A DNA stretch of 64,000 bases, filler included, from Dirinaria sp. TL-2023a (taxonomy: Eukaryota), in assembly GCA_051941275.1 (NCBI GenBank). It is 4 parts of 4 records of this genome, joined end to end, with 100 filler letters (N's around TTAATTAATTAA, not from the genome) between each part and the next. Parts side by side here need not be neighbours in the genome. Positions count along the whole stretch, not along the records: positions 32,707 to 48,927 come from JAVEBF010000500.1; 3 more parts are not named here. One strand, written 5' to 3'. The notes below the pieces were generated by a model that saw nothing but the letters and a program-made list of their open reading frames with translations, was not told the DNA's origin and did not search any database. This document shows, piece after piece, positions 1 through 64,000 of this stretch (its first letter is position 1; every line of letters starts with the position of its first letter). A program made the position numbers and the translations under genes.

Positions 1-529
1 GGGTAAGAGGGAGATCTTATATTTACAGCTTCATGCGTTATATCAATGACACGATGGGAATGTAATTTTATGGGTTTTGAGATTTTTGTATGTCTTTCCA
101 AGGCTGAGAGGTATTTGCTAGGTAGGTTACTACAGGGAAAATTTTCAGGTATAGGAGTCTGGATCGCTGGCTTATTGAGGGTTCTTGGAAACATGTTGTA
201 GCATAGGGAGATGTTTAGGGGTCGCAGAGAGTATGGGAAGATTGACGGCTTTTGGGCTTTCTATTTTTCAGCAAAGGCTGGACTCTTGGGAGATGGAACT
301 TTGGGTTTATCTTTCTTCGCGGGAGAGTTGTTCTCTTGTGGCTGGATCATATAGTTGCATCCCTATTTCTCTCTTTGATGCTCTGAAAGTGCTTAATATT
401 TACTGACTTGAGCGGACTCGAAGTCAAGATCGTTGAGATCATAGATTTTATTTTGATATCAGGTTCTAGAATTGATATCATCTGATGAAGAAACACAACT
501 GCGACTCATGGATGAGGGTTGCTGCAAGC

Positions 530-2890
530 TTAACGGTTTTGTATTATGTCTTCGGCAAGTTTCTCGGCGAGCATATCTGTAGAAGAGTCAGCAGTAGTAA
601 CAATCAATTGCATTATATAACCCCTCACAAACAGTTGCCTGCGGCTGGCCCGGCGGCAGCAGGGGAAATATCGATGCATCGACAATCCGCAAGGATTGGA
701 CCCCGTATACTCTGCCCTTTGTATCAACCACGGCATTAGAATCATTTTTCCTACCCATTGAACCTGAGCGTGTTAGTAGGCACAATTTTTGAAAAGGCTC
801 TGCACGGGCGATGACTTACATGTTGCAGAACCATGGTGGAAAGGCGTCAGATTCTGCTTGATGTACTCCAATATCTGAGCATCCGTCTGAACCTGATCTC
901 CCGGAACAGTTTCGGGTCCAACGGTGATGCCAGTCGCTCTAGCGATTTCGCGAGCACGTTTCAATCCTTGCACTGCGAGCTCTTGGTCTGTTTTCGTTAG
1001 GAGGAAATTCGGGCTCACCAATGGGTTGTCGAAGGTGTTTGTGGAGTTAATGGTTACGTTTCCTCTCGAGGTGGGTGTGAGCACGGCTGCGCTTACAGAG
1101 AAAAAGTTATCTGCAGTCGTCACAGGTGCTATTGCCGTAGATAGTACCAGAAGCTCGAGTTCCGGCCAGTCTGAAGGAAATTGACTGAGATCGTAAAGTG
1201 TAGAGTTGCTGAGTCCCGACCGCAATGGCTTTGGAAGCTTTTCATAGGCTTTGATGGAATCTTCTGAGCGATGCATACTCGTCATTGTAAGGAATGGTTG
1301 ACTTACCAACCCAACTAACTCCAGGGTTGTCCAAAGGCCCAGTTTGATTAGTTAGATATTCTTCCGTAGCTCGGTAAATGGAGGCTGGGTTGCCAAGAAG
1401 CTGCGAGTTAGTTGTGACATTCACTTTGTAAGCGACTATATAAAGCGGTTGATCCTGCGGAATGTTTAGTGGGAGTAACGCCACTCAAGACTCTTGGGAA
1501 TCTTCACGTACCCACAAACCCTGGCCAACATGCTCAGATCTGGCTACAATTGGTATGCCAAAGCGTTCCAAGGTTGCTGACGGGCCAATTCCAGAGACCA
1601 TCAGCAGTTGAGGAGAACGAACCTGAACGAATTCAGTGATTTCGTTATACGATTACCACTTTTATGGCCCTACGTACAGCTCCAGCGGCGAGGATAACTT
1701 CCTTCTTGGCCGATAGTGTATAGCTCTTCCCCGAGGTAACCACATTGACGCCAGTGGCGGTGTTGTTTTTGTCAAAAATGATTCTCTGAGCAAGGGTTCT
1801 TTGATAGACCTGTAATGTCGAAGTAGCTATCGAATCTTGCAGGAATGATGTCTCGGACGAACTGCGCGTTCCAGCTCTCGGGTCGACGGTGTAGGGAAAT
1901 TCAGAAAATCCAATGAGCTTGCCACTGCTGAAGCCTGCAATATTCGCCAGCCCGAGGCTGAGAAAGGTACGCTTGATGAAAGAAGAAATTGGGTGATAGA
2001 AGTTCGAGTACGACAGCTGAAGCGGTCTCCCATCTGGACTAAACGCCTCTGGGTCGTACAGTACCTCACTTCCAGCTCCACGCTTTGAATAGTCTGGTGG
2101 CGTGAATTGTGAGCTTTTTTTAAAGTATGGCAAGATATTGTCGAAAGTGTAGCTTTGATCTCCAATCTGATCCGCCCACTGTTGGTAAGAGCCCTTTGTC
2201 CCACTGGCGCCGTCATTAGTAGTGTCACTAGCGAGAGCTCCTAAAGAGGTAACAACCGTTGATAAATAAGATAATTACGACCTGAGCTGGAGGTTCATAT
2301 CAGCATAATCGAAGTTGTCGCCTGATGATTCTGTATTCACCTTCCTCCAAGGCATTTGCCTTGGGTGTAAGCTATTTCGCGACCATCTAGTTGCTATACC
2401 GGAAAGGGTCCATGAGTATGAATTACTATGTAGATATTGGGCTAGATGTCTTATGGGACAGTAAGACATACTACTTGGGGCACGGTCACAATTCCCCAAT
2501 CGATCGAAGGCTGAATATCGGCTGGGCTTGGTGTCGAATACTGGAATACAAAGGCGGGGATCTGCGAGATGTTTCCATTGTCAATCTCGTAAAAGCTGCC
2601 ACCTTCTACGACAGCAACAGAAATATTTGGCTCTGCAGCTAGCCGATTAGCCACCGTGAGTCCTGAGGTTCCACCTCCAATAATCTAAGGAAGTGTCAGG
2701 TAGCCGTAATATAAAAATCGTTATAAAGCCACCACATGCGTACAACGTAATCGAAGGTAGCATTAATGCCAAGAACACCAAATGAGCTTCCTAAAAGTCG
2801 AGTGCGTCCACCCTTCTGCTGTGTATATTCAGCTATGGGCCATGCAGCTCGGACAAGGAGCATCCAGCCCAGCAAAGAAGCGCAGCGCAT
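530..2890 (-). CDS. Secreted GMC (glucose-methanol-choline) oxidoreductase, multi-exon
   Basis: Spliced reading gives signal peptide MRCASLLGWMLLVRA, FAD motif FDYV|IIGGGTSGLTVANRL, QGKCLGGS|SGRNY, KEVILAAGA, SRGNVTINS, PFHHGSAT and LRIVDASIFPLLPPGQPQATV..LAEK. Several GT-AG introns. Confidence 0.93.
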
Positions 2891-4869
2891 ATTAAAGAGC
2901 GTTAAGAAGACCCTTGAAGCTGTGGCAAAGAGGTGACAAGAGACCGAGGTTGAGGCAGCGTTGTGAGCTGAAAGCAAAGGTAATATCGAATTCCCAAGTA
3001 CATTTAACGGTGATATGCCATATTTCAACTACCTGGATGCCGGGCGGGCTAATGCGAAGACCACGGAGTTGCTCGGAGATAGGAAGAAGCCATGCTGAAG
3101 CACCTGCACCTAAAAAGTAGGATGGCTATCTTATACTCCTTTTGTCCTTACCATCCTAGTCTTTCGACAGCAGTGAAGCCGATCTTTGCACCCGCTCGCT
3201 CACCTCATATACTTTACCTTATACGTTGGTTATTGAGAGCTTCACGGAGCGGTTTACAGTGTACCGGTCCCAATGGCTCGCCATGCTCCTAGCTTTCTTG
3301 ATGATAACCGTCATGAGCTTATCACGACGAGCAGATCCTCACCTGCCATGTTGGCGGTCGAGTGCTCTATGATGCTGGTTCAGCACGCACAATTGTTATA
3401 GATTTCCATGGTGCTATCTTCGTGTACGATGTATGCTATTCTTTAGGAGTCGAGCATGAGCTCATGGCGAATTGCCATATTGCTTTCGGGTTGCCTGTTA
3501 CGGACAGAATTTGCCGAGTCGCTGAGTGCGAGTCCTACCCGCAGCGGGCTCCGAGGCGACTCCAGATAGTCTTAAGATACTTTCGCCCAAGGGCCCGTCG
3601 TTATTGAGATTCATTGCAACCTGAAAATCTGGTCAAAACCGTAAGATAGACTAAGAGACATGTACATAAACGTCACCAATAGCACGACGCCACTCTCTTC
3701 ACTATACCTGATTGGGGCATATACTATACTCAATCGGGTGACGATTCCGCAGGGCACTCCTCCGCTCCTCCTGTCACATTCGACGATAGCAGAAAGGTAT
3801 GATCATCATTATTTCCCCCCCAGTCTTTGAATCTGGAATATATACTCGAAGTTTCCAGCGAATGTCATTCGTTCTGCTGCATCTTGCCACCGATATTGCA
3901 CACCGAGTTTAGACTTTTATGAGAACGTTTTGCTTGAAAGATCTTCTACGTCACTTTGTCACGACATATTCCTGTGTCTTCGCATGCTTGTTGTATTCAT
4001 GATAGGGTAGGCCAAGTAATCTATGTTCGCGCATAACCTCCTGCAAGGGTCCTCGAATGAATGGTCATGACGGCGAAAAAGATGCATGTATAGAAAAATC
4101 GACAGCAATGAGTATCTGCGTACTCAAGCAACCGCGTGTGTCAACGAGTCGAAGTCGTCACCCGATTATGTACATGTAGATCAGAGAGCTTGATATGCAG
4201 CAGGAGCTTTAGACAGAGTAATATAGCGCTAATTAAGCGAAAAATGATGAGTAAGCAAAAAAACAATGTAAGAGTCAAAGTAAATTAGGTAGGTCCTGAC
4301 TAGCACCGTCAACTAGAAGTCGCCTGGGAGAACCCCCGAGTTAATCACCCGGACCCCCCAAGTTGCTACCTAAAACATAACTGTGCTTACCAAAGAGCAC
4401 CTGTAGCCACCTAAACGACAAGTCCCGCGCACACACAAGATCGGGCATGAACAACACTCAGGCTTCAAATCACTGCTCAATTGGATTTTAGGTTCATTCT
4501 TCTTGATTGGATTGAGATAATGTATACTACCTCGGACTCGGTCAGATTGGGAGCTTTCCTCTCTATTTACTTCTAATGAGAAGCCAACACTCCGACATTC
4601 CAACTGACAAAGTCCGCCTGTTTAGTACCGTACTACTTAGCCCTTTTGGAAAACTGCCCTATGAAGAGATGCTTCTGTATTCCGCAATGGTCAGAGAGTG
4701 TCCTGCGGAGACTCAATTTTTAGCGTTCGCAGTTCGGGGAACATCTTGGGATTTTGTCTCGTAATTGGTATCATGATATCTATCTCAAATTCCTATCCCC
4801 AGTGTGTAGGAACAGGACATGGCTTAAAATCAGGCACGACACCTTTACACCACCTCCCAACCAAAGAAC

Positions 4870-5661
4870 CTAGGCATGCACTCTGCCCATTAGATACTTG
4901 CTCCGTCTAGAAGCCTCGGAATCCGACAAATCCGTGAATAAGTACATCTGCCTGTACTCGTAAAACCTTCTCATAAACGCCCGAGACTCGTCCCTAACAT
5001 CATCAAAAAACAAAACATGCTGGAACAAGATCTCCTTGGACTGCAGCCCTTTCGAGGCTAACTCCGCCTTTCGCAACCAGACCCACCAGGCGTCTATCCA
5101 TTCCCCAAGTGGTGTTCTATTCATACTCAATGAGTTGAACTCCCAAAGTGTGCAGTGGTGGTATCGCTCGATCTGCAGTAGAACAAGGCAATCCTCGACC
5201 GAGAGCTTGACTGTCCGATCTTTGGTGTTGAACTCCTTCCAGAAGCGAGGCAGGAGCTTTTCTAAACGCTCGACCAGAGCCCTGTCATTTTCGATCACTG
5301 ACTCGGAAGAAGCTGGGTATGGGAATTCTTCCGGGTCCTCATATGGATGATATTTCGTGTTCCGGAGGGTGACTTTCCCAAAGGCTGCGGGTGACCAGAT
5401 GTCGATTTTCCGCTGACGAAGGGTGTTGAGTGTGGCAGTCGTCAGGATCTCGGTCCGCAAGGCTTCATAGATGGCATGATACGATGGTGAAGCGTGCACA
5501 AACGCTTTAAGAGTGTGTACATCCGGCATGTGGCGTAGGATCTCGGTTTTTATTTCTGGTGCGAGAGATTCGAGGCATGGTGGAGGAGACTTCTTGGTAG
5601 CCTTTGGATAATGAGTGTTAGTGGCTGATTGCGGAGATGATAGATAGATGGGGCTCACCAT
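4870..5661 (-). CDS. Hypothetical protein with N-terminal F-box-like motif
   Basis: 263-aa ORF. LESLAPEIKTEILRHMPDVHTLKAFVHASP resembles the F-box-like start common to fungal orphan proteins. Confidence 0.6.
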   Translation of the reverse strand: MVSPIYLSSPQSATNTHYPKATKKSPPPCLESLAPEIKTEILRHMPDVHTLKAFVHASPSYHAIYEALRTEILTTATLNTLRQRKIDIWSPAAFGKVTLRNTKYHPYEDPEEFPYPASSESVIENDRALVERLEKLLPRFWKEFNTKDRTVKLSVEDCLVLLQIERYHHCTLWEFNSLSMNRTPLGEWIDAWWVWLRKAELASKGLQSKEILFQHVLFFDDVRDESRAFMRRFYEYRQMYLFTDLSDSEASRRSKYLMGRVHA

Positions 5662-6768
5662 GTTGACAGGGTTGATGTATCTCCTCGAATTTGCTGAAGA
5701 TGGGAGAATTTGGATTGCTATATGTAGGAAATCTACTAAGCTTATGATATGGTGTAGTGTTCATATTTGCATCTTGGACTGTGTTTAGAATTGTGAGTAG
5801 TTCAAGTGTTGAATCTGAGTGACGTAAGACGATCTTGAGATATAGTACCTGTAGCATTTGAAGTGTGAATTCTAAACGATTTAAGAAGCGCTGCTTTTCA
5901 CGAAATCTATCCATAACGCGTTTCACTTGTAAGAGTCAATTGTTGATCTTGTGAGGAAATAAATCTCCGTATTTTTCCGCAGTCCCAGTCTAGAGAAAAG
6001 CGCATTACTATAACCACATATCGTTCTTAGATTCCCATGCTATCACTGGGTTAACTGATTTAGATGCTAGGCTCTGTCGAATTGATTTGACCGTCATTAA
6101 TAAGAGGCCGATTCAGGCGTGTTTGTGATTATAGTATTCATGTTTGTTCATGACAAGTTTTGACACATGGTTTAGCTCAAACGAGTCGTGAAGATTACGC
6201 TGACGCCGTGAAAGCTGCTGCACTCTGTAGCTCATGTGGATATGGGTAAAGGTTCTAACAATGTTGAAACACGCCATTAGCTGAACTGCGTCTTAGAATC
6301 CTGTCACAGTACGGGTACCTCGACGATATTCTTACATGCACAGCGATGGCTTCAGCTTTGCGGTGCCATGACCAAAGCTTCTAGGAAGCCTGACTGATTT
6401 TTCAATCATGATACAGCGTTTTAGGGAGTCCGCGTAATTCTCTACTCAAGTAGGTTCTTCGAAAGTCAAAGGCTAATAAAGAACAGCAAGAAGAGATGTG
6501 TGAGCATTGGCACCCTACCAAAGCTACACAGATCTTACCTGCGTTCGTTGCGAGGTAAAAGGAAGGCTCTCACTTTACGCTCATAAGCATGTAGCAGGAC
6601 ATTGAAATTCACACGAAATGTAGTGCGACCGGAATACTACTATTAAGTGACAAGGTTATATGAAGATTAAACAAATCTCGGTACCCAATACATGGCATCA
6701 GATCAAAGGCACGGAGGGCGCCGGGTTTCGTTCGAAACATATCGAGGACGATTCGCTGCTTCATAAGG

Positions 6769-8378
6769 TTACAGCGGGCTGACTACGTTTGGTGTAGTGG
6801 GTGAGACTCTCGTTTCTACCGGTGAAGGGACTGCCGCCGGTCTTGGGCCAGGCTCAAATGCTGGATGATGCTCATGTATATGTGTGCTGCCCGGTAACTC
6901 AGTCGGCGCGAAGGAGGTTGGTTGCTGCTGCTGTTGCACATGTGGATGTGGTTGTTGGATAATAGGCACCGGTTGGCTGTTGGGGAACCACATCTCGTTA
7001 TGCTGGAGTGGTGGTTGCTCTCCCGGGCCCTCTATAGGACTAGGCAGGTCCATTCTGGGATGCTGATTTTGATGGTAGCCGGTGCTGGGTGCCATGAAGC
7101 TTTGTCTATGGTTCTTCTCACCTGGGCCCATGAAACTAGGCCCACTGAACACGGTGGAAGCGTCGTTGAACTGACGTGCGTGTGCACGGACACGCTGCTG
7201 GCGAATGAAAAAGAATAGCAAGACCGCAATAATCGCAGCTCCTGCGACAGCACCCACTGCAATACCCGCCTTTGCGCCCACAGATAGCGAAGAGCCATGA
7301 GGTACAAGAGGGTAGCGCAGTGTATATATTTGATTCGTGACTGTGGTCGTGGAGGCGGCACGCGCACGAAGGAAAGCGAGTCTCTTCCCCTTCAAGGCAG
7401 TCGGTGCAACAAGGGGAACGGGGGGAACGGAGTAGCACGGCGTCTGTTGCCCGTATAAAGCGGCGGTGTAGACCGACCAGCCACTGCGCGTGTTATCAGC
7501 TAAATTGTTGCACTCGCAATATGTAGATGTCTGCGACTTACGATGGGCAGCACGCACCGGCTGTGGTTGTATAATCCTTAGGACAGACTTTCAAAGGGCC
7601 AGGCTGGTCTATATCAAAGGGACAGCATCCTGGGTTTGAGCTCGAACAGCCTTCTAACGGATATTGAAGCACATTTCCGCTGTTGAGAGTCGCGGAGGCG
7701 AACTGCGCGCTTGTGCATGACCCCGTCAAGAGAAGGCCACCCGTATAAGATACGGCTGAAGCACCGCCAGGAATGGTTATTGGCGTTCCCGCTCTTATTC
7801 CCGCTTTTGTTGCAGCTGCGGTTGCACTCGCCGCGGCACCAGATGGTCCATTGGACGTGATATTTGAAGAGGTCTGTCCTTGAGTCGTTGAGATAGTCAT
7901 TGAACTCCCCGACGTTGAAGTCACAGCGCATCCAAGGAAATTGGGGATCGTGACTCCGACCCGCTGACAAAGGTTGGAATTGAAAGATACGGCCTCTGTG
8001 AGCGTGTCCAGTCAGCGATACGCTAAGGAGTCTTTTGGAAGGAATATAACTTACTTTGCTGGTCGGCTGGAGAGCATGTCGAATCCAAACAGCAAGCCAG
8101 AACATTAATGTAGTCAACACTGCTGCACAAACATTTGATATCGGTGGTGGAACATGTGCCTTGAGCTTTCAAAACCTGAGAAGCAGAGAGACAGTTTTGC
8201 TTGGAAGATCAGCAAGTCTCTTCATCTGGTTTGAGAGAGAAGAGCTTACAGCACAGGAAGGTAGTCCAGCAAGATCCTGCGTACTTATAGTGGTTCCTGC
8301 AGTAGAAGACTGAGAGACACAGCTGCGAGGGAACAGCGCTGCAGCCAAGCTCGCAATTGCAGCAACGGCGAGATTCAT
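6769..8378 (-). CDS. CFEM-domain single-pass membrane protein
   Basis: Signal peptide, then spliced LPSCA|QNCLSASQVLKAQGTCSTTDIKCLCSSVDYINVLACCLDSTCSPADQQ|..NLC (CFEM Cys pattern). Followed by an S/T-rich linker, a second Cys-rich block, TM helix AGIAVGAVAGAAIIAVLLFFFI and a P/Q-rich tail. Confidence 0.85.
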
Positions 8379-8973
8379 CTTGCTTGCAGAAGAAAACTCG
8401 AGACAAATTCAAAAGGTAGCTGTGATATTCGAAGTACTGGAAGTAATCGAAGAGAAAAGCAGAACAAAGGAAAGGAATAGGTGATGTGGCTCCCTATGCG
8501 GCCACGTGAGAACATTTTTGTGACCGCATGCAGCCACATAGAAGCAGTCTTCCATTTGGCAAAAACCTCTTCTCCAGCCACCAAATTCAATGCTTGCGAT
8601 ACCTAAGCATCGAGCGACCTAGCATAAGAGTAGAGACTTCGCAACCTTTTCAACCAAGTAGAGTCCCTCAAGCTTGTGAAGGCATTCTGAGAGGATCACA
8701 TCACGAACCAGTATACCTACAAGTCTTCCAAAAGCGTCTAGGAACCTAGAGAATTGTAGTTCGAAAGAATATACTTGTAGAAATCGAGTACGGAGTACCT
8801 ACATGTAACTGGAATGTGAAATTCGCTGGCCGCAATAGGCTAGAGGAGGGTTGAAGGGCTTGGTGGGCTTGGCGGGCTTGGCGGCTCGGCAAACCTTCCA
8901 CTTACCGTGCGCAATGGGATCCTTCCGCCCGGTGTTCAGCTTCAAGCCGCGAACGCGACCAAGCAGAGCTGCT

Positions 8974-10317
8974 ATGAGTAGCAGCAAACCGCCTGCACAG
9001 AGAGAAGAACGTTTGTACGTGTTGGTGACAGGGGCAAATAGGTTTGGTACTTGACGCAGGATCCTCCATGGTGGCTAATGTCGAATACTCAGTGGCCTTG
9101 GCCTTGCAATATGCCTGAGACTCATTGATGAATTTGTTACTACCCATCTAAAAACCTCAGATCTCCACCTCATCATCACGACTCGAGACGAGCAAAAGAG
9201 CCGGAAAACAATCGCGACACTATCTGGACACCTAGAAAAGCAGTCAAGACTCTGGCAGGTAGACCTTCGCGAGCATGTTTCTTTCCGATCAGAACAGGTC
9301 GACCTCAGTTATCTCCCCTCGGTGAAGGCACTATCCAAGCTACTTCGGCAAACACTGCCTAGACTCGATGTTATACATCTCAATGCTGGATATGGGGCCA
9401 TTCTTGGTATCAATTGGCCCAAGGCTATCTGGAAGATTCTTACCAACTTCCCGGACGAGGTCACATATCCCACCTTCAACATTGGAGGCATTGGCTATGT
9501 CACCAAGCCCCAGATCGCAGGGGAAGATATAAAGTCACCTTTAGGTCAGGTCTTCTGTTCCAACGTATTTGGTCACTACTTGCTTGTGTCGTACCTGGCT
9601 CCACTGTTTCAAAATCGACAGGCAAGCACTGAAGGTACGACGAATAGGAACGGGCGTGTCATCTGGATCTCCAGTCTCGAAGCGTACGCCTCGACTTTCT
9701 CTCTGGATGATTTGCAAGGCATCAATTCACCTCTAGCGTACAATTCTTCCAAGCGCTTAACAGACATCTTGGCCCTGACCTCATCTTTGCCTACGACTCG
9801 GCGTTACGTGAATGGGTTTCTCTCGGGTCCTACGACGACTAAACAATACCTCTCCCAACCTGGAATTTGCGCCACCTCTTTCCATCCGGTATCCTCGACT
9901 GTGCTAAGCTATATCATGCTGGCGGCTTTCTATCTTGCTCGCTGGGTGGGTTCGGCGTGGCACACGGTCACCCCCTACAAGGGCGCCTGTTCGCCGGTCT
10001 GGCTCACCTATGCGTCTCAGGAAGAACTAGACGCGTTCGAACAGGAAGGAGCTGGGAAGTGGGGTTCGTGTGTCAACAGAGGTGGTAGGGAGAGAGTTGT
10101 TCGGACTGAGGTGGAAGGTTGGGGATTGAACGGCAAAATTGAGTCGTTGAGTCTTGAGACAGAAAGACGTAGAAGAAAGGGCGTTAAAGATGTGGCAAAG
10201 GCTGAAAGGGACACATTTGACGAGACAGGCGTCGAATGCTGGCAAAGGATGGAGGCACTAAGAGAAGAGTGGTGTAGTAGATTGGAATCGTTCGAAGAAC
10301 AGCAGGCAGTTCCCTGA
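8974..10317 (+). CDS. ERG27: 3-keto-steroid reductase (SDR, ergosterol pathway)
   Basis: VLVTGANS|GLGLAICLRLIDEF across intron 9042-9092. Also LNAGYG, LGQVFCSNVFGHY, IWISSLEA and YNSSKRLTD (YxxxK). Confidence 0.92.
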
Positions 10318-11886
10318 GGCATTACAAAATACCCGGTATCAGCGCAGATGAAAAATCTCAGTTATTCCTCTCTGCGACCCTCTCTATCAATCCAAGCAGA
10401 AAGTCATGGGTATGTGGCTCTCTCTGCCATCCCTCCCTTGGCGTTGCGGTGCCACAAATCACGGTTGCTACGGCGTTGGATCTGTCTTAGATACCGCTAG
10501 TCGCATCTTTCGGAAGACCTCGCTCATTGCAAGCTTGGAATCCTCGAACCAGTTGACTTCAAATTGACAGGCAACAGGGTAGCGCGTGTTTGGGAGCCAA
10601 GGGGGGAAAAATCACCTCATTATCTCGATAGATGAGCGTGACTTCCAGGTCCGAGCTTTTCCTGGGAAAGATGCATTTGCTAACTCATCTGCTCAAGCAC
10701 CGCTCTACTGTACGATTGACTCTATACAGTAAGGTAGAGATATGATTATTGTCCTGATAACCCTGTCCATGTTGGGCCCAGACCCGCAGGCAGTCTATCC
10801 CGCCCAATGCATGCGACTTTGCACGTGCTACCGTTTCCCACGTTCCGGCGCGTAAATTTTCTCCCTCTGTCCAGTGTGATGGGAATAATAATTAATTTTG
10901 AATTTTACCTGCAGAGCCTTGACATTATCTGTTGGCGCTGTGGCAGAAATGCAGGGTGAAAATGCAGCATTCGCGCTTCGGTGGGCATTTTCCACAGCGA
11001 ATGCAGCTCGTATAGGCGACAACTGTTGCGGCACAGTTGTTATCAATAATGATATTCCCAAAGTCGCCCCTTGCTCGCTTTAGCTCATGCTCACGGGGCC
11101 TCCTTTTCCAGAAAAGCGCCTCGCTTCGATTTATTAATTCTGCCAAAGTGTGGAGTAAATTTCCCCAGTAGGGATACGACTATCGATTCACGAGGTTGCA
11201 TTCCGGGATCATATTTAGAAAAAGGGGCGTCATTGTGCAGGCTCCCTGCATGCGGCATTCTCGTTTTCGGGATCCTTCTCGCTTCCTCTTCCTGCCTCTG
11301 TCTCTCTCTCTGTCTCTCGCTGCCTTTCTCTGCCTCTCTCGTCCTCCCTCGTCCAGTCGTCCTCCTGCGCCTCCGCCTCCCCCACAACCCCCCGAACAGA
11401 CATAATGGAGGCTGATGTGCATATGCAAGTACCCTCGTGTAAAAGGAACATTCAAGGAATAATCAAGGAACGGGAGGGTCATGTCACCACCTATTCGAGC
11501 TATCCGAGCCCGGTCCACGCTCTCCTCCGAGGTTCCTTCCTCGTAAGGCCCATGTACTGTAGTAGCTTACCTTGCCTTGTGAATACAACGCAATAATGCA
11601 GCGCAAACAGTTGCGAGGAGCGCGGGATCAGGCCCGAACAGCATCACCGAGGTGCAAGTCATGTGTCTCTAGCAAACATGACCTTCCCTTCATAAATACT
11701 TCCCGTTTTCCTTGACGTGTTCACCTTGACACATCTCAAAGACTCATCTCCAGACATCCTTATCTACTGTACCTACCTTAGCTTTCGGCATCCTCTCCGT
11801 CCAAGACATTCTCCAATCCTTCTCGCTTCTCCCTCAACGTACTTCAAATCATTCCTCAACTGACGATTACTCCCGTTCCCTTCACA

Positions 11887-12518
11887 ATGCATCTCCTTCC
11901 AACGCTCCTTGCTGTCCTTCCCTCCCTCTGCTCTCTATCCTCTGCTGCCCCTGCGACCAACGCGAACAAAGTCCACACCTCTCGGGACTTCAAATTGAAG
12001 TCGCATGTCCTCACTCCTGCCAATCCAGCTTTCGAGAACCTCTACCTGGAGGCCTACCACACCGCACCCGCCTACAATTGGGCCACGCTCTACCCCAAAT
12101 CTTCTCAGAACAAGGGCATAGTGGGCTACCTGAACGGCACAAAGGAAGAGTTCAACGAACAGATCACCAACCTCCTGTTCAAGGGCAACGGTTTTCCCTA
12201 CGGTTTCGTCATCGATTCAGTGAATACCACCTACAACCCTATCGAAATCAACGCTGGCAGCGGGACGCAAGGGATATTCATCGACCAAGGCGTTATCAAG
12301 TACCATAATCCTATTTCGGGAGGGTTTTACGGTAAGCTGCCTTCTGTTACACCGTACCCGTCAATCTCTGGATGAAGAAGCACGTAGACTGATGCTTATG
12401 ATTAGCGTGTAACAATACCCTCATCTACGGGCCCGCCGTCCAAGTCTTCTACAAACCTAAAGTCATCACCACGCCGCAAGGATGCTCCGATGTGGAGCTG
12501 GTCGTTGAATACGTCTAA
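11887..12518 (+). CDS. Small secreted / cell-wall-type protein
   Basis: Signal peptide MHLLPTLLAVLPSLCSLSSA. Intron 12332-12404 gives GGFY|ACNNTLIYGPAVQVFYKP..PQGCSDVELVVEYV*, with a two-Cys C-terminus. Confidence 0.8.
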
Positions 12519-13756
12519 TTCGCTACCCAATACTTCAGGGTTCTGAATCATCAACAGAAAATCGGCAGTATCAATTCGGCATGCATAAAGAGGAAGCGCA
12601 CGTCATCGGTGTTGGGTTGGGTCCACGGAGCGAGCGTCACACATTGCATATTTAGATCACTACGTCTCACGACGCGATGCACTCCTGGCGTTCTACTGTT
12701 ACTGTGCCGGGGGTTGGGGAAGGGAGTCCAAGATGTCTATACCTGCTTCAGAGCAGTGATCCGGAGACGGTCAAGAGCTCTCGCCTAGTAATGCTATTGT
12801 AATCAGCTCAGTGCTACCTTACATTGTAATATCTTTTGCTCCACCGTCTCGAACGACTTGGGTGAAATGATGTCGATTTTGAGCCTTGTATCAGTTCCGC
12901 GTCGCACTTGTCCGCCTGTCCAACTCTGAATGCTCAGAATGCAATGCTTCTCAACCGGATCCTACTGAAAATGTATATCGACGGTAGTGGTCCCGAGGCG
13001 ACAGTCATGGAATTTGCTTCACTACGTACTCATGCTGACGAGCTTGGAGCGACACAGCCACACAGCACACCATCAAGATAGTGTGGCGCAGAAATGTGGC
13101 TCAGCAGAGCTGTTTAGCTTGTGCATGTGTGTTGCGAATTCTTGGCGTCTCAAAATTCTTCCTTCGGTATGCGCAATTACCACTACTTCCTGTCGTCTAC
13201 CGATGTCTTCTTCCACAACTCAGTGCTTTAGGAGTAGAATTGCAAAATCAGCTTCTTTTCCTAGCGTCTTGTGATATTTGACGATTTATTGATTTGACGG
13301 TGGCACTTTCATGGTGAATTAGTTCATCATCGCTTCGGAAAAACGTCATTTCCTTGAGTAGTTCTTTGGCTGGAGAGGAACGGATACGTTTAATTCTGCG
13401 ACAGCAAAGGTTTGAAGAGTACTGTATTGATAGATGAGATTGAATTGTTGGATTTTACCTCTGATATTGGTGGCTGACTGAATTTCGAGATGCCAAGATT
13501 TCGCAATACACATGCACACGCCAAATTCTCGCCACCAGCTGAACGATTAGCGCCAACTTCTAGCCATGCCCCATCTTGGGGTGGATGCGGAGATGTGATG
13601 AGGGTGTCAGCCTCAATTTATCATGGCCAATAAAAAGCACCTCCCCCGCAGTCTCGACAGACTTGGTGGGCTACACAAAGATACATACAAGATACATACA
13701 CGTTCCACGCGACATAAGATACCCTAGGTACTGCGCGCAGTAGGTAAGATAATCTT

Positions 13757-15304
13757 ATGGATGCGTCTGCCACAGCAGCGGGATGGCTTTCCTTCATAGC
13801 TACTGCTGTCGGGCTGGGATCACTCATAACCCAAGCGAGCGCAATAGAGGAACGGTTGGATCCCTTCTATTCCTCTCGAACTCCAGAACACCTCGGCAGC
13901 TGGTACCGTCGACAACCTAGAAAGCCATGGCATCGGCTCCGCAAAGAACCACCGATCGGGCCCGTCATCTCTGCCAGTCTGAAAGATGGCTTCTGCGGTC
14001 ATGCGATCGTTGATATCAGTCAGATTCCCCTGCAGAAACCTGGAAAAGCGAGTTGGACTTCGATGCTGTCAATGGTCCACGAGACAAACGAGTGGCAGTC
14101 GCCCAAATATCGCAACTGGCTGGCAAATGTTAAACCGCGTTTCGCGATCGAAGATGCCGAAAGGGTCCGGCTCAACTCGATGAAGTATGCTGAGGAACCC
14201 AATTATAACTATGATCTTCCACCACCATGGGATACACTGCCCACTCAATATCTCTGTCGAAATGGCTCTTCTTGCTACATCGGTATTTCGCGAACATCAT
14301 TGATCACGCTCCTGGCCATGGTCAATGGCCGGGTCATGTACCACTATAGCGAAGCCAGTGGTCACCGCGCGGCCTACGCGTCTTACTGCGGCCACTTCTA
14401 CATCAACTGGCCCCTTGGCCAAGAGGCCGTCGTGACTCACTTTCCCCACGACGCTCACGTCTGTGCAACAGATATCTACCCTTTAAAATTCCAAGTCAGG
14501 GTCGCGAAGTGTGTTGAGATGCTCACTGGCGTCATCACATCTTCGGATGGTCAATCCTTCAAATGCGGGTTTCCAGGCCGCAAAGCTCCAGGGACCTGGA
14601 TCTTGCAGTACCAACGTAAAAGCTTTGCAGGTGCGCACGGTGCTCGGCATTTATATAATCTGATGGGTGGCAATATATTCGATGTCGATTATCTACATGC
14701 TCGCATGTATCAGAAAGATAGTGATTCTCCAGCAAAATCCGAGTGCGTGCTGCTCGAACTTCCGAGCCGTGAAACGAATAAAACTGTTACATTATACGTC
14801 CCGAAACAAGAAGAAGAAATCATCGTGTACTCGCTTGACTGTCTCCCTTGGTCAGCGCTCTCTTGGTCTATGCACCGCGGGTTACGCGATATTCTCCTCG
14901 CCTACGGCAAACCTACCATGGACAAGTTCCGTCCAGTACTTGCGTCAGCGTTGTATTCCGCCGTCCAACAACATCATGATCAACTCCAAGCGAAAGGTTG
15001 GTCCTCGGCTTTCTTCGAGCGGATGGCCGATCTCGCTTCGAACTCTGTCCTGGCGGGCGATGGGAATTCCGGCGATTCAGTAAGGGTGGTCACAGACGCT
15101 GCCCTGCTACTGTGGCAGTCGTCCAATCCCGCGCAGCTGGATGAGACGGTCTTCTGGAGAGAAGGGCGGCATGGCATGATGCCTGATATTCCGTTGGACA
15201 TCGATGGAATTCTGGCCTTGACCAAATTCTTTGTGATCGAGTGGAGCCAGGAACTGGATTATCAGATGTATCATGACTTACCGCCGCAGCTCCTTTTTTC
15301 GTAG
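13757..15304 (+). CDS. Hypothetical protein, 515 aa, intronless
   Basis: Long uninterrupted ORF with a hydrophobic N-terminal helix. No family recognised. Confidence 0.8.
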   Translation: MDASATAAGWLSFIATAVGLGSLITQASAIEERLDPFYSSRTPEHLGSWYRRQPRKPWHRLRKEPPIGPVISASLKDGFCGHAIVDISQIPLQKPGKASWTSMLSMVHETNEWQSPKYRNWLANVKPRFAIEDAERVRLNSMKYAEEPNYNYDLPPPWDTLPTQYLCRNGSSCYIGISRTSLITLLAMVNGRVMYHYSEASGHRAAYASYCGHFYINWPLGQEAVVTHFPHDAHVCATDIYPLKFQVRVAKCVEMLTGVITSSDGQSFKCGFPGRKAPGTWILQYQRKSFAGAHGARHLYNLMGGNIFDVDYLHARMYQKDSDSPAKSECVLLELPSRETNKTVTLYVPKQEEEIIVYSLDCLPWSALSWSMHRGLRDILLAYGKPTMDKFRPVLASALYSAVQQHHDQLQAKGWSSAFFERMADLASNSVLAGDGNSGDSVRVVTDAALLLWQSSNPAQLDETVFWREGRHGMMPDIPLDIDGILALTKFFVIEWSQELDYQMYHDLPPQLLFS

Positions 15305-16280
15305 CAGGACAAAAAAAATACTTCATATATCTATCATCTAAATACTTACATTTAGTAAAGGCTGTATATAGCGCGGAGGGTCTAAGTACCTGAATCGATG
15401 GACAATATTACATTCAAACGACCGCGTCCTTTCGCGAGAACTTTTGATTAGCAACGAGCTCCATCTGCAAGATGTCCAACATCCCGCGGCCAGTACTACG
15501 GAGCATCCGAGATCGCCCTCCAAGCGCTCAAAAATGAACAAGTTTCTCGACTAATTCGTAGCACGAGAGAAGACCCATATCCTGACTTAGAGCTGATTCC
15601 ATCACCAGGCTAGCTTTAGCATATCGACTCACAGCCGTCAGCCGATCTTTTGTGAGCGCGAGCCAGATACTGGGCTTATTATTGCTCCTTAACGATCCAA
15701 CCTACAACTTTCAGCGGCGGCACAGTACTCTGCTGATGATTTCCGTTATCACTGCCGTCATCTGCCTTAATGACTTCTTTGCAAAGGAATTTGCCTCACA
15801 TCTGAGAATCGATGTTGACCTTGCACATAGCTAGGTTATTTGCTCTTATCATCCGCCTCTGGAGTCTTGCTCCTCGAACTCTGGGCAAAATTATCTCCAT
15901 CAAATTCCAGAACAAGCGTTGGCCTAGCCTAGTGTTTGCCATGAGTTATCAGCGCTGTCTCTAGTCCATCTATAGTTTTGAATTCATGCTTCTCCATTAC
16001 TCATATCGAAGACGCGTTCAGTACGTCTACTAGCCAACCATACACACACGTTTTCTACAACCAGTGTCACGGTAGAACCGCGACCATAACGATCATCATA
16101 AATGTTATGAATCTCTGCCATACCGTGAATAATGTTGCACCTAGCTCTACGCCACTGCAAGTCATAAAATATTCCCTATCTTTGTTCTTCAATCATATAG
16201 ATATTTCATACTCGCAATACTTCGCCTCTTCGGGATACCTGAACCCTTTCCTAGGTCAAACCTTCAACGCTATCTTTGCC

Positions 16281-16380
16281 NNNNNNNNNNNNNNNNNNNN
16301 NNNNNNNNNNNNNNNNNNNNNNNNTTAATTAATTAANNNNNNNNNNNNNNNNNNNNNNNNNNNNNNNNNNNNNNNNNNNN
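16281..16380. other. Artificial contig-joining spacer
   Basis: N44 + TTAATTAATTAA (stops in all six frames) + N44. Confidence 0.99.
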
Positions 16381-17083
16381 CCATCACCCTCACCTTCCCC
16401 GTCACCATCCTCTGCCCCTTCATCAGGCTCAGGCTCAGGCTCAGGCTCAAGTGACGGCTCCCCCCCATCCGGCTCCAGTTCCATCCTCAGCACGATCAAC
16501 TACTGGCGCACCGAATACGGCTTGTCGACACTGGTCTGGAACAGCACGCTGCAGTCCGCGGCCGAAAACACAGGCAGTCTGGATGGGGGATCGGCATCGA
16601 ACGAAGTCCACCACCCTCCTCCCGTGACCCCGGGCCACGGCATCGGCGAGGTTATCAGCCCCGGCAGCGACAACGACGGCGGCGGGAAATGGAACCTGCA
16701 GGGGCATTCGTTCTTTGAACTTGCGTATCTGGGGTGGCTGTGCGAAGGGCCGCCGTCGCGGTTGGGCAGCAATGGGCAGCAGCTGTGTGATTTGCTTCAG
16801 CAGGTTGATCCCGGTGATACTTAGTGAGTGTTCATCCCTTCCCCCCCTTCTTATCTTTCCTATTCTTCCTTTTAACCCCTTCAATTTTTCGAATTGTGTA
16901 TATCTGCGATGCAAAGAAACTATACTAATAACAATCCACAGTGAACTCACGGAAACCGGCCACTACGAGATCCTGACGACGCCGCAATACACGGACATCG
17001 GCTGCGCGTACACAAAGAATCCCAACGCGGACATGACATGGTATTACCAGCAGGGCCTGTGGGTCTGCGACCTTTCCTACTAA
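16381..17083 (+). CDS. CAP/SCP (PR-1-like) domain protein, 5' truncated by contig end
   Basis: P/S/G-rich linker, then ILSTINYWRTEYGLSTLVWNSTLQSAA. Intron 16824-16941, then GHYEILTTPQYTDIGCAY..WVCDLSY*. Confidence 0.78.
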
Positions 17084-18612
17084 AGATGCCCCCTTTTTAA
17101 ATTTTGTATGTACTTTTGTTTTGGGGGGAGGGGGACTTGACTTCCATTCTGTTCGCTTTAGGGCAGGGCTGTCTGTCAGCCCTAGGTTGTTCATGCTGCC
17201 GAGCAGCTAGGGACATGTTTTTGTATATAAAACCTATTCTTCTACGCAAAGTGCCCGCTGGGCCCTTCCCTGTACGAAAGAAGATATTCCTCCGCAAATT
17301 AAGCCTCGGTTCACAAGACAGGGGTTTCATCGCACACCGTGTGTAAGGAAACGGTCAATGTATTTCGAGACCTTGAAGTACATTCCTTCTCTACCCCTCC
17401 ATGCGCAGTCTCTGTACCCGGCATCTTTAGAGTACCTAGCCGGTGGCTTAGCGGTCTCCTATCTGGTTAGATGAGGGATATCTATTAACCTTACCCCTGG
17501 CCGCAAAGGAGTCGTTCAATGGATGTTCTAATTCCAGACAATTCTTCCGTTGGACGTCGTTACTGATCTATCCACTAACTGATGCTGAAATAAATTTGGC
17601 ATTTCAAGGATATTTCTCTCGTCGCGAGACTTCAGCTGCTCGGATTGAGGCTTCAGAGGATCGAAACTTCGGTTTCTTTCCTTCAGGATTTTTTTTTTAG
17701 TAGTCATACGTATGCGGATATATGTCCTTATACTCCTATAAGCCGGATTCCACGAATTGCTGTAGAAGTACAGTGTTCCTCTTTTTTTTCTTCTAAAACA
17801 TTTTCTGCGTGGTAGCTTGAGATATTCTTGAAGCATGGTTTTTATTTTATTATTGAGTATGGAGTCCAAAGAAAATTATGGGACAGATATCTGAGTCCTT
17901 GATAGGTAAGGTAAGATATTGTCTCGGCTGAAGAATTAGGATTCATGCGCTCGCAAAAGAAAAAAAAAAATTCGAAGGATCAGACCCTAGGCGATAGATA
18001 CTTGAGCATGGCAGATAAGACTATGTACCTTGAGATCCAAATACAAGGGTGAAAAGCACATAGGTGACACTGTGGAGAAAGAAGTTTCGATCGCGGATTC
18101 CTATTCTTGGCGCAGGAGACTGGGAACCGATCAAGAAGATCTTGGGAGAAGACGGGAGCTCGGGCACTGGGTAGGATCCTTAGATGATTAAGGATTTTGG
18201 TTGATGGAGGCGGGGAAGAGCTCATGGTGTTGTGTTTTTTGCTGCTAATGTTTGGAAGGAGACGTGGGTCTTATATATATGACTTACAGATAGCTGCGGC
18301 ATGAAGGCTCCCGGATTGAGACGTCCTATCTCTGAACATAAGCTATGGTCGTGGTTTTGGGGTAGCCTAGCCATATCCTTATTAAGAGGAACCACCGTTG
18401 GTAGACCAATTAGTGCTGCAAATACATAGGTTCTTCTTCCGAGGGAGGTTCTGTGCCTGTTGATGTTCATAACTCAAGGTGTGGCTTTAGTCCCCCAAGA
18501 CTGAATTTGCGTGATGATTATCTTGGCATCAGCCCTCGTGCTCAGTACTAGATAGACTTAATATGGTAAATTGCAGTATTTTGCTTGACATGTATCAGTG
18601 TCCAATGCTACC

Positions 18613-19439
18613 TCAATGATCGTCCCTCTTCAGCCAAGCTGCGGAAGCGTCATACAGTGTCTCCAAAGCGGGCTCCGCCGCAATCGCTCGCTGATAGAGA
18701 TCCTCATGTATGCGCCTCACGAAATGTATCATCCCAAGCACGATGAAATCGGCATACGATACCGTAGTGCCCAGCAGAAACGGCCCACCTTTGGCCCTCA
18801 GCAGAGCGCCAAGCTGCTGCAGCGCCGGCTCGGCCTGCTTCCACGCGGCTTCCCCTCCCTTCTCCTTCTCCACCTGCGCCAGCGACATGCCGAAGCTTTC
18901 CTTCTTCGTCCTTTCGAAATATTCGACTGATGCCGGATTGAGCAACGCGGCCGGTACTTTGGGCAGCAACTCAGGCCTTAGCGACTGGAAACCTGTGATA
19001 ACGATTTTCTCGATCTGCGCCAGCTCTGGGGCATCGAGGTGGAAGGACGGTTCTGGGAAACGTTTCTCCAGCTCTGTGGCTATCTTGCGAGAGTCCATCA
19101 TGGAGGTGCCGTCTGCGAAACGGATGGCTGGGATCGTGTATTGCGTTCCCTCAGGATTCGGATCCAGGCCAAGCGACTGCAATGTGGGTGCAATATCAGG
19201 GTATTCAACCCACTGAGTGGTGTAGGGAACGCCTTTGTAGTTCAATGCCAGTCGCGCTGTTACCGATCAGTGGGAACCAATGGAGATTCGGGCACATGGG
19301 ACAGATTTACTCTTCCATGGGCTTCAGCTGTTAGCTCAAGTCTCGTGCACACTGCCGGTTGGGGTGCGGTTCCTTACTTTAGCGTCCAGCAGGCACGACG
19401 GCCCTTGCTGGGTATATCATACAAGGTGATATCAGCCAT
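18613..19439 (-). CDS. Glutathione S-transferase (fungal GST-FuA-like)
   Basis: MADITLYDIPSK..CWTLN|PWK|TRLALNYKGVPYTTQWVEYPDI, YTIPAI, DSRKIA and GPFLLGTTVSYADF. Includes an 11-nt micro-exon at 19311-19321. Confidence 0.9.
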
Positions 19440-20305
19440 ACTAGCTTTCTGGGCCGAGGTAGTTTCACTCCGGATGGTGATAGGAAGAAGTCGCACTTCT
19501 TTTATAGGCCTTTAGAGGTAATCAATGGTGCGACCGACTGATATAAGAATGTCTGTCAGCGCGATGCTAAGGAAGAGACATGATTAATAATTGCTCCAAG
19601 CACGGTGAGATCAGAGCGGGGAAGAGGCACTTCAATGCCGAGGAGTCCTATCGCTGCGAGCAATACTTCAGAAGCTCACTAATTGTGTGCATGTAATAGC
19701 CTCAGATTGCGGTCCACGGCTGGCGTTTCCAGAGCCTACATACCTACTTCGTTCAGCGTCTCGGATGGTTGAACAATCTGAACATCAATCAATGGAAAGG
19801 CTTTGGTCTTTTTTCTTACACCAGTATTCATCACCTAGAGACAAGATGAATGCTAGAGTTACATGTGAACGCTGATCGATATACACTCCTTCTAGATAGA
19901 TACTAGTATCTATCCCAGCATCAGTATTGTGGGTGCTACAATATGAGCTGATGCAAAGCTCGCAAACATGTCCGAAAGAAGCTTAAGCGGATGACCGGGA
20001 CCTGCAGGCTAATGTAAGTACTCGTACTCCCTCACCCCGTAGACGGAGGTGTAGAAATGGGGGATTTCAAAGGGAAGATTTTACTTCAATGATGCCAGCC
20101 AGAATTTAAACAGTCCTGAAAGTTGCACATCTCCACAATGATGGTCGTAGTTCATACTATATTACAAAAGAGCCTCATTGAACATAATCTAAAGCTATTA
20201 TTACGTTGTCTTGAAGTAAAACGCTCCATGAATTTACCTTATGTGCCCGGCAAATTGCGACACTGAAGTGCAACTCTACCATATTCCTAAGCCAACGCCA
20301 TCACT

Positions 20306-21313
20306 TCATTTCGGGTAAGCACTAGTCCCATATTCGAATTCGGATGGTCGCACTTCCCCCCGAAAGTTCGTGACCGGACTGAGCTCCGATCCCGGTTGTG
20401 AAGTCTTCAGGCGTCGGAGAATAGAGTATATCTCGCTGGGGTGTATGAAGTTAAGGAGTACCATAACCCCTAGCATCAACACGGCATCAAAGATGTACAG
20501 AAAAACTTCATGGCCCAGGAGATAGCCATCGTTGCCTTGCTGGTACTCCACGACCCTGAAAACGGATCGAACCAGAATAAAAACGCTCCCGCCGTATAGA
20601 GCCCACATGTGGCGCTTCCAAGGTATTTCTGGAGATTCTGATCGACCGGTCGGCCGTCTGTTGATACGGATATTGAAGACTGCCCCGACGGCCACGAAGA
20701 AACCGAAGAAGAGTATTTGGACTACTAATCCGCCGACGACGATGTGCTGACCGGTTCGTATGGACGAACTCTTCTTTTCAGCCATGAGGCCACCACCTAA
20801 GCTTATCAATTGACGTGTTCCAAAAGATGATCAGTCCATTTCATACCGCCGGCCTGCATCAGAAAAGACAAGATGTCACCCATGACGAAGATCTTGGTCA
20901 ACCAACTTTGTTTAATTATGGAGTGTCGTTCTCCATCCGTCACCAGGATGATGCGGCCAAGTTCCATATAGATGCTCGCAGCGAACAGAGCCGGCGCTAC
21001 CAAGACAAGAATGGTGTCGATGATGTATGGCCCGAGGGTCCAGTTGGGGCTTTGCTTGCAACTCACACCACGAGCGGCATACCCGACCACTTCAACTGTA
21101 CCGAGTCAGCGCTAGTCGTTGTCATGGTTCCTCGGAGAACTAACAAATGCCTCCGATAACGAAAGGGACCATGATCCAGGTCCGGGTTCGGAAAAGCTGA
21201 AGAATATGCCATACCGTCGAAACCGCGAAAAGGATGACAAAAATGACTGCCGCAGCTAGTGAAGGATCATAGTGGAAATATCTGAAATCAGAGTTTGGGT
21301 TGGAGTCCGGCAT
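20306..21313 (-). CDS. RTA1-like (lipid-translocating exporter family) 7-TM protein
   Basis: YDPSLAAAVIF, LVAPALFAASIYMELGRII, LTKIFVMGDILSFLMQAG, LVRSVFRVVEY and HEVFLYIFDA. Two introns. Confidence 0.93.
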
Positions 21314-22429
21314 ACTGAGCAATAATGCCAACGATCAAGTCAATCTCTTGAACGAACATGAAAAGCTCCGACCTTATGATTGAAGTGTCGTGATGGAAGT
21401 GTCGTGATGTTTTAGGGACGAAGAGAAGAGAATTTCGAGGGAGACTCCTGACTTCCATTTTGAAAAGTTATTATCATTTTCGGAGTGCAGCCGCGTCACC
21501 GTCGCCTCATTGCCTGAGTGAGTGAGTGATCAGCAAAGGCTCAGCCTTTCCGAGACCTGTCTCGTACGCCATGCCTATTACGGTCGAGCATCGCCCCTGC
21601 TAGCGGCCGTTAATGCTTGGCAGGGGCTAATAATTACCTTAACTTCTGCTTGAGTGCCACTTGCGCGAAACATGGAGACTACATGTAGAGAGACTGACGT
21701 CCCCATTATTATTTATGGTCTCATAGAAACAATGATAATTGGAACAGTGGAAGAAGCAGTAGTCATACGTAATGTGACCTGGCCCGATTGTTGTAGGAGA
21801 TTCCGCGACGTTCAGGCTCAGCTCTGATCTCAAGCTCTCCAACGGAAAGAACGATCAAAAATACGCTGCAATAACTTACATTACTTACCTTATCTAGATA
21901 CGACAGCTTACCTAAGCATCGACGCGTCCTGCTTTTCCAATCCGAATGTGCATTGCCCTGAAGGGGCAACAGCCACCCCTGTACCAAGTACCGGATGGAC
22001 ATGGTCATCAGGTAGAGCGGTGTAAAGGGGCATCAATACTACATTTACAGTTGAATTCAGGGGTAAGTCAGAGCCTCACCTACCCAATTGGCAGTCCTCG
22101 CAAAATATACATAGGGAGAAAACCATCCCCAATATGTACTTTGAGGACATGCTCGTTAATTTCCATACATACGAGTACAGCCAACCTCGGCAACGAGGCT
22201 CGGGTTATTAATTAAAACAGCTGCCTGAGCTCCTTGAACCGGTCGTTAACTTGGTGGTATCAGAATGCGCTATACGTGCATTTGCATGCCGCTAAAGTTC
22301 GCTTCATCGTACGAGAGATAATGAGGCTCTCCCGTTGTAGAATCACTGGCAGTTATTATCGCACTACGGCGCTCCCACAGACGCCAGCGTCAAGTAGCCC
22401 GCAGAAGCTTCTCTCGCAAACTTTGCACG

Positions 22430-23786
22430 ATGCCGTCTCGGCGTCTGCATCAGAAAACACGCCACGGATGTCCTCAGTGCAAGCAGAGGAGAGTCAAGGT
22501 CAGTAACTGCTGCCTACCTTACTGTATGATCCGTTGCATCAGCACAACCATCTGTTCTTGCGACCCAATACGACGTCTGGCGTTGCATCTCTCTCTACCA
22601 ACCTGAAGCTCACTCGGTCCAGTGTGATGCTATAAGACCACAATGTGGAAACTGCCGGCGTCGTGGCTCACGATGCGGCTTCCTAGAAGACTTAGAGAGC
22701 GGCTCCATCAATCTCGCACACGTTAAGCAAGATTTAGTGCAAGTTTCCACGCGAAATGTTGTTCCTGTATCACACTCCGCGGTATTTCCTGAGGACCTGA
22801 TGTTCTCAGAATGCTCGCCGCTAACCATCGAGCCACCACCGCCAACCCCAATATCTTGGCTGACCCACCAGGAATTCAATCTCTTCCATCACTACTCATC
22901 GTCCACCGCCCCCTCGATGTCGGATGTGGCGCACATCCGCCAAGTATGGCAAGCGGTTGTGCCGCGGGAGGCTCTATCTTATAATTTCTTAGTGCACGGG
23001 CTAGTGGCTTTCGCCGCCATCCATGTGGCCAACACCTGTCCCGCGGACGGCCCTTTCTACACAAGTCTGGCACTTTCGCATCGCCAGCGCGCTCTCCAAT
23101 CGGCTTTAGCCCCTTTGAACCACATCACGCCGGCCAACTGCCACGCGCTGTTTGCCTTCGCGGGCGTCACCGCGTTTTCAACGTTTACCGTGTACAGCTC
23201 CGAAACTTCGCCATTGGATGTCATGTTGGATTTCTTCCCCGTCGTTCGAGGCACCAAGACCGTGCTGCGGAGCGCCTTGGAATGGATATCGCACGGGGCC
23301 CTGCACCCGCTGATAGAGCGGCAATGGGACGAGTGGAAGATCGACGCAGCATCCTCCCCATCTGCTTTGACACCGGAAGTCAAAGTACGTCTGTGTGAGC
23401 TGGAGAAGCTCAATTGCCGCACGGCGCGCGACGAAGAAGAACACGAATCCTTCGCCGTCGCCATCCAGAGACTGATCGACGCGTACGAGACTTACAAATA
23501 TATCGTAGGGGATAGAAGCCTCGTGTTTGTCTGGACAGTTGTTGTCCCCAATGAGTTTGTCGCCGCGCTCCAGTCTCGCAAGCCGATGGCGCTGGTCATA
23601 CTGGCGCACTATGGAGTATTGATTCACAGCGTGGGTGAGCAATGGTGGGCCAGAGGCAGAGGCGCGGGGCTCGTTGAAGCGATACATCTAGAGCTTCCGA
23701 CGGAATGGAAAGACGCAGTTTCTTGGCCACTGCGGGTCGTTCGAGACGAAAAGCCATTGAAGATGGCACATCCGCAGGCACGGTAG
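22430..23786 (+). CDS. Zn(II)2Cys6 transcription factor (Upc2-like architecture)
   Basis: MPSRRLHQKTRHGCPQCKQRRVK|CDAIRPQCGNCRRRGSRC across intron 22499-22622. C-terminal LFHHY..VWQAVVPREA..PMALVILAHY..WW block. Confidence 0.92.
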
Positions 23787-25666
23787 CAGACGAGAAACCT
23801 CTTGAGTGATATGCGCAGCTGAAATTAAGCTGGCAATGACATGGCGTTGAAGCATGACATAGTGCACTATGCATCTCTAGCAAGATGACGATGATTAGAC
23901 AATAGAACTTGATTACGCTGACGAAGATAAATCTTGACCAGGCGCAGGGAAAGACAAATCTTGCCACGCTAAAGGAAACCCAAGGAACTTCCGGTCTGAC
24001 CAGCCCCATTGAAATACAGAGAACACAGTTACCAGCCTCCTACCTCGCCGCAAACCCGCATTTCATCTCCTGATCCAATCTTCAATCGTACAGTATCACT
24101 TTTAGGAAGCTATCAATACCTCACTATTGACCATGTACGTATCGTCCTTCCAGATGGAAAAAGAGGTATGAAGGGAAAATGAAAAGAGCGAAAGACGGAT
24201 TCACGTCCAAAGCAAAAAAAGAATCCCCCGAACATTTCGATGCTATCCCTAGATAAGTAAATAAATCCTGGCTGCGAAGCACGAGTACGCCAAGACAAGG
24301 AGACAATCCTGTGGGACTTCCAGGGTGGCTTTCATGCAATTCCTCCACCACTAACGTCCAATTCTCTCTCCTGACCTCATTCTCCCCTTTCCTCCGTCCG
24401 AAACATCGCCCTTCTCCATACGGTACATAGCTCGATACCTTACCATAATTTCCTCACGAATACGGCCTGTGCCACTAGTGATATTGACTGAAAAAAATCA
24501 TCCGACAGACCACCTCATCTAAGCATTTATTATAGAAAATATCAACCCTAGGTCCTTTAGGACTTAGCATTGCTGAAAGCTGACTGTCGTCATTCCTTAT
24601 CGCCGACCTGCAAAGCTCTTCTCATCACTCAACGTTGTGGTGCCTTGCACCGCAAGGGCGAAGGTGTCTACTGTCTAGACACCTGCGATGTCACCTCATG
24701 AAAATCAATATTAACCTCATCAAAGATCAACAATACTACCTCGGATGCGCATTTGACAGCGCTTCTTATGCAAAACATCTATCCCGAGAAGTATAGATAG
24801 AAGCATAGAAATTTTCAGACACGATGCGCAGCAACATCATCGATCATCTTTCCACAACGAGATACACAACAGTCCTCTTACCGAAATCCCAAAATGAACA
24901 TATCAATCTCATCAGCCCCTTTCTTGAACGTCCACAACTACCTTACTTGCATGGTCCCACTCCGAAAGCACGCTTTCCCCCACTCGCACACTCACTCACT
25001 CACTTACTGCAGGTATCAGGTCGTTGCGCCTTTGCTTTAGATGGCATGCATGATTTTGAGGTATCTTTTTTTAGATACTTGCTAGATAGATCCCGAGATC
25101 ATTAAAATCCCATCAACCACCCCGACTCACACATCAAGTGCACATTGGAGTCCCAGCTAGCTATAACAAACTCATAACCTATCCAAAAAAAGGCGCATTT
25201 TGTGAAACCATTTTTTGATAGTACGATTTACCGTCCCGTCAAGTACGCGTGGATGGTGCGAGGTGGTTTGAAATTTTTTTCTTTAGGGAGGAGGGTGAGG
25301 GGGTTAGAATTACTTTCCCCTCTAAACAACCTTTTTTTTTTTAAAAAAAAAAGAGGGGGGGAAGGGCAGGTTTAGAGCTTTGGTTAAGAGTATGAGAACG
25401 GAAAAGATGAACAAAAAAAAAAGAGGGGGGGAAAAAAAAAACAGGAGCGTTCGTAATAGGACGGAAGTCCTTTATTTGTAAGGTAGAATGAAAGCACTAC
25501 TACCAGGGCAGTACATAGTAGTTCATACCAAACCTATCCCATCCTACCTTCAGTCCCTCACCTTCCCAAACCGTACCATCTCTCTCTGATCTATTCGTCC
25601 GCATTAAATCTCAAATTCCTTAAAACCCCTCTCAACTCTGCAGCTGACGCTCACATACTTATTATC

Positions 25667-26797
25667 TCAATAGAATGTCCATCTATTCTCCGCACGACGC
25701 GCATGGAGTTCGCGCTGAAGCCAGAGTCCCGATTGACGGAGTTGTTCTTCTATCTGCGGACGTTGCGCTTCCCTTTCTTTTTGGTGTTCCTGTAGTTCGC
25801 GCTGGATTTGTAGTCGAGATTGTCTTAGTTGCTCTTCGATGTGAGGGCGCTGCGCTTCCCTCTCTCTTCTTTGCTCCTCTAGCTCGCGCTGAAGCCATAG
25901 TCCTGCTTTTCTCAATTCTGCTTCTATCTGCGGGCGCTGCGCTTCCCTTTCCTTTCGCTGCTGTTCCAGCTCTTGCCGAAGCCATAACCGTGCCTCTCTC
26001 AACTGTTCCTCAATCTGCGGACGCTGAGGCTCCATATCATACAAAACCCGCTGTCGTTGTTTCCTGACGCGTTCTTCCAAGTGCGGCATCTGTGCCTTCA
26101 TCTCGCTCACTTGCCTCTCCATTAATGCCTGGATCTGGCTTTCCCTCTTGCGGCGCCGCTCTTCATATGTGTCGGCTGGTGCTGGTTTCGATATTCGACC
26201 TGTTGAGGACCGATGGTTTTTTTTCTTCGGGGTTTGATCTCGCACCGGTGGCTTGTGTCGCAGGGCTTGTATTTGTTTTTGGGGCATAGTTCTTCTTGCC
26301 TTGGGGTTAGATACCCTTGTACTGTCTGTCGCTGGGCTGCTTTTATTGTTCTTCTGGCTGGCGGAAAGCGGGACTCGTGCAGGAGCGCTGCTGGAGACGG
26401 GGTACTTGCTGGCTGATACGTCTTTTTTTACGCTGCGCGACGCGTTGCTGTTGTTGTTCTTATTCTTCTCATTATTGTTGTCATCACGATAAAGCCATGT
26501 AGAATTTGTAGGCGTCTTGTTGTCTATTTTCAGAGAGGTGTTTGAAGCGGTTGACAATCGAATCCGACAATTAGAGACTGGGTTCGCGGAGGAGCTCGCA
26601 CGCTCGAGTGCGTCAACGAAGTGGTTGCGCTTGTGACGATTCGGTAATTGACTCATTTCTTCCAATGTCGATCTGAAGCGATTGCTGTACACAATGCTGC
26701 TTAAGACGATTGAGCCCTTGGGTCGTGTCACCGTGTCAGGGAGCCGATTGAGACCCTCCCATTCAGATCTTGAGTTGTGGGATGCGTGGCTGTACAT
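25667..26797 (-). CDS. Hypothetical protein with four 29-aa tandem coiled-coil-like repeats (start uncertain)
   Basis: 376-aa ORF with a low-complexity N-terminal half and four repeats of consensus AQRPQIEEQLRxxxLWLQRELExQRxERE. Confidence 0.6.
   Translation of the reverse strand: MYSHASHNSRSEWEGLNRLPDTVTRPKGSIVLSSIVYSNRFRSTLEEMSQLPNRHKRNHFVDALERASSSANPVSNCRIRLSTASNTSLKIDNKTPTNSTWLYRDDNNNEKNKNNNSNASRSVKKDVSASKYPVSSSAPARVPLSASQKNNKSSPATDSTRVSNPKARRTMPQKQIQALRHKPPVRDQTPKKKNHRSSTGRISKPAPADTYEERRRKRESQIQALMERQVSEMKAQMPHLEERVRKQRQRVLYDMEPQRPQIEEQLREARLWLRQELEQQRKEREAQRPQIEAELRKAGLWLQRELEEQRREREAQRPHIEEQLRQSRLQIQRELQEHQKEREAQRPQIEEQLRQSGLWLQRELHARRAENRWTFY
25700..26035 (-). repeat. 87-nt coding tandem repeat, about 4 copies
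   Basis: Recurring segments such as TCTATCTGCGG and GCTGCGCTTCCCT at 87-nt spacing. Confidence 0.85.
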
Positions 26798-27245
26798 ACA
26801 TAGGCCTTATCCCGCCAGGTATCCTGCCTTCGTATCGAACCTTAGGGTTTTGGAACGTTGACCGGGCAACCAGCCCGTAACAGCCCTACGGTAGCGGAAT
26901 AAGCGACTAAAGTACGGAGTACCAAAGGAGAGTTTAGCGGCATGGCAGAAATCTCTCAATTTGAAGTTCGAGATTCGACATATCATCTGAAATTCAATTG
27001 TTCGATTGGGTTTGAATTACCATTTGACATTCCAAGAACTTGGCAGCTGGGTGAGGTCACTAACCACATCGAATTGAGTCCGGAAGCTGTTGTTAGGATC
27101 TCTATGTTGCGGACCACGTACAGCGAGTAATTCTGGCATTTTCGTGCATGAAACTCTGCTGCAGTCCCACCCTGTCAAGATACTAATTGATCGGTCCCTT
27201 GAAAACTCCTCAGCGCTCGACAAACGATTGATTTGAAGATTGTGG

Positions 27246-28509
27246 CTAAATCTTCCACAACCACACCCAACCACCCCAGTCGTCCCTTCCCCAGGTGCCG
27301 ACAATACCAAATGGCGTCATCATGCAAAACCATTGCCAATAATGGTTTTGGCCATCGTGAATCTCTTCCAGTGTCATTTCACCGGTCTTCAGAGCCATCC
27401 GACCGCGCAACCAGAAGCCGCCATCTCCATCCTCCCCTCTCGCTCGCAAGATCCACACAGGTAGTTCAGGGTCATTTAACGCTTGAAAGCGCACACCGTG
27501 TATGGGCGGATAAGAGTCTCCTGAAGCGCTTCCAATAGAAAAGGAACGAAACCCCGCCCACTCTCCATCTTCAAGGAAGGCCTTGCTAGTCATTCTAGCA
27601 AGATGACAGAAGGGAAGTGAGGTTGCGCTATCGGCTGCAAATGGAACAGGTATGTCCATACAATTCTCGAACCGAATGCTCTCTGTTGTAGGAACCGAGA
27701 TCTGAGCTGGTGGTGCGTGTGGATCGTGAAATGTAAAAGTTTGTGTTATGGTACCTTTGGCAAGTTCTTCGCGAATCCTGACAGACAGAATGCCCAATGT
27801 CTCAAGAGCCTGGCAGTACATCCTCAGGAATGCTGTCGCGTTTCTCTCGGGAGACCACCAGGGCTCTTCGTCAGTGTAAGAGAGCAACTCCGACGACAGA
27901 AGGCTTATCAATTTCTGCCTCAATTCTTGCCTTGGAGGGGGGAAAGCGCGGTTCGGTGTTTGTCGAACGGGAAGCAGACCAGGCTGGGCGACGTCAGCGG
28001 GCGGGCTTTGAGACATGAGTTTTAGAGCAAGACAGAATGACAAAACAGCTTTGTGAGCTGGATCTGTAGTGTTTTCATGGGCGAAGTGATATAGAGTGTT
28101 GGCATTTCTGAGTTCGTGGAGTATTGGGTCTATACATTTCAGTCAGTCGGATGCCCGAGTCATCTATCCTTGTCGCCTCACGTTGGGATGTCATCAATTG
28201 TGGTCCCCATTTCCCAAGCCCTGCAGAAGTCAATGACTCGATTGCTCCAGCTTTAGAGTCCGCAAGCGCATAACGTGCCCAGGCCGAGGTGCTGTCTGCG
28301 CTCGTAAGCGGGATATCCGGCCATTTCGAACCTCCCCAACCGCTACGATTTCTGATTATTGATTTAAAAACATGATGGTCGTTGCAGACGCGGCGAAGAG
28401 CATGATTCACCCTAACAAGAGCCAGCACGTTCTCGCAGGGGCCAATGGACGCGATGCGCTGTATTATCTCAGCTGGTAAGGCGTCAAGTTTGAGGTGGGT
28501 TCTCTCCAT
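27246..28509 (-). CDS. F-box-like domain protein
   Basis: MERTHLKLDALPAEIIQRIA..LVRVNHALRRVC. An intron at about 28131-28180 joins it to an ORF ending LEDGEWAG..ARGEDGDGGFWLRG..MTPFGIVGTWG..WGGWVWLWK. Confidence 0.75.
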
Positions 28510-29071
28510 TTTAATACAAGTCAGCCACACGTGCCGTACCACAGTATGCAATAATTGATCAGTATATGATGAATGTCGACGAGGAGGACGTTCGTACGGA
28601 GTACGCAAGTGATGATGTGGAAGTGCTACTCCCTCACTGTTGTCCAGGACCGCAGAGAATTACGTAATAGGGCTCAAGTCGCCTTACGAGGCTGGTTCCG
28701 GGGTTCAGCCGGAAGGGACTAAATACATAGTCACAGAGAGACAGAGTGTGTTGGAGGTGAACATGAGTCATGCATAGAAGATAAAAATCTTCAATATGAG
28801 ATGAGAAGCGTAAAATAGAACGTAGACAGCAGCAGCCGCAATCTAGACGAGTTCGGAACCTTCGACAAGCTCCACTCGTTTCCTTGGCCTAGAGTAGACA
28901 TGTTGGTGTTGGGGGGGGAAGCAGCCCAGCGTCCAGCTTCACTAGCACTACTTTGATATCTAGTCTCATCCCAAACATAAGTGTAGGCTCTAAGAAGCTG
29001 TCACAAGGCGGTGGGAGATCACTCAGAGACACAGCACTAAGGAAGGAAAGTGCAGTAAAAGATACAACGAG

Positions 29072-29581
29072 TCATAATTCTTCCTCGTCTAGCTCCTTCT
29101 CCTTACCTCTTTTCGCACGACGGGGGGAATCCTCGATGGTCATCCTCGCTACGCCGTGTGTCATCGCCTGCGCCGCCTGACTCAGCCTGTTCCCTTCCTC
29201 GAGCGTCCTCACCCAGGCTCCGTGGTCGGAATGCGGCTGCTCCGCAGAGACCGGGACAAAAGTCCCATTCCTCTGGCGCTTACTGGATGGAGAATCTTCA
29301 GGCTTCTCCGTCTCGACACGACCTCGCTTTTCGAAAGGACTGGCTTGCTCTGGGCTTATGAGCTCGCCCCATCGCGCACTTTTGGATTTTCGCGGCGTGA
29401 CTTGTACGTCTTCAGGAAGATCTGGAAGGGCGTCTTGGAGATCCTCGACACCATCATGAGGCGCGTCAAGGATTGAAGAAGCTGAGTTGCCCACCAGATA
29501 ATTCAAGTAAGAGGTTAAGTGTGGCCGCAATGCCCAAACCTCCGGACTAGAAGTTGGTGGCGGCCTCTTCGGCCAGCTCAA
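29072..29581 (-). CDS. Possible hypothetical protein or gene fragment
   Basis: 169-codon open frame with a non-ATG start. I could not build a clean spliced model to upstream ATGs. Confidence 0.25.
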   Translation of the reverse strand: MSWPKRPPPTSSPEVWALRPHLTSYLNYLVGNSASSILDAPHDGVEDLQDALPDLPEDVQVTPRKSKSARWGELISPEQASPFEKRGRVETEKPEDSPSSKRQRNGTFVPVSAEQPHSDHGAWVRTLEEGNRLSQAAQAMTHGVARMTIEDSPRRAKRGKEKELDEEEL

Positions 29582-31218
29582 CCTTCTTGTAGATTCACGC
29601 CCGACTGTAGACCTTCATTGTCACTGATGTGGCCATCACAAAGAACGTGATGCTCTATGTGTTAACCGTATGCCAGTGATGAGCACACAGGTCTGCGCCG
29701 CTTGGGCAGGGATTGGACTTCCTTCACTCGCAGACTACACATATCAATCCGCTTGCATGACGAAGTGTAGGACCTTGGTACCATAGACCAGGCCCAGAGC
29801 CTGATGAGTGATGTTCACTTGAAGGTTCAGCTCTCTCAGGAGGTGGGGTTGGGTGAAATGTAGCTTGAAAACGATAGTTGGATAACACATCTCCAATGCA
29901 GACTAGAGAGGAGTGATGTGATGACATGCAGAGAATGCTGAGTCTCGCGCGAAAAATAAACCATTTAAAAAACAAAGAGAAAACAGTGCTCGTCACATCA
30001 GAAAGAGCATGCAGCCGATCTGCATCACAAGTTTACGATGTTAAAGTACAGAGTTTGAGGAACAAAGAGAACACAGACAACATCGTCTCAGGACAAGCAC
30101 ACAGCCGAGCTGCATCACAGACCCACTGCACTAAGAGAGATTTTACGGTGCCGCCGATATTACGCTGTAATGCAGTGACGAAAGCCGGAATTGCGTTGCT
30201 AGTCTTTCAAGTAAAATCACAATTTAGTGGTGAGCCAGCGATCAGCCCGACAAACTCATTGACTGGACCTAGGCAGTCTTAAATTGGGAAGAACTGAGGC
30301 TTTAGAAAGTCTTTACGGCCAAGATCAAGATTTTGCGGAATTGTGGTATCACAAAAGTAGGCATACCCATCACCCTGAATTATTATCGAAGATTTTTAAA
30401 CACTTTGTGTTGAGTAGTGCAGTCTTTGAAGGCTTCGCGTTTCAGCCCTACGCCCGCTTCGGCCGGAAGTTTTTGCGCGCCGGAGTGACGCGCTCTCGGC
30501 AGCAACTTTAAGCGAGAGGCATCATTTTGTTGACAAGTTGTGGATTACTACGAACAGTGACTCGACTTCATCTTTGGCTGCTAAAATGTCACATGAAGGG
30601 TGTTCTCTTTACATTTATTGATTGGCAAGAATAAGATCCATAGCCGACGCCTCTTGGGTGGGCCTGCTCACCGTTGGTTGTAGGGCAATAGTTCCTACTA
30701 GAGAATCAGGGATCCAGGCAGTCCATTTTGAGAGATAGACATTGACCAAGTGCCATGACCTTTGTTATACCAAAACGCGGTTCACGAGGAGCTGGGATAG
30801 GCTCTCTTTTCTCAAGCTAGAAAAATGAATATTTGGCTCCTCTCCAATGAGCCATCTGAGCTCAATGATGATCATCACAATGCACATACATTTCGAAGTT
30901 ACCAGCAAAATCCAGATGAGAGTTTTGTTCCCTTTAGCGATGCACGGTGCTTCAAATGTTCGATTTTTCTCCCGTAATTTCCGCTATCATCCAGTCTGGA
31001 ATAAAAGAGCGTCAATTTTCAAGCTTCGTCTACAGTCTATGATATGAGCATTTGTATTCTACATATTTTGGTCATAACCCAAATTGCTGCATCTCACATT
31101 TTCAAAAATTGTCCCGGAAACTATCGGATAAGCAGCACCAGCTTACACATGGATCTACAGGCAAAAAGAAAAAAAGAAAAAAGAAAGGCCTCCAAGCTCC
31201 CCTAGGAGTGCAAGGAAA

Positions 31219-31716
31219 CTATAAGTGACTTCCCCCAGATCCAATGATCCCAACTAAGTCAGCGGGCATAGCGATCGCTCGTCCTCGGTCCAGAAATTTC
31301 TCCTCATCAGGAACCACGACACGCTTGTACTCCTCATCGGTAAAGCACTCTAATATCTTGTTGTACGAAATTGCTTCGAAAACGGCCAAGCCATCAAAAT
31401 CAGGGACATTGAAGCCCAAAGATGTTAGCTTGCTCATGAACAGCTCGTTGCTATGCACCTACAATGCTTGATTCTTAGTCTCGATCGCTCCAGATTTCGT
31501 GATGAGATTCAGGAATGAAAGGATGATGGTATCAAAACAGGAAAGAAGCCGACCAACTTGTTCATATTTCAATAGATTCCTCTTAACGACCTCGATCCCG
31601 GAAAAGACTTGAGAGTGTTCTTCTCTCCAATACTCCTGAAAATCCTGCAAGCTCATGCCAGGCTTTCGGTAAACGAGGATGACCAAGCGGACGCGATCGG
31701 TGCGATACTCTGGCAT
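31219..31716 (-). CDS. EthD-domain (dimeric alpha+beta barrel) protein
   Basis: RKPGMSLQDFQEYWREEH..LKYEQ|VH..FDGLAVFEA..TDEEY..VVPDEEKFLDR. One intron, about 31459-31557. Confidence 0.88.
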
Positions 31717-32606
31717 ATTTTCGCAATTACAGCCGTGGCCTGATTCGTGACCAAAAACGTGGGAACTACTATGATAGGATGATTGTGATGCTGGCTTATG
31801 TGCGCAAACCTGGTTTCGCGTCTGGAGGATGAGCAGGCAGCCATTGCGTCATGACGCAGCCTTAGCGCTAGATATATCAGTACTGTTAAGATGAGGAGAA
31901 GAGGGAAGGCTGAAGAGGGATTCTTCTTCAGCAGTCGGACTAAAAAGCGGCTGTGATCCCTTTTCACCGAAAATGCGGCTTGGTCTTCTTCCAATAAGCG
32001 TGCTCGGAGATATCAGGACCCTGCATTTGGCGAGTAGTCTAGTGTTTAGTGACATCTCGAGCAGAGAAAGGCCGAGGAATATCTTTCCAAGGGTGCTTGA
32101 TCTTCTTCACACGAAAGATAAACAGACTTCTCTGTGACTCTGACCCAAGATCCAACACTTTTTCCTACGAAGATTCCATGCTGGCTATACAGAAGCTCAG
32201 AAGCTCTCCTCCCACATCCGTATATCACGCAAACCATACACTCCTATGCATGTCATTCTATGAGTCAAGCGGCCGTACACCAGAAAACGTAGAATCCCCT
32301 AGCTACGCTCTTTCTCAAAGAAGCAGTGCTAAAATATCGATCTTGCCGAATCTCCATCTCTTTACGAAAATATCAAGTGTCTTGCTTATCCCTCCTCCTT
32401 GTCTTTCTCAGAACTCATTTCTCGCTCCCTTTATACCATCATCCAAATTTCGATCCCCCGGGGCCCCCTTCCTTGCGTTCCGATGTAAAGTCTAACAACG
32501 CTATACCTTCCCCCCAAAAAGCTTCAGACATCCTAAGCCTATCTATCTCTCTTCCTCTTTCCTGCAAATGACCGAAATAAGAAAAATTCTCCCACAGCCC
32601 CCGGCC

Positions 32607-32706
32607 NNNNNNNNNNNNNNNNNNNNNNNNNNNNNNNNNNNNNNNNNNNNTTAATTAATTAANNNNNNNNNNNNNNNNNNNNNNNNNNNNNNNNNNNNNN
32701 NNNNNN
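32607..32706. other. Artificial contig-joining spacer
   Basis: N44-TTAATTAATTAA-N44. Confidence 0.99.
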
Positions 32707-33677
32707 ACAATCGTATACTAGCCTTGTCTTTACCACTCATAATGCTATGGACTGGTGTCTTTAGCAGCTTTTTTGATCCCTCTGCTCCTCGATAGTTAAT
32801 GAGCTTGGCATGAAGCATAGCGACGGTCAAGGGCTTTTCTCTAGAGTTGTGTAAAACTTCCGTTAGTCGACTAGTAAACGACCAGTCAGATATCCCGACT
32901 GTCTTAGCCTCTCGACAGCAGGCAGCTAAAACCTCGATCGTCCCATCAACAGACCGTCTATCAGCGGAGGCAGCGTAACAACAGTCTAAAAAGATGGCCA
33001 CATCGGGAACAGCGTACTCCAAGAGGTGCTGTATCGAGTACCAATCGATTGACGGTCCATCACCTCTGGGTCATCAGTAAGCATGCCGTCCGCTCTGCTT
33101 CGATACAAAACTACCGGAATTTGGGGATGGACAGCCAGTCAATACACATCAGACAGAGGGTCATAGCTGAAGCGTCTGGTAAAAGAGCATTGGATACTCA
33201 CTGCTCCCAGGTGCTCTGGTTCAAGTTGTTCAACGAACCATGACCGCCATAGTAGACCAACAATAATTCTGATCGCCTATCATGGTCATCCTGGAATTTG
33301 AAGATTTTCTTCTGTAGGCTTCTCTGTGAGTCCTTGGAAGGAATGAGATATGTTTCGGTAGCAAAACCATAGTCATTTGTAAAGACTCGCTCCAGTTGAT
33401 CGATCTCTCCTTGGACGCCATTGTTGACACCAGGTTTAAGAAATATATCATCTTCCCATCTTAAAAACAAAACAGAGACTTTCTCGTAGAGGTTACCGCT
33501 CCGTGCAAGTACTCCTGTCACAGCAATGTTTAAGTTGTTCACGAAGTCGTGCATTGAGACTAAGTGAGCTCTGTCGAGGAAAGAGTGAGGCATATTCCCG
33601 CTCATTGGTGGGAAAGCCTTAGGCTCTGTGTTTTCCGGAGGCTCGAGGGGCTCCTCCAAGTAGCTCATGGTATCCAT
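32707..33677 (-). CDS. Caspase-like (caspase-hemoglobinase fold) protein, 3' truncated
   Basis: YEKVSVLFLRWEDD, LLLVYYGGHG (His), IDWYSIQ..DVAIFLDCCYAA (Cys), EVLAAC and SFTSRL. Interrupted by intron(s) at about 33066-33200. Confidence 0.8.
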
Positions 33678-34565
33678 ATGGTCGGGGTTCTGTGATGAAT
33701 GGGTATATATATATAATATCAGGAGGCTTGATATCTGCCAGAAAAGAAAAGAACAAAGCAATAGGTGGTGGAGTGCTCAGCCTTGCAGTCATCCCAAATT
33801 GTCGTACCTTCGAATTTAGGGTTGGGAGCTTTCATCCGACCTACCTAGGGTTATCCCGCTCTCCCATGTTGTTGGCCATTCTTACTTTACCGTTCTCCTC
33901 AATATCTCTATCAATTATAAATGCAAACTCAGTAGAGTCTTATCCAAAGCGACAGGTCCTGGAATGACATCAAATACTATTGAATCTGTGGGAATACTTG
34001 AGAAGTCCAATGTAAGTTCAAATTTGAGAATCCGAAGTCGCCTTGCGTCCAAAAATGTTAAATAATATCCAGTGGACATCTATCAGTATCTCGTAAGATT
34101 TTTTTATTCAACCTACATATAAATTTTATTCTGCCAATATGAAGCTGGGTACTATGGGTCGGAAGTCTTACAAGCACCGTGAGAGGAAGGAAAAGAATAT
34201 GAATCTTCGTGAGGCCTAACCTGTGGCAAGATCCCTGGGAACACTACCTATCGGAGCTCAGTGCAAACAGGACGAAAAATCTTTTACTTCATGTAGCTGC
34301 ACTTAATTCGGGGCTCCAAGAGAAAATCTCTTCAGAGATAGCAGTATCCAATTGAAATGAGCTGAGAAGTAAGTTCATTGAAAATTATATGTCATAGCTC
34401 TTTTCTATTTGTGTGTGGAAATGTATATTTTATTTCTGCTTGTTTTCTTTCTCATTTAAATCTCAACTCTGCTATATGTGTGCTATCTGCACGCATTGTG
34501 GATCAAGCGGCGTGCCAAAAATGTGGATTTTTTTTCATCTCACACAAAGTTTCAAATCTACTAAT

Positions 34566-35669
34566 TCAAAAGACCCCATCTCTGTACTCTGAAGCACTTG
34601 TCGTGATTACAACATCACTCTTCACTTGAATCTCGCCTTGTGGCACCATTTCCTCCCGACTAATCTCGTGATCTGGGAGCGCTGGACCAGTGATAGATTT
34701 TTTCCGCTTTCGACTTTCCTTTCCTCCTTCAACGTGTACATCAAGGCCCCATTTCGAGCTCCCGGCAGAGACATCCTCCAGCTTCTTGAAGCCACTGGGA
34801 CCAAATTAGTCCAAATCGTCGTCCTGCTTGCCGCAGCGGGACCATACCATACGGCCGGAACTAGTAGAAGTGGTTTCTTGCGAGATTTCAGAATACATAG
34901 TTGGTCTACAATGCGCGCCCCGGATAATGAAGGATAGGACAGGGCGCAGGGAGGGCAGACATGCTGCAAAGACGCCTATGCAAGGCTCAGAGGCGGACCA
35001 GCTGCCTGAGTAGACGTAATTCCACGTTAGGTCAAAATTCGTGAGGCATGAGAGGACGATGATATGGACTATGGAGATGATACAGACGCTACGAAGTTGT
35101 TAACTATACGCAGATTGCACACATATTTATAGCCCTTCGGTTAACCGAGCGTGAAAAGCTTCAAGGTGAAAAAGGCGTACAAGCATGCACATGCGAAGAT
35201 GCCGGTCAAGACACCCTTTTGGGAGGCGGTCGTTCAAAGTCCCCCAAGCAGAGGAATTGGAAGTCCGATGATGAGAAAGTCAAGGACTACATTAATAGCG
35301 CCGGAAACAATGAGCCCCTCGTCACTGCCGGTGCAATGAAACTGGATTTCTTTATCCCAGAATCCGTGTAATGGCTGGCTGTTAAGGTCAATTGGTCACT
35401 TTTCATTATTTCTTAACATTTAGTCATTTACGTCGGGCTTACCATTGGAAAAGCGATGTAAGAATCGAGGCAGTCGCCACTCAAAGCAAGGACCTAAATA
35501 TGAGATTCACGCAAAGCTCTGCAAGAGCAACATGTCTCGACAGGAATTGCAGAATGACAAAGATGGTGGGCAAAATGATCAGAGTAATATTGACTGAGAT
35601 GATGCGAGGTCCTTTATCTGCTTGAGGATCGATCTCTGAAGGGATGGGACGCACGCCAACGGTCGACAT
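34566..35669 (-). pseudogene. Decayed Pth11-like (fungal rhodopsin domain) receptor gene
   Basis: Fragments DKGPRIISVNITLIILPTIFVILQFLSR, INVVLDFLIIGLPIPLLGGL*TTASQK and DLTWNYVYSGSWSASEPCIGVFAACLPSLRP. In-frame stops at 35234-35236 and 34806-34808; the middle TM region is missing or decayed. Confidence 0.8.
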
Positions 35670-37908
35670 AGCTCTGCCGTGCTAGTACCGGGCTTCAGAT
35701 CTTCACCTCCACCTTCGCTTGTGGAACAGCTTGTTGTCGCGGTGTCAGTTCATGAAGATACATGAACGGAACTTGAAGAGAGAGGCAAAGCCGCAGGTCC
35801 AGGTAACAAGGCTTGCAAAGGAGGTAGAGAAATGGGCCTTGGCCAATCGCCACAAATCTTGGTGTGAGAGTCTCGAGGTTTAATGCGAAAGGTGGATCAG
35901 TTACTGTGCCTCCCAGCGGGAACAAAATCTTTGTTTAGCTACGACGCCTACTACGAGTAACCAGTAAAGGCAAGTGATTTGCACTAAAAAGCGATCATTA
36001 CATAGAGCTAATAGAGGTGCTTGGTAGAGCGATAGTGGGTGTGCAAGGCCAGAACGAGTGAGCAGTGGCCAGCTTCTATGCACAGGAGCCTCGAAGGCAT
36101 CGGCGAGAAAATCTTCCGAAAGAAAGCAGGCTGAGAGACCGTCTACGAACCGTTTCCACAAGGAGATCATGTTGCGACTAGCAGCTTTGTAGTAGTAAAA
36201 GTAGCAACTGGGGATGCACAAGCGAGAGAGACGTTCCCGCTTCTTGCAATGGTGCACATTGTGACAACAGTCTTTCCGGCGAGGATTGCTTTTCATACGA
36301 TACCGGGACATTTCATCTATTTCAGTCAGGTACATCATCAGTGGCCACGGAATATTTGATGTAACATGGTAGATTAGGGAGGGTAGCCTCGACTTAACCT
36401 GCAGATCCGCGCTAACCCGTTAACGGGCACTGCAACGGCCCAGTATGCCATTGGCCAAATCTAGATACACGCAATCCACGAAGCGTCCACACTCTTTGTC
36501 GGCATCGTAACGACTTGATCCGCCTCGACACTTATTTCCATGCGTGCAGCCACGAAAGGAGTCAGCCCGTCATGGCGGTTGAGTGAAAAAATGGGAAAAG
36601 TTTGTACGTGCCATTACCACTGCTCTGTCAATCATCGTACGCTAAGATAACATCAGTGTGGTAGTACGAGAAGGCGAAAAAGGATGACCAGCGGCAAGGC
36701 CAGACTGTGGCGCACCTGGACTAAGGTACTTCGCCACCGGTGAAACTCAGTACTAATACCGTATGTCGCCATCTTTTCTGTGTTGCTACTGGTCAAAGAA
36801 CCATGCCCGCACCACCGATGCTGCAGGGTCATGGCGCCATGAGCTGCAATTGCCTAGAAGCAAGAACCGGAAGACCTTAGATCTTTCGATCCATCACGGC
36901 GGGCACAGGTCACAGTTCTTTGGCTCCTCTGCTTTCCAAGTTGTCCTACAAGGCGGCACAGTCTGAGAGAGCCCAATGAGTACGTCGATCGCCAGCAATA
37001 AGTTATGATCAAACAGCTTAGAGGCCATGGTAGCGAGCTTGTTATTTTTCGTATGCTCCACTTGGCCGTATGTACGATAAGTCACGTCTGTAAATAGTCA
37101 ATTTTCCGTCCTGCTAGTTCCTTTAACGCCGGACTACTTGTATCCAAACCTATCCGAAATGCTTCTGGGGTTCAATTTGAGTTTGATACATAATCACAAA
37201 AAGTTGCGAAGCTGGAGTTATTGGAGACCTTCTTGGACCTCTTGCGTAGTTATTCCAAGCAGTGCCCTCAGAATTTCCGACAAATATCGCAACTCTGTCA
37301 TGTCGCAAGGCTACTTAATTCACATCGAAGGAAAATCATTGAGATCAGATCGACTGCTTGTGTCGCGGGCCTGCTTACACAGGGAGTACTCACCAAGGGG
37401 GTTCACTGTAATGGTGAAATCCAAAATCAATCACTAGCTAGTCGAACAGAGTCGTTATCGAACATAAGCGTAGTAGCAACCAACAGAACTGGTCACCCAT
37501 CACAGCTTCCGTTGTCCATAGTTTGCATTCTGCTAGTCGATCGATGTATGACATAAGGGAGATCAGAGATGACAGTCGAGGTGCCCAATCATATCTCGTG
37601 CCAGCAAACAGGCAAATCCTTACTGGCGCAATGTTCCCGGAAAATCGCCTTACTAGCTCTATTAGGGAGTCGATTTGGAAACCAAGCATCAGCTGATAAG
37701 CTATCAATGAGGGGAGGTTGAGCCTCATGCCGCTACAGCTTACGCAGCTGGTCCTCGTATTGTTTTGACACTGGCTTTTAGCAATGATTCGGGCTTGCAG
37801 CTGTTCCTTTTTCGACGTTTTCGCTCGAAAGAGCTCACGCCCAATCTTCTAAAAGCCGTAGGAAATTTGTATCTCGGTAAAGGCCAGAAGCGTCCGCGTG
37901 TCTTTACC

Positions 37909-39260
37909 ATGGAGCAATCATGGCCTCCAAGTTGGAGCAAAGACTGGCATGCACTACTTGCTGCCGCCGCCGCCACTGTCGTGGTTAATATGCTCACCAC
38001 TTTACTTCGCTTCACTGCGCGCAAACGCGAAACGACTCGAACCGAGAGGAGGGAAGGCCTATACTTCGACGACTGGTTTATCCTTTTTGCCGCAGTATGA
38101 TGACGTATGTTCGAATAGTATTACTTACTCATATTGCTCATAGGTGACTGCCGCCATAATATCCTGGATAGATTTCGGCTGTGGGGTGAAATGACAAGGA
38201 GAAACAATGATCATTCCGCTGACTTGTAGCAGTGGCGATACACCTGACATCCACTCCAAGACCCAAGGTCCCCCAGAACTTCACATGCTATTCCTTTTTC
38301 GCCACGCACCTATGCTGGATACTCACTCTCGGGGTTGCAGAGTTGTCATGCTTAGCACTGTACTCTCGACATTTTGTCTCGCGTGATTTTGGAGAATGCA
38401 CAAAAACCAAACGCTGGATACTTGGCTTGAGAGTCATTGTCATAATGTGGACAATCGGAGCGGTATTTCAAGGACCTCTTCCGCTGATGCTCTCCTGCTG
38501 ACGGTATGAAGCTACTATGGACTGTATTTGGCGAAGGAATGCCGCCCAGCCGATATTGTACCACTGGTCCAAACGAACGGTACCAAGACAGGATCATAGC
38601 CACGTCGATAGTCCACTTCGTGATCAGCCTCGCCATTTTGATTACACCATTTGCCCGCGTTGCATTGTTGCCAAACAAACGGTCTCACAAGTGCATTCTT
38701 CTCTTGCTCTATACCCTGGGCTGGGTGTAAGTCAATCATACTCGCCACTTCCAATCACGATCATGGACTGATCTTCATTATCCAGTACCCTAGTATTCTC
38801 GGCCTTCCGATTCTATTACCTCCTGGAACGGCTGCATAAGCCTGCTCCTGAGACCCTGCATTACTTCGTGAAGGCAGTAATGTGGAGTCTCATCGAGATC
38901 AACACGTCTATTACCCTTCTGAACATGCCGGCACTCATGCCAATAGTGGATTGGTGTCTCGATATTTGGGTCTGGTTTCGTGCTGAAAAGCAAGAACTCG
39001 CGGCTGGAGCTACACATGGACGTGATGCAATCAATTCGATGCTGTTAAAGCCAACAAGGCCTCGCATGAACCTCTCAGATTCTGAGGCTGATCGCGAGAA
39101 TCAGGCGCAACGGCGCTCAGGGTCGGCAACCGAGGCTGGTAGACGATCGTTCGGCTTGGAAAGAACGTCCTCTGGCAGTCTTCATGTGCAGGAAATCCGT
39201 CGACAGTACCGAGTAATTAATGAATGGCCTCGAAGGGAAGGGGACGCATTGAATGCCTAG
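37909..39260 (+). CDS. Pth11-like (rhodopsin domain) integral membrane protein, divergent
   Basis: LLRFTARK..GLYFDDWFILFA, LSCLALYSRHF, ILITPFARV..P and WSLIEINTSITLLNMPALMP. Several introns. Confidence 0.75.
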
Positions 39261-39917
39261 ATTCTGGCGGCCTGCCGTTCACGAGATGATTGAATTCTTT
39301 CTGGGAGTAAAATTTGGAAAGCGCGATTAAGGAGGTTCAAGAGGGGCTAGGAAAGGACTGGTTCCATGTAGAGCATGGAAGACAATGTCGCTAATTTTCT
39401 AGGAGCTACTCACGCCGCATTTCACTATTTCTGATTGGATCCGCTAATCTGTGCGTTCAAATTGGCTTTGGAGGGCGCCCTGTACTCCTTTTTTGACTGA
39501 GCTTGGATGAGGGAGTGTAACCGGTCGGTGGTAGCAAATCGGTATGAGGTCAGGAATATCGGCTTTCATCTCATTAAAGTCTTCAACTCACAAGATAGGC
39601 CATGCTTAATCAAATATCAGGTTTTACCGTGATTCTCCGATCTAGTGTATTCATAATCATTCTCCCATTTTCTGTGGCAAATACTGGGACTAGCTCCCCA
39701 AACCGAAAAATAAAACTTCCCTCGCCTAAAATTGCCTTTTCCCGACCTCGGGCAAAATTACCCGAGCATTGACATCAGCGACCCCACACGGCGATCTCTT
39801 TTCACAATTGAAGAAGTTTACTAAGTACTGAGGTACATAGCCAGATGGCGCATCACCTTCCTTTCCACTCCCATACCAAGAACCTCTCCCCCATTCTCTC
39901 CCATCCCTCATAACGCC

Positions 39918-40412
39918 ATGACCAACACCCAAAACCCCACCCCACTACGCATCGCCCTCGGCAGCGACGATGCGGGGTTCACCTATAAATCGACCCTCAA
40001 AAGCGATCTCGAATCGCACCCACTCGTCAGCAGCGTCCTCGACGTCGGGGTCTCCTCCGCCTCTGACAAAACCGCCTACCCGCACTCCGCGGTGCGCGCG
40101 TGCAAACTCGTTCTCAGCGGAGAAGCGGACCGCGCGCTCTTGGTCTGCGGTACAGGGATGGGGGTGGCGATCTCGGCGAACAAAGTCCCTGGGATTAGGG
40201 CCGTGACGGCGCATGATAGTTTCAGTGTGGAGCGGGCGATCATGAGTAATGATGCGCAGGTGCTGTGCATGGGCGAACGGGTGGTTGGGCTTGAAGTCGC
40301 GAGGCGGCTGGTGAAAGAGTGGTTGGGTTATCGGTTTGATCCCGAGAGCGCGAGCGCGGAGAAGGTGAAGGCGATTTCGGAGTATGAGGAGAAGCTTAGG
40401 AATGGGGGTTAG
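39918..40412 (+). CDS. rpiB: RpiB/LacAB-family sugar-phosphate isomerase (D-erythrulose-4-phosphate isomerase-like)
   Basis: [30 protein letters not shown] and [26 protein letters not shown]. Intronless and GC-rich. Confidence 0.93.
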
Positions 40413-40909
40413 TGGTGGAGGTTTAGGGAATGCATGCTTGGGGGGCAGGCTTGAGGGTGTGTGGGAAAGAGGAGGTGATAAGTCACTTGATTTGAACAGG
40501 ATTGACTAGGGGATTTATCTGATTTCATTGTACATAAATCATACCACTCTCGCAGGTTTTTCTTAAGCATGCATGCTATCGGCGTTCTCCTTGCTATTCA
40601 GTGGTCTGCCTCCCACCATCTAACATGCGTGGGCCATGTCAACCTCTCTGGCATTCTCGAAGTTCTTCAATGATCTGAGCTTCCAGCCTCTTTCGCCATT
40701 CTGCCGTCGGCCTCGTACTCTTCAGGACGGCGCATGGATTTAATCTGACGTCCGAAGACGTTGTGCCCAGATCTTCTCGAAACTGGGTCAGGGGTCCCAA
40801 TGTGGATTTGGATAAGAGCGACGCCTCACAAGCGAGTCTCTGGGTCGCTCGACAGGGAAAAGTGGGTCTTGCATTGAGACCAACGAGCAATATCTCGCCC
40901 ATCCACTGC

Positions 40910-41698
40910 TCACTCTTTCCCAACCTCCTCGACCACGCTCTTCATCGCCTCAACATCATGCGCGAATCTGCCCAGAAATAATCCATCTAGATCCCCCTTC
41001 AACTTTTCCCAAGTCCCCGGGCCCGCACTACCTCCGTACAGCATCTTTACCTGCCCATTCCTTCCCGTCTTTTCAATTATTGTTCTCAGCTGCCCTACCA
41101 CAGCACAGACATGATCCGCACTCGCTGGCTCCTGCGCCCCAATTGCCCACACGGGCTCATATGCAAAGATGACATTCGCATCGCCTGGAATGGCCTCAAG
41201 CACCGCTTTTACTTGCGGTGCGCACTCCCTCATCGCCAATCCGACCCCTTCTGACACGATTTTGCTTTGATGCTTCTCGCCGATGCATGTCAGCGGCACC
41301 ATTGCATTCCGCACGACAGCCTGCGCTTTCCGCGCTATCGTTACATCATCCTCGTAGAACGCCTCCCCGCGTCTCTCGGCGTGCCCGAGTACCACTATCG
41401 AGCATCCGATCTGCTTCAGCATCAGCGGGCTTACGCAGCCGGTGTACGGGCCAAGATCTTCCCAATGGCAGTCTTGTGCGCCGAGCGATATGTTGGGTGC
41501 GGGTTGGAGTATCGAGCTGGCGGGGAGGAGAGTTGGGAAGGAAGGGACGACGAAGATTCCGAGCGAGGACGGTGACGACGAGGAGTAGTGTTGAGCGAGG
41601 GACATGACGTAGGAAGCGCTAGCGTGGTAGTCGAAGTACATTTTTAGGGAGACGCCCACAAGGCGGCTTGGAAGGGGAGTGGACGTGCTGACAGCCAT
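40910..41698 (-). CDS. Atypical triosephosphate-isomerase-family protein (L-erythrulose-1-phosphate isomerase-like)
   Basis: GVSLKMYF, GAQD, GPYTG, LGHAERR, AYEPVWAIG, LYGGSAGPG and DGLFLGRF. Intronless. Confidence 0.9.
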   Translation of the reverse strand: MAVSTSTPLPSRLVGVSLKMYFDYHASASYVMSLAQHYSSSSPSSLGIFVVPSFPTLLPASSILQPAPNISLGAQDCHWEDLGPYTGCVSPLMLKQIGCSIVVLGHAERRGEAFYEDDVTIARKAQAVVRNAMVPLTCIGEKHQSKIVSEGVGLAMRECAPQVKAVLEAIPGDANVIFAYEPVWAIGAQEPASADHVCAVVGQLRTIIEKTGRNGQVKMLYGGSAGPGTWEKLKGDLDGLFLGRFAHDVEAMKSVVEEVGKE

Positions 41699-42001
41699 GT
41701 CTGGAGATTGAAAGGGAGGCTTGCTCGAAGCTCAGTAAGTGAAGAATGTCAACAGAGTACTTTACTAGTGTTTTGGAGGTGCCTCGGTTCATCTCGCGCT
41801 CGCGGGGTCGGTCCGGGTGCCCCGCGTTCTATCTATCGACCCCTCCACGTACCCCTCCATCATCAAACCTCAACAATTCGGAACCTGAAACATTATTTAA
41901 ACGGTTCCTTCAAATCTAGCCTTCCTGTAACCTACATACTTCTCAAATATCTCACATCATATCTAAGAATATTTGCTTGATCGAATTTGAAAGTTGCAAC
42001 C

Positions 42002-42463
42002 ATGGTCACTCAGTCCCCCAAGTTCAAGCAGGCCACTACCGACAGCAAGAAGCTGAAGGCCAAACCTACCGACGATGAGCTGCTCGAGGTTGCTCTATTC
42101 CGACCGATGCCGACCGTTCAATATCTCCTTAGCTGACATGTTGTGTAGCTATACGCACTCTACAAAGTCGGTACCCAAGAGACCAAGTTTGAGGACGCTC
42201 CTAAGCCCGGTGCTTTCGACTTCAAGGTTTGTTCCCATGATCCAACAACATGCTCTATCTCCCAGGACTATTTCTCTTTCTCATCTGCCACCACGCTCTG
42301 TATAATATTTATTGTTGGCTAACGCTACTACTCCTCGCAGGGCAAGTACAAGTACAACGCCTGGAAGAAGCTCGTCGATGCAAAAACCACCCCAGAAGAT
42401 GCGCAGACGAAGTATGTAGAGCTGGTCGACAAGCTGAAGGGAACTTATGGGATGAACGCATAA
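42002..42463 (+). CDS. ACB1: Acyl-CoA-binding protein
   Basis: Three exons give MVTQSPKFKQA..LKAKPTDDELLE|LYALYKVGTQ..PKPGAFDFK|GKYKYNAWKKL..AQTKYVELVDKLK. Introns 42089-42148 and 42227-42340. Confidence 0.93.
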
Positions 42464-43574
42464 GGATACAGCGTGGAATGGGTACAGAGAAGCATGTTTT
42501 ATGTTCATGGAGCGGAGGGTGGTTCTCTTACTGTGAATGTTTTCGCATGGTATACGGATTCCTGCAAAAACCCAGTATGCCAATCATCTTTTCCATTACC
42601 CTGATGACTGTTGTCCTTGGGTAGCAGTACTTCCACAGAGAAATCCCGAAGGTTCTATAATTGCTGAAATCTGGTTCATTAGAGTTCACCTCAGCTATTG
42701 GTAAATAGATTTTTATCTCCTCTACTTTGCTATGAGTTTCTTTCTTTCCTTCCAGAACAAGTAGTGCCAATGACTCGAGCCAGTAGTATTCGACAGTGGG
42801 CACTTTTGCCACGTCGACTACCATCATTGTGTCAAATTAATCGAGAGAGGGATAAAGTCAGCAAAGAGTGAGGACAGATAACGATTGCAGGATAGTGAGG
42901 AAGAATAGTGTAGCATGTTCACAGATAGTACATTAACATATAAAAGCTACTCATGCCTCTACTCATGCCTTCGTAGGTGTTTGGTACATGAGCAATTTAT
43001 TAGCACGCAGTATGTATATTTGCAGATGATATCCTATATTCATGCATACAATAAACAGAATTATGATAGACAGTAAGGTATGCTGGCAGTTTAATCAAGA
43101 GTCCCGTCAATTGCAGACGTTCAACCCTGACCTAGCCCTGCGTAAGGACTGAACTACCTTACATAAGAGGATCAGATGTTACAAAATCGCACTACAATCT
43201 CCATTGGAGATGGCTATCTTCCCAGTCCCTCATGCTCTACTCTGAGATTCTTGTTTCCTTCTTTGAGAGATCTTTGAGAGAAGATCAGTCAAACGATTGA
43301 TAAGCTCTTGTACTTGACAAGCGTGGATTTTCTTTTGGACTATCTTTCTGAGCTTCCAAGTCATCCTGAGGATAAGGTCAGTAAAGAGAGTACAGAAACT
43401 GCTATCTACAAGGTACCCTTCGTAGTGAGGTAATAAGTTCCGTACTACGATAAGTGAGTGATATTTCGAAAGTATTCATCTTCGGTTCATTTCAAATGGC
43501 ACAAATTAATGAGGTCAGGCCAACCGCAATCGTCTCCTTTCCGTCTCGTGGCAACTAGCCAATTTTCAAACAAC

Positions 43575-44746
43575 ATGACACCTTCCGCCAGAAAGCGCAA
43601 AGCGGCCGATCTTCCTAGGTACTCCGTGCCCCAGATTCTGAATCCGAGAATCCATGGACTAACGTTGAGTCTCCGTCAGCAATGACAGCAAGCCGAAGCA
43701 GCGTAGGCGGGAAACCACCACACTCGATCCTGAAGGCGACATAGTTTTGGAAGTTTCGAGCTCACAGGACGAGGAGAAAATTTCATTACTAGTGTCCTCC
43801 AAGGTCCTCTCCCTAGCATCGCCGGTCTTTGCCAGAATGCTCGGCCCCAATTTCGAAGAGGGTTCTCGCAGAGCTTCAGCATCTGCGCCCGCCAGTATAC
43901 GCCTACCGGAGGACAACGCTGCAGCAATGGAGATATTCTGCCGGGCAATTCACTATCAGATCAATGATATCTCGGAACCGGTCACGCCTACTCAGCTAGA
44001 AAACTTAGCAGTTCTGTGTGACAAGTATGATTGCGTGAGAGCGCTGAAGCCGTGGACTACTCTATGGTTTACAGCGGCACTTGAAGACTATCCTTCCAAG
44101 GATAGCTGTTTGAAGCTTCTTGTAGCAGCATGTGCCCTTGACGATCCACATGCTTTCTCAATGGTATCGTGGGAAATCGTCGTTACTCGTCAAGGCCCAA
44201 TTCGCGGCCTTGAGAAGCTAACTGATCATGATCTTATGCCTAAGACGGTTTTGGGTATGTCTGGCACGTACATTTGTTTCTACGGCTGACACTACGTAAG
44301 CCGAGATGGACCATCGCAGATCTGAGATATACCTGGACATATCAGATGCGATCGAGAAGCCTATCGAGGGGTTGTTGAATCTATCAGGCGAGGTTTCTTG
44401 CCCGAATATTGCTCGCTTCATTACGCAATACCTCAACGAGCTTCGACGGCGATGCATTTGGCCGCTGGCAGTGATGATGATGCAACATTTCAGTGCTTCA
44501 GACATTTGTTCCCACCTGCAGTCCATAAGACCCCCAAAATTGGTATGCTGTGGAGCCAAGGAATGTCGACAGTGCAGAAAAACTGAAATAGTCAACGCCG
44601 CCGCGAACTTGATGGAAAGCTTACGAGCCGCGGGGACAAAGATCAAGGGTGATGACAAAGATAACAGGGTGGGTCTCTGCTTGGACTGCGTGAAATCAGG
44701 CAGACAATCTCGCTCTGCAGGATCTTGCCGGACAAAGCATATCTAA
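43575..44746 (+). CDS. BTB/POZ domain protein (copy 1)
   Basis: LDPEGDIVL, LVSSKVLSLASPVFARML, LPEDN, LAVLCDKYDC and C-terminal GLCLDCVK..CRTKH. Two introns. Confidence 0.88.
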
Positions 44747-45584
44747 AGCGCTCTAACAACTTTTGTCGTTCGATTAGCACTCAAAAGTGGTTATGGTCCG
44801 AGAATATTGAGTCCAGGATTTCAGACCATACTAGCTTTTGGGAGCCCGCAACATCTTAATGGCGTTCAAAGCTGCCACGCACATGGTTGCGGGCTTGGCA
44901 GCGTCAACAGGATACCGTATGAAAGCCAATATGAAGCTGCTGGTCTGCTTGATGAAGGGTATGACTTTTGATAAATTAGCCACCGAGATATCAGTATTTT
45001 TAAGGAATGCTATCATGATCTTCCGACGACAATTGATGGATTCTTAACAAGTTCATTAAAGCATGTATTGCTCCGATATATATCCCCTATGACGTGAAAT
45101 ATGGTGCTGTCGCTCTTAAGTCTCAACCTTGCTCGTGTCCGCTTCGGACAAACACTTGCTTTCGCAGATTTAAAAAGGCCCTTTGTAGTAGAAGCCATGG
45201 CGTAGCCTGTATCTTTGAGTACAGGAATTGAGGAGAAGTTGAGTCGCTAGAACGTTCCTGAAAATGTGAAGTATACCTTCACTGTATTCACATGCTTAAC
45301 AGAAATTGTTTGGCGCCGCTCTAGACTTCGCGGCAGATTCATTTCAAGGCAGCGACTGTCTCGTCTCATTACGACAAAACAAATTATTTCCTTTGCATCT
45401 AGCTGCAGGCTTCCGGATCTGCTCTTTCTTTGATGCTTATAAGCCGCGTCTAGCCGATGGTAGCATGCTTCATTTCAAAGCTGAAACTCAGCCAAGGCAA
45501 ACATACACCGACTTATAGGTGAAGTCCAACCTCCATCTCTGCCCCTCACTGTCAGAGGAAGGCTCTGCATCTCGCGCCACTACT

Positions 45585-46604
45585 ATGGCAGACAAATCTA
45601 ACATAATCGAAATCGACCCAGACGGTGATGTTCAGCTGCAACTCTCATTAGGAGAAGACGATAATAGGGAGTTCTTAGTCTTAAAAGTAGCGTCCAAGAC
45701 ACTCACTCTAGCGTCGCCGGTCTTCAACAAGATGCTCAACTCCAGCTTCAAAGAAGGCATAGCGAAGACAACCAAGGGCAGTGTTGCCATCCCCTTGCCC
45801 GAAGACGACTCAGAAGCGATGACCATAATATGTCGAGCTCTCCATAATATGAACGATCTTGTTCCCGAACAACTCTCTACGACTTTGCTCGAAGAGATTG
45901 CGGTCCTCTGCAACAAATACGATTGTGCGCGAGCGCTCATGGCTCACGGCAACGTCTGGATCCGGAATGGTCTTGATTCTAGTCCTAGTTCATTGGACCT
46001 GGATAAACTCCTGTTTGCCGCCTGCGTCCTTGATATTCCGGCGGCATTTGCAAAGGTTGGATGGGAGTTTGTTCTAGCCCGCGGAGAGCGTATTATCGAC
46101 CTTCAAGTGGGACTACCTGCACTATTTCCCCACCAGATCCTTAGTAAGTGTGGTGGAAAGCTTATTGTGGAACGTTGCTAAAAAAATACAGGGGAACTAG
46201 ACAATATGAAAGATGAGCTTCATCAGAAGCTTATAAATGCACTTGAAACTCCACTAAAGGCTTTTATGACGCCTGGACAGTGTCCAGCCAGTCAGCGCGT
46301 AGTCTTGCAATATCTCCAAAATTTGCACCGATCATCATTATGGCCTATAGGACCATTGTCCCGGAAAGCTAGCCTTTCCGTGATTCTCACACGGATAGAA
46401 GGACTCGCAGAGCCCAATATCCAGACATGCGAAATTGGAAGTTGGTGTATGGTGTGTCAACACAACGATACGCCAAAATTCAAGGAGGGAATCCTCAAGA
46501 CACGACAGGAGATTCTGAATGCGAGGCCAAGACTCTGTCTGGACTGCCTCAAAAGCGAGAAGCAGACACTCAGGGAAGGCAAATGTCGCATCAAGCATGA
46601 GTGA
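45585..46604 (+). CDS. BTB/POZ domain protein (copy 2)
   Basis: IDPDGDVQL, VASKTLTLASPVFNKML, LPEDD, IAVLCNKYDC and C-terminal LCLDCLK..CRIKH. One intron near 46144-46191. Confidence 0.88.
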
Positions 46605-47165
46605 ACGGGTCCAGGCAAAAGACCAGCAGGGGTTTGGGAGAGATCAAAGAGATTGTCAGCATCCTCACGTCTCTCGATTTGCGTGCTGATATGTCTACGC
46701 GAGCGCCCATTTCCCGATCCTGGACAGTTGGGAGGTTGAGGGTAGATAAGAATTCGCGTGTTGCTCGGATGGGGAAGTTGCTGTTATGTACGATATCAAG
46801 GTAGTCTAAGTGGGAAAGTTAGCATCTGCAAACTGTGCACACTCGCTGCAGATTTCCGTTAGAAGGCGAACTCGCATTATGCTGATTCGGTGCCAACAAT
46901 TCATCATCCATCTTCAAAGTCCGGGCACAACACAGTAAATGATTTCGGCAAAAGCTGTGACCCCGAGTCAAGTAGCAACTGAGCGTGTCTATTGTGTTTA
47001 GACGCATTACGTAAGCATCCGCCATTGACGGGGCAACGCGAAGACAACAGCTGAATTTCAACTTCCCTCAATTCGCATCTCCAATCGCAGACTCCACAAC
47101 CACTCTCACAACTCCACCCTCAGAACCTCCAGTAAACCTTTCTCTATCAAACTCTACCTCCAAAA

Positions 47166-48024
47166 ATGGTGATCCACTCCTCTTCCTATCCACGTCCCTC
47201 TCCCTCTCCCTCTGCACGCCCCTCCTCTAAACGCGCTCCCACTTTCAGAATTCCCCTCGTATACTAACACACCATCTCTACACCGCAGGCATCAACAAAC
47301 TACAAAGAAGCCTTCTCGCTCTTCGACAAACGCGGCAACGGCCGCGTCGCGCTCCAATCCCTCGGCGACCTCCTGCGCGCCTGCGGACAGAACCCCACGT
47401 TGGCTGAGATCTCAGAACTGGAGGCCAGTGTCGGCGGAGACTGTACGGTTTCCCTTTTCCCCTTTCACTTCCACCGTTCCTTTTCACGCGGATTGCGAAA
47501 ACCCCAGTCTCTATTTCTCTGGAAGTTGCGCACGGCTAATGCATGGCGACCGTACAGTCGATTTCGAGTCCTTCTCCAAAATCCTCAATCGGCCAGGCGG
47601 GTTCCGCGAACCGGGAGAGCCGGAAGAGTACTGTCGCGGCTTCCAGGTGTTTGACAAAGATATGACGGGGTTTATCGGCGTGGGCCAGCTGAGATACAGT
47701 AATGTCCCTCCCTTAACCCCCTCTCAAAGAATTCCAAACACTCGAGAACCGGAAACCGAGCGTCCGAAGACGCATCTACAACGAAAATTTAAGGTATATA
47801 GGGAAGATATGGCTAACGTTTGTTGGCGTGAGCGATAGTCCTAACGAATCTGGGCGAGAAAATGAGCGACGAGGAAGTCGATGAGTTGTTGAAGATCGCG
47901 GATACGAGTAATGGAGAGGTTAATTACACTGGTACGTTCGTATCAAAGCATTTTGGCCCAATGTGGTAGATGGCGAAAGCTGATGGATTTTGCAGAGCTT
48001 GTGCGGACAATCCTAGCGAATTGA
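47166..48024 (+). CDS. Myosin light chain (Cdc4/Mlc1-type EF-hand protein)
   Basis: ATG-only first exon, then ASTNYKEAFSLFDKRGNG..LRACGQNPTLAEI|..FQVFDKDMTGFIGVGQLRY|ILTNLGEKMSDEEVDELL..NYT|ELVRTILAN*. Confidence 0.93.
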
Positions 48025-48927
48025 GCAGGCCCTTCCTGATAATACTGAAGAGAACCACCTACGTGTAGACAGTGAACTGGGCTTTGGGCCGAGCGGAGTT
48101 GGAGCGTTGGCTATGGCATAGGCGTACCTAGGTACAATAGGAAGAAAGCCACGTGGGTTTTGACGCTGGGTGTATTACGATGTAGGTAGAAACATGCATA
48201 TATGGGCTACTACTGGGTTCCGTAACCAGATCCTGCATTCATCACGACCTTGATAACCTTTGTACCTGCTGTTCTAACTCCGACGACGCTCTACACCTGG
48301 CTCAAACCCCAGCGGGCGTGTTTGAAATGCGTAGGAGGCACGCTCCAAGCTTCCAATACCAACCCACCGGCATGAATCCGTCGTGAGATTGGACATATCC
48401 CATCGGCGGACCTTCAAAACCGCTCTCAGCTCTTAGAGCACCTGACTTCTTCACGGACTGTGGGCGTACATAATGGGTATACATATCTCAGCCCATGCTC
48501 AGGGGGGCTACGCCCATAAGATCGAGGATAATTTGCCCTCAATCTGCTTCTGCTAGAAGCCGTAGCTCGTGTTCAAGAGTCGTTCCGCTGTCGGAGAGCA
48601 TCGATCCAGGGCCATCCCACCCCTCGAACAGAAGAGCTGAAAAGATCCCGTTGAAAAGTCCGTGTCGAAGGGCGTATGAATCTCTCCATATTCCAAAAAC
48701 CTTTGTATTGGCTTTTGTATTCCATATTCCATCACGCACCGCTACCACCCTCTTCACTCGCCTCCAGGCCCCTCAATCTCCATCAGACCTCCCTCGGGGA
48801 AGTACATCACCCTGCCCCGAACGCGCTTCCCATGCACCACCACCTCCGCCGCGCCTTCAATCTCATACCCGACCACGAGCGCGCACCGCGCACAACTCCA
48901 CACCCGCCTCCTCTCCCACCCGTCCCT

Positions 48928-49027
48928 NNNNNNNNNNNNNNNNNNNNNNNNNNNNNNNNNNNNNNNNNNNNTTAATTAATTAANNNNNNNNNNNNNNNNN
49001 NNNNNNNNNNNNNNNNNNNNNNNNNNN
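48928..49027. other. Artificial contig-joining spacer
   Basis: N44-TTAATTAATTAA-N44. Confidence 0.99.
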
Positions 49028-50952
49028 ATTCTTCATACGCTAAGGCTACACAGAAAGGGAAATACTTGATTGAAATTTCTCTTTGTGCAACTGCTTTCGC
49101 CCTGCGTTGAGAATTAGTAATAGCGGCCATGCCATGTGTGGGCTTAGGTAGGATCGCAAGTAAGGTAAAGTAAGGTATGACGCATAGCGCGCGGGTCCTT
49201 TGTTGAAGGGCGCGGGGGAGGGGGAGAAGGGCGATTATTGATTGGCGCATACTGATGAGTCACGAGCAAAGATAAATTCAGGATCATGTGACATGTGAAA
49301 AATTCGTTGAAGTTTTGAGGACGGTTTTGGGATAGGTGATTTTGTTGTTGTTGTTGTTGTTGGGATGGAAGATAGATGCAGGGTATCCGAAATGAGGTAA
49401 GATATATGAGGAAATATATGGGGCGATGTTCTGAGATGAATGTATTCGGATATGAGAAATTTGAAAGGGATATCGTAGAAGATGATTGGCAAGAAAGCTG
49501 TAGTTCACGGGGGAACGTTGGGCATCGTCTCCGCTCTGCTCTGTAGCTGAAAAGTTTGGCGGCTATCAACCTTACACAGATCCCGCAGAACTTTTCCCGA
49601 TACCAAAGAGCTGTGGTAGAGCGCACAGCGTATTTGTTCGATTCTTGAAGTATTTGCTTCGAGAACTTAAGATAATGCATCTACGCTCTAGATGTCCTTA
49701 CTCAATGCCTTTCTTGAAAGCATTGCGTGACGCGCTTCCAGACGTGGAGAGAATTGGCAGCGGGGAGGAAGATCGAGGAAGGAATTTTGGTATAGAAGTA
49801 CAGAAAGTGGGTGTGATGAAACGTGTCTTGATCTCGTTAATGGTATTATTGATGAAGAGGGATACCTTGGTGGTCGGGTTTTGTAGGGATGGGCCACTTT
49901 CGAATACGACGTGACGATGGAGAGTTCATTGGTTGTTACTTATTTAAGGTAGGTACGATGTATCGCACGGAGTATATCTCGAATTTCTACATTAGGTCAC
50001 GATTTCTCAGCTGGAGAAGTAGAGCAAAAGAAAATTAAGCTTCGGGCCCCTCGGTGTCAAGATGATGAAACGCGCTTGAGGATTGCCGCGACCTCGTACA
50101 GTCGTACTGTATTTGGAAAATGCAGGGGGTTTTGTTTCAGGATTTTTTTTGGGTTTGGACCTTACCTTATGCAAGGTACAGTACTTGACCCGGACGCCCG
50201 ATTCATCCTACTGATCTAGGTTCTCGACAGAGGCGCAATACCCATTGTGTGAACTTTGGTAGCGATAGAGATACGTATAATTCTGCTGAGGATGATCTCG
50301 CCCATCGAGAGATTCGCTGCCCGTAGAACCTCGAAAGGATGATTGACTTTGTGTGACTGTATCATCAACAATTGTTTTAGAGGGAACCAGCTCAATAAGA
50401 CTTCCAACAACCGGACAGCGGCAAGGCAGCGGCATAGCATCCGAAGCAAGAACCTTATATTCAGGTGATCTCCGACCAGAGACACGGCTGCTTTATTATT
50501 AAACAAATGACAGATTCGGCACGTTCTGAAACATGCAACCTCGGCATGCCTTCGGAATGATATTTGTGTGCCGCTTTCCTTCGACTTTTGAAGATCAAAG
50601 ACTGGGATTTAATAGAATCCTGGTGGAGCTAATTAGGCTTGAGCTTGAGGAGCTTTCGCACTCTTCATGTGGCTCGGAACCTTGGGAGGCATTGAATAGT
50701 TAATATAGCTTTTTCTGACGCTCCTGCACGGTAAGATTCCGCGTTGGGATCTGCGTTCTATCATTCTCATCTGACCGCTAATTGTCTGACTTCTTTTGCT
50801 CTGCCATAGATCAGGATCGTGCATAATTATGCGCTGATGGAATGAATGCCGCTGTGGCATTTGTAAAGCTAGGCTAGCATCATTGCATATTCTTCTTTTC
50901 TGACGGACGCTGCTTTTGGTTAAACTTCGTTTTGCTCCGTTTCTTTTTCAGT

Positions 50953-51886
50953 ATGTTTTTACACCTTGAATGGGCAATGGGTTATCTCTTTGGGACCTAA
51001 TTGTTAGCTGGTCTAGCCTTTTGCGCTCCCGTTATATAAAGTATGAATTTCTTTTCCGCCGTGCTTGAGATTCTTACGTTTCCTCTTCCACCAAAAGAAA
51101 AATAAGAAAAAAAAAAAAAAAAATTGCTCTGACGTACGCTAACCTCCTCTTCAGAGCGAGATTGCACAGGCTAGCACATTTTCCATTCTCCGCAGCCAGG
51201 CGACGCTGCGAAGAATAAGCAGAATTGGGTCAATATTGGCTTTACTCCCACTGACATGGCAATAATGATGAAGGAAGAGTGAGCACTCACAACATGATTA
51301 TTGACTAAGCATGCCGCGTTCGTTGATATTCACATGCTTCACAGCGCCGGCCGGCCAACGGTTCAATCGGACGAAAACGGCTCTCCCGGCGCCTTCGCTT
51401 TCACAATCTTCAACATGAATTGGTGGATGGTGAAAGTCTCTTGCCCGGAGTTTACGCCGCCTGGCTATGATCGGACCACGAACGAGGCCCAGATCCCACC
51501 CGATATCTTCCGTGACCTTAAGTATGCCCCTGCTCCCACCTGTATTCACGCACTGAGCGCCCGCTTTTCCCCCCATTGCACCACTTATTAACCGCTTTCC
51601 CCGCAGCAACAACCAGTCAGCGGCCCTTCAATGTTTGCACCAAACCATGAATGACCCTTTTTACAACCACGCTGGCGACAACCCTACTTCCCAAGACCAT
51701 CCCTCTCCAGGCTGGTGGGCCGCTCAGCGCGGCGGCCCAGGGGCTGCGATAGCATATCTGGGTGGGCAAGTACTCGACCCCACGGTGTCAGATTACATGT
51801 GGAACACCCTAGGGATCCGGAATTGGATTACGAAAGGAGACCATATGACGGATGATTGGATTGAATCGAGTTGCTTGAGTGGTTAG
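50953..51886 (+). pseudogene. Divergent GH134 (beta-1,4-mannanase, lysozyme-like fold) homologue with premature stops
   Basis: Introns 51041-51154, 51279-51344 and 51522-51606 give ..MGYLFGT*LLAGLAFCAPVI*K|RDCTG*HIFHSPQPGDAAKNKQNWVNIGFTPTDMAIMMKED|AGRPTVQSDENGSPGAFAFTIFNMNWWMVKVSC..DLN|NNQSAALQCLHQ..WWAAQRGG..HMTDD. Confidence 0.65.
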
Positions 51887-54721
51887 TTTTTCGCTCTTTT
51901 CGGTGACTTCAAAGAGAAGTAGTAAGCTGATCTTAGGCTCACAGGGCTCACTGCACCTGCGCCTTGCCCAAGCCAATTCCCCAATTGTGGAGCAGGCTCT
52001 CTATAGAGATCTCTCTATGTTGAATGATATGAGCGGTGCCACTACATATGCAGTCGTTTCAAGCGATCATATGTGTTTGGACGGATTGGTAAATCCTCGA
52101 GCAGACGCCATCACCTGGCATCTGACAGGCTCCCTTGATTCTGACCATCAATCTCTGTGTCTCATCTTGTACATATCTGGCACGTCAGGGACCATCATGG
52201 CACGCATTCCCCGATACAATAAAATGGATTATAGTAGCTCAATGGAGTACGATAATCAAACCTGCGAGATGGCGCATGCTCCGACACTTCCTCCCCCCCC
52301 CCAAAAAAAAGAAGAAGAGAAAAAAAAAAAAAAACCGAGCGGCTAATCTGTGTATAGCCAAGAATCCCGCGGCAGTTTATGGCAATTGATAGGACATTAA
52401 CAGGAAGGTAGGAAATTGCGCCGCCCCCCTCAAAAAAAGGTAGAGGCCCAAGTCTGAACTTCGAACTTACCACATTGCTCAGTTTAAACTTAATGCTGAC
52501 TTTTATGTAGGATTTCAGGACCGAAGTTGCTACTGCTGCGCTAAGTAGCCGTTTATTGGGAATATCGTCTGGAACTTTGTAACATGTATCGCGGTTGAGA
52601 TATCCAGCCTCTCTGCTTCACATGGGAGTCAATGCACTCACACACTGTTTTACTTGCTTCACAGTACCTTCTCTTCCGCTCAAAAGATCGCTGCAAGTTT
52701 GTAGCCCTTGATATAAGCATCGTAGGCGAGTCTTCAGCTGACCAGCCAGAGAAGAGCCAGTTGCAAAGACAGCTCTGATGCGGCAAGGCTGCCTTTTGGT
52801 CGTCAATTTACCTATAGAGACTTTTTGAGATGAGACAGCGGCATTCAAAAACTCGCTTGAGGGTGATTGTCATTGGTTCTGTAGAAGATGCGGTGCAGTT
52901 CTGCCAGCGTTCGCTTGGCAAGCCATGAGGCTGCCCGCCCTTGGCGCTGCTTGTGGTGGGAGGCCATCTTTTTGACTGCTCCATCCCTGGATATTATTGT
53001 GTGCTCCAAATTTTGGGTTATTTTTGCAACTCCCACCGGACGCCTCCCGCCTCTCTGCAAATTTACAGTTGCGTCTGGTGGCGTGTACAGATGTGGTGGT
53101 CTCGCATTAGTGCTGGTCGATGGCGAGGCAGAGACCATTCATCGGTCGGTACCTTGAGTGCGGTTAAGCTGTTAGTTAGTTTGAGCGCTATCGCTCGAAT
53201 TACTATTATTGCGTAAATGTTCAACCTGATAGGAAATCAGATTATGGTATCATTGTATCGTTATTGTATGGGACCCCTCGGACCCAGTTTTCTCGGCCTT
53301 TCGTAAGACCGAGGAACGCGATCTTTACTCAGGGCCCGGAACGGGAACGGGCCGGCGATCACCGACGATTTGAGCTGGATAGCCTGGACTACACTTCACC
53401 CCAAGTCAATGAAAGTCCAGTCCAGCAGGGGTTGAAAGCCAAGACACTGAGACAGAAAGACCTCGGCAATTAACTCAGCCATGTTTGAAGCTTCTTCCGC
53501 TCCGATCACGGCTCTGTTATGTATCAGTAGGAAGTTCTGGACGTAGCAGCTCATACGGCATTTTTACGAGATATAGCTCATCCTATATAGATCACCTAAA
53601 GCAATACCTTACGCGGACTGCACCACTCCCGCGAAGCTGCAAAATGATAGGTGCGAAATAGTGGAGTATGGATGCAGGTGCAGACCGTGATTCCACATAC
53701 ACACGGTACCTAGACAATTTGCGACTTAAGTGCCTGGGCTGGACCCTCTCCGCCCCAGCATCGGCGGCGCAGCAGTCCCAGAGGGTGTCGCATATTCCAT
53801 ACCCGATTCAGAAAACTTCTTCCCCCACCACAGTGCTGACTCGTTCTCAGAACCATTCCGACACTGTAGAATCCAATCCCGTTCAGAGCTGGCCCCTCGC
53901 GACTTCAAACGGTCCGACCCAGGATGCGTGCGCTCTGCATATCGCACGAGCGACCTTCGAGTCAAAATGCATGCGGGCAAGGGAGGTATCCTCCTCACGT
54001 CATGTTGCACGAAGGGATACCAATCACCCGGTTCTCGAGCTGCGGATGAGGCACCCATCGAAGCAAAAGTCAGCATATGAACGTTTCACAAGCGCCGTCC
54101 TGCACCCATAAATGTCAGATGGACTCTGTCAAAACCAAGGGTGTAGCAAATTGCTGAGTGCATGCATGTGGCCCAGTCGGAGCTTCAGTGGCGTTGATGG
54201 CTCTCTTGTCCATTTTCAGTGGCCACAAGTTTTACCGTTCTGATGACCCACAGTCGAGCTGAGACGATGGCGCTCAATGTGGGGAGCTTGAACTGTCAAT
54301 CCGCTTCTGTGGGTGTAGGACAGTGTGCATATAATGGCAAAGCAACGCTTTTGAATACCGCCCCTACTTATTCGCATGTCGCCCTTGAAGCTCATAAATC
54401 GAATCACACTCGTCACAAGCCTGAGATGACTCGTCATCAAACGCCTTTCCCTTGGCAGAGAAGCCACTACTTGGCTTATTAACAGATACATAGCGTCTAA
54501 CAGCTTCGAAGTATTTGGGAACATGCTCAAAGCTGAATAATACCACGCCTAGTCGACGAAGCCAGACTACTCAACCGCTTCATCACCGAACAACAATCGA
54601 CGGCGCACAGGATTTCTTTCCTTATTTGATAATTCCCTTGAGTATCGTCACACTCATCAGATATTCCTGCAAGCCTAATACTCTGCCATTCGACGATATA
54701 ATCGGCGTTATCACAAATACC

Positions 54722-56277
54722 ATGGCAGACCCTTGGCAATCACAAGGACCTCCTCAAGGTCCACTACCAGATCATAGCTCCCATGTTATCGCTGCTGCTA
54801 TTTGCGCTATCGTGTTCTCCACAGCCGCTGTTGTCCTGCGGTGTGTCGCTAGACGGATGTCAAAGGCGGGCTTCTGGTGGGACGACTGGATAATAATTGC
54901 ATCTCTTGTAAGGCCGCTTTTCATCTGAAGTCGGGTCGATCTGATGATAGAGATGTAGCCTTTCACGTGGGCACTTGTTGGCGACTACTTGGTTTGGGTA
55001 TCTGTCGGGCTGGGCAAGCATGTCTGGTCACCCGGTGTCCAACCTGAGACAGGAATGAAAATTTTGCTCGCTGCAGAATGTATCTACGACACAAGCATCA
55101 CTCTGATCCGTATCTCGGTGCTCTTATTCTACTATCGCGTATTCGGAAAGGAACGCTGGTTCAAGATTGCTTTGTGGATGACTTCTGCAATCCTCATAGG
55201 GTGGTTTGTCGCCATCACTGTCCTTGCCGTCTTCCAGTGCAGTCCTGTGGCAAGACAATGGGATTTCAGCATTCCTGGCCATTGCTACAGCCTTTATGGG
55301 ACATTTCTGGGGGTGACAATACCGAACGTCTTTGTTGATCTTATATTACTCCTCCTGCCTTTACCCATACTGTGGAAACTTCAACTCCAGCTCAAGAAAA
55401 AAATCGCTTTGATTGCAAACTTCATGCTTGGCTATAGGTAAGCGATATTGTAAACGCGTCTTGCATGAGGTCTCAGTCAGCTGACAATTACGAAGCGTTA
55501 TCATCGTAACAATTTTCCGACTCCTATCAATCATCCGAGTGCCGGCTGATGCAGCCGAGGACTTGACCTGTAAGTAGATTTCAAATTTCTCACTCCTAAT
55601 TTTATCCTAATATTATCTTTTTTCTTTTTTGCTATTTTAATCGGCTTATTATCGACTGAGGGCTGGATCGAATTATTAGCTTTCCTATCAAATACGAATC
55701 GACTGATTCTTTTGCAGGGAATTCAGTAACACCTTCCATACTGTTTCTGGTGGAGCCTGCCGTCGCAACCGTCAGTATTTGCCTTCCAAGTGTATGGTCC
55801 CTCTGCATTCTTGGCTACAAGCGCTTCCCAACCGAATACATTCGTAGCCGCTGGTCAAACCGCTCCATCAATTTTCGCAGCAGATCCAGCAAAAGAGACA
55901 GCCACAAGGTTAGCGAAAGGAGTGCCACTCCACTCTTTCCCGAGAAAGCCCGCACCTACCCCGTTAGCCGGCAAAACACGGCCGAGGACAAGAAACCTTT
56001 TGCGAATGTCAAGGAGAATCCGCGCTCCTTCTCGCCTGCCACCGTGTTCGAAGAAGAGCCATCAGAAGATATACGATCACCCGGGGATTTGCAAGCGACG
56101 GAGTTCGAGCAAAGGGTAAGATTGTATTATAACCACTCTGCTTTCAGCGGTGGATCACAAGAAGCGCTTCAACAAGGTTCGTGGAATAGGGATGATCTCG
56201 AAAAGGGTGGTTTACCTATGAAGAGGAATCCGCTGCCGGTGCCTCCAAAGGAAAAGTATACTGTTGTTATTTCATGA
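54722..56277 (+). CDS. Pth11-like (rhodopsin domain) integral membrane protein
   Basis: VVLRCVARR..GFWWDDW, GLGKHVW, RISVLLFYYRVF, FQCSPV..W..GHC, DLILLLLPLPILWKLQL and EPAVATVSICLP. Three introns. Confidence 0.92.
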
Positions 56278-58196
56278 TTCGGTAATGATAATGGAGATTA
56301 TAACCATCGAAAGGTGATTGGCGTTGCATAATATACCTATAGAAATGTCCGATAACGACAGTTTGATTGATAGTCATAGCCATAATCATTCGCTATCTGG
56401 AAAGCTCTACCACGAGACAGTCTTCAATCGCTGTCATCCTAGTCGGTTGCGGAGGGTAAGGTATTGGTAAGGCAAGCTCCCGTTGTGCCGGTACCTTAAG
56501 GTAATCTTACCTTATGCACACTACACCACAAAAGGCTAGCGTATGCATCTTAGATGAACAGGTCGTCAAAACTTCAGGAACCCAATCTCGACATCATGTA
56601 TCAAGTGAAGGTTATTTTTTCAAGCCTAGATCAGATCTACCAAGCAGCCATCAGAGTGTCAGTGATCCTGCAGCCGCTTCTAATTAACCGCGAAGTCACT
56701 TACTCGATACACCTCGCTTATCTCTTTCAAGGCTAAGTCCAGCAAGTGAGTGTGCCTGATTCAGAGATGCCATTCAGTCCTCGATAAGTTGCGTGAACCC
56801 AGGTCGCGTATCTCCCGTCGCTTTTTGAATAGATTGAGGGCATTCTCGAAGTAATTCAACGAGGTCCCGCAAGAAAATTTTTCTTCTCTCATTGTATCTT
56901 GGCGCTGCGGCAAAGCAGCACGACTTCATTTTCTCTCTCCTTGCAACTTCCTCCGGGTAAAAGAGGCAGCAGCTACCATCATTTCCATTGAAGCTTTGTT
57001 TCACATACAGGAGCATGATCTCGAAATATAATTATAGCCATCAGACATCTACTTTATCGATTTTCTAAGGCAGGGGATCACTGCACTTGCTGCAACCTTT
57101 GCCGAACCCACCACCTCGGATATATAAAATTTCAGTTCCATTGGGCTACTTAGTATAATTCTGCACACACATCCGAAGGCGCCATCTTGGGCTCACCCTT
57201 CGGTTCCTTCTTCCCGGACATCTCAATTCTCGGATGTCACGCCCCACGGAGATCACGAGAAGCCCGTTCTCATGCCTGAGTCAGGCCTGCGATACATCAA
57301 AAATACCTCAGATTATGATTTTCTCCATAGCTCTGGTCGTCCGGCTCGGCTGTTCCTTGCATGGAGCTGTTGCCGGGACACCCTGGTTGGCGAATGGAAG
57401 GCGCAGCCTCCGTTTTGGATCCGGCAAGTAGTGGTCTCTCTCAGGTGACTATCGTCGCCAGCTGATCGATTCCACGTCTTCCGCGGTATTTAAGTCTGCC
57501 CAACAAGTTATCCAAAGCTAATAGGTTGTTGCCTTGTCTCATCTTTACTCATCGCAGGCCGATCTGCTGGTAATTATTTTGCATGAATCTTTCAAGCCAT
57601 CCGAGGTGCTCCGCGTTTCTGCTGCAATATGTTGTCACCAGGGGGAAGCATCCTCGACGATGACAAACGAAGCCTTCAAGTTACTATTCGCGAATGTGTT
57701 TGCAATCTTGGATATGCGCGATTTTCCGTCTGTGGCTGTATTCAACAGCCTGCCATGATCCTTGCTCAACGTTCTGTGCTATACTAAATACCTCATGCCT
57801 TCCTCTTCTAGAGACTGTTCGTCAAAAACTGCCTCTGTTGCCTAGCATAGTAGCTTGAAAGCGCCCCGTTCCGGTCACCGAGCTACAGTTTTTTTTTTCT
57901 CTACGCACGGTTAATACGGCTCTTTTGCTTGGTGAGTTGAGGTATCTCTGGTTCTTCCCTTCAATAAGGTGCTCAAACTTCCGCGTCATCCGACGGCGAG
58001 ATCTATATAAGAGTGTCGTATCCTATCTCCTCTTTCTTTTTCTCTCCTCACCATAATCATCTTCCACTCGTATCTACGGCCACTGTAATTTCTGCTCTCC
58101 AACGCTATAAACTTCTATCTGCATTGAATCCATCGTAGATCTACTGCCTACCTTTTATCACCCAGTAATATCTCTCCAACTCCCTTTCCCCCAGCC

Positions 58197-59003
58197 ATGT
58201 CTTATTCCAGCAGCTGGGGTAGCTCATCCTCCGAAACCTCCTCCCGTTCCTACAAGCGCCGGTACTCACCAACACGGCCTAGTTCCTCAAGCGCCGTCCC
58301 GTCTTATGAGCCAGGCTGTATGTTCAACTTGCCTGGCTTGGAGGAGTGCAGCACCTTTTCGTGCAACCTCGATGGCATTGAGAAGGGAATCTTCAACCAT
58401 CCAGTGCTCCTACTCGAGGCCGATGGAGATCACGGGTACGTGCTCGTGACTTCTTCACTGGATGGCAAGAAGCTCGAGGAGTACCATCGTAAAGAGTACC
58501 ATGTGCAGATGGAGCACATGCCATTACTCCCTGCTCAGTCTCATCATCTTACAGGCGAGCAGCTTAAATTCGACCAGGGCCTGACAATGCCAAGGCCATG
58601 CTATGTCAAGATCAGGGACTCGCACAAAATCCCACTAGTCTGTCTCAAGCCTTACTTAGTTGGGCGCGACCAAGCACAGTTGAGGCTTGCAGCAGATTCC
58701 CTGTTTGATCTCCGGTGGGCCAGAGACAATACCAATGCCGATCGCGAGCTCAAACGTGGTGCTTGGCAGAATCCCTTGCCAGTTTCGCCGCCACAGACGC
58801 CATCGCCGCCGCAGACCTGTCGTCCATCAACGATAACGCGCGATTTGAACGCTCCCTGGAGAGGTTCAGCATCCAGCACCCCGCGCAGCCTCAATGACGA
58901 CTGGCGGAGGATCAATCCACGGCCCGCGCAGACTTCCGAGCGTAGGCTGGGATTCGGTCCCGATGGTATGTGGAGGAGGGATGTCGAGAGCTCGAGCCGA
59001 TGA
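58197..59003 (+). CDS. Hypothetical protein with a candidate PemK/MazF-like core
   Basis: Intronless 268-aa ORF with TATATAA at about 58004-58010 and a CT-rich leader. Core PGCMFNLP..NHPVLLL..VLVTSS..MPLLP..MPRPCYV..LRLAADSL. Confidence 0.75.
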   Translation: MSYSSSWGSSSSETSSRSYKRRYSPTRPSSSSAVPSYEPGCMFNLPGLEECSTFSCNLDGIEKGIFNHPVLLLEADGDHGYVLVTSSLDGKKLEEYHRKEYHVQMEHMPLLPAQSHHLTGEQLKFDQGLTMPRPCYVKIRDSHKIPLVCLKPYLVGRDQAQLRLAADSLFDLRWARDNTNADRELKRGAWQNPLPVSPPQTPSPPQTCRPSTITRDLNAPWRGSASSTPRSLNDDWRRINPRPAQTSERRLGFGPDGMWRRDVESSSR

Positions 59004-59023
59004 GTGATGGTCCGGGACAGATC

Positions 59024-59345
59024 GAGCGGTTGAAAGTCACGAGCTGCCAGCTACCATTAGGGCGCTCAAGGTACCAACTTCACAACCGCCAAGTATACCC
59101 GAGATGAAAAGTCCTATGTGATAGGCGTTATATTTTGAGAAAATTTGAGCGGGTGAGAGTCACGAGCTGCTAGCCAAGACCTAGACATGCTCCAGGTACC
59201 AATTTCACACCATCGCCAACCAAGTCCAGCATATGTGGTATCATTCACAGCATCTTGCCGGCGAAACAGCACTAGAAATTGCGCGGCTGAAAGTCATGAG
59301 TGGTCTGCCGTGGCCAAGGCGCACTCTAGGTACCAACCTCACAGC
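59024..59345 (+). repeat. Three degenerate direct repeats (about 120-135 nt period)
   Basis: Variants of GAGCGGxTGAAAGTCACGAG...AGGTACCAAYYTCACA at about 59024, 59147 and 59281. Confidence 0.7.
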
Positions 59346-59694
59346 CGCCGACCATTCTGAAGAACCTCTACCATTGTTAGAGATGAAGCAGTCCATCGTT
59401 ACGAATGGCCATTCCAATCGGGTCATACTCGAGGTACGAAACCCATAGCTGCAAGACATGTCCGGGTTATGGAATTTCTAAACCACCGACCCACCGAACA
59501 AGGAGCGCCAAGGCAATCATTGTCCGCGAGAGACTTTGGCTCCTGACCTTAATGAAGTATGTCTAATTCACCGACGAATCATGCGAAACAGCAGTTCCGA
59601 AGCACAAAAGTCCATCAAGGCTGCAATTTCTATGTACTCACCCATCACTACGATGATACCAATGTCGTCTTCTCGGAAAGGCATACCTCATCCA

Positions 59695-60628
59695 TCCACC
59701 AACTCATATAATGGCTTCCAGACCAGTTTTAGAAAGCCAAAAGCGCAGCAATACAGGATGTTGCTCGATTAACTCTTGGAAGACTCCAGCACCTACACAA
59801 TTCTGTCGAATTTCAGACCCTTTAAAGTCTTCACGAGGCCAAAACCCAAACGACGACCACCATTAGCAGCAGTTCCATCAAGCTGAAAGTCACGAAAGAG
59901 ATACTTGGTTTGGCTCTCGATCCTATAGGATGCTGAAATACCTTGAGACTATACAGTCATACGGTGGATCAATACATCTTCGATACTCTGGATCTACTTT
60001 CTATACCTCCAACTCAAGAAATGGCTTTCAGACTAGTTCTAGAAAGCCAAAAGCGCAGCAATACAGGATCTCCCTCGATTACCTCTTGGAAGATTTCAGC
60101 ACCCATACAATCCTGTCGAGTTCTAGACCCTTTAAAGTCTTCACGAGACCAAAACCCAAAACGACGACCACCATTAGCAGCAGTACCATCAAGCTGAAAG
60201 TCACGAATGGGATACTTGATTTGGCTCTCGATACTATACGATGCTGGAATACCTTGATGCTGAACAGTAATACGGTGGACCAATACATCTTCGACACCCT
60301 GGATCTACCTTCTACATCATCAACTCAAAAAATGGCTTTCAGACTAGTTTCAGAAAGTCAAAAGTGCAGCAATACAGAATCTTTCTCGATTATCTCTTGG
60401 AAGACTTTAGCATCTATACAATTCTGTCAAATTTCAGACTCTTTCAAGTCTTCACGAGACATAAACACAGATCAACGATCATCAGCAGCAGCAATTTCAT
60501 CAAGCTGAAAGTCACAAAGGAGATCTTTCTGTTTAGCTCTCGATCCTATAGGATGCTGGAATATCTTAAGGCTATACAGTCATGCGGTGGACCAATACAT
60601 CTTCGAGACCCTGGATCTACCTTCTACA
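59695..60628 (+). repeat. Degenerate tandem repeat, three copies of about 310 nt
   Basis: ATGGCTTYCAGACYAGTTYYAGAAAGYCAAAAGYGCAGCAATACAG at 59711, 60021 and 60332. CATCAAGCTGAAAGTCAC occurs in each unit. Confidence 0.92.
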
Positions 60629-60721
60629 AAGCATTCCACACAAGGATAGTACTCCATCGCCTAGGTCCCAAATTCCAGACATTGCGTTATCGAAACCAAT
60701 CGGTATCGATACGATTCAAAT

Positions 60722-62800
60722 CCCCTGTCTACATCATATGCACCAACTCGCCTGACTATCGCATATGGAATCATTCTTCCTGATAGCTGAACTCAACCTA
60801 TATACTCCTACGATTACAGAATGTATTACTACCATTCAGACCACATTCAGTCGAAAAGATACATCATATACACCCGAAATCAAACGAAACAATCACAGAC
60901 ATTGCCGCATCTCCGCTATAGAGCGCTGTATATCTAAACACATAAATCCAAGACGCACTCAGAGAAACGCATTCAGAGAACTTCATCCCTTAAAACGCTT
61001 CTTTCTAGGTGAATCGGCTGACACATATCGAGAGCGACATCCCGCGCCCGGATCCTCCACTTTACTCGAAGGCGGAGGATATCTTTGGATGAGTGGTATC
61101 AGAACAAACTCCAGAAATCGATGGATAACAGCATACATAAGCTATCCCACCAACCAAACTCAACCCACATACTCCTACGACTACAGCATGTATTATTACT
61201 ACTGTACCATCCAGACCATATCCAGTCTGAAAGGCATACAACAACCGAAGTCAAAATAAAACAGTCACAAGCATTCCTACACCCGCTGCAGAGCGCTGTA
61301 TGTCTAAACGCCTAACACCCAAGATGCACCCGGCGGATGCTGCAGGCACAGGACTTCATCCCTTGAAACGCTGCTTTCCTGTCTACATCATATGCACCAA
61401 CTCGCCTGGCTATCGCATATAGATTCATTCTTCCTGCCAGCTAAACTCAACTCACATACTTCTACAACTACAGCATGTATTACTCCCATTCAGATCATAT
61501 TCAGTCGCAAAGATGTACCATATACATCCGAAATCAAACAAAATCGTTACAGACATTTCTTCACCTCCGCTACAGACCGCTGTATATCTAAACACATAAG
61601 TTCAAGACGCACTCACAGAACTTCATTTCTTAAATCGCTTCTTTCTAGATACATCGGTCGACACAGACCAAGAGAAACAGCCAGCGCGCAGATATGCTCC
61701 CCATTTACTCGTCGAAGTCGAAGAAGAATCCCTTTCTATGAATAATATCAGAACAGACTTCAGAATTATGTGCATAATAGCATACATAAGCTATCTCAAC
61801 CTCGCACTCCGTTCGTTCGTCGTATCATCGCCGCGTGTTTACTCAAAGTCTTCAGCCTCCAAATTTTTCTTCCTCCTCCGGCCTTCACTCTATACAAAAA
61901 TCTAGCGTCAAATTTAGCCAGACACTGTATTACTTTCTCAACGCATCACGACCACAAAAAAAAAAAAAAAAAACGCAGACTCGAAACCGCGCACTTTTCA
62001 TAATCAGGTTTTTACTGTCTGATATTTATCGTACGCAACGACGATGACGATTTATTTTTAATGACGATGATGATGATGATGATGATGTTAAAAAATTCAA
62101 CAGCATCTTCATACACGTCAGTTAGCGCGCAAATTCTTCACATTTACTCCGCGAAGGAGAATCCCTTTCTATGAATGATATCAGAACAAACTCCAGAAAT
62201 CGATGCATAGCAGCATACAGAAGCTATCTCAACATCGCACTCAGTCCGTCCGTCGTATCATCGCCGCGTGCTTACTCAAAAATCTTCAGCCTTCAGTCTC
62301 CAAAGTTTTCTTCTCTTTGTCGACCTTCACTCCATACAAAAATCCAGCATCAAATTTAGCCAGACACCGCGTTACTTTCCCACGAAGCATAAAAACAAAA
62401 AAGTAACCTCCACATCACCCGTCGGAGTTGAAGGACGATCTCTTTCTATGAATGATATCAGAACAGAATCTCAGAATTCTCGATGCACAATAACATACAA
62501 AATCTATCTCGACTCCGCACTCATGTCGGTCGTCGAATCACTGTCGCGTATTTCCCCCTAACCCAAAGGCCTCCGGCCTCCAAAGTTCTCTCTTCTCTCG
62601 GTCTTCCCTACATACAAGAATCCAACATCGCATTAGCCCGCTACTACATTACTTTCTCCCTCCAAAAAAAGGGGGAGCAGACGCAAAAACGCCCACTCTT
62701 CAAAAATCGGGTTATTTACTGTCTGATGTCTATCGTATCGCAACGACTCTGTACGATTTATTTATGATGACGATAATGATGATAATATTAGGCAACTCAA
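60722..62800 (+). repeat. Nested degenerate direct repeats
   Basis: CCTGTCTACATCATATGCACCAACTCGCCTG at about 60724 and 61378. TTTCTATGAATRATATCAGAACA at about 61733, 62165 and 62443, with a related copy at about 61084. Confidence 0.88.
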
Positions 62801-63543
62801 CAGCATCTCCATCCACACCAGCTACAGTATACCCTATCTTCTCAACACAATCTCCCCACCACCAACTCATGAAAACCCCATTCATCACCTCAAAACCCCT
62901 AAAACAGAAACAAAAAAACAAATAGAGGGGGACAAAAAAAGGTTTGCGTGGAGAATGTACACAAACATAGCCGAACATCAATTCAGTTCAGCGGTCCATT
63001 AACGAGATTTTGAGATTGGGTTGGATTGGATTGATGCCCTTTTTCCCTCCTTCTTCTCCAAGCTGCTTGTGTTGGAAGCATTGACTCCGTTGTGCGTGCT
63101 TCTACCTTGGAGTATATATTAGCGTTCCTTTCCCGTAGCATTACTATAGAATCAGCAAGCAGATAATGAATCTAATCTGAAACCTTCTCTTGCATTCTCT
63201 GCTTCGGTCCGATCTGTTTCCCTTCAATCTACGTGTCAAATTTTCATGATATTTGATCTTCTTTTTTTTTTTTTTTTTTTGGTTGGAAAGGGACAGGAGG
63301 ACTGTATGAAATATGTAGGTTGAGGAAGGGAGTGTGTTTCAAGCATATATATTTTATGTCCGTCTCTTCCATGAATTGCACCGGGACACTCTGGAAAGGA
63401 AAAGGAGACAGGATGATGCTTTACGATTTGCTTAGACGCCTACCTTCTTGCAAACCCGAATAAAAAAAATTCCGGAAACCGTACAATACTTCCACAAAAA
63501 AAGGGAATCCACTTCAAAACAAAAACAAAAAAAAAAAGCACAT

Positions 63544-64000
63544 TTAAACCCCACTCCGAAAAACCTGCGCCCCAGCCTGCCTAACCTGCACCGTCTCCCT
63601 CTTCTGCAGCACCACCAACGCCCGCTGCAGCGCCTGCTCGCTATACCCCCGTCCCTCAACAAACTCCCTCCTCAGCGTCGCCAAACTCGTGCTCCACCCG
63701 ATCGGCAGCCGGCGCCGGAGCTCCTCCTCCACTTTCGACGTCTCCTCCATCAGTTCCCGGCTCCCCTGCCCTCCTGATTCGCCCTGGGTCACGGCGTCCA
63801 TGGTGCTGGCGAGGAAAAGGCGGATGGCTTCGTCGACGTGGGCCTCGGTCGCGATGGGGGAGAGGGAGATCTTGGCCAGGGATTCGGAGATGCGGATTAT
63901 AGCTTCGAGTTGTCGGACGGTGATCGGGATCGAGGAGCGCGTGTTGGACGTGAGTTCCGCGGAGTGCATTTGTCGTCTGATGGAGACGAAGTGGGAGGAG
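63544..64000 (-). CDS. MCM5: DNA replication licensing factor MCM5, 3' part
   Basis: [48 protein letters not shown]. The gene continues beyond the window. Confidence 0.95.

Follow-up and report, generated by a model that had tools for sequence, protein, structure and literature searches.

A convergent, intronless pair of RpiB-family and TPI-family genes in a likely lichen-forming ascomycete, predicted to encode the last two isomerases of four-carbon salvage

Analysis of the window, the whole stretch of 64,000 nucleotides considered here, identified a pair of adjacent isomerase genes whose products very probably convert L-erythrulose-1-phosphate to D-erythrulose-4-phosphate and then to erythrose-4-phosphate. 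The likely role of this pair is erythritol-type four-carbon salvage, as predicted from sequence comparison. The RpiB-family and TPI-family open reading frames (ORFs) are both intronless and are arranged tail to tail, with a gap of 497 nt between them:

39918-40412 (+): RpiB-family isomerase of the DerI type, 164 aa, PF02502; predicted D-erythrulose-4-phosphate isomerase
40413-40909 (no strand): spacer of 497 nt with both 3′ ends, entered from either gene by RNA contigs of a relative
40910-41698 (-): TPI-family isomerase of the LerI type, SLKMYF subfamily, 262 aa, PF00121; predicted L-erythrulose-1-phosphate isomerase

Locus, transcripts and neighbouring genes

The assembly comprises 27.7 Mb in 3105 contigs, and the pair is located on the contig C500 (window positions 32707-48927). 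Since the window consists of four contigs joined by N-padded linkers (16281-16380, 32607-32706 and 48928-49027), arguments from gene neighbourhood end at 32707 and 48927. The RpiB-family ORF matches PF02502 with an E value of 1e-43 and the TPI-family ORF matches PF00121 with an E value of 2e-51. RNA contigs from one sample of a related lichen (one study; approximately 90-95% alike; the contigs carry no expression level) showed no joint within either ORF, and the contig covering the RpiB-family ORF spans 39894-40445 without a joint. The acyl-CoA-binding protein gene alongside showed two GT..AG joints in the RNA contigs. Some bins between the genes have no RNA contig cover in the same sample. 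These data support both genes being real and intronless, and probably transcribed in a relative; the coordinates and the RNA contigs agree with the two convergent, intronless ORFs and the 497 nt gap described in the initial annotation of this DNA.

The genes surrounding the pair on C500 encode rhodopsin-domain, acyl-CoA-binding, EF-hand, caspase-like and unassigned proteins. A fungal rhodopsin-domain gene, split over several frames, adjoins the pair on the left, and two intron-rich rhodopsin-domain (Pth11-like) genes with partial matches to Pfam PF20684 are found at about 34800-35400 (-) and 37900-39260 (+). A gene at 32707-33776 (-), which runs up to the contig end, has a weak caspase-domain match that is under the cut-off (PF00656, E 5e-4). 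On the other side, the acyl-CoA-binding protein gene (42002-42463, +, two introns) is divergent from the TPI-like gene with approximately 300 nt between the starts, and a promoter shared by these two genes is possible. Two similar two-exon genes in tandem (43669-44746 and 45519-46604, both +) are BTB-domain-like by eye, and their first exons have no Pfam match at E 0.01. The GC content of the isomerase pair is 57-60%, raised relative to the 46-49% of the neighbouring bins, a contrast given no weight here. The C500 ORFs of at least 90 aa, nine of which were scanned against Pfam, include no recognisable kinase or dehydrogenase, consistent with the earlier statement that these partners are not adjacent to the pair.

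Active-site residues, family placement and housekeeping paralogues

The motifs DDAG and [10 protein letters not shown] are present in the RpiB-family ORF as quoted in the initial annotation. Alignment places residues D17, D18, C77, T79, R106, S110, N111, R121, S146 and K149 opposite D9, H10, C66, T68, L95, H99, N100, R110, H134 and R137 of E. coli RpiB, respectively. The catalytic Cys is retained (C77, corresponding to E. coli C66); H10, H99, H134 and R137 of the E. coli enzyme are all missing, with the ring-opening His and the phosphate-binding residues replaced in an S/R/S/K pattern (R106, S110, S146 and K149). The pattern D-x-C-T-R-S-N-R-F-S-K was seen in all 28 actinobacterial rows and in 19 of the 20 fungal rows of the alignment, the exception having K for R. 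In Rhizobium 3841, the RpiB encoded at the erythritol locus, a protein that passes the NCBIfam DerI model, shares all but the last residue of this pattern. None of the top 119 RpiB matches has the canonical DHAG or HNxAN motif. The best PDB matches are 3QD5 and 3SDW (E 1e-68), and 85 of 126 residues are identical to M. smegmatis DerI1 (counted by hand over the visible start of derI1 in the PMC10733421 supplement).

Scoring against NCBIfam models showed that the RpiB-family protein passes TIGR02133 'ribose-5-phosphate isomerase', an actinobacterial RPI model (195.7, over the cut-off of 168.2), and fails both TIGR01120 for rpiB (117.3, under 138.65) and the rhizobial DerI model NF051858 (152.6, under 240). 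The RpiB of an Arthrobacter operon behaves like the window protein with TIGR02133 and the DerI model, also failing NF051858 (143.5), and the TIGR02133 and DerI labels therefore cannot separate the functions. DHAG, the ring-opening His and a score above the TIGR01120 cut-off, as expected of a canonical RpiB, are all lacking from the window protein, which is the only PF02502 match found in the assembly. Its closest GTDB loci, the best 80 of at least 546 confirmed RpiB loci, all belong to Actinomycetota with 64-74% identity, and within a flank of up to 6 kb these 80 loci have a DAK gene in 77 cases and a TPI-family gene in 35. By alignment, the predicted RpiB-family protein carries the active-site signature of the D-erythrulose-4-phosphate isomerases (DerI).

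The motifs SLKMYF, YGGSAGPG and LFLGR reported earlier for the TPI-family protein, and its catalytic Lys/His/Glu positions, were all seen in the ORF, together with GHAERR; K19, H106 and E181 align with K11, H95 and E167 of the E. coli enzyme. S17 replaces E. coli N9 in strand 1 and R244 replaces G234 in loop 8. As the same Ser-for-Asn and Arg-for-Gly changes are present in the aligned Rhizobium TpiB, we infer that these two changes may define the LerI type. The best PDB match is 3S6D (E 6e-69; presumably from Coccidioides), followed by 11EF, labelled L-erythrulose-1-phosphate isomerase (E 7e-38), and all ordinary TPIs rank below 11EF with E values of 4e-30 or weaker. The glycolytic motifs GN(W/F)K, YGGSV and LVGG are missing, and the score for TIGR00419 (tim) is 85.6, under the cut-off of 130.6. 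The protein also fails NF000722 with a score of 180.7 (cut-off 293), for which Rhizobium TpiB scores 436.

Rather than grouping with glycolytic eukaryotic TPIs, an outcome that the initial annotation had named as evidence against its reading, the TPI-family protein is split from seven canonical TPIs, the genome's own included, at 100/99 in an IQ-TREE phylogeny of 45 rows. In the same tree it falls into a 100/100 clade with bacterial proteins bearing SLKMYF, GHAERR, YGGSAG and LFLGRF, and a FastTree phylogeny of 169 rows, restricted to representatives of 235-320 aa, also sets it apart from the canonical TPIs. The Arthrobacter operon has the order alcohol dehydrogenase, ABC transporter, DAK, RpiB, TPI, and its TPI has the exact motifs of the window protein. 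This context and the shared residue changes indicate that the TPI-like protein would function like LerI, from a position outside the subfamily of the characterised enzymes.

Nor is the window protein the only TPI in the genome, the other contrary outcome named earlier: a separate canonical TPI with six introns and the motifs GNFK, YGGSV and LVGG is located on C629 and is 27% identical to the TPI-like protein. RpiA is present on C33. These two genes fill the housekeeping jobs, and the window genes are therefore not the housekeeping enzymes. The DerI-type residues, the tree placement on the LerI side, and the presence of canonical TPI and RpiA elsewhere are in line with the prediction of tetrulose-phosphate isomerases in the initial annotation.

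Proposed reactions and alternative readings

The pair is proposed to complete a four-carbon salvage route with its final two reactions. In the first, a shift of the carbonyl from C2 to C3 via a Lys/His/Glu enediolate mechanism, the TPI-family enzyme would convert L-erythrulose-1-phosphate to D-erythrulose-4-phosphate, and the RpiB-family enzyme would then turn this product into erythrose-4-phosphate, returning the carbon to central metabolism. Erythrose-4-phosphate is open-chain, with no furanose ring possible, which fits the loss of the ring-opening His (Ser110). The likeliest input would be erythritol, either the fungus's own osmolyte or taken up, which would be oxidised to L-erythrulose and then phosphorylated by unlinked enzymes, possibly including the single housekeeping DAK.

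RpiB-TPI fusions, apparently bacterial, occur in both domain orders (P0429, P0440, P0442, P0449, P0473, P0474 and P0477), and are further evidence that RpiB and TPI act in sequence. RpiB homologues with altered site residues were also seen on Streptomyces plasmids (L016:7992-13754 and L182:3007-6474) beside DegT aminotransferase and radical SAM genes, suggesting that the family has been recruited to a biosynthetic or modification operon. With two such homologues in unrelated operons, the RpiB family is open to re-use, and this counts against the assignment.

Queries with Dak1, Dak2 and the actinobacterial operon kinase found one DAK locus (C107) and no LerK-type kinase in this fragmented assembly. 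For both main exons of the DAK gene, the eukaryote-type glycerone kinase model gives the highest score, and the first of them shares 30% identity with the Arthrobacter operon kinase, a member of PRK14479. This DAK may accept erythrulose as well; alternatively, a second kinase may be absent from the assembly because of its fragmentation, or the substrate may have another source. The catabolic module proposed in the initial annotation is partly supported: the isomerase pair and a DAK exist, but as this DAK is of the housekeeping type, a complete module is only putative.

It is unlikely, though conceivable, that the same chemistry is instead supplied from L-threitol, free tetroses, or apionate or ribonate breakdown, in a lichen perhaps including a side route from algal ribitol. 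A Pantoea operon with a TPI of the same subfamily encodes DAK, TPI, a TIM-barrel protein and a KARI-like PGDH_C protein, which we take to be ApnO, with RpiB nearby, and it resembles the ApnO-OiaC-LerK-EryH-EryI apionate route. Searching the assembly for PF16896 gave no match, with the control profiles silent as well. The standard ribitol route passes through ribulose-5-phosphate, which counts against ribitol as the source. A supply other than erythritol is favoured by the failure to find a dedicated kinase in the assembly and by a described conversion of ribonate to D-erythrulose-4-phosphate (PMC13753588), whereas fungal genetics in Yarrowia, in the accessible part of that study, point to erythritol (PMC5992420). 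The labels tpiB and rpiB in Aspergillus papers would make the pair spare isozymes of glycolytic TPI and ribose-5-phosphate isomerase, or isozymes used only under certain conditions, a reading that is highly improbable. The catalytic Lys/His/Glu and Cys are retained, TIGR02133 is passed, and the available portions of those papers list the two genes under glycolysis and the pentose pathway; however, canonical TPI and RpiA are present, TIGR00419 and TIGR01120 are both failed, and the ring-opening His and phosphate-binding residues are gone, DHAG and HNxAN being absent throughout the 119 top RpiB matches. In addition, ribose-5-phosphate gave a fungal orthologue neither a melting shift nor clear crystal density, according to the accessible text of PMC3212906.

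The pair could also salvage L-erythrulose-1-phosphate made from DHAP and formaldehyde in an aldol reaction, as a natural counterpart of the synthetic EuMP shunt, although the probability of this is very small. Such a source would explain why a LerK-type kinase is not needed, in keeping with none having been found in the assembly. Formaldehyde is freed by dimethylglycine oxidase. In A. nidulans given choline, tpiB, AN5907, the aldolase AN2334 and dimethylglycine oxidase are all up (PMC4830055), but the choline response is broad rather than specific, only one class II aldolase locus was found in the assembly, and E. coli FbaA gave no EuMP growth, as stated in a supplement legend of PMC10733421. 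A broader version, in which the pair outlived a dedicated kinase and is fed either by L-erythrulose-1-phosphate from DHAP and formaldehyde or by tetrulose phosphates from algal polyols, is very unlikely; if true, a natural eukaryotic erythrulose-monophosphate shunt would lie behind the labels tpiB and rpiB.

Distribution, origin and relation to known systems

The top named matches of the TPI-like protein come from lichen-forming fungi, among them Physcia, Lasallia, Xylographa, Letharia and Loxospora (58-65%, with other relatives at up to 86%), and those of the RpiB-family protein are from lichen fungi and Dothideomycetes (72-81%), plus one record filed under cork oak. The source organism is, as far as protein matches can tell, likely a lichen-forming ascomycete. 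Homologues are found across Lecanoromycetes, Dothideomycetes, Sordariomycetes, Pezizomycetes, yeasts and Basidiomycota, the TPI-like ones extending to yeasts and basidiomycetes. A 99/98 clade of TPI-like proteins unites lichens with Ophiostoma, a member of the Xylariaceae, Geopyxis, Vezdaea, Malassezia and Ustilago, and the proteins of Lipomyces, Kockiozyma, Limtongia and Sugiyamaella belong to the same subfamily with weak placement.

In other fungi the RpiB and TPI genes frequently lie next to each other. They have adjacent locus tags in Loxospora (MMC20_001782/3) and Kuettlingeria (Q9207_003961/2), and of 77 longer proteins that contain RpiB, nine named fungal models continue from RpiB into TPI within one prediction (Lambiella, Psora, Umbilicaria, Cercophora, Podospora, Parachaetomium, Chaetomidium, Ophiocordyceps and Staphylotrichum). 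These joined models are genes in tandem, fused or merged by the gene caller, whereas the genes in the window are convergent. In a metagenome scan whose listed matches were largely taken up by ordinary TPIs, one of the 80 loci (L102) has a fungal-type gene; RpiB and DAK are absent from the 6.7 kb of L102, and linkage of RpiB and TPI is thus not universal.

The widespread, generically labelled homologues in filamentous fungi, probably including the A. nidulans pair named rpiB/tpiB, are in line with the initial annotation. Its lichen-polyol proposal fared less evenly: the organism does look lichen-forming, but the link to algal polyols is unsupported, as many non-lichen fungi carry both genes. 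A lichen-specific adaptation is ruled out by the same wide distribution, the genes being widespread and often neighbours in lichen and non-lichen fungi alike. Bacterial contamination is ruled out by the presence of spliced fungal genes on the contig and by top named matches that are fungal gene models.

An ancient transfer from bacteria is the likely origin of the pair, as the sequence matches and trees suggest and as the initial annotation had considered possible; the best 80 of at least 546 GTDB loci are actinobacterial, and an old transfer fits the position of both genes within bacterial sequences, the 70% identity between RpiB and Actinomycetota, the lack of introns in the window and the kept linkage. 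The genes would have been acquired early in fungal history and have remained neighbours ever since in many fungi. A recent transfer is ruled out by homologues spanning Lecanoromycetes to yeasts and Basidiomycota. A named bacterial donor was not sustained: in the RpiB tree a node with support of 100 unites fungi and Actinomycetota, but on a long branch and in a sample picked by similarity, and in the 45-row TPI tree all 17 named fungi form one clade with support of only 68/30, six of 15 rows labelled bacterial having no taxon name. For RpiB, the AU test allows a single clade of fungi (p 0.55) once four long-branch rows are removed. The Ogataea RpiB (P0458) lies among actinobacterial rows in a quick tree, which may reflect a second transfer, but a single fungal clade is not rejected. 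A DAK-RpiB model recorded for the fungus gnat Bradysia odoriphaga (P0441) groups with Microbacterium and is probably bacterial DNA in that assembly. No treatment of the transfer of this pair into fungi was found in the accessible parts of the literature, that is, outside subscription papers.

With the pathway known in bacteria and Yarrowia, the pair itself is no surprise, and is another instance of a probable four-carbon salvage pair of a kind common in fungi. The 'glycolytic tpiB' and 'pentose-pathway rpiB' of Aspergillus are probably four-carbon salvage enzymes as well, which would alter the reading of expression data and metabolic models. According to the available text of a lichen-genome preprint, fungal erythritol catabolism is incompletely understood and algal erythritol is barely assimilated by lichen fungi (10.64898/2026.07.28.741190). 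Many lichen genomes carry the two isomerases, and one of these genomes apparently lacks a LerK-type kinase; this provides named genes with which to test that view, a testable handle rather than a discovery.

Among the systems already described, the Coccidioides RpiB structures 3QD5, 3SDW and 3SGW and the putative TPI 3S6D are the best PDB matches for the window proteins. Asp17, Cys76, Ser109, Ser145 and Lys148 of the Coccidioides enzyme correspond to D18, C77, S110, S146 and K149, and the authors, in the part of the article available, suspected a shorter substrate for this orthologue with the same divergent site and noted a separate RpiA (PMC3212906). In A. nidulans, rpiB (AN5907) and tpiB (AN5908) have adjacent tags and comprise one RpiB and a second TPI, a likeness drawn from published labels; in the accessible text both are listed as AtfA-controlled and treated as pentose-pathway and glycolytic genes.

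M. smegmatis DerI1, of the tetritol pathway LerK-LerI-DerI1, shares the DDAG, TAYPH and ERxxxSN motifs with the window RpiB in its visible portion, and M. smegmatis LerI has Ser for Asn in strand 1, as in the TPI-like protein (accessible part of the PMC10733421 supplement). The motifs SWKMNK and GHSERR of M. smegmatis LerI and Rhizobium TpiB are SLKMYF and GHAERR in the TPI-like protein, and the SLKMYF/YGGSAGPG motifs mark a predicted subfamily that is sister to LerI/TpiB. Unlike the M. smegmatis genes, the window pair is without an operon and without a LerK-type kinase. In the Rhizobium erythritol locus, of the EryH/EryI type, TPI and RpiB lie side by side after eryABCD-like genes; RpiB shares the DerI-type site residues with the window protein and TpiB falls on the non-canonical side of the TPI tree. 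However, TpiB is only 36% identical to the TPI-like protein, the window RpiB scores below the cut-off of the rhizobial DerI model, and the Rhizobium route needs EryA, EryB and EryC.

Such a pair is already published in Yarrowia, as the accessible parts of two studies state (PMC5992420, PMC9835291), which the initial annotation overlooked. The Yarrowia erythritol utilisation cluster holds an RpiB, YALI0F01628g (EYI1/EYL1), and a TPI, YALI0F01584g (EYI2/EYL2), which share 48% and 37% identity with EryI and EryH of Brucella, respectively; both genes are induced by erythritol, and deletion of the RpiB gene delays growth on erythritol by approximately 40 h (PMC5992420, available text). The route given there is erythritol to erythrulose, L-erythrulose-1-phosphate, D-erythrulose-4-phosphate and erythrose-4-phosphate (excerpt of PMC9835291, citing Niang 2020), and similar proteins were noted in other fungi (PMC10935855, in the part available). 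The Yarrowia cluster includes the kinase EYK1, the dehydrogenase EYD1 and the regulator EUF1, whereas none of these was recognised on C500 and the DAK is on C107. The window resembles Yarrowia in placing fungal genes of the RpiB and TPI families at one locus and in the reactions proposed for them. The window genes may be orthologous to the Yarrowia pair, as suggested by family membership, by similar identities to the bacterial enzymes, and by proteins of Lipomyces and Sugiyamaella that fall into the subfamily of the TPI-like protein.
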